The notes under the pieces were generated by a model, which saw nothing but the letters and a program-made list of their open reading frames with translations, was not told the DNA's origin and searched no databases. This document shows, piece by piece, positions 1 to 64,000 of a DNA stretch of 64,000 bases (within the stretch, counting starts at the first letter, position 1; each line of letters begins with the position of its first letter). The stretch is taken from positions 68,572,001 through 68,636,000 of the forward strand of contig NC_043004.1 of NCBI RefSeq assembly GCF_006345805.1. Reading direction: 5' to 3'. Origin of the DNA: Octopus sinensis (Eukaryota). A program made the translations under genes and the position numbers.

Positions 1-391
1 AATTCAGACGTCTATGTGAAGTTGCTGGACACTGTGCAGGAAACCTGGCTGGAGAGATTTGCTCATGGATGGCCATATGTGTGACGACAGAATTCGACTC
101 CTGGATATAAGTCATGAAAGAGTCTAAAATGACTGCCGGAGAATTCGTACGACGGTCCACCCCCAATTTGTGGTCTCAAATTTCCCCTAATTATAATCCC
201 ATGGATTACTATGTATGAGGGCAGTCGAGAAAGTCACCAATCTCTCTACCTGCAGGACCATAGCCGAGCTGGTATCCAAGATCAAGGAGCTGTTCGAAGA
301 TCTTCCCATGGACACAACGATGACCGTATGCGCCATGTTCCGAAGCCTTCTTAAGGTCATGGGTGAAGCTGAGTGCGGTCGCTTTGAGTAA
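1..391 (+). mobile_element. Degenerate Tc1/mariner (DD37D/maT-like) transposase C-terminal fragment
   Basis: Manual translation gives PYV*RQNSTPG, PNLWSQISPNYNPMDYYV*G and (after a frameshift) AVEK..ELVSKIKELFEDLP..FRSLLKVMGEAECGRFE*. These match the QDSAP, WPPNSPDxNPxDY and EAxGGxFE* motifs. Contains stops and a frameshift. Confidence 0.8.
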
Positions 392-450
392 ATTGTTATC
401 TATAAGCCATAATTTAATCGATATATTTTAATTTTTTTTTTAATACTTTT

Positions 451-895
451 GAGTTTCGATTCGATATTGTATCAGATGATTATTTTAATGCAGTTAGTAT
501 AACGGGTTGAATATAGAATATAACTATGGTTTGGGGTTAGGAATGTTGGGCTGGGCATGCGCACTGCTCCTGATACAGAAAGAGTGAATATAAAATATTA
601 TCCTTTTATGCAGGCTGTCAGATTTAGTCGAAACACTCTGAATATCATATTGGTATACCACAACACCAACAGACAATTTTATACTGAAAGATGTTTTATA
701 CTAAAAGCTTTTTATGATAGTCTTTGTCTTTTATATTTTCTAAAATAATATTTATATCTATTCTTTATATATCAGGAGCAGTGCGCATGCCCAGCTCAGC
801 ATCTGTAACCATGAACCATAGTTTTATACTACGTTCAACCCGTCATAGAAACCGCATTAAAATAATCATCTGACACAAGTATCGAATGGAAGCCC
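451..895. mobile_element. MITE/foldback element with ~155-bp diverged terminal inverted repeats
   Basis: 451-~605 is the reverse complement of ~745-895 (e.g. tcagatgattattttaatgc vs gcattaaaataatcatctga; ctgggcatgcgcactgctcctgata vs tatcaggagcagtgcgcatgcccag). Confidence 0.75.
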
Positions 896-939
896 TGCAG
901 CAAATATAAAAAAATCTTTCTCTACGTTATCTTACATCT

Positions 940-1727
940 TTTATTTGTTTCAGTCATGGGACTGTTGTCATGCTGGGGCACCGCTTCGAAAGATTTACTC
1001 AACCAAATCGACTCCTAATACGTATTTCTGTGTCCGGTGCACATCATATTGATCTCTTTTGGCGAACCAAGTTACAGAGAGATAAACAAATGAACACCGG
1101 TTATCAGGAGACAAACACAAAGAATAAAATGCACACAGATACACATATATATATTTCTTTACTACCCACAAGGGGATAAACATAGAGGGAACAAACAAGG
1201 ACTGACAAATGGATTAAGTCTATTACATCGACCCCAGTGCGTAACTGGTACTTAATTTATCGACCCCGAAAGGATGAAAGGCAAAGTCGACCTCAGCGGA
1301 ATTTGAACTCAGAAAGTAGCGGCAGACGAAATACCTATTTCTTTATTACCCACAAGGGGCTAAACACAGAGGGGACAAACAAGGACAGACATAGGTATTA
1401 AGTCTATTACATCGACCCCAGTGCGTAACTGGTACTTAATTTATCGACCCCGAAAGGATGAAAGGCAAAGTCGACCTCGGCGGAATTTGAACTCAGAAAG
1501 TAGCGGCAGACGAAATACCGCTAATCATTTCGCCCGGCGCGCTAACGTTTCTGCCAGCTCGCCGCCTTATAGAGATACACATATATATTACTGGCTTCCA
1601 TACCATTTCGGCCCACTAAGTTCACTCACAAAGCATTGGTCGACCCAGGGTTAGAGTAAAAATCACGTGCCCAAGACGCCGAGTAGTGCGACGTAACACA
1701 AAACAACATGGTTGCAAAGCGAACATT
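940..1727 (-). mobile_element. Old SINE family B copy split by a family A insertion
   Basis: 3' tail at 940-990 and 5' head remnant at ~1590-1727 resemble the intact B copy at 9121-9536. Confidence 0.65.
1153..1566 (-). mobile_element. tRNA-derived SINE family A, internally duplicated (dimeric), with 16-bp TSD
   Basis: Head ggcggcgagctggcagaaacgttagc, B-box-like gagttcaaattcc, body gcctttcatcctttcggggtcgataaattaagtacc present twice. TSD agatacacatatatat at 1137-1152 and 1573-1588. Confidence 0.9.
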
Positions 1728-2165
1728 GATTTCGTTTCATTTCTGTTTTTTCTGAGAGTTATTGTGAAAATATTTAAATGTACTTTTCCATTGAAAATTG
1801 TTTTATTATTTTTGTGTAGTTTTGCTCTATAACATTATATATTCTGCTCAGCTTTTCATCTAACGTCTGAAGCCGGAAGAAGATCTGTACCGTTGAACTC
1901 GAAAGATGAGAGGTCAATGAAGATTTCAGGTTCCAGTAATTTTAATGGAGTTCCGTATATTACATTGAGAAATCTTTTTTTCTCCTTTCGAGAAAACATA
2001 TATACTAATGTATATGTACATTAGTATATATACATATATACTAATGTATATTCATACACGGAGACACACATACATGCACGCATACAAACACATATGGTCC
2101 GCGTATAGTGTGTAGTTAAGAATTTGATCGACGGAGACTGTTTAGAAGCCCGGCTTATGTGTGTG

Positions 2166-2215
<50 letters not shown>

Positions 2216-3496
2216 ATTGTGCGTGTGTGTGTGTGTGTTTGTGTTTGTGTTTTCCTCTCCGATCATTTGTCAACCGATGTTGGCTTGTTTACGTCCCGGT
2301 AACTTGAGCATTCAGCAGAAAGTAACACAATAAATAACATCTTTAAAAAATAGGTTTGATAAAAACACTTCAAAGCAGTACCGCTACATGGTTCTAATCC
2401 AAGAAAATCATTAAAAAAATAAATAAAAGATATGTTCATGGAGAAGTGGTGGCGAACACGTGGGTGGCTGTGTGCGTATGTACCTGGAACATGCATGCGC
2501 TTGTGTGTGCATGTACCCTATAACATACGAGTTTCTATGTATGTGGGTATATATATCTTACTACATAGTATATATATATATGTGTGTATGCGCGTCCATG
2601 TAGCTATATTACGAATGTGTATTTGTATGTGTGTATGCATGTTTGAACGCATGCGTGTACCCTGCTGTGTATTTGTCAGTTCTTTACTATGCTTTATGAA
2701 ACAATTTTTTTATGCTTTCTTACCTTTCCATAAAACCACCCAAATAGATAATTTTTTTTTCTATCGAACCGACCAGTAACTCATATGACCTTCAATATCA
2801 AGGGACTTCTGACATTTTTAGCGAACAGCATACGTATTGTGTTCACTTTCTCTTCAATATCTTCTTATATATTTATTCTGAATTTCTCTATTTGCTATAA
2901 CATTTCGGTATAATTTTTTTTTTTTTTTTTTTCATACCTTCAACTTTTCTTCATTCGGCTCTGAAATACTAAAATGTAACAGATTTACCTGATATTTCAT
3001 AAGAGAAAGGGAAAAATATTTTTAATGATCAGAACTGTTGGCAAGAAATTTTACGAAACTCAGAAAATAAAGATGGATGTCTTTTTTGGAAGGGAAGAGA
3101 GCGTGTTGCTGAAGAAGTCTATCAGTATTTATGTATGAAAAGATAGCCGAATATATGCGTTCATACGTACATACAAATATATCCATACGTACATACATAC
3201 ATACCATACATATCTATATATATATATATATATATACACACCAACACACACACAACACACACACACACCACACACCACACACACACACACACCACACACA
3301 CACACACCCACATATATTATATATATCTATGTATGTATGTATGTATGTATGTTAGGAATGTATATAGATAGATATAGACATCAACGCATTTTTTAAACTA
3401 TATGTATGTGCATATGTACATGTATAAATGTGTGTGTGTATTAGTATGTATGTAAATCTATATGCCTACAAAGATATGGGGGATACGTAAATGGAA

Positions 3497-3516
3497 GTTG
3501 TAGTGGTGGTAGTAGT

Positions 3517-3555
<39 letters not shown>

Positions 3556-3590
3556 CAGCAGCAGCAGCAGTAGCAGCAGTAGTAGTAGTG

Positions 3591-3653
<63 letters not shown>

Positions 3654-3665
3654 TAGTAGTAGTAT

Positions 3666-3697
<32 letters not shown>
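3497..3697. repeat. (TAG)n microsatellite with CAG/TGG interruptions
   Basis: Direct reading. Confidence 0.95.
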
Positions 3698-4053
3698 AAC
3701 GAGATAGAAGCAGAAAAAATATATGAAAGCACACTTCAAACGTGATGTATGGAAGACCACCGTCCTGTTAATATTTTTTTTGTTATATAAGAAGCGCATG
3801 AAATTCTAGGAACATTTTTCTTTTACTAAGACTAGTTTCTATACATGTAAAGTATATATGCTAATTGCATATATTCTGAGCGCCTTCCTTCGTTACATAA
3901 CAGCAATACTTACAGTTCGTCGCCTATATATGTGCGTGAGTGTGTATCGATATTATATATATTATATATATATATATATATGAATGTAATAAATATATAA
4001 TATACTTTAAACAAGCGCACAAACGTATACACACACGTACATTCCACACACAT

Positions 4054-4086
<33 letters not shown>

Positions 4087-4186
4087 NNNNNNNNNNNNNN
4101 NNNNNNNNNNNNNNNNNNNNNNNNNNNNNNNNNNNNNNNNNNNNNNNNNNNNNNNNNNNNNNNNNNNNNNNNNNNNNNNNNNNNNN
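4087..4186. other. Assembly gap (100 N)
   Basis: Run of N. Confidence 1.
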
Positions 4187-4403
4187 TTCCATGCGTTTAA
4201 GCTTTATTCTAATTCACTATCGCTCTATATCTCTCCACAATTAGTTTTCTCCTAATTTTTTTTCTCCTCCTTCTCTTTCTATAAACTGCCTTTGACGTTA
4301 AAATAACAGTTTAAAAGAAAACTTGAGAGCGTTCCCTTCATCATATACGCAGCCATCACATTCTGTTAAAATGTCTTCTTGATGCGATTGGTTTGTTTCT
4401 TTC

Positions 4404-4491
4404 TTTCCTTGATGAGAAGACTGCATTGTTTTACACTAATTTATTCCTTCTGGAATAATACCAATGCTGTCTTCGAAATATGTGTCGGAAG
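4404..4491 (+). ncRNA. Type-I hammerhead ribozyme motif with long stem II
   Basis: ttcc-TTGATGA(4409-4415)-gaagac.gcattg...caatgc.gtcttc-GAAA(4475-4478)-tatgtg-TC-ggaa. Stem II contains an apical hairpin ttattcc/ggaataa. C3 appears as U. Confidence 0.7.
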
Positions 4492-4555
4492 TAAAAGAAT
4501 AAATTGCATAAACAGCTGCGTTTAACTCCATATATATATATATATATTATATATA

Positions 4556-4601
<46 letters not shown>

Positions 4602-4756
4602 TTATAATTATGGGTGTCTAAGAAATGCCACCTGGTGCTGTATGAAAATTTAATGTGGTTTTAGAGTCAAGTTTTGGCTGCTATTTCAAGCATGGTGGTA
4701 TCTCTTAGATACTCTTAATTAAAATTTTAATAATAATTATTACTTTTGTGTGATAT

Positions 4757-4900
4757 ATACTTGGCGGTTCGGCAAAAAGAGACCGATAGAATAAGTACTG
4801 GGCTTACAAAGAATAAGTCCCGGGGTCGATTTGCTCAACTAAAGGCGGTGCTCCAGCATGGCCGCAGTCAAATGACTGAAACAAGAAAAAGAAAAGAAAG
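4757..4900 (+). mobile_element. SINE family B 3' fragment
   Basis: Near-identical to 9390-9520, ending ggcggtgctccagcatggccgcagtcaaatgactgaaacaag. Confidence 0.85.
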
Positions 4901-4983
4901 AAAATTTAATATATATATAAGACCACTGGTGTTTAAATTGATGTTATTAAATTAATATCCAATTTTTTCACCCTCATTTTGAC

Positions 4984-5028
<45 letters not shown>

Positions 5029-5031
5029 ATG

Positions 5032-5075
<44 letters not shown>

Positions 5076-5298
5076 TTTATGAGAGGTAATGGTGCCATTG
5101 AAACTCAAAGGTGTCAGGTAATGGCAGAATAGTGCTATAGATAGACCGCAGTAAGTCCCAGGTTCGGTGATTATGCGAATACGGGGTTCGACGCGTTGGT
5201 TATATGTCAGCCTGTTTATATAATTTTTTTTCATAATGGGATAAAAAAACAAAGCCTGTATATATATATATATATAATATATTATATATATATATATA

Positions 5299-5592
5299 TT
5301 CACGTGACCGACCAGCCATCAGATGTTGTTACACATCGCTGGTCACAATGCGTTCGCATTGTTTTAGCCTTTGAATGACGCCACCCCGCTGGCTAAGCGA
5401 GCAGGGCAACAGAAGAAAGAGTGAGAGAAAGAGTGGTGAAAGAGTACAGCAGGGATCACCACCTCGTGCCGGAGGCTCGTGGAGCTTTTAGGTGTTTTCG
5501 CTCAATAAACACACACAACGCCCGGTCTGGGAATCGAAACCGCGATCCTCCCACCGCGAGTCCGCTGCCCTAACCACTGGGCCATTGCGCCT
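5299..5592 (-). mobile_element. tRNA-derived SINE family C
   Basis: Minus-strand head ggcgcaatggcccagtggttagggcagcggactc...ggtttcgattccc (A and B boxes). Shares its 5' half with 63640-63962. Confidence 0.8.
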
Positions 5593-5611
5593 CAACACAC
5601 ACACACACACC

Positions 5612-5658
<47 letters not shown>

Positions 5659-5659
5659 G

Positions 5660-5696
<37 letters not shown>

Positions 5697-5823
5697 ATAT
5701 AGATCAATAAATGGTGGGGTTGTGTTGACCGCACGTGGAGAAATGATAAGTAAGGAAATTTTTTTTTTTTTTTTTTTTTTTAATGCAGAATGCTCAAATG
5801 AAAGAAAATTTTAATAAAATGAG

Positions 5824-5877
<54 letters not shown>

Positions 5878-6731
5878 CATACATATATACAGATTCGTTG
5901 AAACTTATATATATATATATGAATGTGAATGCAGATTTTCAGCATTTGTATCTTAAGGCGTTTTAGCGCCTACCATTATTGGTGGTACTATAAGAATTTG
6001 ATCTACAACAAAGATGAAAGCCCCAGCCTTTCGTTATAGCAAAGCTAATCCACACCGAGTCACTCAGTGTTGTTCCCTTAATTTCCTAATTCTACTTTTA
6101 GTTTCTGAGAAAGAGCTGGCCAATCGATATCGAAACATTTGTACAATCGTTGAGGCAGTGTCTATTAAGAGAAGAAATTGAACTCTACATTCCAATATAT
6201 TGAACCCTCTCTTGGGTGAAAAGTTGTCTTCATCACTTAATTAAGATAAACATTACATACGTATATATATATGTGTGTGTGAGTGTGTGCATGTGTGTGT
6301 TGGTGTGTTTATATGTGTGTATGTGCATGAGACAAGTCTAATCATAGAAAAGAGTTGTGACTCTAGATCGATATCGCCTAGAATATATTTCTTGTACTCT
6401 GCACGATTATCACGGAAAAAGGTGGAGCATCATTCACATTATATAGATAATGGTTCTATTGATCGAATACATACATACGTATATGCATACATACATACAC
6501 ATCTATACATGCATACATACATATATGCACAAATACATGCACACACACATGCATATATACATAATGCCTTCTCTACATATATCTCTTAAAAATATTTATG
6601 TATATATATACATATACTCTTACACATGTGTATGTCAATGTATATACATATACCTGTGTATGTATTCATGTATGTATATACATACATACATTCATATTTA
6701 TACATATATATATATATATGTATATCAACCA

Positions 6732-7022
<291 letters not shown>

Positions 7023-7265
7023 CACGGGTGCATGTTATTGTGTGAGTGATGGTATGACTGTTGCTTATGTGTAAGATGTAAGATCAGAAACGATCTTGCA
7101 GTAAAATATAAAGGGTGTATATGTGTAAACGAAATGTGTGTGTGCGTATGTGTCGTATTAACTTTGCAATATGTATATCTAAGTATATATATATATATTA
7201 TATATATATATATATAATATATATTATATAATATAATATATATATATATACATACATATATATAT

Positions 7266-7690
7266 ACATACATACATGCATGCATACATACATAATACAT
7301 ACATACATACATACATACATACATACATAATACATACATGCATGCATACATACATACATACATACATACATACATACATACATGCATGCATACATACATA
7401 CATACATACATACATACATACATACATACATACATGCATGCATACATACATACATACATACATACATACATACATACATGCATGCATACATACATACATA
7501 CATACATACATACATACATACATACATACATACATGCATGCATACATACATACATACATACATACATACATACATACATACATACATACATGCATGCATA
7601 CATACATACATACATACATACATACATACATACATGCATGCATACATACATACATACATACATGCATGCATACATACCAACATACATACA
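7266..7690. repeat. (CATA)n microsatellite with periodic CATG interruptions
   Basis: Direct reading. Confidence 0.95.
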
Positions 7691-8628
7691 TATATATAGA
7701 AATGAAAAAAAAGAAAGGGTAGTCTGAAAAGTACACTTGTGTTTTTAGATTAAGCACACAGAAAACGCATTGAGTCCCCGTCGGTTGGCTCATACGTGTA
7801 ATTGAAGTATTGGGTCATGTCATGTCACCCAGTTTTACGCTGATACCATCAGAGGATTTCATTGAGAATACACGGGTCTGTGTTTGGATTACTCAGTCAC
7901 ATATTAGTTCATCAATCTACCTATCTATGATATTTTGGCTGGCCCTTATCGCAAGGTGGCGTCTCTCTTCCCTATCGGAAATATTTCTGGCTATTGTAGC
8001 CCGTACGAAACCACCGGGAATATTTTATTGAATGTTTCCGTTTCTAGCTAAGTGTGACACTTATCTATGAAATACTCAACCGCTTTACAGACTAATTCGA
8101 AAAGCAGTCATTTCAGTTGATCGCCAAACTAGTAAGACTGTAGAAAAATAAGCAATCAAAATAAAAAGCAAAATATTTTTCGGATACCATATCACAGATC
8201 TATTACTCTAGCAAATATATATATATATATATATGTATGCACACACACATACGTACATACATGCGTCTAACTTCATTTCATCTGATAGTCAGAAACACCT
8301 ATCATAAAATTAAGTAATTTACAACAAAATCATCCAATCAAATTACAGATCATACAGACGGGTTTTCATTAACGCTTCTATAATTATTTTTCTTGTTGGC
8401 GTTTAACATGGATCGATTTAGTAAGTATGAAGCGACGCAATATTAGCAATGGTTGACAGATAATCAGGTATGGTATTAGTACGTGGTGGTGGTGTGGTGT
8501 AGAAGATGAGGTATGTGTGCATATGTATATAAGGTATATTATATATATATGCATATATGCATTTATGTATATATATATGTATGCATGCATGTATATATTT
8601 ATATGCATATATATATATATAATATATA

Positions 8629-8667
<39 letters not shown>

Positions 8668-9120
8668 GTAGAGACGTATGCGAGCATATACACGAGTATT
8701 ACTGTGACATATTTATGTATATATACGCAATATATTTATACATACATTGATATATATATTATAATATATATATATATACATATATGCACTTATATACATA
8801 TATATATATATATCTCATATATCTATCTATCTATCTATCTATATATATGTTATTCGATGCATATACGTATGATGCACATAAGTATTCACACGCATATATA
8901 TATATATATGTTATATAATGCGAGTGTATATGTATATATAAATACACACATGCACCCATATAAATATATACAGACACACACATATATACACGAATATATG
9001 ACGTATATACATATATATTTGTGCGTATGTGTGTGTATATGTATATACACAAAATATGATGTATGTACATATATATATATGTATATATTAGATATATATA
9101 TACATATATGATATATATAT

Positions 9121-9536
9121 GCGCAAGTGTGGCTGTGTGGTAAGTAGCTTGTTTACCAACCACATGCTTTCGGGTTCAGTCCCACTGCGTGGCATCTTGG
9201 GCAAGTGTCTTCTCCTATAGCCTCGGGCCGACCAAAACCTTGTGAGTGGATTTGCTAGACGGAAACTGAAAGAAGCCCGTCGTATATATGTATCTATACA
9301 TATATATGTGTGTGTGTATGTTTGTGTGTCTGTGTTTGTCCCCCTAGCATTGCTTGACAACCGATGCTGGTCTGTTCATGTCCCCGTTACCTAGCGGTTC
9401 GGCAAAAGAGAACGAAAGAATAAGTACTGGGCTTACAAAAGAATAAGTCCCGGGGTCGATTTGCTCGACTAAAGGCGGTGCTCCAGCATGGCCGCAGTCA
9501 AATGACTCAAACAAGTAAAAGAGTAAAGAGTAAAGA
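9121..9536 (+). mobile_element. Full-length tRNA-derived SINE family B (CORE-like; resembles octopus OR-type SINEs)
   Basis: Head gtggctgtgtggtaag...gggttcagtccc, CORE-like cttgggcaagtgtc, internal TA/TG tract, 3' stem-loop cagtc-aaat-gactg and (GAGTAAA)n tail. More than ten copies in the window. Confidence 0.9.
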
Positions 9537-9557
9537 GGATATATTTATATGTAACCA

Positions 9558-9617
<60 letters not shown>

Positions 9618-10206
9618 GGTGTGTGTGTGTGTGTGTGTGGTGTGTGTTGGTTTATATGCATGCATATATTATGTATATATGTATATAGGTATATATGTGT
9701 GTACATATATGCTATGCATATATATGTATATATATTTATGTCTTTATAGACGCATATATATATGTCTCTACGCTCAATCCTACTACTACTACTACTCTTT
9801 CCCTCAGCCTCTCCCTCTCCCCCTCTCTCACTACCGCTCGACTCATTCCTCCTCTTAACATCGCTATTCTCTCTCCCACTCAACTGCCCACCTTCTCTCA
9901 CTTGTTAATCTCTCAGCCCCCTGTTAATCAAGACCGCAGTCACTGGGAGACATTCTACTGACCTTTTGGTCTGTTATGTGATTAGCAAAATCTTAGAACT
10001 TATCAAATAATGTTTGAATTCGAAAACCCACTGACATTCGACTTCCGAGCAGCTATCGTCATTTTCAAGACGTAATTATTTAGCACACTCACATACACAT
10101 GAACACACAACATATACAGACATGTCCTCACAAACATACATGTATATATATATATACATATACATATATATAATATATTATATATATATATAATATATAT
10201 ATATTA

Positions 10207-10400
10207 TATATAGAAGGAGCTTCTAAGGACTAGTACTGTTTCATTCAAGAGAAATCTTCAGGAAGCTTCCTGAAGATTTCTCTTGATGAAACAGTACTAG
10301 TCCTGTAGAAGCTCCTTCTATATAATAAATTAATCTTACTCTGCTATGTATTGAGTACCTTACTTACTGTGGTTAACCCCGGATCAACCCGGGACCTACA
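10207..10400. mobile_element. Short PLE-type element in (TA)n with a ~118-bp spacerless palindrome
   Basis: 10207-10265 is the reverse complement of 10266-10324 apart from two 1-nt indels. Flanked by (TA)n. Confidence 0.75.
10264..10313 (+). ncRNA. Type-I hammerhead ribozyme motif (mirror copy on minus strand at 10218-10267)
   Basis: agcttc-CTGAAGA(10270-10276)-tttctcttga(a)t-GAAA(10288-10291)-cag-tactagtc-ctg-TA-gaagct. Stem I is 6 bp, stem III is cag/ctg, cleavage triplet GUA. Confidence 0.75.
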
Positions 10401-10413
10401 TATATATAAATAT

Positions 10414-10463
<50 letters not shown>

Positions 10464-10854
10464 TATAGGTGTATGTGCCCCTAAGCGTGTGAAGGTACGA
10501 AAATTCGTACCTCTGTGTACGTTCAGGTATATGGAAAATATTGATGATGTTGGAAGGAGAGATGCAACGATACTCAGAAATTAAAGGCACCCAGGGGAAA
10601 ATGTATATCTATATATATATATCAGTGTACGGACTTATGTGTGTATGTAGTATGTGTGTGTGTGTGTGTGTGTGTGTCTATACCTATATACATGTATATG
10701 CTCTGTGTATGCATGAACACTCAGTTACTTCTACACATACATATGTATATGCCGATATAAAAATGCATATCCGTGTGCATACCATTGTATATATACTATA
10801 GTATATATATATAGTATATATATATATATATACATATACTATAGTATGTATATT

Positions 10855-11390
10855 CTAACAGGAAGATGCCAGTTCCGCAGTTAGGGTGGTTTCACTTTTC
10901 GACTAGTGGTGTCGTATTTTTGGTGGGTAATTTGGCGCTGGTGAGTAATATTTTTAGGGATTGCGGTTGTCACTTGCTTTTAATAATCCTATGTGTTTCC
11001 AGTGCCTGTTTCATTCGCGGGTCCTTCATAAGGAGGCGTGTGTTTGGTGGATGATGTTCTATGCTTCCATGTTCCTTGGATTGTGTGTTGATACGTAAGA
11101 TAAAGTTTTAAGTGTGTCATGGTGTTTTCTTGTTTTCCGTAACTCTTGGATGACTTTTGCACGTTCTATTCCGCTTTTGATTAGACTGGCCGGGTGGCCG
11201 GGTATTTTCTATCCAGTAATATGGTTTTCTTGAGTTGGTTTTCTCGGGTTTCGGGATTCGATGCAATCAGGCAAATCCTTCTAGCTAAGTTGAACGGTAT
11301 ATTCTTTTTAGTATGTTTTGGGTGGCAAGAGGAGAATAAAATACATTGTTCAGAGTCGGTCTTTTTCCTGCGTGAAAACACCCCACCTCT
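10855..11390 (-). mobile_element. Penelope-like element RT thumb/linker remnant (Neptune-like)
   Basis: ORF 11181-11453 contains KTDSEQCILFSSCHPKHTKKNIPFNLARRICLIAS...RKYP (PLE motif KPTD..YL.F.S.HP.H.K..IP..LA.RI). Downstream frames give YVSTHNPRN and IIKSK*QPQSLKILLTSAKL. Flanked by (TA)n. Confidence 0.85.
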
Positions 11391-11411
11391 TTTGTTATAT
11401 ATATATATATA

Positions 11412-12115
11412 TAACGCCCCCCGTCCAATGGACGGTGCTGAGTTGTCAAACATTTAAACCAAATTTTCTCAAAATAACTTGTCCGAGTCTCCCACAGGCC
11501 TCACCTTTGAGAAACACTGATTTAACCTAAATAGACACCAGCAAAAGAAGAAATAAAGATAGACTTTTTTTCTATTCTAAAGAAAACGATTTTATTCACA
11601 CAAATATGCAACCGAAGAGTTTAAAGTACCAGTAATGATAAGGCTGTTGACTGGGAGAACACAATCATGGTTTAAACAATAAGCTTGGCAGGAAAGAAAC
11701 GTGCCTTTAAGCAGTACAAAAACAACAAAAAATGGAAGGTGCAGTTATGTACAGGTTGACGGAAGAAAAGCATGCAAATGGGTTAGCTGGAGGTAAATCT
11801 AGATGGAAAAGCATGATGAATTTATGAAAACGTCCCTGGGACAATAATAAGTTTGTCCGATAAAACATGTAGGAAATTTCTCGTGCACACGTAGTATCGA
11901 TCGCAACAGCTGATGTACTTGCGCGTACAGCTGCACGTTCCCACGGCTTTATCGATCGCATTCTCACCTGGAATCGATTTTTGTAATGTTTTTAAGATTT
12001 ATACACGCCCTGATACCATCGGTATCTATATATCAAATTTGAGCGCAATCGGATGGAGGATGCCCGAGATCCTAGAAGACACACACACAGACAGAACAGA
12101 TTTTATATAATAGAT
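11412..12115 (+). mobile_element. Possible non-autonomous Helitron/HINE-like element
   Basis: The 3' end caaatttgagcgcaatcggatg...acagacagaacagattttatataatagat resembles the end at 19262-19345 and typical HINE/DINE-like termini. The 5' boundary is uncertain. Confidence 0.4.
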
Positions 12116-12562
12116 ATACAGTTTGTGTGCTTATATTTATTCTCTGCCATTGATTGACAAATAGTTTGGGTTACTTTACCTCTCCCATAGAATAAACATC
12201 AGTCTTAAGCGTAAAAATATAAGAGCTGGGTTCGATTTGTTTGACAAAAACCTTTCGAGGCTGAATGCCAACATGACTGAAGTCCAATGACTGAAGCAGA
12301 AATCAAAAGATAAAAGATCAAATACTCAAACTTGTCTTTACAACACCTGGAATTTTATTCCGAATTGTTACTGCTATGGTTTAATATGAAGAGAAAAGGT
12401 AGTGCAAGGATACCCAAACTCTTTTTCTCTGTCTCTGGTAAGGGTGAAATGAAAGAAAGGACTGGAAACTGGTCTGAATGCTGTCGACAGAGCTGGTATC
12501 ATTAAATGTTCCTAAAAGTAAATTTTGAATGGTTGGATGTGATCTCTTTTAAGAAAAAATGA

Positions 12563-12995
12563 TTTCAAATTTTAGCACAAGGCCAGTAATTTCCAGGGAA
12601 GGGATGTGACGATTACGTCAACTCCAGCGTTCAACTGGTACTTATTTCATCGATCCCAAAAGGACGAAAGGTAAAGTCGACTTTGGTGGAATTTGAACTC
12701 AGAACGTAAAGTCAGACGAAATACCGCTGAGTATTTTACCCGATCAGCTAACGCTTCTGTCAGCTCGCCGCTTTCCCTTCAGAAATAATCCTTTCTATTA
12801 AAGGCACGAGGCCTGAAATTTTGGCGGAGGGGACTAGTTGATCACATCGACTCCAGTGTTTCAATGGTGCTTCATTTATCGACCCCAAATGGATGAAAGA
12901 CAAAGTCGACCTCGGCGGAATTTGAACTCCGGATATAACGATTGAGGAAATACGCTAAGCATTTTTCCCAGTGTGCTAACGATTCTGCCAGCACC
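12563..12995 (-). mobile_element. Two adjacent diverged family A SINEs
   Basis: Two copies of aaagtcgac...ggaatttgaactc...gaaatac.gctaag.attt. Confidence 0.75.
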
Positions 12996-14542
12996 CGATT
13001 TGATTGATTGTAATCAGTCTCATCTGCAAGAACGGTAAAATGTGATATGTAGAGTGCTGTGTTGTATGTATGTGGAGGTGAAAGAATGAATGATTACCAT
13101 TGATGATGGACGGAAAAGCGAAACGTGTGTCACCACAGTTTCCTACCATCTATTCCCACAGTCCACACTTCCATCCCATACACATGCAGTACGTAGGACA
13201 CACCTCATATCTTAGAGTTTTTCTCTTACGATATTCATTACAAACATTCAAAACACTAGTTATTTCCCAAATGAGGCATTTCCTTTCATAACTAATTAAG
13301 AATACAATTCTTTTGTCAAATACTTTGTAATTATATAGAAGTCCTTCGTCATTTCATTTAACGTCCGGCTTGATAAAAGAGCGAAACTATGTATCTTGGG
13401 AAGAAGATTGAAGATACAGTGTAAGTGTGTAGATTTACTAAGAGACAGATAGTGGTGTAAATCGTGTGACAAACTGAGTCCGTGGCTTAATAATTAGTAG
13501 AAGATATATGAAGTATTTCTGCAGTTTCCATTGCCGTTAGTTCGTTTGCTTGACATTCTATCTAGTTGAAGAAAATTACTCAGGGTGCAAGTCAGTGGTG
13601 ATAGATCTCCGAACCATCTGATTATGACGCAAAATTCTTAACAGCAAAGTCATACGTGTGATAATGCGGTAATGTAGAGTTACCTAGTTTGTTTGTCTTA
13701 AGTATATGAGGCAGCTTCGGGAAACAGAACAGACGATATTAAGATTGAAATCAGGGACAACTGTAAACTCATTCTCAGAAACCTATATCTCAAAGAAAAA
13801 AAAACAAAAAGAAAACAGAAAAAAATCTCTCGAATAAACGAATAAAACAAACAAAATAAAAAACAAATCATATTTAGATTGGAATGCGAAGGCTTCAGGT
13901 GACGCACATACATCTTCAAAACTATACCGAGCATTCTAACCAAGACATCATGTACTTGAATAGCAAAATTGAATTTTCTTGCTCTGAATAAGAACTAACA
14001 GTAATGGAAAAAAACTCCTTAAGATTTCTACTTCTAGCAATACAACAACCTCTTTCGAAATCTCTGGAAAATACGCAAAACCTAGTTAATAAAACAATAA
14101 CTGTACTGCCGCTATTAGCTTGTTAATAACAGAATAGTGTTGTTCACCTTGCTGTATGTATTTCTCCTACAAACACAACATAGTAAATATGTCGGAAGTG
14201 TTGTAAGTAGTTTATTTCACAACATTTCTACGAATACATACATACATTCATACATACATGCATACATACGTACGTACATACATACACACATACACACATA
14301 CATGCATACATACATGCATACATACGTACGTACGTACATATACTCATACATACATGCATGCATACATACACACATGAATACATACGCACATACATACATA
14401 TTTACGTAAGAACGTACGTACGTACATGCACACATACATAGATACGTGCATACATACATGCATACATACATACGTGCATGCATGCAAACATACACACACA
14501 CATACATACATACGTATATATATATATGCACACACGTATATG

Positions 14543-14574
<32 letters not shown>

Positions 14575-14661
14575 TATTTATGCACACACACGTATTTATA
14601 TATACATTCATACATGCATATATATATATATATGCATACATAACTATGTATATATATATAT

Positions 14662-14909
14662 ATATTCTGTTGTGTCTGGGGAGAGTCATTCTCTTTTAGT
14701 GCCTTATTATTTAACACACTCACCGGTAAAATTTCCACTTATTTCGTCTTTTTATTTTCCTAAAATTTTCGTTGCGTCTTGCAACCTTTTCAATAGTCTT
14801 GACTCTCAATAATAAGGCACTAAAAGAGAATGACTCTCCCCAGACATAACAGAATATGCTTCAACACACGAACTCATATAAAGAATTTTGCAAACCAAAT
14901 CCAAAAACG

Positions 14910-14912
<3 letters not shown>
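14662..14912. mobile_element. Short PLE-type element in (TA)n with ~48-bp inverted arms enclosing a hammerhead
   Basis: Arms at 14662-14711 and 14808-14857 (one mismatch). (TA)n on both sides. Confidence 0.75.
14760..14796 (-). ncRNA. Minimal hammerhead motif, U3-A8 core variant
   Basis: Minus strand: cta-TTGAAAA-g-gttgc-aagac-gcaac-GAAA-at-TT-tag. Stem III is a palindromic stub (aaattt). Confidence 0.6.
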
Positions 14913-14947
<35 letters not shown>

Positions 14948-15186
14948 GTGGTGTGTATGTATGTATGAATGTTTGTATGTATGTACGTATGTATGTATGT
15001 ATGTATGTATGCATGTAATTATGTATGGATTTTCCCCCTTTTTTTCTGGTTCGAACACATTGACCATTCTCTACCTATTTACGTATAGTAAGAATTATAC
15101 TTCTGAGGCATACGGTAGTTTAGCAAAGAACGCAATTTACATCATTACTAAAGACTTCTTTTCATGCCGCCGACACCCCCACCTCT

Positions 15187-15211
<25 letters not shown>

Positions 15212-15220
<9 letters not shown>

Positions 15221-15605
15221 GATAGATAAAAGGATGGATATAAAGATATATATACATAATTTTGTATGCATATATCATATATAAATATACGTATCTAAGT
15301 GTATACACACACACATACTCGCGCACATGCACGTACACACACTCACACACACACACACACTTACACACAGATAAATGGATAGATATAAAGATATATATAC
15401 ATAGTTTTGTATGCATATATCATATATAAATATACGTATCTAAGTGTATATACACTTACACACACGCGCACGCACGCACATACACACACACACGTAAATA
15501 TAAACATATGTAGATAGATAGATGGATAGATAGATAGATAGCTACGTACGCATGGTTTTGTTTGCATTTATCCATATATAAATATACGCATCTAAGTGTA
15601 CACAC
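15212..15605. repeat. Degenerate ~140-bp tandem repeat (about 3 units) separated by (CA)n
   Basis: tttgtatgcatatatcatatataaatatacgtatctaagtgtata recurs near 15260, 15405 and (diverged) 15557. Confidence 0.75.
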
Positions 15606-16315
15606 ACACACACGCACACACACACACACGCACGCACGCACACACACGTACAGATACATACACATACATAATGTGAGATGAATCTTCATTACCACCACAC
15701 GGAGTTTCGCCTTTTCTTCACGTCAGATGTTAATGAAAGGACGGAGAACGTCTTATAATTACAAAGTATTTAAAAAGAAAGAAATGTATTTTTTAATTGG
15801 TTTTGAAAGGCCTCCTTTGGGAAGTAACGAATGTTTAGATTGGCCATAGTTGATATTGTCTGGAAATATAACTGCAAGTTACGAGATGTACCGAACAATA
15901 ATGTCTATGTGTATTGGATGGAAATGTGGGGTCAATTCCTATACCCTTTCCCTACCTCGTATCAATCACCACCATCAATTCTCCCACCCCCATATACACA
16001 CAACATAACTCTCCACAAGTCACGTGTTACCCCTTGGTAAATCACGTGTCAGTTCTCAGAGGAGACCGTACACAATCAATCAAAATTTACACTTCTTTTC
16101 AAATGTCTTGTAAGTATGAAGAAAATGTACGTCCTTTCATTAACGATTGACATGTCGGAAGATAGAACTATGAATGGTGCCAGAGAAAACAGCTTTGATT
16201 GAATTCCTTTCATTACTCTGTGCCTCGTATTCAGTACAATTTCTGTTGTATAAATATAAGTATATATGTATCTGTGTAAAACATACATACGTACATACAT
16301 GCATGCATACATACA

Positions 16316-16347
<32 letters not shown>

Positions 16348-16410
16348 CATACATACATACATGCATGCATACATGCATACATACATACATACATATATAT
16401 ATATATATAC

Positions 16411-16797
16411 ATGGTTCCGGGTTCAGTCCCACTGCGTGGCATCTTGGGCAAGTGTCTTCCACTATAGACTCGGGCCGACCAAAGCCTTGTGAGTAGATTT
16501 GGTAGAAGGAAACTCAAGGAAGCCCGTCGTATATATGTATATATATAAATGTGTGTGCGTGTGTGTGTATGTTTGTGTGTCTGTGTTTGTTCCCCTAGCA
16601 TTGCTTGACAACCGATGTTGGTGTGTTTATGTTCCCGTTACTTAGCGACTCGGCAAAAGAGGCCGATAGAATAAGTACTGGGCTTACAAAGAATGAATCG
16701 CGGGATCGATTTGCTCGACTAAAGGCGGTGCTCCAATATGGCCGCAGTCAAATGACTGAAACAAGTAAAAAAGTAAAGAGTAAAGAGTAAAGAGTAA
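16411..16797 (+). mobile_element. SINE family B, 5'-truncated
   Basis: Matches 9165-9536. Confidence 0.9.
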
Positions 16798-16923
16798 AGT
16801 GTATACATACATACATGAGTAAAGAGTATACATACATACATACATACATACATACATACATACATACATACATACATACATACATACATACATACATACA
16901 TACATACATACATACATACATAC

Positions 16924-18095
16924 AATCTACAGCTACTCTATCAAGACTATAAGTTGAGGTTTATTTCCGTAATTTTGGGACACTGGGATATATAATGCAC
17001 TGCTGAAATACTAAACTTGAGAAATTAGGCTTCTCAAAATTAGAAAGCATAAAACTGATTCGAAGACTACAGATCCAGGCCATCACCGGAACTGTCAACA
17101 TCTGTAAACCGTTCCAGAAGTTTATCATTTAAGTTTATACGTGCATGTCTAGATATGCGAGTATATGTATGAGAAGACATACATAAAACAAAACATACAA
17201 ATCTGCACAAATACATTTATACAGACATACAAAAATACCCTGTTGATATTGTTGAGATTCTAATGAAGGAGCTTTAGATTTAGGTTAGAAACCGATTCTT
17301 TCTCTCTATTGGCAAGAAATCTTGAATATAACTGAACATGACATACATACATACATACATACATAATACATACATACTACATACATACATACATACATAC
17401 ATACATACATACATACATCACATACATACATACAATCTACAGCTACTCTATCAAGACTATAAGTTGAGGTTTATTTCCGTAATTTTGGGACACTGGGATA
17501 TATAATGCACTGCTGAAATACTAAACTTGAGAAATTAGGCTTCTCAAAATTAGAAAGCATAAAACTGATTCGAAGACTACAGATCCAGGCCATCACCGGA
17601 ACTGTCAACATCTGTAAACCGTTCCAGAAGTTTATCATTTAAGTTTATACGTGCATGTCTAGATATGCGAGTATAGTATGAGAAGACATACATAAAACAA
17701 AACATACAAATCTGCACAAATACATTTATACAGACATACAAAAATACCCTGTTGATATTGTTGAGATTCTAATGAAGGAGCTTTAGATTTAGGTTAGAAA
17801 CCGATTCTTTCTCTCTATTGGCAAGAAATCTTGAAATATAACTGAACATGACATACATACATACATGCATGCATGCATGCATACATACATACATACATAC
17901 ATAATACATACATACATACATACATACATACATACATACATACATACATACATACATACATACATACATACATACATACATACATACAAAAGTACCCTAT
18001 TTATGTGGTTGAAATTCGAATGTAGTAGCCTTGGATCAAGGTTAGAAACCGTCTGTTTGGCAAGAAATCTTGAAATAAAACTGAATACTGACATA
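16924..18095 (+). mobile_element. R4/Dong-type (RLE) LINE 3' ends in (CATA)n: two tandem ~420-bp copies plus a 3'UTR fragment
   Basis: 16924-17342 is nearly identical to 17434-17852. Translation reads NLQLLYQDYKLRFISVILG..LEKLGFSKLESIKLIRRLQIQAITGTVNICK, homologous to 39015-39425. A third UTR piece lies at ~17990-18095. Confidence 0.75.
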
Positions 18096-18628
18096 CATGC
18101 ATATATATATACATACATACATTCATACATACATGCATTCATGCATGCACTCATGCATACATATATATATATGGATGTATACATACATGCATACATGCAT
18201 ACATACAGACATACATACATATACGGGCCATATATATGCGAAGAAATAGTTAAAGTGTTCTGCTTATATACCTACTACATTGGTTGCATGTATTATTATG
18301 TCTTACCTTGATACTGCGTGGACTGGGATCCCCGTCGACAGGCCGCAGATATTACGTAAATTGTTAAGCATTTACAATATCCAAATTAGTAACCCTAGTT
18401 CTCTGTCCCTACTGGTTTATTGAGTAAATGAACAGATTCCCTGCTTGTTTCCTCTGGGATTGGCCAAAATGATGTAGAGACCTCCCCACCGCTGATGAGA
18501 AACCAGTAAGTTTTGAACATTGATAAACGTTGTTCATCCTTTCTACTCAATCTTCGGAGAAAATGTTGAATTTGCACTCTTTATACATCTACTGCATAGG
18601 TTACACGCGGGGGTGAGGGGGGGTACGT

Positions 18629-18826
18629 GCATGCCTTTGCTGATCTTGAGAAAGTCTCATGTGCTTTGGTCTTGAGACTCCGTTTGATGCATTGCGGCAT
18701 GCCTTTGCTGATGTTGGGAAAATCTCATCTTGTTTCTGTCTTGAGACTGCATTTGCCGTGCTGCAGCATGCATTTGCTAATCTTGGGAATGTCTCACCCC
18801 CCCCCCTTCTGTATTGAGACTCCATT
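18629..18826 (-). repeat. Three ~69-bp repeats with a 23-aa period (STPR-like), possibly a Helitron N-terminal relic
   Basis: gcatgcctttgctgat recurs with a 68-69 nt period. Minus-strand reading gives AARQMQSQDRNKMRFSQHQQRHAAMHQTESQDQ..MRLSQDQQRHA. Confidence 0.5.
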
Positions 18827-19896
18827 AATTTAAGGGTAAACTGCTGCGATAATTATGAAATGGTAACTGAACGGTAAATGTGCATTTTGATATACACTGG
18901 ACCTGCCACCTTATTGTTTTTTGTCAAGAGTTTTACCTCCAGCCATTCGTTATGTCAACACACATACACTAATACACCATGGCGGTAAAGAAGGAAATTT
19001 GTCGATGCGTAATGTTGTTGAAATTGGGGTATAAAATTGTTTATTTATTTACAACAGTAGAATTAAAAGTGTAAGAATAAAAGTGTGACAATATTATAGG
19101 CTTAGACTCAAAAGTGAAAGAATAAAAGTGAAACAATATATCACATTACAATATAGATCTTATTCTTTTACTTTTGACTCGTAATACCGAACCAGTGCCA
19201 ATGTTATATTGTTTTAATACAAAAGAAGAAAAATGTCATGGAGTCTGATACTATTACCTTGCTAAATTTGATTTGATTTGGTCGAGCCGTTTGAGAATGC
19301 ATAGGGAACAGACAGACAATCAGAAAAAGAATTATATATCTGTAGACGAGGAAGTCAATTTGTAGACAGAGCTCACAAACCCCGTTTGAGGGTATAAAGC
19401 TCTAGAAGAAAATAGCTTGAATGAAAGAACTTGAGCCACTTTAGGATAGCTTTTTCTAACGCATGACCGCTCAGTGGTGTGGTTGAAATCTCATTGGTTA
19501 ATAATAAAGGCTTATCGGCCGTATGTGGCCCATAGCGGTCATACATACACATGCACGACCGCATGCACAACGGTTTTCGATAGAGGGAGAAATGTAAATA
19601 GTGTATTTAGATAGACGGAGTGCAAAAGATTTAAACTAAGTAATGTTGTAGGGAGAACGTACAAATACCGTCAAGACAACGATATTTACGCACGACCAAA
19701 TTGAGATACAATGAAGTTATGTTTTAAGGCAGATGTGGCAAAACTGAATTTAAACACGCTGGGTGTACAAAAATTAAAAATAACAAAATTATTTTTCAGG
19801 GAGCATGTATAAATATCGTAACAACAGAGATTTTTTACGCAAGACTAATTGAAATACACAGAAGAAAATCTGTAGAGAGAAGTTAGTAAATGAGTT

Positions 19897-19937
<41 letters not shown>

Positions 19938-19949
19938 AGAGAGTGAAAG

Positions 19950-19989
<40 letters not shown>

Positions 19990-20085
19990 CGGGAAGCTTT
20001 ATGAAAATAAACAAAAGACGAAGGCAGGTGGAGTACAAACAAACAAGTGTATTCGTATGGCGCTCAGGAATATAAATAAAACAAG

Positions 20086-20123
20086 TCTTTTACGTTTCGA
20101 GCCTACGCTCTTCGACAGAAAGA
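20086..20123 (-). ncRNA. Minimal hammerhead motif (A6U variant) in a (TA)n-bordered element at ~19988-20290
   Basis: Minus strand: tcttt-CTGTCGA-a-gagc-gtag-gctc-GAAA-cg-TA-aaaga. Stem I 5 bp, stem II 4 bp, palindromic stem III acgt. Confidence 0.65.
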
Positions 20124-20389
20124 TAAACAGGAAAGAAACACGGAGAGAAACAAGAGAGAAAAAAAATGCGTGCAGAGGCTAGCGAATCAACATGGCGATC
20201 TGATTTCGGCCAGAAGTCAAAGATGAAACGTGAGACGCAAGAGCGAAATTAGGGGAGATAACAGGGTCAAATGACCTCGCCCCAACATAAGAGTGTATGT
20301 GTGTATGAGAGAGTATGTAGTGCGTATGAGAGGTCTGGACGTGTGTATGTATATATGATGTGATGTGTAAAGTCGTATGGTGTAGTGTA

Positions 20390-20970
20390 GAGAGAGGAGA
20401 TGAGGGGGAGAGGGGAGGAGGTGATGTGTAAAGTCGTATGGTGTAGTGTAGAGAGAGGAGATGAGGGGGGAGGGGAGGGGAGGAGGGGGGAGGAGATAAG
20501 GGGGAGAGAGAGGAGAGGAGTGATGAGGGGGAGAGAGGGGACAGGAGAGAGGAGAGGGAGAGTGGGAGAGAGGAAGAGGGAGGAAAAGGAAAGAGGAGGG
20601 GAAGAGGAGGGGAAAGGAAAGAGGAGAAGAGGAGGGAGAAGGGGAAAGGTGAGAGTGAGGGGGGGAGAGGGGGAGAAGGAAAGAAGGAGGGGTGGTGAGG
20701 GTGAGATGAGATGAGATGAGGGTGGAGGGTGGAGGGGGAGATGAGATGAGGGGGGATGATGAGGGGGAGAAGGAAAGAGGAGAAGAGGAGGGAGGAGGAG
20801 GGGGGAAGGGGGAGAAGGAAGGAGAGGAGAAGAGGAGGGGAGAGGAGGAGAGAGGGAGATGGGGAGAGGGAGAGAGAAGGGGAGTGAGGGAGCAGAGAGA
20901 AAGAGGGAAGGGGAAGAGGGAAGAAGAAAGAGGAGAGAAGGGAAGAGGAGGGAAAGGGAGTAGGGGTGAA
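20390..20970. repeat. Polypurine (G/A) low-complexity tract
   Basis: Almost pure G/A. Its leading ~60 bp are duplicated (~20360-20418 vs ~20421-20480). A similar tract lies at ~45370-46110. Confidence 0.9.
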
Positions 20971-21154
20971 AGTCTGTTATCAGCATATTGGCATTGAAAT
21001 AATTTTCTTTAGCCCTTTCTTATAAGTTGTTTATAATTTTAACATTAAAGGTATTTTAATGTGCTGCCACATTTCTTGATGGAATTTTTTTCTGCAAAAA
21101 AAACTGCATCCTATATTAGTAGTAGTAGTATATATATATATATTCTCCCTTCTC

Positions 21155-21357
21155 TTTTTTCTTCTTCTTCCTCTTCTTCATCATCATCATCATTATCATC
21201 ATCGTCGTCATCATCATCACCATCATCATCAGCTTCTTCTTCTCCTTCTCCTTCTTCTTCTTCTTCTTCTTCTTCTTCTTCATCATCATCATCATCAACA
21301 TCGTCATCTCCTTCTTCTTCTTCTTCTTCTTCTTCTTCTGCTCCACCTTCTACTTCT
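21155..21357. repeat. (TCT)n/(TCA)n trinucleotide tract
   Basis: Direct reading. Confidence 0.9.
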
Positions 21358-21359
21358 TA

Positions 21360-21790
21360 ACTTTATCACTAATGCCTTTTAGTATAACACCTACGCAAAT
21401 TCCATAAACAAACCTTTCAATAGAAATATTCTCCTGAATTGAACTGCAGCTGCTAGCCGTCACTGACCATTCAAAATACGACCATCAAGGCACTCCCAAA
21501 TTTTTCCACTCCCTCTCCTCATCAACCTTCTTCTTCTTCTACCCTACCAAGAATTCACAACGACCTCGAACACACAAGTGCAAACAAGGGAGACAGAGAA
21601 AGGCAGAATGCCACTTATATTTGAACACTATACAAATATTCCTTTAAAAAAACTTTTCTTTTAATTTTTCAAAATTTAATTATTTAATCGTTACAGTTGA
21701 AAAGGTCTCAAAATGACCGAAAACGGTACTGAAATGTTCTTTATAAAATTATTTTAGCATTTTCTATCTTGACTTGTTTTTTCATATATA
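21360..21790 (+). mobile_element. PLE 3' end / pLTR remnant
   Basis: The reading HLRKFHKQTFQ*KYSPELNC resembles the I...P.LN end of PLE GIY-YIG ORFs. It is followed by a hammerhead and then (TA)n. Confidence 0.55.
21694..21731 (+). ncRNA. Minimal hammerhead motif, U3-A8 core variant
   Basis: cag-TTGAAAA(21697-21703)-ggtc-tcaaaat-gacc-GAAA-acgg-TA-ctg. Confidence 0.65.
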
Positions 21791-21877
21791 TATATATCTA
21801 TTTATTCAATTTGCCTCTTACCTTTTACTTGTTTCAGTCATTAGACTGTGGGCATGTTGAGGCACCGCCTTGGTATA

Positions 21878-21956
<79 letters not shown>

Positions 21957-22374
21957 TAATAATAATTTGAGGGAATATTATTCTTAACTTACAGGGAAAA
22001 ATTCAATTTAGAAATACTAAATCAAATTTCACAAAATATAATATATATATATATATAAAAATTAGAAAAAACACCTTTTATCAATTCAAAATGAACAATT
22101 AAATTACACCATCTAGAAAATTACATATAATAAAAATATAAAAAATAAAATAACAATAATATGCCGATGATTAAGTAATGTGCAAAATAATAATAAAAAC
22201 GTATAAATATATACCGTAACAACAGAGATTTTTTACGCACGACTAATTGAAATACACGGAGACAGAAGTTAGTAAATGAGTTAAAGAGAGAAAGAGAGAG
22301 ATAAAACCAAATATATACGTTTTTATTATTATTTTGCAATTTACTTAATCATAGGTATATTATTGTTATTTTAT

Positions 22375-23493
22375 TTTTTATATTTTTATTTGATTTGATT
22401 TTGATTTTGATTTTTCCAGTTTCAGCTAAAGAGCTGTGGCCATGCTGGGGCACCGCCATTTGGTTTGCTACACAGGTTTACCTCACGGATGCTTTTTAGC
22501 AAACGCCATCTGATGCATGAGAGAGCTCGATGCAGCTGCCCTCATCTGCACCCCCTGCCGTGAAGTTGGTTCATCCGGGACACCTGACAGGAAGAGATCC
22601 AGTCCTACTTTAAAGACATCCGCATCTACACCATGCAGGTCCCTCAGGTTCTTCGGGAGGACATTGAAGAGCCGTGGGCCTCCGAAGCCCAGGCTATCAC
22701 AATATCTTGTCCCACACCTCGATGGCAAATTTGGAGTCCTTGGTACTACGCAGTGGTGTCCGGTTCTGGCGTTTGTGTGACTCTCGATGCCAAAGTCTGT
22801 GACAAGACCTTCCAGGATCTTCCAGATATATACCATGGCATATCTTTCTCGCCTACGCTCCAGGGAATAGAGCTTTAATCTCTTGAGTCTCTCCCAGTAG
22901 CTCGTATGCTGCACAGAGGCTATCTTCCTCGTGCAGCTCCATTGGATCGCCTCAAGCTCCGCGATCAACCCGACACTGGATGGTGACCATAGCTGAGAGC
23001 AATAGTCAAAGTGGCTTAGGACAAGTGTCCTCCAGAGGACCATCATGGTTTCCTGTTCTCTTGTTCTAAAGGTTCTAAGAATCCATCCAGCCAGCCGTCT
23101 GCATCCCATTGTCAGCCTAGCAACATGCACACGAAAGGTCGCGTCACCACTCATGCGAACACCCAGGTCACGCACTGATTGTGCCCCCGGGACCGCAATC
23201 CCTCCGGGTCCAGTGTATTCCTCGGGCACTGCATTCAGTCCTGCATGCTGATAGTATAAAGCTTGAAACTTTTCAGCATTGAACTGCATGCTATTCCCCT
23301 CAGCCCACTTGTATATTTCGTCCAGCCCACACCGCAGGCGCCCAGTGTCCTCAGGGCTCCGTACTGCCTGTGAAACCCTTGCATCATCCGCATAACCTGC
23401 GACCGTGGCTCTCCGCGCGGCTGAGGGCATGTCCGAGAGGGCCATTATGAACAGTAGTGGTCCCAAAACAGTGCCCTGTGGAACACCGCTCAC
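22375..23493 (-). mobile_element. 5'-truncated CR1/L2-group LINE (RT C-terminal half, 3'UTR, simple-repeat tail)
   Basis: Uninterrupted 336-codon frame with SGVPQGTVLGPLLF, YADD, FNAEKFQ, DLGV, DYCSQLWSP and YWERLKRLKLYSLERRRERY. The 3'UTR stem-loop is followed by an (ATCAAA)n-type tail. Confidence 0.95.
22483..23493 (-). pseudogene. Reverse transcriptase ORF2 fragment (no true start; truncated retrocopy)
   Basis: ORF track 22483..23493 begins mid-RT at the GVPQG motif. Confidence 0.9.
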
Positions 23494-23554
23494 TTTTCTA
23501 GATGGTGTACTTTAATTGTTCATTTTGAATTGATAAAAGGTGTTTTATTCTAAT

Positions 23555-23629
<75 letters not shown>

Positions 23630-26264
23630 TATATATATATATATATATATGTATTATATATAGTTTTTGCATCCCTGTAACATAGTGGTTCGACAAAAAG
23701 AGAGCAATAGAGTAAGTACCAATCTTAAAAGATTTGTACTGAGCTCAGCTTCATCTATTTTAACCATAGAAAAAGTAAAATGATCTCCTGCTTATACCGA
23801 ACGGAACATACTTTCTCCCGTATATCACAGTGAGGTATATCAACATACGGTAGAGAGTGAAAAACCGATACCTAGGTATGTAGTTGGAAAAGAGACTAAG
23901 TGTATTGTTAATAACGAAAGAGAAGTATATAAGCATTTGAAAAGTATTCTTAACGAAATGTTTCAGAGAAGATTAATTCATTCTTTAAAGTACAAGTACA
24001 GCTGCAAGATAGACCATATTTAATTAGAATTGATGACAGAACTATTAAGCTGATGTTGACAATGATTAACGACGTAAGGAGGGAATACATACAAGAAATT
24101 AATATCCATTCATTTTCGTGTATAGACACCTGCTTTTATTCACTTCCCATTACTATTAAGCAGTATCTTGGAAACATTTAAGACTTAAACATCTACAGAA
24201 CGATGAAGAAAAAATGGCAGCATAGATGTCAAACATTGAAAAAGGAATGTTGATTTTCAGGAGAATATTATTTAAGTGACTATACATATCAAATGGAAAC
24301 AAACAGCTATAAATTTACTTAACAAAAGCTGAAAAAGAAAACAGAAAAACGTCTGAGTTCTGCAAATCAAAAGAGAGTATTTAATTATATGGGGTTCATC
24401 TTTAATCAGGAATTAAATTTCTTCATAGGAAGAAGGGAGCTGAAAGAAAAATAATCTTGAAATACATTTGAAATCAACCAACTGTTTAAAGAGAAATGAA
24501 TGGGAGCTGATAGATGTAAGAGAATCTCCTCGTGAATCTATGGATTCCTTCTGGAGAAAAAATCTGGAGTAAGAATAGAAAGGATTTTGACCGGGATGCG
24601 GTGTGGTTAAAAGAGATTCGAATTCATAAGATTTATTGTTCATGCAATGCATCAAATGTGTTCAGCATTAACGGTGACAGCATTCAGATACTGATAAAAA
24701 AGAACGGCAAAACAAAAATATTTCAGGATATGGAAACTCCAGAGATTTGGTTGTCAGTTATTGGTACATAAAATTGATCTTTGATCGACAGTATGCTATC
24801 AAACACTCAGCGCATTTTCAGTCATTGTATACATATCTCAAAATGATTGTTATTGACGGAAACAAATCTGATACAATGGAACAGAGCCAATCACAAGGCG
24901 AAAAATATGTCCAATTCCATGCCAACATTGAATGCATAAAGTGTATATATTTGTCTGAAACTATTCCTTCACGACTACGTTATGATAACAATATCACAGA
25001 GAAACACAGCTGTTAAGGGATAAGTTTCCGGGTTGTACCGAAGAATAAAACTGTCATACCAAAGAATCGACTGTATAGAAGGAATTTTGTTTTAGTCTAG
25101 CTGGATTGCAACAAACCATCTTAATCTGTTCCATGTTCGTAGGTGCTAGAGTCACTTTAGGCTGACAAAGTTGCAGAGATCATAATAACACCGTATGCCT
25201 TCATATTAGGTCACCGTTCTGACATAAGACATAGAGAATGATTGCAGTGTGTTTCTGAGAGTGTATCAGCTCAGAGGGTTATATTCTATGATGCCGTTTA
25301 TACTCGTGGTGTTGTATTTACTATGTTTTGTTTCGGATATCTGAAGGTTGTGTCAATTAGTTTTTAAGAAGATAAAAACCACCAATTTTATATCTTTTCT
25401 GCTATAGGCTCACGGTCTGAAATTTTGTGGGAGGGAATTAATCAGTTTACTCAGCCAGTACTTGACTAGAACTTATTTTATCGGCTCTAAAAAAAAATGA
25501 ATGGGGTAAAGTCGACTGCGGCGGAATTTAAACTCAGAATCTAAAGACAGACGAAACTAGAGAATATTGCGCCGAGATGAAAAAAAAATATTGTTTTCAG
25601 AACTTTCTACGTGTTACAAATATAAATATGTTTGCTACAGCAATCCTTAAATCAACATTATGGTTACTCAGTCGATCGCCAGATAAGATCGAAGATGCTG
25701 GAGTTAAAAAAGTGAAAACCAAATGGGACACACCAGGAATTTTCACATCAATAGTGTTATTTACTGCCAAACAAAGAACTGAGGTAGAAGCCTACAATAG
25801 CGCTGACCAGCTTCTGAATGACGCAAATATTCATTCGACGACCTGCGTTGATATGCATCTAAGGATGAAGTCTGTAAACATTTAGCAAATAATGTTTTTG
25901 AGAGTTGGAAAAAATGTGCTCTTAAAGACATCTCTGATCGGTAACCTGGCTTAAATATCGAGAAAATTGCCCAGCAGCATTGTAACAGAAAATCAAGGGA
26001 TCGTTATTTTTATATTTCACCAGTAAAAGGTAATGCATGGTTATGCAGTGAGAAAGCTCACGATATGTAGCAAACTAGAAAAGTAGAATAGGCAATTCTA
26101 AACTTTAATTAATTCTTATTTTGAAAGGAAAGATTTTGAAATCCAAGAACAGAAAATAAAATACTTGATGCAAGTGAAATATCTGTATCTGACAACCGAA
26201 GAAGACTTGAAAAAATTAACACCGAAGACGTCGCTCTTGTCATAAGTAAATGTTTTAAAAAACA

Positions 26265-26671
26265 TTCTTTTCTACTCTAAGTACATGGCTCGAAATGTTT
26301 GGAGAGGATGGGGGTAGTCGATTAGATCGACCTAGTATGCAACTGGTACTTAATTTATCGACCCCGAAAGGATGAAAGGCAACGTCGACCTCGGTGGAAT
26401 TTGAACTCACAACGTAAAGACAGACGAAATACCTATTTCTATTTCTTTATTACCCACAAGGGGCTAAACACAGAGGGGACAAACAAGGAGAGACATAGGT
26501 ATTAAATCGATAACATCGACCCCAGTGCGTAAATGGTACTTAATTTATCGACCCCGAAAGGATGAAAGGCAACGTCGACCTCGGTGGAATTTGAACTCAC
26601 AACGTAAAGACAGACGAAATACCGCTAGGCATTTCGCCCGGCGTGCTTACCGTTTCTGCCAGCTCGCCACC
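26265..26671 (-). mobile_element. SINE family A, multimeric
   Basis: Head at 26671. The body unit occurs twice (~26340-26430 and ~26520-26620), with an alternative terminal tail at 26265-26335. Confidence 0.9.
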
Positions 26672-27036
26672 TTTAATACTTTAAAAGTATTCAAAACGAT
26701 TTAACTAAGATGCAAAACCAGAGTTATACGTACAACCATACATCAGAGTCATACATGCATACATACATAAATACACAGATGCAGTTCTATATATGAACTC
26801 GTAATTTTTGTTTAGACTTTATTTCTCTGAGAGAGTTAACGTTATGACTAACGTTATTCTTATACAGAGGTTTCTAACGAAGTACGAACATTCTTTCCTA
26901 CCATAAAAAAATTGTTATTACAGAATGTATTCCAGATCAGTGTATCTTTACAGGTTATCCGGTTCAACTTTATAAATTTACAATTTAAAAAAAAATTCTG
27001 TTTCTATCTTCTTGATATTATTTCGAGATTAAACAG

Positions 27037-27074
<38 letters not shown>

Positions 27075-27082
<8 letters not shown>

Positions 27083-27270
27083 CACGCACTCATACTTAAG
27101 CACACCACACACATAAATGTATACATATATTTATATGTGTGTCTAAGTGTGTGAGAGTATGTGTATATATATATATTCATATACTAACAGACAGCTTTAG
27201 ATATTTTCATATGCGCTCAACCTAATATATGCATATATATTTACGCACGCACAAAGACAGGGACGTATAT

Positions 27271-27315
<45 letters not shown>

Positions 27316-27535
27316 TATATATATATATAATATATATATATATACACGCACTCATACTAAGCACACACACACACATAAATGTATACATATATTTATATGT
27401 GTGTCTAAGTGTGTGAGAGTATGTGTATATATATATATATATTCATATACTAACAGACAGCTTTAGATATTTTCATATGCGCTCAACCTAATATATGCAT
27501 ATATTTACGCACGCACAAAGACAGGGACGTATATA
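27075..27535. repeat. Tandem duplication of a ~190-bp unit bounded by (TA)n
   Basis: ~27080-27270 and ~27342-27532 are nearly identical, differing mainly by small indels. Confidence 0.85.
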
Positions 27536-28240
27536 TATATATATTATATATATATGTATATATATTATTTATATATATATATATATACTTATATATATAT
27601 ATACATATATATTGTGTGTATGTATGTAATGTATATATATATATATGTATATATATGTAAAGCGAAAGAGACAGAGGGAGAGATTCGCTTATGTTGATAC
27701 ATTTTAAACTTTCATACGCACCCCTCACACACACACATACACACACAAACATACATATACGTTTACATGTGTATGTGTCTGTATAGATTATTACATGCAT
27801 ATGAACAAAGACACACATGCGGAAGCACAAACCCACACATATATACACACGCACACGCATATATTACTACACACTTATATCTATACCACTATAGTCTCGT
27901 TCTCCCACTCGCCGACTCAACCTAATTGCTTGTCACTAAATTTCAAAATGTCTGAATTTTTCTCTTCATTTTTGTCGTTAGATATTCGTTACATTCTTTC
28001 TATTTGTCTTAAAGCAGAAATAAAATAGAAAGCAAATATTTTTGACGTGAATGTATTTTTCTTCCTTCTGCTGTTGACATTCTAGAATAATTCTACACAA
28101 GGTAGAATAAGAAAAAGAAAATTGATGTCTTGTTTATTTCTGTGATATTTTAAAATGGTTCTGAAACGTCTTCTCTTGTATTTTGTATTTGTGTATCCAT
28201 TTTACACATTTTCTACTGTCTCTATAACTTTCCAATTCAT

Positions 28241-28399
<159 letters not shown>

Positions 28400-28603
28400 C
28401 TTCATATTTTGTATCAGTTAGTATCTGTTTTTTCCTCTTTCTGTCTTCATTTGTTCTCCTTTATAATAATAGTCAAAGTTGTTAACTGAACAATAGAGTT
28501 TCAACATGTTTGAACAAGAAGCACACATGTAAATACTGTACACACACACACATATTCGCGCAAGTAGTCACACACACACACAGACACACACACACAGACA
28601 CAG

Positions 28604-28634
<31 letters not shown>

Positions 28635-28814
28635 CACAAACGCATATACATATGAAGTGTCATTCTAATGACTAACACTGATAATGTTACGTAAATTCTC
28701 ACTTCGAACTTTTAAGTAAAGTAGCGTTCAAAGAAGAGATGGTGGAGCAACAATTGTCACTGATCAGTAGAGGCGTGTTAAATTATTTCACTGTCTTATC
28801 ATTTGGATTATTAT

Positions 28815-29271
28815 TGGCTTCCCAATCACGTTTTTCAGGTTCAGTCCCACTGCGTGGCACCTTGGCCAAAATATATTCTACTTTAGCTTCGGGCTGACCA
28901 AAGCCTTGTGAGTGGATTTGGTAGATGGAAACTGAACGAAGCCCGTCGTATATATATATATCTGTGTGCGTGTGAATTGATAAAAAGGTGTTTTTTTCTA
29001 ATATATATATATATATATATGTGTGTGTGCGTATGTTTGTGCGTGTGTACGTATGTGTGTGCGTGTGTGTGTGACTGTGTATTTGTGTCTGTGCTTGTTC
29101 CCCACCCCATTATCGCTGGACAACCGATAATGGTGTGTTTACGTCCCCGTGAATTAGCGGTTCGCCAAGAGTGACGGATACAGTAAGTACTAGGCTGTCC
29201 AGCGATAATGGGGTGGGGAACAAGCACAAACACAAATACACAGTCACACACACACACACGCGCACACACAT

Positions 29272-29319
<48 letters not shown>

Positions 29320-29320
29320 G
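28815..29320 (+). mobile_element. SINE family B with an inverted duplication replacing the 3' end
   Basis: The body runs to ~29195. 29197-29320 is the reverse complement of ~29000-29121. Confidence 0.8.
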
Positions 29321-29687
29321 TACACATCTTGAACTTTTAGTCGAATGGATGTCCCTGGTAGTTAGCCAATGAAGCACGTTCAGTGCCTCACTGCTTTTGA
29401 CTTCCTGACGTTATTCACGGTATCTACACAATTGTCGTGATCTGCCCCTCGCCATTCCTGCCCAACGGCTTAAACGTACGTTCACTAAGAACATGCTGTA
29501 TTAAAACCTATCCACATTGGGTTTATTTGAAGAGTCCCCCTTTTAAACTCACCTCATTCAATGACAGTTGCACCACAACCAGATGCACAAAACTTCTGCC
29601 GCGAGGAATCGATGCAGGGTAGGTCGAAACGATCGTTATCAGGAATAAAATTCCGCGTACATTTCATTCTCAGTCTCTGTCATTTAT

Positions 29688-29772
<85 letters not shown>

Positions 29773-30274
29773 ATGAGTGTGTGTGTGTGTCTGTGTGTGT
29801 GCCTGTGTGTGTATAATATATAAGCCATACACGTGTATATACGTATTGTATACATTCTATTCCTCGTCACTATCATTTGTTATATATATTATATGTATGC
29901 AATACACGTGTATAAATATATTGAAGATACACACACACACACACTCACACATGCGCGTATATATGTATATGCATTACACGTGCTTGTAGGCGCATTCACG
30001 TGCATATAAATTTCAATTAACTAAACCCATAAATAAAGCAAATAAGCATCTTTTTAAAAAAACAACTATATTAAAAAAACGACACACTAAGAAAACTATT
30101 ATATACATATTATATAAGAAGAAAAGTGATAGACTTATATACATATTATATAGAAGAAAAGTGATAGACTTGACAAGTGAAACATAAAAAGGAGAAAAAT
30201 TGCTGATTCGTACAAGAGGCAAAAGAAGGCAAGGGAGATAATAAAGAGGAAGTCGATGGTAGAAATAGAACAAG

Positions 30275-30312
30275 TCTTTTATGTTTCGAGCCTACGCTCT
30301 TCGACAGAAAGA
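30275..30312 (-). ncRNA. Minimal hammerhead motif (A6U variant), second family member; element ~30010-30345
   Basis: Minus strand: tcttt-CTGTCGA-a-gagc-gtag-gctc-GAAA-ca-TA-aaaga. One substitution relative to 20086-20123. Confidence 0.6.
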
Positions 30313-30343
30313 TACACAAAAGAAACAAGGAGAAGAAAAATGC

Positions 30344-30416
<73 letters not shown>

Positions 30417-30420
30417 TATA

Positions 30421-30495
<75 letters not shown>

Positions 30496-30537
30496 TATAT
30501 AGATATATATATATATATACACATATATATATGTGTG

Positions 30538-30908
30538 TTGTGTGTGGTAGTAGCATTGCTTCCCATCCCACCACATGGATCCGGTTTCAGTTCACTGCGT
30601 GGCACCTTAGGCAAGTATCTTCTGATATAGCCTCCGCCCGACCAAAGCCTTATGAGTGGATTTGGTAGATGGAAAACGTGAAAGAAGCCCGTCGTGTATA
30701 TATACATATATATTATATATATATATATGTATGTATATATATATATATATATATAATATATATATATTATATGTGTGTGTTGGTGTTTGTGTGTCTGTGT
30801 TTGCCCTCCAACTATTGTTTGACAATCGATGCTGATGTGTTTACGTCCACGTAACTTAGCGGTTCGGTATAAGAGACCGATAGAATAAGTAGTAGACTTA
30901 CAAAGAAA
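30538..30908 (+). mobile_element. SINE family B, 3'-truncated, with expanded internal (TA)n
   Basis: Homology to 9121-9440. Confidence 0.8.
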
Positions 30909-33125
30909 TATATATAATATATATATATATATTATATTATATATATATATATTCACAGAATGTACACATTTGTAAATACACGGTGCACATTTTTGGTGTT
31001 ATTCTTCTATATATTCGAGGACTTAAAATTTGGAGTAAATGCCGGATATATTCTTAAATCCGTTCAAGCAGTGTCAGCCGGATTTAGTCCAAATATAGTT
31101 GAGATTAGAGCTGAAGCAAAGCGAAATGTAATGCAAAACTACCCAATTGTTCTTTACATTTAAAGCGCCGTCAGTATCAGTGTAGTAGCGGTGAGATAAA
31201 ATATATATAAGAAATATATCAACGATAATAAAGTGAGTGATTTCCAAAAACATTAAAAAAGGTTAATGTAAGTAGTTTAGGGTTTGTCTGATAGTTAGAT
31301 TAACGGTATGTTACAAAATTTTCATACGTCATTGCATTTGAATATCCTCCTGTCTATCTGAAAAATACTATATATTACAAAGTAGCAATATATTTTTATT
31401 AGCTCCAAGTTAATTAATCTCTGTTGCTTCTATTACAAGAAGCACATCTTGTGAACATTCATGTTACCAGCCAAGTAAATTTTGGAAATACAGCATATAC
31501 TAAATTCAGTTATAAATTCAATTAACTCACTTTAATTAAAACCTTAATTTTATTGATAAATTACTTTATAGTAAAGTCTCACTTACGAGCTGTTAATATT
31601 TGCAGCCTAAGGATTATATCATATGATATGCGAAGTTAATATTTACATGTAGTTTAGCAATAGTGAGGCAGTTTGAAAATAATTTAGGCTCGAAGGCGCT
31701 GTGGCTGCTATTATTATGAAATATTATGAATATTGAAAAAAGAAACAACTTGAGCGCAGAACAAACTAATACAGCAACATATTTGCAAGCGGCAGTCAAA
31801 GCCATTTCACTTACAATCTAATGTTCCGCGGAATGTAGGAAAATTAATCTTATTTTCTCTACTCTATAAATAGTTTCCTTGTGCCCAGTTAGAAATAACA
31901 ATGATTGGTGTAACGAATTAACCTTGTATTTTTTTAATTATTTACATTCGTTTCTACGTTTTATTTTCAGGTGATTAAATCTCTAGCAGAATTCTCGTGA
32001 ATGTCGTCACTGCTTAAAATAATGGCTTCCTATATCACGACTAAATTAAAATGGCTTAATTGAAAACGGTGTCGGATAACAGGAAACTTCGCAAATAAGG
32101 TTCGACTAATCACTTGAACGTGGCGAAAATATTCAGCGTAATACACGCAAACTTCCCTATCATTTCTCTAACCTTGTAAATTAAAATCCGTAAAAAGAGA
32201 TAAGGATAATTTATTGATAACCGTTGCATGGATTGGATTTTGCTGAGAACGAGGTTTGTTATTTCCCTTATTAAATAAGAATGCCATGATAAAGAAAAGA
32301 AAAAGAGGAAAAAGAAAAAGAAAAAGAAAGTAATCAACTACGCATAATAAAATAACAAAAGCTAAAAAAAACATGATCAATTCATTGGATGCTTGTATTT
32401 GATTTGATTTCTTTCAAGATGTTGGTGGTTGAGGTGGAAACACGAGGTTATTGGCAAAAGCGGTTCGGTGTTGAGTGTTTTAACGCAATAACAGCCTTAA
32501 AATAATATGATCGGACGCGCAAATAAGGCGACATGAAAGGACGAAACCAAGATACTCGACTGTCAAATGGTCCAATCCTCGAAGTTGTAAGGAGGTTCCA
32601 CATTTTTATAGTGGAAGTTGTTTTTATCTTCGTGAAATATTATGAATACTGAAAAAAATACACAGACGCCTAACAAACTAATATGGCGGTGAATTTCCAA
32701 AAGACAGTCAGAGCCATTTTATATCACTTACACTCGAGTACACTTAAATTCTTTCCTTGTTGTTTTTTCTTGTTATAATTTTATTTGTTTTTTTTTTCAT
32801 TAGACTGCAGCCATGCTTGAAGGAATTAGTCGAACAAAGAAAGCCCAGTACTTTACTTAGTTTTAAATCTGGAACTTAATTTATCCAAGTACTGGAGATG
32901 TGGGATTGAACGGGAAACTACATGGTTGTAGAAGGAACTTCCTAACCACACAGACATATCTGAGTCTAATCTATTATATTAATAGAAAATAAAATCAATT
33001 CTCTTTAAAACCTCAGATTTATTATACGGCTTCTCTTTTTATAATCTTCCTTTCCAGAGTTTTATTTTCCGTATACGCCATTTTGCAATTGAATAGATGT
33101 TTGTTAATAGACAATTCTAAGCAGC

Positions 33126-33177
<52 letters not shown>

Positions 33178-33214
33178 GGATAGATAGATAGATAGATAGA
33201 TAGATGGATAGATG

Positions 33215-33268
<54 letters not shown>

Positions 33269-33802
33269 AGATAGATAGAAAGTAGACAGATACAGAGAAA
33301 AAAGAGATACATATAGATATATTGGAAATGAGAGGGAAAGAAAAGGGGAAGAGAGATTTATGGCGGATATGAGGAAATAAGACAGCCAACCACTCCTTTT
33401 GTTTAGGATTCCATATATATTTGCACTCAGTTGTTATTAGGAATTGGTAATTCACTTCATTATGTCTATATGTGAGTGCGCGCGCGCGCGCGTGTTTGTT
33501 TTTATATATATATATACATATACACATATATATGTTCATACATCTAGGAACCATATATATATGTACATACGCACACATGCACACACATACACATATATAG
33601 TTAGAAACTCTGAGCGTTGCCCACGTAAATATCATCATCATCATTATCATCAACATCATCCACTCCGTCACGCTCCATCACCATCCATCACCATCCATTA
33701 CAATTATCATCATTCTTATCAGCGTTATCAACATTGTTGGCCTTCTTTCTATTACTATATATATTTATATATTTATTATATATGTATATATGTATATATA
33801 TG

Positions 33803-33872
<70 letters not shown>

Positions 33873-33885
33873 GTATATATGTATT

Positions 33886-33924
<39 letters not shown>

Positions 33925-34060
33925 AGATGTACTCGCATAGCAAGTGATTTGATCTGAGATCGTGTGCTGAAACGAAAACAATTGCAGCGGTGAAGGTGTT
34001 TATAAGCCATTTAAGAAACACACAAAAGCCGTGTCGATTCACTTCAACATTTAAGTTTAA

Positions 34061-34110
34061 TTTGTCAAAATATTTTCGTCGCTAAAATCCGCGACCTGTT
34101 CACTGACAAA
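34061..34110 (-). ncRNA. Minimal hammerhead motif, G3-C8 core variant; element ~33921-34150 in (TA)n
   Basis: Minus strand: tttgtca-GTGAACA-g-gtcgc-ggatttta-gcgac-GAAA-atat-TT-tgacaaa. Perfect 7-bp stem I, 5-bp stem II, palindromic stem III aatatt. Confidence 0.75.
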
Positions 34111-34953
34111 AAATCCGTGCTGCATCTGAGAAAGTAAGAGTTAGTTCGTTATATATATGTACGTATGTATGTGTGTATGTATGCATACACTCATGTATGC
34201 ATGTATGTATGTATGTACGTACATACGCCTGTGTATGCATGTATGTATGTATGTATGTATATATGTATGTGTGTGTATATGCACGCACATACACACTATA
34301 AACATAAAACTATAAACTTGTAGTGGTGGATAGATGTAGACTGACCACTCATCACAATAATATCAAATTTCAACCTCCCCCCCGCCGAAACTAGGAAGTG
34401 ATTTACGACCCTCACCCCCAAAACAAAACCTTAAACCTATTATCAGACATGTATCTCTATAACACAGAACTTTTGTTTTACTATTACTTGTTGTTTTTTT
34501 TCCCCAACCTACATCTAGTTAGTTCCGGTCAAATGTATATACGTATGTATGTGCGTATGCATGTATGTATGTATGTATGTATGTATGTATGTATGTATGT
34601 ATGTATGTATGTATGTATGTATGTATGTATGTGTGTATGTACACACGTACGCATGTGCGTATATATGTATACGCGCGTATGTATGTACACACGTACGCAT
34701 GTGCGTATATATGTATACGCGCACCTATGCATGTGCCCATGTATGTGTGTGCCCATTGTGCCATACATGTGCACATGTATATGTGCGCACGTACATATTA
34801 CGCACACACATACATGGGTACATGCATAGGTGCACGTATACATACACACATGCATACGCACATGCATACGCGCATACATACGTATATACGCGTGTCACCG
34901 CAGCTCTCACGATCTATACTTACTGTGCCACAAGTATATAACGTTACACTCAC

Positions 34954-35016
34954 CTTGCCAACTGGTCGTCGCCAAATTTTTAGTTCTCCTATCCATATAC
35001 TGCATTAGCATCCAGT
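34954..35016 (-). other. Candidate 63-nt spliced exon of a minus-strand host transcript
   Basis: Acceptor tgtgcttctacag| and donor aag|gtgagt. One frame is open (WMLMQYMDRRTKNLATTSWQ). No homology recognised. Confidence 0.3.
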
Positions 35017-35362
35017 CTGTAGAAGCACAGCACAAGAGCCCTGCTCTCTTTGTCGCATCATCTCAGTTTCATGCAAGAAGCACATCATTTTGCATGCTTT
35101 ATCGATCGACAGAGCGGATATCATGTTACAAATCGACCATGACATTTGACATTTTCTCACTCACCTCTTCAGGGAAGAAGATGACTACTTTTTTGCTTCT
35201 GATAAACGAGAGTTTGTAACTTTTCATTTGTACGTTCTTGGGCAAATTTCTCAGACAAACCAAAGAAATCATCATCATCATTATCCTCCTCCTGATCATC
35301 ATCGCCACCATTATCTCCACCACCATTATTCCCCCATTACTACGACTACCACCACCACCACC

Positions 35363-35427
<65 letters not shown>

Positions 35428-35836
35428 GATTCCTAACACTATGGTTGTTGTTTCTCATTATGTTTACTGTTAGTCAGATGTGTGCGTGTGTGTATGCGTG
35501 CGCGCGCGCGAGTCTGATTTTACAGAAGTTATATTTTGATCTCCCAGTTTTTCACAGTTACCGTTACTGTATCAGAGATGTTCTTGTTATTCCAGATGTT
35601 TTAACACATTTAAAAGAAATCTGAAAGATTTATAAACAATACTTCACACCCTACACTTACACAGCCAAACAAATACACTACCAAACACCACATACACAAG
35701 CACGCACATATATTAAATAGGATTCGAGCAGACTGGTGGAGGCCTGCTTCGGTAAGTCATGGATTGTTTTGAGACGATGAAGAAAAGTGTAAAAGTATTT
35801 TGCTGCGAAATATGGAGATTCCGATGTTTCGGACTA

Positions 35837-36250
35837 TACTCTCTTTTACTCTTTTTTTACTTGTTTCAGTCATTTGACTGCGGCCATGCTGGAGCACCGC
35901 CTTTAGTCAAGCAAATTGACCCCGGGACTTATTCTTTTGTAAGCTCAGTACTTATTATATCGGTCTATTTTGCCGAACCGCTAGGTAACGGGGACATGAA
36001 CACACCAGCATCGGTTGTCAAGCAATGCTAGGGGACAAACACAGACACACAAACACACACGCACATTCACATATATATACATATATACGGCGGGCTTCTT
36101 TCAGTTTCCGTCTACCAAATCCACTCACAAGGCTTTGGTCGGCCCGAGGCTATTGTAGAAGACACTTGCTCAAGGTGCCACGCAGTGGGACTGAACCCGG
36201 AACCATGTGGTTGGTAAACAAACTACTTACCACACAGCCACTCCTGTGCC
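35837..36250 (-). mobile_element. Full-length SINE family B
   Basis: Reverse complement of the 9121-9536 type. Confidence 0.9.
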
Positions 36251-36504
36251 TTAGTATGATTCCTTAGTACTGAGATAGCAGGAATAAAACAAAAATAGAA
36301 AAAAGGGAGAGCAGAGGAGTGGTATATCCTCCGTTTTTAAACCAATGGTAATAACTGATAAGGAGTCCCAAAATAAGGTGAGAATGCACAGGTGGACTGG
36401 ATGAATTAGGAGAAATTAGATAAAAAGAGAATCTGGTGAGTACACATACACATACACACACAATACACACGCACGTACACACGCACACCCATGCATACAT
36501 GTAT

Positions 36505-36648
36505 GCTCTTTACTCTTTTACTTGTTTCAGTCATCTGACTGCGGCCAGACAAACACAGACACACAAACATATACACACACATACGCATATACATACATAA
36601 ATACATACATACATACATACATACATACATAATACATGCATACATACA

Positions 36649-36682
<34 letters not shown>

Positions 36683-36718
36683 CATATATCTATATATATA
36701 TATATATATGTATATATA

Positions 36719-36753
<35 letters not shown>

Positions 36754-36955
36754 GTAACGTGAGCTTCCGTATGTATATTTACACATACATACGATGGGGC
36801 TTCTTTCAGTTTCCGTCTACCAAGTCCTCTCGAAAGGTCTGGGTCGGCCGGAGGCTATAGTAGAAGGCACTTGCTCAAGGTGCCTCGTAGTGGGATTGAA
36901 CCCAGAACCATGTGGTTGGTAAGTAAGCTACTTACCACACAGCCACTCCTGCGCC
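36505..36955 (-). mobile_element. SINE family B with an internal deletion and microsatellite expansion
   Basis: Tail at 36505-36546 and head at 36790-36955. Confidence 0.8.
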
Positions 36956-37605
36956 TATGTATATATAATTCTATTTTGCAACTGGATCCGGAAGCTCACG
37001 TTACACAATAAATAAAGGCATAAGATATTGGCCAGAAAAAAAACGAAAGCGGCCTTCGGTTTTTTTCTATCCCAAAAGATTTTTCAACCTAATAATTACA
37101 TATTATTATTTATAGTCTTATGTGTTCGTCGAAACCCTGTTCTAAACAATAATTATTTCACGTTCTCTCGAGCTTTCATATGACGGGAACAATACATATA
37201 TGTTTGAACAGAGATCTACTGAGTAACTTATGCAAAGGTTTTTGTCAAGTGACTGGAATTGTATATCTAGCTAGGAAATGACAACATAAACTTAGCATTA
37301 ATATTAAGCGTGTTTCACTGAAAAAGGAGATAAATCAAGTAATTAAGAATTCATTTTAGAAAATTGATTTGAATACGTTGGAGAAAATCTAATTTTTGTT
37401 TGGAAGTTGCGAGCTTGTTACGTCTTTATTTTAACTTAACAACGAAGTCAACAAAAGGCTGTTTTGATCGACTGGAAAATGCTTTAATATTTGCCAAAGA
37501 ATGGAATTAAAAGAAACGCTATGAAGAATTCTGGACAGCAATAGTTTGTGTAATTATATAAAAAAATATATTAAGCTAAGAAATAAAACTTAGGTAACTT
37601 AGATA

Positions 37606-38011
37606 GGCACAAGTGCAGCCGTGTGGTACGAAGCTTGCTTCCGAATCACATGATTCCAGGTTCAGTTCCATTACGTGGTACCTTGGGCAAGTATCTTTGC
37701 TTATAGCCTCGGACCAACCGAAGCTTCATGAGTGGATTTCGTTGACGGAAACTGAAAAGAAACCCGTCGTATATATACATGTAATATACCTGTGTGTTGT
37801 CTTTATGCTTGTGTTTGTCCCTCAACTCCGCTTGACAACCGGTGTTGGTGAGTTTACGTCGCTATAACTTAGTGGTTCGGCAAGAAGAGACCGATAGAAT
37901 GACTACCAGGCTTAAGAAAAAAATAATCCCTGGGGACGATACATTCGACTAAAAGCCTCCAAGGCAGTGCACTAACATGGCCGCAGTCCAATGACTGAAG
38001 CCAATAAAAAG
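37606..38011 (+). mobile_element. Older SINE family B-related copy
   Basis: Contains accttgggcaagt and the tail catggccgcagtccaatgactgaa. Confidence 0.8.
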
Positions 38012-38014
38012 ATG

Positions 38015-39425
38015 CTTCTGTTAACAATTGATGAGCGTATATCAGCAGAAGACCATGCATGGCTACGTAGTAGAAAGCTCCGGGATGACAGTAACATTGG
38101 TCATCAAAACAGTCTATCATGGACCAACAAGTGGATTATCAACTCTCACTTTGAAGTTTACAATCCAGGAACAGGAAATATCTCCAAATACCTAATATAC
38201 AAAAAGGACAAATCCGCAGAAACGCAGCAAAAGATGATAGCTGATGTAGACTTTGTAGAGTCAAGACTGAAGATATCACCCACATCATGAGCAGTTGTCC
38301 GAAAACGTCATATGGGTATTATCTATGATGTTGTAGCTAGCACAATCTATAATAAAATCAGTCGGAAGGATAAACCCGAGGACAAAGGAATAAGAATCCA
38401 CAGTATCGCAGAAGCTATAGTCACTCATAATTAAAATGAGAACGAGTGGAATGTCTCAGTGAAAACTTCAATAATATGTAAACACAATAGACCTGATATA
38501 ATGATATGGGATAGAGAAGAGAAACTGTGTGCAATTTTGGAAAACATCTGCCCGGCAGATATTAACATACAGCTATTATTAACAGATATTAACATACAGA
38601 TGAAAACCAGTGGAAACATAGAACACTTACTCTTTTACTATTTTACTTGTTTCATTCATTTAACTGTGGCTGTGCTGAAGCACCGCTTTTAGTCGAGGAA
38701 ATCGACCCCAGGACTTAAGCCTAGTACTTATTCTATCCGTTGTCAAGCGATGTTGGGAGGACAGCACAGACACACAAACGTATACGCATACACACACACA
38801 CACCACACACACACACACACAACACACACATATATATGTACATATATACGACGGGCTGCTTTCAGTTTCCGTCTACCAAATCCATTCACAAGGCTTTGGT
38901 CAGCCCGAGGCTATAGTAGATGACACTTGCCCAAGGTGCCAGGTTGTGGGACTGAACCCGGAACCATGTGGTTCGTAAGCAAGTTACTTACCACACAGCC
39001 ACTCCTACGCCTTTTTTGAGGAATCTACAGTTACTCTATTGAGATTACGAGTTCAGATTTATACCTGTAATTATTGGGGCAATGGGATATATAAGACACT
39101 GACTATGTACCAATTTTGAGAAATTAGGCTTCTCGAAACTAGAAAGGAGAAAGCTGATTCGAAGACTACAGATCCAAGCCATCACTGGAACTGTAAAAAT
39201 CTGTAAAACTTTCCAGAAGTCTATATGCAACTATATGCATGGGAATGCATAAAACAAAACATACAAATCTGCACATATACATGCATACAACATAACATAC
39301 ATACATACATACATACATACCCAAATACCACGTCGATGGTATTGATATTCCGATGAAGGAGCCTTGGATGTAGCTTATAAACCGGTTCGCTCTCTATTGG
39401 CAAGAAATCTTGAAATAAAACTGAA
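38015..39425 (+). mobile_element. R4/Dong-type RLE LINE remnant (zinc knuckle + restriction-like endonuclease), split by a SINE
   Basis: CRLCRVKTEDITHIMSSCPK (CCHC) from 38245, HNRPDIMIWDREEKLC (PD motif), and FIPVIIGAMG..QIQAITGTVKICK after the SINE. Confidence 0.85.
38628..39011 (-). mobile_element. SINE family B inserted into the RLE LINE
   Basis: Homology to 35837-36250. Confidence 0.85.
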
Positions 39426-39472
39426 TAATGTTATATATATATATACTGTCTCTCTCAGACACACACACACAA

Positions 39473-39531
<59 letters not shown>

Positions 39532-39860
39532 CACACACACACATTCATACATAGATGCAGACATATATACAAAGCAGCATAGAAACATGTAATATATTTA
39601 GTGTAGCAAGTTCAGATAAACATTTACTCGTTAAAATCCATTTGACCTGGAATAGCTATCAGTGAATAGTTTCTAAAAAGAAAATTTAATTTTAGGACTT
39701 GCTAAATTAATTCTCACACATGGATAATAAGCAGTATCACACCTTTTTTCTACAAGAGCACGTGTGTTCATTGCGCACTCACAATGGTGTTGAACCAGCA
39801 GAAACAACGTGCAGATGACAAGAAAATCATGCATGCATACTTATGTGCGAACGTTCGCGC

Positions 39861-39918
<58 letters not shown>

Positions 39919-40065
39919 GCACACACACATATACACACCAACACATCTATTATATATGTATATATATATATGCATATATATGTATATATATAAACATATA
40001 TGCTTATGTATTTGTCTGCTTAAATCTTTATATATTCACACATGATTGATATATATATATATCGA

Positions 40066-40282
40066 TTACTCTTTTATTTGTTTCAGTCATTTGACTGCGG
40101 GCATGCTGGAGCACCGCCTTTAGTCGATCAAATCGACCCCAGGACTTATTCTTTGGAAGCCTGGTACTTATTATGTCGGTATCCTTTGCCGAACCGTTAA
40201 GTAATGGAGACGTAAACACACCAGCATCGGTTGTGAAGCAATGTAGGGGGACACACAAATACATAAATTTATACACACACAA

Positions 40283-40313
<31 letters not shown>

Positions 40314-40325
40314 ATATATATATAG

Positions 40326-40359
<34 letters not shown>

Positions 40360-40395
40360 TATATGTATATATATATATATGTATTATATATATAT

Positions 40396-40459
<64 letters not shown>

Positions 40460-40614
40460 CATATATACGACGGGCTTCTCTACCAAATCTATTCACAATA
40501 TTTGGTCGGCCCGAGGATATAGTAGAAGACACTTACCTAAGGTGCCACGCAGTGGGACTGAACACGGAACCATGTGGTTCGTAAGCAATTTACTTACCTC
40601 GCAGCCACTTCTGC

Positions 40615-40616
<2 letters not shown>
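40066..40616 (-). mobile_element. SINE family B with expanded internal (TA)n
   Basis: Tail at 40066-40260 and head at 40468-40616. Confidence 0.85.
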
Positions 40617-40655
<39 letters not shown>

Positions 40656-40999
40656 ATATATGTGTATTTATACATATATGTATGTTTATTTGTATGCGTA
40701 TTACTATACACACATGTATTCATATGGGCGCTGATATATGAATTATATGTACATGCATTTATATACCTGTACGTGAACGCACTCGAACCTACACATTCAC
40801 ACTCACACACACAAACCTACACACACACACAAGAGCACACACGCGCACACACATTTACATACATATTTACACTACATACATATTTACGCTAAAATGTCTC
40901 ACTAAAATTTTTGATATTTGTATCCAACAATCTTATGTTTGTTGGAAATTTTCGGATCAAAATAAAATTACTACATACCAACATGCAAGCATACACTCA

Positions 41000-41031
<32 letters not shown>

Positions 41032-41101
41032 CATATACACATACATATACAACACACACCACACACCACATATATATATATATGTATATATATATCTATA
41101 A

Positions 41102-41145
<44 letters not shown>

Positions 41146-41620
41146 CATGCATACTACATAATATGCAGATTTATATAAAATCTTAGAAGTAGCGGATGTT
41201 TTTTAAAGAAAGAATGAAAAGCAAGAAAAAGAAACTAATGGCATCTATTAGGGGCCATTATGAATATCTGTAAGTAATTCCAATCTATTAAGGGCCATTA
41301 TAGATATCTGTAAGTAATTCTAAAGGATCTTCATTTGAGATTCTTTATATGACTAGATGCACCCACTTGGGTGTGTACTTCGATGGTTGAATGAAGAAGC
41401 CACATATTGGCAAGTACCGCAAACTGTCGTAATTCAAATGTCTGTTTTCTTTAGCGACCGACTTCAACTGCCCTAAACTTCAAAGAACAAATAAAACGTA
41501 CATGGTTGCCTACGCAACACACTGACACCCACACACACACACAAACGCTCTCATATTCAAAGTGAAACGCGATCCTGCTCTTCTTTTATACTTTTCACTT
41601 ACAATATTACATTTACTTAA

Positions 41621-42386
41621 AGCGGCGAACTGGCAGAAACGTTAGCACGGCGGGCGAAACGCTTATCGGTATTTCGTCTGCCGTTACGTTGTGAGTTCAA
41701 ATTCCGCCGAGGTCGACTTTGCCTTTCATCCTTTCGGGGTCGATAAATCAAGTACCAGTGACGCACTGGGGTCGATGTAATCGACTTAATACCTATGTCT
41801 GTCCTTGTTTGTCCCCTCTGTGTTTAGCCCCTTGTGGGTAATAAAGAAATAGATATTTCGTCTACCGTTACGTTGTGAGTTCAAATTCCGCCGAGGTCGA
41901 CTTTGCCTTTCATCCTTTCGGGGTCGATAAATTGAGTACCAGTTACGTACTGGGATCACGATGTAATCCACTTAATACCTATGTCTGTCCTTGTTTTGTC
42001 CTCTATGTGTTTAGCCCCTTGTGGGTAGTAAAGAAATAAGTATTTCGTCTGTCTTTACGTTGTGAGTTCAAATTGCACCGAGGTCGACTTTGCCTTTGAT
42101 CCTTCCGGGGTCGATTAAATAAGTACCAGTTACGCACTGGGGTCGATATAATCGACTTAATCCGTTTGTCTTTCCTTGTTTGTCCTCCCTGTGTTTAGCC
42201 CCTTGTGGGTAGTAAAGAAATAGGTATTTCGTCTGTCTTTACGTTCTGAGTTCAAATTGCGCCGAGGTCGACTTTCCCTTTCATCCTTTCGGGGCCGATA
42301 AATTAAGTACCAGATGCGTACTGCGGTCGATCTAATCGATTGGCCCCCTCCACAAAACGTTCGGACCTTGTAACTATTGTAGAAAG
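41621..42386 (+). mobile_element. SINE family A, about four tandem ~185-bp units
   Basis: The unit tatttcgtct...aaagaaata restarts near 41670, 41853, 42040 and 42225. The last unit has a different tail. Confidence 0.9.
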
Positions 42387-43565
42387 TAATATCTACACTT
42401 ATAATACTCTGCTATCTTTGAACCTACTATTCAGGTCCTTGAGTGTCTTTTCCTGCTGTAACGAGTAAACTTTGTGTTGTCATGCACACACACACACATA
42501 CATGAATACATATTATGTATATACATATATATGCATAACTACATTCATACACACATACATAGATATATCACACCAATATCTACGTGCACATATGTTATAT
42601 ATATATATATATATATAGATATATATTTATATATATCTATATAATATACATACATACATACATTATACATACATATATATATATCTAAGGCACACCTTTA
42701 TAGAGACAGAAACATAACACATATACACATATACATACGTACGTTGATACATACATACATATATAATATATATATACATATGTATATATGTATATATATG
42801 TATACATACATATGTGTGTGTGCGTTTATGTGCACGTGTGTATGAGTGTGTGTGTTGTGATTAACCAGTTGGTTATATAATTAACTAAAACGAACCGTTC
42901 CACTGATCTCACCTGAAAAGTAACGTAATAGAAGCAAATTTACCAAAACATCGCTTTATGACGTCATCGAGACCTATTTGTTGCACCGTTCGTTGGTGGA
43001 ATTTCAGACTTTATGGAATTACTATATTATGGATAATTTGATGATCTCCGTTGAAGGAAACAATTATCGGTAAGAATTTAATCTTTACTTTTTCTGTTTA
43101 GAAATCTAATATCTGTTCTGTTTGGCAAGCCATAGTTACACAGCAGAGGGTGAAGCAGCCATTTTGGATTGTGATAATATTTAAACTGTAAACCGAATTT
43201 CTAAGCTTCTCACGTCGCCAGTTGCATATTCGTGTGCACCTTATTACATTAGCTAATGTATGGCTTTTTTTTTCTTGTTTGGTGTGTAGTTTATTTATTC
43301 ATCACCTACACTCACCACGAAACTGCTCTGAACGAAGAGTTAAAAAGTGTAAATATATTTGTTGCTTGAGTGACACTGACATATATGAATATATGTATAT
43401 GTATGCATATATACATACATACATATATACATACATATATATATGTGTGTGTGGTGTACATATATGTGTATATATTCATATATTTATGCATATATACACA
43501 TTTATATATGTTTAAATACGTACATGCATAAATATATATGTACTTTATCTGTCTGTCTATCTCTG

Positions 43566-43669
<104 letters not shown>

Positions 43670-43710
43670 ATCTATCTATCTATCTATCTATCTATCTACT
43701 ATCTATCTAC

Positions 43711-43787
<77 letters not shown>

Positions 43788-43847
43788 GTCTATCTATCTA
43801 TTTGTAGTATGCAAAATATTACAGTACATTTCCCAACTTTTACATTA

Positions 43848-43896
<49 letters not shown>

Positions 43897-43948
43897 CAGA
43901 CAGAGAAAGAGAGAGGAGAGTAGGTAGGAGAGAGATGGATAGAAAGGA

Positions 43949-44003
<55 letters not shown>

Positions 44004-44808
44004 ACATATGTATATATCTATGTGCGCATATTTATGAATATATACGCATACGCCTACATCTTGCCTAAGTTAAAAGTTATTCATATTGATTCTCTTACGT
44101 AAAACCGTAACACCCTCTATGGACACACTACAGGATTGTTGAATGTATGTCTTTAGGTTAACTTCTGACTGTATTCACAAACCAATTTCTACGTGAACCT
44201 ACAGGGCGTATCAATAATAAATAACTGTGCAACAGTACTCCTTGTCATATGTATATCACCGATGTTCTATAATGTTATATTATGCATTCTGCTTTAGTGT
44301 TAGCAGTGACACGAATGCCTAGTTTTGGAGCTAATTTACTAATTCAAAGGCGCACGTGTAGGAGTGAGCTTATTGTAGTTACAAATACACTCACACCCAT
44401 GCAACCGCACTTCGACACACCGCGATGGGGATGAGCATGTGCGAGAAAAGACATACACACACGTGCACAAACACAGACAGAATATCTATATGGAAATATA
44501 GGTGCACATATATTATTTATGCATATAATTGTTCGCAGACGAACACACATCCACCATAAATCCATAGAAAAAATATGTTTGTACATACATACATATGTAT
44601 GAACATGTATAAGTATATACATACATGCATGAATGCATACATACATACATACATATATATATATATATATTAAGAGAGACAAACAGACAGACGTATTAGC
44701 ATGCACGTATAAATATCACCATATATGTAGTCACATGCGTATTTATTCATTTGCATATACTTATAAAATTTACATATGTGAATATGAGTATATACACACA
44801 CATATGTA

Positions 44809-44880
<72 letters not shown>

Positions 44881-45376
44881 TACGCATATACATTTACATG
44901 TATAGATGTATATATAAATTTACCACACTAAGCACACACACCATATGCATGCGCACACTGAATACATGTGTATTATATATATATATATATATATGACATA
45001 TATACATATGTATATACATGATATCTATATATATACATATCAGCATAATTATATACATAAATATAGATGCGTATCTGAGTATATGTGTGTGTACATATAT
45101 ATGTGTATTAAGGAATATATTTGTATATGTGTGTGTGTATGCGTGTGTGTGTGTGTGTGTGTGTGCATGCATATATATACGTACGTATATACATACGACG
45201 TAATAAATGATAAAAAATACGAAGAATATGAAGTTGGAAACTTCAAACGAAATCTGATAATGAGAATAGAAGTGGATATACAAGGAGGAGAAAAAAATTG
45301 TCGAAAATCTGAACAAGGAGGAGAAGATATCACAAGACTGTATGAGGCAGGGGTAAAGAGTTGATGAACAGAGAAG

Positions 45377-45409
<33 letters not shown>

Positions 45410-46553
45410 GGAGTGGTGAATGAGAGGGAGAGGGAGACGCAAAGTGTGTAAGACAAAGGTGGGGGGGGTGGAGTTAAGGGAGGTTGAGCAATATTCAGTG
45501 AAGATTTAGATGGAGAGCGTTCGCAAAAGTGACAGAAGTTTGAAAAGGATGAGAGAGTCGGAAAGACTAAGAAAGAAGAGAAAGAGAGAGAGAGAGAGGG
45601 AAAGAAAGGTAGGAAGAGTTAGAGAGGGAGAGGGAGAGGAAGAAAGAGAAGGGGAGAGTGAAAGAGGAGAGATAGGTAAAGAGAGGAAGAAAAATAGAGG
45701 AAAGAGAGAGAGGGAAGAATGAGCAAGATTTGTATAGATTTATGAGATTGAGAGAGCTTCCAAAAGTATTTGTGTGAGAGGTGGATGAGAGGAGAGCAAG
45801 AGGAGGAAAGATAGTCAGAGAAAGAAAAGGAGGGAGAGAGATTGGAATAGAAGGAGAGAACAAGAAGGAAAGAGCGGTAGATGGGGGGATGAATGGGAAA
45901 GGAAAATTAATTTTGAGTAAAGATTTATGGACAGTTTGCAAGGGTATTTGAGAAGGGGGAATGATAGGAGAGTGTAAGAAGATATAGGAGATAGTAAGAG
46001 AAGGAGAGAGTGGAAGAAAGCAAGAAAGAGAGAGAGATAGAGAAAGACAGAGAAAGGCAGAGAGAGGCGCAGAGAGAGAGAGAGAAAAAAAAGACAGAGA
46101 GAATGGGAGACAGGATTGACGAAGGGTACGTTAAGTGAACACCGACGTTCATTACCACGTGAAAAGAGCACTCACACATACACATACACATACACACTCT
46201 CTCTCACACACACACGCACTTACTCACTCACATACACATCCACACACACATACACACTCACACGCACATACACACACATTTGTATTCGCAAATTAAAGCT
46301 GACATGGTATAATCTAATATACAAGCTTAACTATATATATGTATTTATATATATATTTATATATATGTGTGTGCATGGTTGTGCACGCATGTGCGCACGT
46401 GTGTGTGTGTATACTGATCCTCTCCTTACAACCATTCTTTGCCTTGTGGAATTGATCCTCTGTAAAGACATCGGAGTTTAAGATTGAATCTTTGAGCACT
46501 ATTAAATGTCTTCTATGCTGGGAATCTTTCGATCTAATGTATGGCCTATATAC

Positions 46554-46588
<35 letters not shown>

Positions 46589-46644
46589 ATATACACACAC
46601 AGAGAAATAGAGATAATATACATACACAGACATACATATATATG

Positions 46645-46686
<42 letters not shown>

Positions 46687-46939
46687 TTTATATATTCACA
46701 CAGAGAAAGAAAGGAAGTTTATATATGTGTGTACGCATATGTGAGTACGTGTGCCTACGTATGAATATATAATGTATTGCAGAGTTGTACTCGTGTGGCG
46801 CCGCTAGTGACTTTACCTGAGACTTTATGGTGAAAGTAAAGCAATTACGTACCTCAAAGACATTCTTTGATCTTCGATGTGGTTGAAAAACCAATCCCAA
46901 CCAGTTGGGATTCACAGTGCGCCTTGTACTATTCATTCT

Positions 46940-47180
46940 TTCGATCGTTTCAATACAAAACGTGACTCGCAAAGGCTCCGTTCGGGTGATTTTCCCGAGT
47001 CACCGCCTCACCTTAGAACGGTAATCCGTCAGAGTTACCCATCTACACCTGAGTGGTCTGGACCAACGTGAAATGAAGTGTTTTGCTGAAAACATAACGC
47101 CCAGCTGTTCTGTGAATCGAAACCGCGATCTCACGATCGTGAATGCAATGGCGCTAATCACTAGGCCACGCATCTTCACG
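46940..47180 (-). mobile_element. Degenerate tRNA-derived SINE (family C/V-like)
   Basis: Minus-strand head gtggcctagtgattag...ggtttcgattc followed by gcaaaacacttcatttcacg. Confidence 0.6.
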
Positions 47181-47399
47181 TATTATTGGATGACTGTTGA
47201 CTTTCTTGACTTCCTTCGCTCTTTGACGGGTCTTGCTTTTTTCTTCCCTCAGGATTTCCAGTAAATCACTCTCCTCACCAAGAAAGCTCCATGGAGTGAC
47301 CAGTCTAGTCACTGATAACTCGACCATGCGACTGGTTGTGCTGGGTTACATTTCAACAGTAGCGCTCGAGAGGGACCTGAGGTAGAATATGCCAGGCAT

Positions 47400-47862
47400 A
47401 GGGTTAAGGTTAAAGACTCCCTTCAGTCATCAATCGCCATGGGTTTGCACCTAGAAAGTTCCCGTTCGAGGTACAAGTCCGGGCACGGTTGTTTATGGAA
47501 GATCAGTAATCACCCGTGCATACCAGCCCCCCTCTCCACGCCATTATATGTACATAGGGTAAAGGATAAAGAACCCACTTCGGTCGTAAATGAACATGGG
47601 ATTGCGCCTAGAAAGTTGTCCTCTGAGATACATGTCCAGGCAAGATTACTTATGGAAGACCAGCAGTGCCTATACATACCATCCACCTCTCTCCACGCCA
47701 CCAATGTGATCCAAGTGAAAGGCAAAGGCCGATACAGCTTGGCACCAGTGAAATCGCAACTCATTTCTACAGCTGAGTGAGCACAACACACAGTCGAATC
47801 CGAGAATCGAACTCACTACCCCATGATTGTGAGCCCATCGTTCTAACCAGTGAGCCATGCGT
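47400..47862 (-). mobile_element. tRNA-derived SINE family D with a duplicated 3' unit
   Basis: Head catggctcactggttagaa...gagttcgattc. The unit catgggattgcacctagaaagtt...ttatggaagaccag occurs twice. Relatives at 49830-50228, 50835-51120 and 51705-51785. Confidence 0.7.
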
Positions 47863-48092
47863 TACCATTTAATAACCGTTTTATCTTATTTAGTTCTAAT
47901 AATGACTTCTTTCACGATGTTATTTCTCTGCTCCATCAATTCGTTACTTTCTCACTGATGATGACATGTATGTGGTTGTTACTCGTTTTGTGTCCCACGA
48001 TTCTGCAGGATTTCATTCTTACACAAGAAATGGCTGTGTTGGGTACAAGTTATAGTCCACTTGTAATTGCCTTAAATATTTTGATCTCAGTT

Positions 48093-48270
48093 AAGGCGAA
48101 AAAGCTTATCGGCATTTAGCCAGTCTTTACGTTCTGAGTTCAAATTCCGCCGAGGTTGACTTTATCTTTCATCACTCCGGGATCAATAAAATAAGTACCA
48201 GTCGAACACTGTGGTCGACTTCATCGACTTTCCTTCTCCCAGAAATTGCTGGCCTTGTGCCAAAATTTGT
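48093..48270 (+). mobile_element. Diverged family A SINE fragment
   Basis: tctttacgttctgagttcaaattccgccgagg...aagtaccag. A more decayed inverted copy lies at ~48520-48720. Confidence 0.7.
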
Positions 48271-49341
48271 AATAGGTATTTTAATCCCAGTCTATTTGAT
48301 TCCATATAATGTATGTTTATGTCATGTTTTTGTAACTTTACGCATTTGAAATAGTTACACACATTTCTCTTTTGCAAACAAACGTTTGTATTTTGTCTTC
48401 ATTCTTTTTTTATCAAATACTGGGACTCATAAAGTCGGTTACCCAGATTCCATGACATTTAAGCGCCCGAAATGTCATTCTTCTTCTCGAACGGCACGCT
48501 GATACATTTCAGGTTTCAAAACCAGTAATTTTTGAGAGGGAAGGGCCAAGTTGATTATATTTATCCCAGCACTTGAATAGTAACTCTATTTCATCGACCC
48601 CGAACGAATGAAAAGCAAATTAACCCCAACGGGATTTGAACTCATTACTTAAAGAGCCTGAAGAAATGCAGCTAAACCTTTGTCCAACGAAAAAAAAAAA
48701 AAAACTCCCCGCTCGGTGCCTTGCGTCTGTTCATAACAGCTTTTAATTATGTTTTTGGATGTACACATTGATTTATGTATAGTAGCAATACTCGATATAT
48801 TTTATAATAACGTCGTTATTAACAGCTTATTGCTATGAGGCTTATACTTCAGAGACTGGCTGAACAAAAATTCTTCTTTACTTCTATCCAATATGTAGAG
48901 TTGGTGCCGACGTTGTGCCATACTTTTACTCGATAAATATCTAACCCTTTCATTCTTTCTAAGAATATTTTTTCTCGTCGTATATCGAATTTTTTGTAAA
49001 AATATTTCAAAATGACTATCGGTAGTTGATCGCTGTGTAGTCTTCTACTATACTACAAAATGTTTCAAATAAATCAAAATGGGTTTTATTATTTGCTTAG
49101 CATGTGATTTATATTCAAAGAGTTTTGTCACCATAAATCGAATATTAGTGCAAAGGGCAACCATATCAGGTCTGATATAGGTTTTCAGAATAAAAAAGTA
49201 AAAGAAAAAATATGTCCTGTAGTCATAGAGGTGTTACCCCATAAATGTGAACTCAACTAACAGAATCTCTACGAAGGGCAATATTTGCAAACAACTGGTT
49301 TGAAACCCGTTGCTTCTCTACCCTGATTTCAAATTCACATT

Positions 49342-49543
49342 TAGGAGGGGGTGCTGAAAAGTCCCTGGCTTTGGATAAAAGAAAATACAGGAGGATCAGT
49401 TAAACATATTCCCCTCTCAGAGTCACACACTTATTGTAGTGGTCCTTCAGTTCTCCTAAGCCCTGTAAAAGATCTCGGAATCTTGGGCCTCCAATGAGAT
49501 ATTTCGTGAAACCCTTAAAGCTAGGAGTATATCAGCACCTCAT
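49342..49543. mobile_element. Mariner-type MITE (~200 bp)
   Basis: Imperfect TIRs ggtgctgaaaagtccctggcttt / aaagctaggagtatatcagcacc, preceded by TA. Confidence 0.65.
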
Positions 49544-49829
49544 CATTTACCAGAATTTTTGGAGCACTTGTTTATATTAGTAAATGTCTAATCTGAAAAA
49601 GTAAAATTTTCAAAGAAAGGAATAAGCTAACAGGCACTCTGTTAATACAACCTGTAAGTGGAACGGGAAAAATGTGTAAGGATTTAAAAAAAGTTCAACA
49701 TGTAATTCCTATCGGAGTTATCAAAATTCCAGGGATGCAGGCTTGCTTCTCTGTTTGCCTTGTTTCCTTTTAGGAAGAATTCAAAGAATTAAAAGAGAAA
49801 ACGAAACATTCAATAACATTTTAAAATAA

Positions 49830-50228
49830 GGGTAACGACCTTTTTCAGTTACAAATGACCATAGATTGCATCAAGAAAGTTCTCTCTTACCCCGTGGGGA
49901 ATGTCCGAGCAAGGTTGTTTATGGAAGACCAATAGTCGCCCGTGCATACCAGCCTTCCTTCTTCACACCATTACACGTACATAGGGTAATGGTTAAACAC
50001 CACCTTCTGTCACAAATGACCATAGGATTGCACCTACAAAGTCACCCACCCAGGCGCAATTCGGAGCAAGGTTGTTTATGGAAGAGATATCTACAAATGA
50101 GTGAACTGGAGCTGCGTGAAATAAAGTGTCTTGCTCAAGAACACAACACAACAGAGAACCTGGTCCAGGAATCGAAATCACTACCTCACGACTCTGAGCC
50201 TAGAACTCTAACCACTTAGCCAAGCGTT
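49830..50228 (-). mobile_element. SINE family D copy
   Basis: Homology to 47400-47862; tRNA-like head at 50160-50228. Confidence 0.65.
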
Positions 50229-50834
50229 TTCTCCTAAGAAAATAACATATCAGAAACACATATGAGATATTAGTCGAAGTACTGAATAAATGCAAGTAGT
50301 AACATATGACTGGCGATATGATTGTGTTATTGTGATGGCCGTGGTAGTTTGTGGTATAGGTATTTGTGTTGTTGGTATTTGCGAGGTGGTATTGCAGTTG
50401 TGGTATTCTTGATCTTGTGGTGACATTGTTGTTGTTGGTGCCTGTGTTTGTGGCTGTGGTGGTAGTGATGTTAGTATGGGTTTTGCTTGTAGTGTTGATG
50501 TGATGGTAATGATGATGTATAAAGGCCTTGGTTGCATCGATATTTGTGCCAGTAAGGGATGTTGTGTTAGTGGTCGTTGTTGTTTTCGCGGGATCGATGG
50601 AACTGGAGATCTTTCTGGCGTGGTTGATCTTCCTAGTGCTGTAGTAGTAGTAGTTGTTGTTACTGATGGTGGTAGTAGTGATGTTGGTATGTTATGTGGT
50701 TGTTGGTGTATTGGTAGTATTTATGCTGTTACTACTGGTGGTAGTGTTAGTAGCGTTATTATGCTATAATCTACGTTGGTAGTCTTGGTATTGTTGTTGT
50801 TGTTGTTAGGAGTATTTATGTTGTTATTAAGACT

Positions 50835-51785
<951 letters not shown>

Positions 51786-52679
51786 GTATTGATGGTAGTC
51801 ATAGTAACGATGTTAGTCTATGGTTTAAGTTGGTACTGTTGTTGTTGCTATGTTGGTAGTGTTTGAGTTGTTGTTGTTGGTGGTATTATAGGTTTTCGTG
51901 CTGGTGTTGTTCGCTGCTACTTTTCTTGTTGATGGTGTTGTTGGTGGTCATTGGTATTGTTGTTGGTGTTAGCTGTGGTTTTGGTAAGTTTTCGGTGGTT
52001 TTGATGATCGCAGTTTTTGGTGGTGGAGGCGTTGGTGATGGTGATAAATGTAATTGTCGTTGATGGTGGCGGTGGTGATGTTGATAATATTGCTGCAGTC
52101 GGTCGTTATCGTTTGGTGTTCACGATACCAGTGGTGGTACTGGTGCCCGTCGTTGCATATTAGTCGTGGTCTTTGATGTTAGTGGTCGTGGTGGTACTGG
52201 AGTTGTTGGTGTTGCTGTTATTGTTAGTAGTCAGGTTTATGTTGTTAGTGGTAGCGTTGTTGGTAGCGATGATAGCAGTGGTACTTCAAATCTCCACCTA
52301 CTGACTGGAGGTGAAACGGCAATTCAGAAATTATAGCCTGTAGGTATGTTGTTATAATGTGTGAGGCGAAAGAAACACTCCACCTCCATTCAACATATAT
52401 TTACTTCTAGCGCTCGCTAGTGATGACAGCACGCATGCCCCAAGTTACGTAGAACTGGAGAGGAAATGGTGGACGCGAGAGAGAGAGAGAGAGGGAAAAA
52501 ACGAGAGACAGAAAGAGATTGAGTGAGAGAGAGGGAAAGAGGAAGGGAGAGAGAGGAAGAGAGAGAGATAGAGAGATTCAGTGAGTCTTGAAGAGTGCGA
52601 GGAAATAAATAGATGCTATTGTGCTCAGATGATTAGAGGAGAATGGGCGGTGAGACGAGGAGTCAAAATGGAAAACAGT

Positions 52680-52844
52680 AATAATGATGATGATGATGAT
52701 GATGATGATGACGATGATGATGACGATGATGATGATGATGATGATAATGATGATGATGATGATGATGAAGATAATAATAATAATAATGGCAACAAGAACC
52801 CTGCCTATAGTAGGTACTATAATAATTGCAATAATAATAATTGC

Positions 52845-52891
<47 letters not shown>

Positions 52892-52895
52892 TAAT
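52680..52895. repeat. (GAT)n/(AAT)n tracts
   Basis: Direct reading; similar (AAT)n/(ATT)n at 61409-61790. Confidence 0.95.
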
Positions 52896-53283
52896 ACTAA
52901 TATATGATGCTGACTTCTTTTGGGTGGTAATAAAAGTAAATAAAACACGAAGTCGTTCTCTAAAACTAGCAGTGGAAGAAGGCCATCACGTGACGGCATT
53001 TCCTTCCTTAAGATTCAGAAATTACGTCCAGCGGTTGTACGTGAACAATGATTATGTGTAAGTATGAATGTATGTATATATAAATTTATGTATGTATACA
53101 AGTGTACACAAATGCGCACGCATACACACATACACACAGACATATATCAGACGTTTATGCGTATATATACGCGTATTTACATATATTTGCATATGTCCAC
53201 ACATACGCACATATAACGTGTGTGTGTATATTTATATCAACGCGCACACACAAATATATACATTTATGCATGTATACATACAT

Positions 53284-53361
<78 letters not shown>

Positions 53362-53825
53362 ATATAAATTTATATATATATGCATTGTGGTGTGTATTTA
53401 TGTGTGCATTTTGTATATACATATGTAATTGTACATATTTATATATACACATACACACACTCACACACATATATATACACATATCATATATACCCATGTA
53501 TGTATATGTATAAGTAGTATATGTATACACAGTTACATATATCTCTCATATACCTACTTATTGATTCGCGGAATAATTGAAGAGGCGGTAAAAAAAATGC
53601 GTGGATGACTATCAAATAAAGAAGCAGTGACGTAAAAGGAATATATCAACTGCATTTCTTCAGGACATTTATATAGAATTCAGTAGTCTTTGATATTAGT
53701 TAGATGTGAGTGTAGGAACTTCTACACGTTATGTAGGTATTTGGAGTAGGTGAGAGAAAAAGTCAAGAAGACAGAGGGAGAAAGAAAGATAAAGAGAGGA
53801 ATAAAGATAGATAGATTGATATATA

Positions 53826-53870
<45 letters not shown>

Positions 53871-53929
53871 GTGGAAGAGAGCTTGGCGAGCAGAAGTGCA
53901 AGTGTGTTATAATATGTATACACATATAA

Positions 53930-54308
53930 GGCAGCGAGCTGGCAGAAACGTTAGCACGCCGGGCGAAATGTTTAGCGGTATTTCGCCTGTCGTTACGTTG
54001 TGAGTTCAAATTCCGCCGAGGTCGACTTTGCCTTTCATCGTTTCGGGGTCGATAGATTAAGTACCAGTTACGCACTGGGGTCGGTGTAATCGACTTAATC
54101 AGTTTGTCTGTCCTTGTTTGTCCTTTCTGTGTTTAGCCCCTTGTGGGTAGTAAAGAAATAGGTATTTCGTCTGTCTTTACGATCTGAGTTCGACTTTGTC
54201 ATTCATTCTTTCGGAGTCGATGAATTAAGTACCATTTGCCTACCGGGGTCGATCTAATCGACTGGCCCTCTCCCACAAAATTTCGGGACTTGTGCCTAGA
54301 GTAGAAAA
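53930..54308 (+). mobile_element. SINE family A, dimeric, with ~15-bp TSD
   Basis: Head ggcagcgagctggcag; second unit from ~54162. TSD aatatgta(t/c)acacat at 53911 and 54309. Confidence 0.9.
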
Positions 54309-54360
54309 AATATGTACACACATGCACACACACACACCACACACACAATTATATATATAT

Positions 54361-54416
<56 letters not shown>

Positions 54417-54606
54417 ATTATATAAAAGGGCTTAGTAAAATAAATTACTTTGCCGCATACTGAACTCATTAGAAATAGCAGCTAAAAAAAACTTTTTAAA
54501 AACTATTTCTAATACTTAAAGAAAACCTCTCTCATATAGTGTTTGCTCAATTCAACTCACGCAAATATGGGGGTAGAGACATAAAAAATCAAGTGCAAAG
54601 GTTATT

Positions 54607-54659
54607 TGAGAACGTACGTTTCAAGATTAGTCAAAGTCGACATTTCTATCATCAGCTCA
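54607..54659 (-). ncRNA. Hammerhead ribozyme motif, canonical core
   Basis: Reverse complement of 55095-55147. Confidence 0.8.
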
Positions 54660-55094
54660 GAACTCCCTGGTTTGGATTTGAAAACACTGAAAGTGGGAGC
54701 ATACCCTTTCGGCTTCCTCTCGCTTCTGAAGATCTGCTCGTAACTAACAGTGCCAACAAACTCAAAAATGCAAGCGAAGAATTTCTGCTCTCCCCTTTTT
54801 CCACCAGCGTGGGTTAAAATCAGTAAACACTATGCTTTTTTCGGTAAAATCCGCGGCATTATATAGAAGAGATGAATTATAATTTCAACAATTGAGGGTA
54901 AAATTAATTAATTAATCAATTTCACCAAGTATTCAGTATGCAAAGGGACCATTTAAGGCGAATTCAAATTATTACATTATATAAAAGGGCTTAGTAAAAT
55001 AAATTACTTTGCCGCATACTGAACTCATTAGAAATAGCAGCTAAAAAAAAAAAAACAGTGTTTCAGTTATTTTCAAATCCAAACCAGGGAGTTC

Positions 55095-55147
55095 TGAGCT
55101 GATGATAGAAATGTCGACTTTGACTAATCTTGAAACGTACGTTCTCA
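55095..55147 (+). ncRNA. Hammerhead ribozyme motif, canonical core
   Basis: tgag-CTGATGA(55099-55105)-t.aga.aat.gtc...gac.taa.tct.t-GAAA(55132-55135)-cgtacg-TT-ctca. Stem III lies in the 10-nt palindrome aacgtacgtt. Confidence 0.8.
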
Positions 55148-55432
55148 AATAACCTTTGCACTTGATTTTTTAATGTCTCTACCCCCATATTTGCGTGAGT
55201 TGAATTGAGCAAACACTATATGAGAGAGGTTTTCTTTAAGTATTAGAAATAGTTTTAAAAAAGTTTTTTTTAGCTGCTATTTCTAATGAGTTCAGTATGC
55301 GGCAAGTAATTTATTTTACTAAGCCCTTTTATATAATGTAATAATTTGAATTCGCCTTAATGGTCCCTTTGCATACTGAATACTTGGTGAAATGATTAAT
55401 TAATTAATTTTACCCTCAATTGTTGAAATTAT

Positions 55433-55476
<44 letters not shown>

Positions 55477-55590
55477 TATTTAGGAAGGGTCATTATGCCA
55501 GTTTAGCCAATAAAACACACGCACTATATATTTGGTGTTAATTTGCTTCAACTTTGTTTATTTTTTACATTAATCTTAATCTTATTTCCC

Positions 55591-55630
55591 TCAGAATTCT
55601 TTCGTCACACTTCTGTGACCTCATCAGTGG
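55591..55630 (-). ncRNA. Hammerhead-like motif, canonical core, weak stems I and III; element ~55471-56030
   Basis: Minus strand: ca-CTGATGA-g-gtcac-agaagt-gtgac-GAAA-gaat-TC-tg. Confidence 0.55.
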
Positions 55631-56539
55631 TCCTTTGCTTTCTTTTTTCGTATTTGTGTGTCTCTCCTTACTAATGGTCAGCCATTTTGTATTTTGTTTT
55701 CCTATTGTACGTGTCTTTATTTGCGCATGTGTATGCCCCTATGTGTGTCTATTCTTAGTTTGTGTGTGTGTGTGTGGGTGGGTGGGAAGTGCCTGTAATA
55801 TTTGTATCTCCTGTTTATACACGTTCATGTAATTTGTTTTTGTTTATTTTGTTCATGTGTTTACATCTACTTATTATTATTATTATTAATTCTTTGGGGC
55901 TTGTATTTAATGAAATTAATCTTTTTTTGTCAATGTATATAGCTATTTACTTCCATTTGTTTATCTGTGTATTTATTATGTTTTTAGTTTTGTTTATATT
56001 GTTATCAGTTTACGGGGATCTTATTCTGTCATATATGTGTATATATATACATATATATATACATATATATATATATACGAAGAAGAAGAAGAAGAAGAAG
56101 AAGAATGCGGTAGTGCCATGATAGTAGTATGTTAAATGGTCAAGTGACCTAAAAGTGATTCGTTGTGGATTTTAGCAGTGATTGGGACTGTTTTTTAATG
56201 AATTCTTGGTAATCTCTTGAGTGTATCATGTATGTATGTGTGTTTGTGTGTTTGTGCGTATGTACATATATATGTTTGTTTATGGTGACTTATATAATAA
56301 TCTTAAAACACGGTAGTGCAGAGTGAGAGCGCTGCATAAGATATCGAAAAGTAATTAAATATTCCTACTGTTATGATAACAATTTGAATATGAATAAAAT
56401 ATAGTAGAGAGGAAGATATGGGCTAACCACTATGAGAAACTTTTCACTTGAACTACACAAATAATTAACGAATGTAATAGCAAGAGGACCAAATATAAAA
56501 GCCAGGGAAACCGGGTAAACATTTTTACTATGAACTTAG

Positions 56540-57270
56540 CTACAACTGCAGGCAACCAAACTAAAAATAAATTACAGTAAAAATATTTCTAAGAATGTGT
56601 AGTGGTATATAATTCCCTTCGGAAAGTAAATTCTTTCCAACATTCCCAAATTGTTCCACTCGGTATTGGAAAAATATTTTCCAAAAAATATGAAATATTT
56701 TAAAGTGTTTAATAAACATAAAATCAAGCTTGAATTTTCTAATAGCGGAGCCTCGTGCAAATTATAGCAACACTCAACGTAGTAAGTTAAGTAATTTCCA
56801 TAAGAATACGGATGGTAGCAACCAGAATATAAATCGTGGATTCACAATAAATAGTAACGGTTGTAATTTCATTAACCGAGCCAGGAATGGATTAAATGGC
56901 TATAACAGAAGTACTAACGAAAGGAAAACAACTGTAACAAAAATCAAACGTGAGACTAGGAAGTGAAGATAAGAACATTAGAAAGTGCACTACTTGGAAT
57001 GTCATCAATGTGAAAAGAAGAAATAACCTATAAAATAGGCAAAATAAGTTAGAGAAAACCTCTCATGAAACCAACATAAAAATATTAATAGAATTAAGAC
57101 TAATACCTGTGATTGCGCAAGAAATAGACGATGTCCTTTAAATTTCGATTGTATGACTAAAATGGGGTTTACAGGTGCAGAGTTTACAGGTGCAGGAGTC
57201 AATGAGTATTTCTATATAGGTGCTACCTTCTGTTTTATTAAACAAAGAATAGCTAACAATGAAAATACTT
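56540..57270 (+). mobile_element. Penelope-like element remnant: linker + Cys motif + GIY-YIG endonuclease start
   Basis: WYIIPFGK*ILSNIPKLFHSVLEKYFPKNMKYFKVFNKHKIKLEFS (cf. WFNPPF..KHFP..KIFN..K.SYS), TCDCARNRRCPLNFDCMT, GVYRC and FYIGAT..IKQRIAN. Confidence 0.8.
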
Positions 57271-57399
57271 TTAAAAATATATATACATACATATATATGT
57301 ATGTATATATATAAATATATATATATATATGTGTGTGTGTATGTGTGTGTGTGTATGCATGTGTGTGTGCATATATATATGTGTGTGCATATATATGTG

Positions 57400-57455
<56 letters not shown>

Positions 57456-57581
57456 CATACACACACACATGGCTTCAATATTGAGTATTGAATATTGGTG
57501 CTGGCACACATTTCGAGTACGTAACCCGGGTGCGCTTTTGTAGGTTTGTGTACGTGTGTTTGTCTTCGTGTTTGTGTTGGA

Positions 57582-57822
57582 GATGGAATGTGGCTTAGTA
57601 TTTAGGAAGTTGGACTCATGATCGCAAGATTGTGGTTTCGAATATTTTATCGGGCGACGCGTTGTGTTCTTGTGCAAAACACTTCACATCATCACGTAGC
57701 TCCAGGCGGCAAAAATGAGTAATCCTGCGACGGACCGGGGTCCCGTCCAGACAGGGAATTTATATGCCAAGGAAAACGGGAAATCGGCCCTTATGAGTCG
57801 GCCTAACTCGAGACGGTAACTT
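57582..57822 (+). mobile_element. Degenerate tRNA SINE with a V-domain-like segment
   Basis: Head gtggcttagtatttagg...gtttcga; cctgcgacggaccggggtcccgtccag...cggcccttatg is shared with 63680-63765 (minus). Confidence 0.6.
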
Positions 57823-58779
57823 CTTGATTCTCTGTGTGTACGCACGTATGTGTGTGTGTGTGTGTGTGTGTGTGTAACTTAAAGTCGATTTAATAACGGT
57901 CTGTACTTTCTTCGACGAGCTCGAGGAACGAATAATCAATAACTGGAATTTTATCGTGCTTATACCTCATATAAATTATTATTATTAACAAAGACTTGAA
58001 TAAAGTTATTTCTTGCAGTTAAACACCACTGGAGGTTTCACATATATCGTCATTGTTGTTAATTTATCTGATAGTAAAACCACATTTACTTTAATCAAAC
58101 TTCCAAACATGTTGCGGTTAAAATTAAATATTATCAAACTTATTAACCTCTTTTAATTAACATTGTCACCTCCAGTAATGAAGGAACTGATTTAATAACA
58201 GCCACAGACTTTCCATCTCAAATTTTTACATCAATAATTACAAATTTTATACGAAGTGGTCTAGTTGCTATCCATATATAATATATATATATATATCTGA
58301 TGATGACGAAGATCATGATGACGATGATGGTGATGATGGTGTAAAAGGGGATGAGTATGATGCTGAGTGTTATGGTGATAATAATGATGATGATGATAAT
58401 GATGACGTTTGAGCTCAAATCAGCCCAGGTTACACAGGCCCATAATGAAAGCATTCCAGCCGTGACACTTCTACTGTTTCATTGGGAAAATAGCTCTAGA
58501 CTATTAAATATGTCATTCAATTAAGTCGGCTCGTTACAATTTATGGAAGAATTTCGCTGCTATGAGATCTAGCAGGTATAGTAGCCAGAATCAGGCTATC
58601 ACGTTGTTTTCATATACATACATACATACATACATACATACATACATACATACATACATACATGCATACATATGTACGTCTGGCTACGTGTATGTGTTTG
58701 TGTGTACCCCAAATATTCACATACACTTCTGTACATATAAATATATATATGTATCTCTCTCTCTCTCTCTCTCAGACTA

Positions 58780-58838
<59 letters not shown>

Positions 58839-60189
58839 GTATAAAATCAGTTCGATTCAAATTCGTTCGTACTCCGAGCTTCAAGCGTGGTGCTAGTCTT
58901 CAGCCATTTTGAATTTGAATGAAAGAAATTGGAATGTAAGGTGGGCTCCGATTGGTCGGGGAAGGTCACGCAGTGTCGTGGTCTGATGTTGGTATATCGG
59001 TATACCAGCGACAACAGTTGGAAAATAGCGCATGGTGAACAGTAAATCGATCACGTGGTGAGCAGGGAATCGATCGGATTGGTGGAGGGGAAGAAGGAAG
59101 GGGCGGCATGTAGAAGTATATAGTTGTATATGTGGGTGTGTGGATGCGCTCATATGATTTCACGTGCAAGTCTGTATTGATGCGAGCATGCGCATCTGTA
59201 CATGGGAGCGCACGCCATCCCCGGCACATGCATGAACGAACATGCACCCACACACATACACGTGCATATTCACACATGCGTACACATGTATACATCACAC
59301 GCAAACATGCGTATTCATTTATATGTATATATGTATATACGCATTCATGCATGCATGTACACATCCATATTAGTGTGCGCGCACACACACATGCGCGTGC
59401 ACATGAGTATTCGCGCGCGCATGCATGAGTATTCATGCGCATAAAAAGCGTTGGGGATTGGTAAACGTTGGGAATTTGGCGTTTGAGATTGGTAAGCGCT
59501 AGGGATTGGTAATTGGGGGGTCATGCTCACGGGGTTGGTTGGTGGCGGTGGCCTTGGTGCAGGCGGTGCAGAGTAGCAGCTGGTACCAAGATGGTATATC
59601 CGGGTTGTCGGGTGTCAGAGGCTTAAAATTTGCCAAAAGAGCATACCTCTCGTGACGGCAACAAGATAAATCGTATTTCATGTTGATGGATACTGCGGGT
59701 TCTTGGAGCGCTCAGCCACTTGCATGTTAATTTCAGGAGCAGCCTGTTCTGTTGATCGAATCAACTGGAACCCCAGTCGTCGCAAACGACAGAGTGCCAG
59801 TTAGTTATTTTCTGCGTATATATAAAAAGATTGAAGTTTTATTGAAAATACATTGAACTGTTGAACTTGAAAGAATTATATGCAAGGAAAACTTTTATAC
59901 AAATTTTTATATATAGATGTTATACAAATCGTTATATGTAGATGTTAAATATAGTGATAACATCTTTATTGAGTTATTTCATATTTCTCCAACTGTTATG
60001 TTATTAAATCATCGGTAACCCTGCTTTGCCAAAATCGGAAACATTTTTCGGAGTTTATTAACCTCAGGCTAGTTGCTGTGCTTCATAGGTTAATAATGCG
60101 TTTTAGCTTTTGCATTTCTTTGAAATTGCGTTTTAGCTTTTCCATTTCTTTGGGTTAAAGAACCCTTAAATGACATTTACTGTTACATG

Positions 60190-61260
60190 TGTAGCTACAG
60201 GGTTTTCAATCTTGAACGAACATTCGTAAATCATATTTCTCGGTACGTACTTCAGGGCACAAATACGGAATTGCTTTGTATGTCTATGCATACTTTAGGG
60301 GACCACATATCACCAAAAGGCATATCAGCATTTCACTACTTTCCACTGTTGTGTCATGAAAATAATTATGTGTCAAAAGTCAGCGTCGTCACCGATATTT
60401 TTTATGTTGATATTTGGGGTCCTTCCTTCCAAATGCTGTGAGAATGAAATAGTCTTGTACAAATGTGTGACGCAATAATATGTACTGCAAGATTTGCACT
60501 GCTTCCTCTGATGGAAGAGTTCTCACCATTCGTATCGGTTTGAGCTATCTGTAATTGAACTTTCAGAGGGCAAGGTGAAAGCCCCATTGTCTTTCGAGAG
60601 GCAGAGATAAGTCTCTTTCTTCATCACAAATATTGATACACTTCTCTCTGTCTCATAGTTCTGACAGATATACTTTTTACCCACCATTGAATTGACGTTC
60701 CGGAGACATACGGTGCGTGAAGAAAGTCCTCGTCTTTTACGATTCAGAGATGTTCTTTTTGCCACGCTATTTGATAAGGAAGAGAGGTAGTAATGCACTT
60801 CTCTTTGTCACGCAGCTCTATCAGACTGAGTTTCCCCTGCCCATTGAGTTACATCTAGGACACATTTCGAAGATGTAGTTTCAACAAAAGAAATCTCTTT
60901 TCTGTTTCACAATTTCAACGCTTCGTTAATTAGTTGTATTTTCCGCAGTTTTCTTCGTTTGACAACACGCGTGTTACGTGTGTGCATACTTTCTGCCGCT
61001 GGTACTTCTGATATTTTTGTTTATGCTGAACAAATTTGCATTTTCAGATATTAAATTGTCATTGTCTTTACTCGAGAGTGTAGCTTTTTGTTTTATTGTA
61101 ATTATTCTGTCTATCTGCTTTCCATCTTTCAGTTAATTTCTCCCTTTTTTTGTTTTTGATGTAATGACTATTTTGTTGTCAAGGGTCGTAATCAGGGCCA
61201 GTCTGTTTTGTGTTACTAACTCCTACTGCTTCTCTTATAGAGGAAGCCATATTGAAAATT
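60190..61260 (-). mobile_element. Possible heavily decayed LINE (ORF1 knuckle / APE start)
   Basis: Fragmentary readings CPRCNSMG, LRNVNSM and DL.CLS, with many frameshifts. Confidence 0.3.
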
Positions 61261-61432
61261 ACTGTAAGCAACAAAATTACAGAGGGAGAATGTAATGTGT
61301 TTTGAGCAGACCCCTCTTACTTAGGATATTCATTCAGAAGGGCCGGTGTTCAAACGTATTCTATTTAATGTAGCATGTTAACCAGTCAGTCAGCTCGCCG
61401 TCTTTATGTAATAATAATAATAATAATAATAA

Positions 61433-61476
<44 letters not shown>

Positions 61477-61593
61477 TAAGTATAATAAGAACAACAACAT
61501 CAATAATAATAAGAAAAACAACCTCAACAACAACGGCAACAACTATTATTGAAATTTCCTTATTATTATTATTGTTGTTATTGTTGTTGTTGT

Positions 61594-61655
<62 letters not shown>

Positions 61656-61736
61656 TTATTATTTTTTCTTCTTTCTTCAAATTTTCTTCCATTTCTCGGC
61701 GAGTGTTTACCATAGCCCTATTATTATTATTATTAC

Positions 61737-61788
<52 letters not shown>

Positions 61789-62740
61789 TGTCACACAAAC
61801 ACATGAGTTATTGTGGGTAGGAATAATCAATTTTATTGGCCCCGGAGGGATGGAGAGCAAAACTGACCTCAGCCGGATTTGAATACTGAAGGTAAAGAAA
61901 TGGAAGAAAATTCTGCGAGGCATTTTCTCCGACATTTTAACTCATCAACCTTTGGAAAATGAACCTCGGTGAGATTTGAACTCAGGAACGTAATGACCCG
62001 GAACATATACTGCAAGGCATTTTGACTAAAGCATTAACACAGGAATTCTTAATAACTTTTCTGTCATTCCATTTAACCCCAGGCAAATGTTTTGAAAGCA
62101 ATTTCCACCCCCCACCCTTCAGTGGTTTGACTTTATATTATTTCTAATATAAATATTTGACAAAGAAGAAATTTAAAATACTATTTTTAAAAAGCATAAT
62201 TATTTTAGTTTCAGTATAACGATAAAATAAAAAAGAAAAACGACAAGAAAAAAGAATGGCAGATGGCAATGTTTAGTTAATTTGTTTATGAATTAATGAT
62301 CAACAAATACTTGAACCGAACGCATCTTTCTGATTTGGCTACTCCATTAGCAGCACAACAATTAAGAAGTGGATGGTGTATACAATACAGTTAGACCCGA
62401 CGTGGTAGACGGAAAAATAATTAGGATTTTTTCTTCACAAAATAAGACTACTTAAAGTACTTTTGTTTTCAACTTCAGATTTTTTTTCACAATTATAATT
62501 GAAAGAAAAAAACAAAAACCCTAAAAGAGCCTGAGAATTATTAACAGGTTGCAAATATGACTGTGTGGTGAAGATGCTAGCTTTGCAACCACATAATTTC
62601 TCTTTCAGTGTGGGCCCATTGCGTGGTAGCTCTGGCAAATGTCTTCTACTACAGTCCCGGAGCGCCCTCTTTATGAATTTCCTGCACGGAAACTGTGCAG
62701 AGGCCCATCGTACACACACACACACATACACACACACACG

Positions 62741-62786
<46 letters not shown>

Positions 62787-62821
62787 ACACACACAGTGTC
62801 AATATATATTTATATATATAT

Positions 62822-63049
62822 TTATTTACTGCCCACAAAGGGCTAAACATAAAGGGGACAAACAAGGACAGACAAACGGATGAAGTCAATTACATCGACC
62901 CCAGTGCGAAACTGGTACTTTATTTATCGACCCCGAAACGATAAAAGGCAAAGTCGACCTCGGCGGAATTTGAACTCAGAACGTAACGACAGACGAAATA
63001 CCGCTAAGCATTTCGCCCGGCGCGCTAACGTGTCTGCCAGCTCGCCGCC
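62822..63049 (-). mobile_element. SINE family A, monomer
   Basis: Full head-to-tail match to the unit at 1335-1566; flanked by atatatttatatata. Confidence 0.9.
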
Positions 63050-63065
63050 TATATATTTATATATA

Positions 63066-63528
63066 GGCACCGGCCTGACTGTGTGGTACGAAGTTTGCTT
63101 CCGAACCACATGGTCACATGGTTCACGATTCAGTCCCACTGCGTGGTACCTTGGGTAAGTGTCTTCTATTATAACCTCGGGTGGATCAAAACATTGTGAG
63201 CGGATTTGGTATGGAAAGTGAAAGAAGCCCCTCGTATGTCTATGCATGTATATATATATATATTTATGCGTGTGTTTGTTTCTGTATGTGTGTAGTGTGT
63301 ATGAATCTATTTTAGTGTCTTTGTGTCTGTGTTTATCCCCTATCACCGCTTGACATCCTGTGTTAGTGTACTTATGTTCCCATTGTCTAGCGCTTCGGCA
63401 AAAGAAACCAATAGAATAACTTCCAGGCTTAAGAAAATAAGTACTAGGGCTCGATTCGTTCAACTAAAAATTCTTCACGGTCGTGCCCTAACATGGCCGC
63501 CGTTTAATGACTGAAACAAGTAAAAGAC
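63066..63528 (+). mobile_element. Older SINE family B-related copy
   Basis: cagtcccactgcgtggtaccttggg and the tail catggccg...tgactgaaacaagtaaaaga. Confidence 0.8.
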
Positions 63529-63639
63529 AAACAACAAAAGATGTGCGTGTATGTCTGTGTGTATGCGTATGTGCGCGCACATGTGTGTGTATGTGCTATT
63601 ATCTGTGTTTGTCCCTCACCATCGTTTGGCAACTGGTTT

Positions 63640-63962
63640 GTTTTGTTTGTTGTTTGTTCCTTCTCAAACCATGCCTGTCTATTAAGGGCCGGTTTTCCGG
63701 TTTCCTGGTTTCCTTGGCATATAGGTTCCCCACCCGGACGGAACGCCGGTCCGTCGCAGGTGAGCTGCAAGATGCAGGAGGAAAGAGTAAGAGAAAGTTG
63801 TGGCGAAAGAGTCAGCAGAAGTTCGCCATTACCTTCTGCCGGAGCCGCATGGAACTTAGGTGTTTTCGTTCATAAACACACACATCGCCTGGTCTGAGAA
63901 TTGAACCCGCGATCCTGCGACCGCGAATCCGCTGCTCTAACCACTAGTCCATGTGCCGCCAC
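63640..63962 (-). mobile_element. SINE family C head with a V-domain-like 3' part
   Basis: Head catggactagtggttagagcagcggattc...gggttcaattc is shared with 5299-5592; the 3' part is shared with 57720-57822. Confidence 0.75.
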
Positions 63963-64000
63963 TAGTTTTGTTTAGGTCCACATAAATTTCCGGTTCAGCA

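What the first reader, a model, noticed from the sequence alone, without database searches (positions are those of the whole stretch)
22375..23493. CR1-type LINE copy that looks strand-specifically A-to-G hypermutated (a possible genomic fossil of ADAR hyper-editing)
Seen: the frame is stop-free for 336 codons, is G- and CpG-rich relative to the window, and has Ala/Gly/Arg/Val at positions that are normally conserved. Examples: YADDARV (GCA AGG; typical YADDTK = ACA AAG), WAEGNSMQFN (typical NNM.FN), DLGVRMSGD, FGGPRLFNVLP, ATVAGY, SCTRKI. The departures I examined (T>A, K>R/G, N>S/D, I>V, Q>R, Y>C) are all reachable by A>G on the LINE sense strand, and A>G cannot create a stop from a Trp, Gln or Arg codon the way G>A or C>T can. 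Established: inosine is reverse-transcribed as G, and coleoid cephalopods edit RNA heavily. Inference: an edited LINE transcript was retrotransposed, fixing the edits in DNA. The ancestral residues are my estimate from family motifs.
Basis: partly seen in the sequence, partly recalled or inferred. Interest (0 to 1): 0.82.

Follow-up and report, generated by a model that had tools for sequence, protein, structure and literature searches.

The report
ADAR-edited LINE copies fixed in DNA
One truncated jumping-gene (LINE) copy has 58 of its A letters changed to G on one strand only, six other copies of the same family in this genome carry the same kind of scar, and the neighbouring letters match the taste of the RNA-editing enzyme ADAR, so edited RNA was likely copied back into DNA that is likely inherited.

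Summary
Confirmed and extended. The window holds a 5'-truncated copy of a young LINE family (about 2,450 copies span the region). Against its nearest paralogues 58 of 316 sense-strand A are G and 0 of 236 T are C; background in 100 ordinary copies is 0.33% and 0.26%. GC-biased conversion, symmetric drift and a G-rich family state are refuted. G-biased pattern searches found six more independent copies (three subfamilies, six other 5' ends) with 14-42% A>G; three T>C control patterns found none. In those six, with the search columns masked, editing rate by 5' neighbour is T 0.35 > A 0.25 > C 0.13 > G 0.08 and 3' G is highest: the published ADAR order. Flanks are unedited. Best reading (0.85): ADAR hyper-edited LINE RNA was reverse-transcribed into the germ line, in at least 0.2% of copies. 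The dsRNA partner is not identified. Ten literature searches found APOBEC G>A scars in LTR elements but no ADAR A>G scars in LINE copies. This scan noted a similar single L1 copy in another genome (unchecked).

The parts
22391..23493 (-). 5'-truncated LINE copy (3' third of an endonuclease + reverse transcriptase element)
   Evidence: 92-94% identical to 39 other scored places, whose matches mostly begin at about 23497 and which mostly continue further 5'
22483..23493 (-). ORF2 fragment, 336 codons plus stop; 42 codons changed in residue and 13 silently against the family; edits even over codon positions (19/21/18)
22928..23434 (-). dense A>G block, 50 of 168 conserved A columns
22440..22927 (-). 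sparse A>G zone, 8 of 134 conserved A columns
22391..22415 (-). 3' microsatellite tail shared with the family
   Evidence: same short-unit tail after the same 3' end in paralogues
23494..23574 (.). 5' flank: part of an AT-rich foldback arm that the LINE interrupted; no A>G
   Evidence: inverted match to 22041-22120, 3 differences, none A>G
22311..22390 (.). 3' flank: rest of the interrupted foldback arm; no A>G
   Evidence: inverted match to about 22129-22208, 9 differences, none A>G
22041..22208 (.). twin arm of the foldback, which stands in for the empty site; about 8 bp of it (22121-22128) have no counterpart at the insertion, and no target-site duplication is seen
   Evidence: assumes the two arms were alike before the insertion

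Best explanation
This is a 5'-truncated LINE insertion with a dense A>G excess on its sense strand, likely made when ADAR deaminated many adenosines of a double-stranded LINE transcript and that RNA was then likely reverse-transcribed into germ-line DNA, inosine being copied as G. Shown: strand-specific A>G excess, confinement to the element, 5' truncation with the family's 3' tail, recurrence in seven independent copies, neighbour order equal to ADAR's. Established: inosine is read as G by reverse transcriptases; ADARs edit up to 50-60% of A in long dsRNA and favour young repeats. Inferred: the RNA stage and the enzyme; ORF2 protein supplied by an unedited RNA or made before editing; and the duplex, most likely a read-through transcript folding onto a nearby 5'-truncated inverted copy at the source locus, which would explain the blocks of editing.
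For: Window copy 58/316 A>G, 0/236 T>C against 202/61,689 and 108/41,186 in 100 of 100 positionally listed ordinary copies, highest A>G rate 2.7%. Six more copies: C16 148/821, C13 73/173, C7 33/206, C3 21/70, C8b 48/254, C10142 21/151, with T>C 17/1,148 in all six; the excess stays when the search columns are masked (137/762, 54/138, 17/171, 13/58, 42/226, 17/124). All seven have different 5' ends, come from three subfamilies and lie in both genomic orientations. T>C control patterns: 5 hits, all one subfamily with two diagnostic T>C, none hypermutated, then 0 and 0 hits; they stood as far from ordinary copies as the A>G patterns. Context in the six other copies, masked: 5' T .352, A .252, C .127, G .082 (G p 5e-11); 3' G .249 highest (p .001); background A>G is flat.0026-.0040. 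Human ADAR1: 5' U>A>C>G, 3' G>C~A>U (PMC3113232 Table 3); the same motif across metazoans (PMC9989829). Sites shared between copies: 145 against 103 expected. Copy C16 has 0 of 237 A changed, then a block at 55-60%. Flanks: 0 A>G among 12 differences from the twin arm. ADAR-type deaminase domains are in G000. Run X1 holds 0.61 of the sampled words though only 25% of the 31-mers lack a private A>G. Long copies with a truncated inverted copy downstream within 4-10 kb exist: 2 pairs among 100 listed places.
Against: No RNA was seen edited and no reads were laid; X1 is only guessed to be DNA, may be the assembly's own sample, and three other runs of that sample hold 0.20-0.30, no more than the unedited part. 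In the window copy alone the 5' T preference is absent (8/46) and the 3' G preference is not significant (p 0.3). Pooled 3' order puts C last, not U. No source locus or duplex partner was identified: no inverted family copy within about 5 kb of any edited copy, and an ordinary copy folds to no helix above 11 bp within a 300-nt span, with equal pairing at edited and unedited sites. Five A>G patterns, some tuned on observed hot spots, faced three T>C patterns, so power was unequal. Of 13 other places hit by A>G patterns, 6 are clear, 4 ambiguous (p 0.05-0.25), 2 are subfamily variants, 1 gave no alignment to the family. Human L1 RNA was reported unedited by ADAR1 in cell culture (PMC5224506).
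Confidence: 0.85

Rival explanations
1. Edited LINE RNA was reverse-transcribed but the cDNA converted part of an already inserted copy, or reverse transcription switched between edited and unedited templates; same enzyme, different route into DNA.
For: Sharp blocks: C16 unedited for its first 237 A columns, C8b for its last 68, window copy nearly so at its 3' end.
Against: In five of seven copies edits begin within 5 A columns of the truncation point and in four run to within 2 A columns of the tail, as expected for a new insertion; duplex limits explain blocks as well.
Confidence: 0.05
2. An error burst of the LINE reverse transcriptase (C put opposite template A, for example under dTTP shortage) made the A>G without any deaminase.
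For: It would also be sense-strand specific, confined to the element and private to single copies.
Against: The 5' T>A>C>G and 3' G preference equals ADAR's; rates reach 55-60% in blocks, the ceiling reported for ADAR on long dsRNA; other change types are not raised.
Confidence: 0.04
3. Adenines were deaminated in DNA (ADAR on an RNA:DNA hybrid, or on exposed sense-strand DNA during or after insertion).
For: ADAR action on hybrids is cited in the literature (passage in PMC10209271); context would be ADAR-like.
Against: The DNA strand paired with RNA during target-primed reverse transcription is the antisense one, which would give T>C on the sense strand, and none was found; hypoxanthine in DNA is repaired (recalled); flanks are clean.
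Confidence: 0.03
4. Assembly or polishing artefact, for example RNA-derived sequence written into the assembly.
Against: Seven places on six contigs, always on the LINE sense strand whichever the genomic strand, each with its own junctions; X1's contigs total about one genome in size and hold edit-bearing words.
Confidence: 0.02
5. GC-biased gene conversion, ordinary drift, or a G-rich subfamily.
For: L063 and L069, and the T>C hits, show that subfamily variants can mimic two or three such changes.
Against: T>C 0 of 236; 28-29 of 29 paralogues have A at nearly all sites; no sibling shares the G sites.
Confidence: 0.01

Closest known systems
APOBEC-edited LTR retrotransposons/ERVs in vertebrate genomes (PMC4866542; passages)
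   Same: A host deaminase leaves a dense, strand-biased, context-biased scar in single retroelement copies that integrated and are inherited.
   Different: There G>A made on cDNA of LTR elements in vertebrates; the screen left out LINEs, found nothing in 19 invertebrates and does not mention ADAR (0 occurrences). Here A>G, in a non-LTR element, in an invertebrate, likely made on RNA.
ADAR hyper-editing of repeat-derived dsRNA (PMC9989829, PMC3113232, PMC9068888; passages)
   Same: Clusters of A>G, 5' U>A>C>G and 3' G preference, young LINE/SINE targets, up to 50-60% of A; ubiquitous repeat editing in squid.
   Different: Described in RNA against an unedited genome; here the pattern is in the genome assembly itself.
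A-to-G hypermutated retroviral proviruses (Kim et al. 1996, title seen only in a reference list; Felder 1994 and Hajjar & Linial 1995 recalled)
   Same: A>G clusters attributed to dsRNA adenosine deaminase and fixed by reverse transcription.
   Different: Exogenous retroviruses in cell culture, not endogenous LINE copies recurring across a family in an animal genome.
ADAR1 restriction of human LINE-1 (PMC5224506; passages)
   Same: ADAR meets LINE RNA.
   Different: Reported as editing-independent with no editing seen in 2.5 kb; the authors allow rare edited molecules, which is what these copies would record.

Membership tests
ADAR hyper-editing signature | A>G far above all other change types, in clusters | tested here: met
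   58 of 65 classed differences in the window copy; 402 of 1,991 A in seven copies; clustering beyond 20,000 shuffles
ADAR hyper-editing signature | one strand only (the RNA strand), no T>C counterpart | tested here: met
   T>C 17 of 1,384 in seven copies; three control patterns found no T>C hypermutant
ADAR hyper-editing signature | 5' neighbour U>A>C>G | tested here: met
   .352/.252/.127/.082 in six copies with search columns masked; window copy alone shows low G and high A but not high T
ADAR hyper-editing signature | 3' neighbour G favoured, U disfavoured | tested here: inconclusive
   G highest (p .001 pooled), but C is as low as T when masked; not significant in the window copy
ADAR hyper-editing signature | long double-stranded substrate | tested here: inconclusive
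   no internal hairpin, no local inverted copy; inverted pairs exist at other loci
ADAR hyper-editing signature | inosine in RNA, dependence on ADAR | not testable with these tools
   deaminase-domain genes present; no RNA or enzyme test
Non-LTR retrotransposon (LINE) insertion | ORF2 with APE endonuclease and reverse transcriptase; ORF1 upstream | tested here: met
   copy L098: 1,039-aa frame with Exo_endo_phos and RVT_1; upstream frame with a weak CCCH finger match below cut-off
Non-LTR retrotransposon (LINE) insertion | variable 5' truncation, common 3' end with simple-repeat tail | tested here: met
CR1 clade | RT phylogeny groups with reference CR1 elements rather than L2, Crack, Daphne or others | not tested
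   no named references among 120 listed homologues except a hypothetical protein of Argonauta hians, 65%
CR1 clade | 3' microsatellite tail, target-site duplication absent or unclear (feature recalled) | tested here: met
   tail present; no duplication, about 8 bp missing against the twin arm; shared with related clades, so not decisive
APOBEC-edited retroelement | G>A on the sense strand | tested here: not met
   G>A 1 of 265

The most novel reading that the evidence does not exclude
In this octopus-type genome ADAR hyper-editing is a recurring germ-line mutagen of an active LINE family: a few per thousand new insertions are copies of hyper-edited RNA, so the genome keeps dated single-molecule records of past germ-line RNA editing, the RNA-level counterpart of APOBEC scars, probably to be found across animals and not yet described for LINEs.
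Probability: 0.65. Interest if true: 0.85.

Novelty: new variant of a known kind. Interest (0 to 1): 0.76.

Why it matters
It would be direct genomic evidence that A-to-I edits can be written back into heritable DNA through retrotransposition, a route often proposed but, in the papers searched, not shown for LINE copies. It would show that ADAR edits LINE RNA in the germ line or early embryo and that such RNA can still integrate, making editing-dependent restriction testable: 42 residue changes in 336 codons likely kill the copy without any stop codon. The scar is easy to screen for in any assembly, so editing level, site preference and duplex extent could be compared across subfamily ages and across coleoids and other animals. 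Such copies also matter in practice: reads from them look like hyper-edited RNA and they inflate repeat-age estimates.

Tried and rejected
Sibling search: the edited 151-nt stretch (40 of 700 candidates scored) and a six-site pattern found no copy sharing the window copy's G sites. Local duplex: no inverted family copy in the window or within about 5 kb of the six other edited copies. Internal folding does not explain the sites (pair span limited to 300 nt). Parent locus: the nearest ordinary copy differs at 9 non-A>G sites from the window copy, so no parent was found among the roughly 160 ordinary copies held. Open frame as evidence: rejected, 21 of 67 ordinary copies are open. L063 and L069 rejected as subfamily variants; L072, L073, L075, L082 left undecided; L066 dropped because it did not align to the family reference; eleven loci that repeat places already held, and L013 (near-twin of L012), were left out of the counts. 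Sequencing runs: no RNA holder listed; the 23 runs other than X1 hold 0.17-0.30, about the unedited share, and are no evidence on presence of this copy in other individuals or species; no read-level table was obtained. Host gene: 66 of 78 window frames of 110 aa or more were scanned; none gave a credible host-gene domain, which does not exclude short exons. Literature: ten searches found no report of ADAR-type A>G clusters in genomic LINE copies; Carmi et al. 2011 and Kim et al. 1996 are not held; no supplements were read, and the all-mismatch tables in the supplements of PMC4866542 may bear on novelty.

Full report
Observation. The minus strand of 22486-23493 is a 336-codon open frame that matches Pfam RVT_1. 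A DNA search of the own genome G000 (2.72 Gb) gave 6,046 candidates, of which 40 were scored; the best paralogues are 92-94% identical. In each of 29 fetched paralogues 58-64 of 66-81 differences to the window copy are A>G on the LINE sense strand. Against the commonest base per column 60 of 69 differences are A>G, while each paralogue differs from that yardstick at 5-17 places with 1-4 A>G. At conserved columns 58 of 344 A are G, 0 of 245 T are C, 1 of 265 G is A and 2 of 255 C are T. The edits are clustered, densest in 22928-23434 (50 of 168) and even over codon positions, with 42 residue changes and 13 silent ones.

Anatomy. The copy ends at 23493 where most paralogues continue 5' and carries the family's 3' end and microsatellite tail. 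It sits in one arm of an AT-rich foldback; the twin arm at 22041-22208 stands in for the empty site and suggests loss of about 8 bp and no target-site duplication. None of the 12 flank differences from the twin arm is A>G. Longer copies encode an APE endonuclease plus reverse transcriptase of 1,039 aa and an upstream frame with a weak CCCH match. The only named close homologue is from Argonauta hians (65%), which fits an octopus-type host; this is an inference. The clade name CR1 was not tested.

Background. 2,456 places match an unedited 27-mer of the family with up to 2 mismatches. The first 100 listed, all on contig C1, were fetched and all 100 analysed: A>G 202 of 61,689, T>C 108 of 41,186, highest single A>G rate 2.7%, none hypermutated, neighbour rates flat. 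This sample is biased against editing at the 27-mer itself. Another 54 ordinary copies show no skew. No sibling of the window copy was found.

Recurrence. Five patterns that demand G at two or more (three) of five or six A positions hit 13 other places. Six are clear hypermutants: C16 148 of 821 A, C13 73 of 173, C7 33 of 206, C3 21 of 70, C8b 48 of 254, C10142 21 of 151, with T>C 5, 0, 5, 0, 6 and 1. Four are ambiguous, two are subfamily variants and one did not align. The seven copies have different 5' ends and edit sets and come from three subfamilies, so they are separate events; they share sites 145 times against 103 expected. Three mirror patterns for T>C gave five hits from one subfamily, none hypermutated, then none and none; one search shows the mirror patterns stood 5 mismatches from most ordinary copies, like the A>G ones, though they were fewer and not tuned on hot spots. 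Five edited copies span the counted site, so the frequency is at least about 0.2%; 0 of 100 puts a rough ceiling near 3%.

Enzyme signature. With the searched columns masked and the window copy left out, the rate by 5' neighbour is T 76/216, A 121/480, C 48/379, G 31/377, and by 3' neighbour G 89/357, A 92/479, T 52/333, C 41/281. The window copy alone has 5' G 8/90 and 5' A 25/84, no 5' T excess, and a non-significant 3' G excess. Human ADAR1 prefers 5' U>A>C>G and 3' G>C~A>U, and 50-60% of A in long dsRNA can be edited (PMC3113232, abstract, passages and Table 3). The same motif and a preference for young repeats hold across metazoans including octopus (PMC9989829, passages), and squid edit repeats in all tissues (PMC9068888, passages). 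G000 encodes adenosine-deaminase domains at several loci.

Is it DNA? Only 25% of the 31-mers of 22900-23545 lack a private A>G and 21% occur in paralogues. Run X1, guessed to be DNA and about one genome in contig size, holds 0.61 of 64 sampled words, so it carries edit-bearing words. It may be the assembly's own sample, three other runs of that sample hold 0.20-0.30, and contigs drop rare variants. No read-level table was obtained, so this point is supported but open. Presence in an assembly implies most cells of the animal, hence germ line or early embryo (inference).

Mechanism. Most likely a LINE transcript became double-stranded, ADAR converted 14-42% of its A (up to 60% in blocks), and the RNA was then used for target-primed reverse transcription. 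The partner strand is unknown. The element has no long hairpin of its own and no edited copy has an inverted neighbour, so the duplex would have formed at the source. A human study finds sense-antisense duplexes rarely edited (PMC13445718, abstract), which favours fold-back in a read-through RNA; two of 100 listed places are long copies with a truncated inverted copy downstream, and C16's switch from 0 of 237 to about 55-60% is what a 5'-truncated partner would give. This step is inference. Rivals are conversion or template switching with edited cDNA (0.05), reverse transcriptase error bursts (0.04), deamination of DNA (0.03), artefact (0.02) and biased conversion or drift (0.01).

Comparison. 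It works like the APOBEC scars of LTR elements, but that screen covered LTRs, sought G>A, found nothing in invertebrates and does not mention ADAR (PMC4866542, passages). A trace survey treats A>G clusters as RNA editing and G>A clusters as DNA editing (PMC2873906, passages). Human L1 RNA was reported unedited by ADAR1 (PMC5224506, passages). Fixation of edits by reverse transcription is discussed as a hypothesis (PMC10209271, passages). A-to-G hypermutated retroviral proviruses are known (title in the reference list of PMC3185545; the rest recalled). A recent octopus repeat annotation lists recently active CR1 families and does not mention editing (PMC13282606, passages). Ten searches found no report of ADAR-type scars in genomic LINE copies; subscription papers, Carmi et al. 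2011 and all supplements were not seen. This scan noted one similar L1 copy in another genome (e1-8045548; unchecked, not used as support) and nothing earlier in this genome.

Verdict. Real, recurrent and strand-specific, with ADAR's neighbour order. New variant of a known kind; confidence 0.85 in the mechanism; interest 0.76.

Noticed in passing
window 22041-22208 with 22311-22390 and 23494-23574: AT-rich foldback element; the LINE sits in one arm, so the other arm shows the empty site.
   Followed up: partly
L098:2380-6236 (G000 C8): Copy with an unbroken 1,039-aa ORF2 frame and an upstream frame with a CCCH-like finger; the family looks recently active (ordinary copies about 1% from each other).
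   Followed up: partly
L102 (C2502), L104 (C8702) and C12622 rows: Adenosine-deaminase-domain matches with internal stops, one spanning the whole profile in about 1 kb: possibly processed ADAR-family pseudogenes.
   Followed up: no
L110/L111 and L146/L147 (G000 C1): Long copies with a 5'-truncated copy in opposite orientation downstream, 4-10 kb apart: candidate sources of fold-back RNA. L203/L204 is a third inverted pair, head to head.
   Followed up: partly
L091:1-5177 (G000 C3): The short edited copy lies beside three other family copies, all in the same orientation.
   Followed up: no
L195, L196, L197 (G000 C1): Three copies 70-80 kb apart with the same length and the same counts of changes: probably a segmental triplication.
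   Followed up: no
window 16830-17944, 54417-55435, 27038-27611: A tandem duplication of about 510 bp at 98%, a nested inverted repeat at 98%, and another tandem pair at 93%.
   Followed up: no
window 21823-21869: Older, 72% identical copy of the family's 3'-terminal sequence, suggesting an older relative or a SINE sharing this tail.
   Followed up: no
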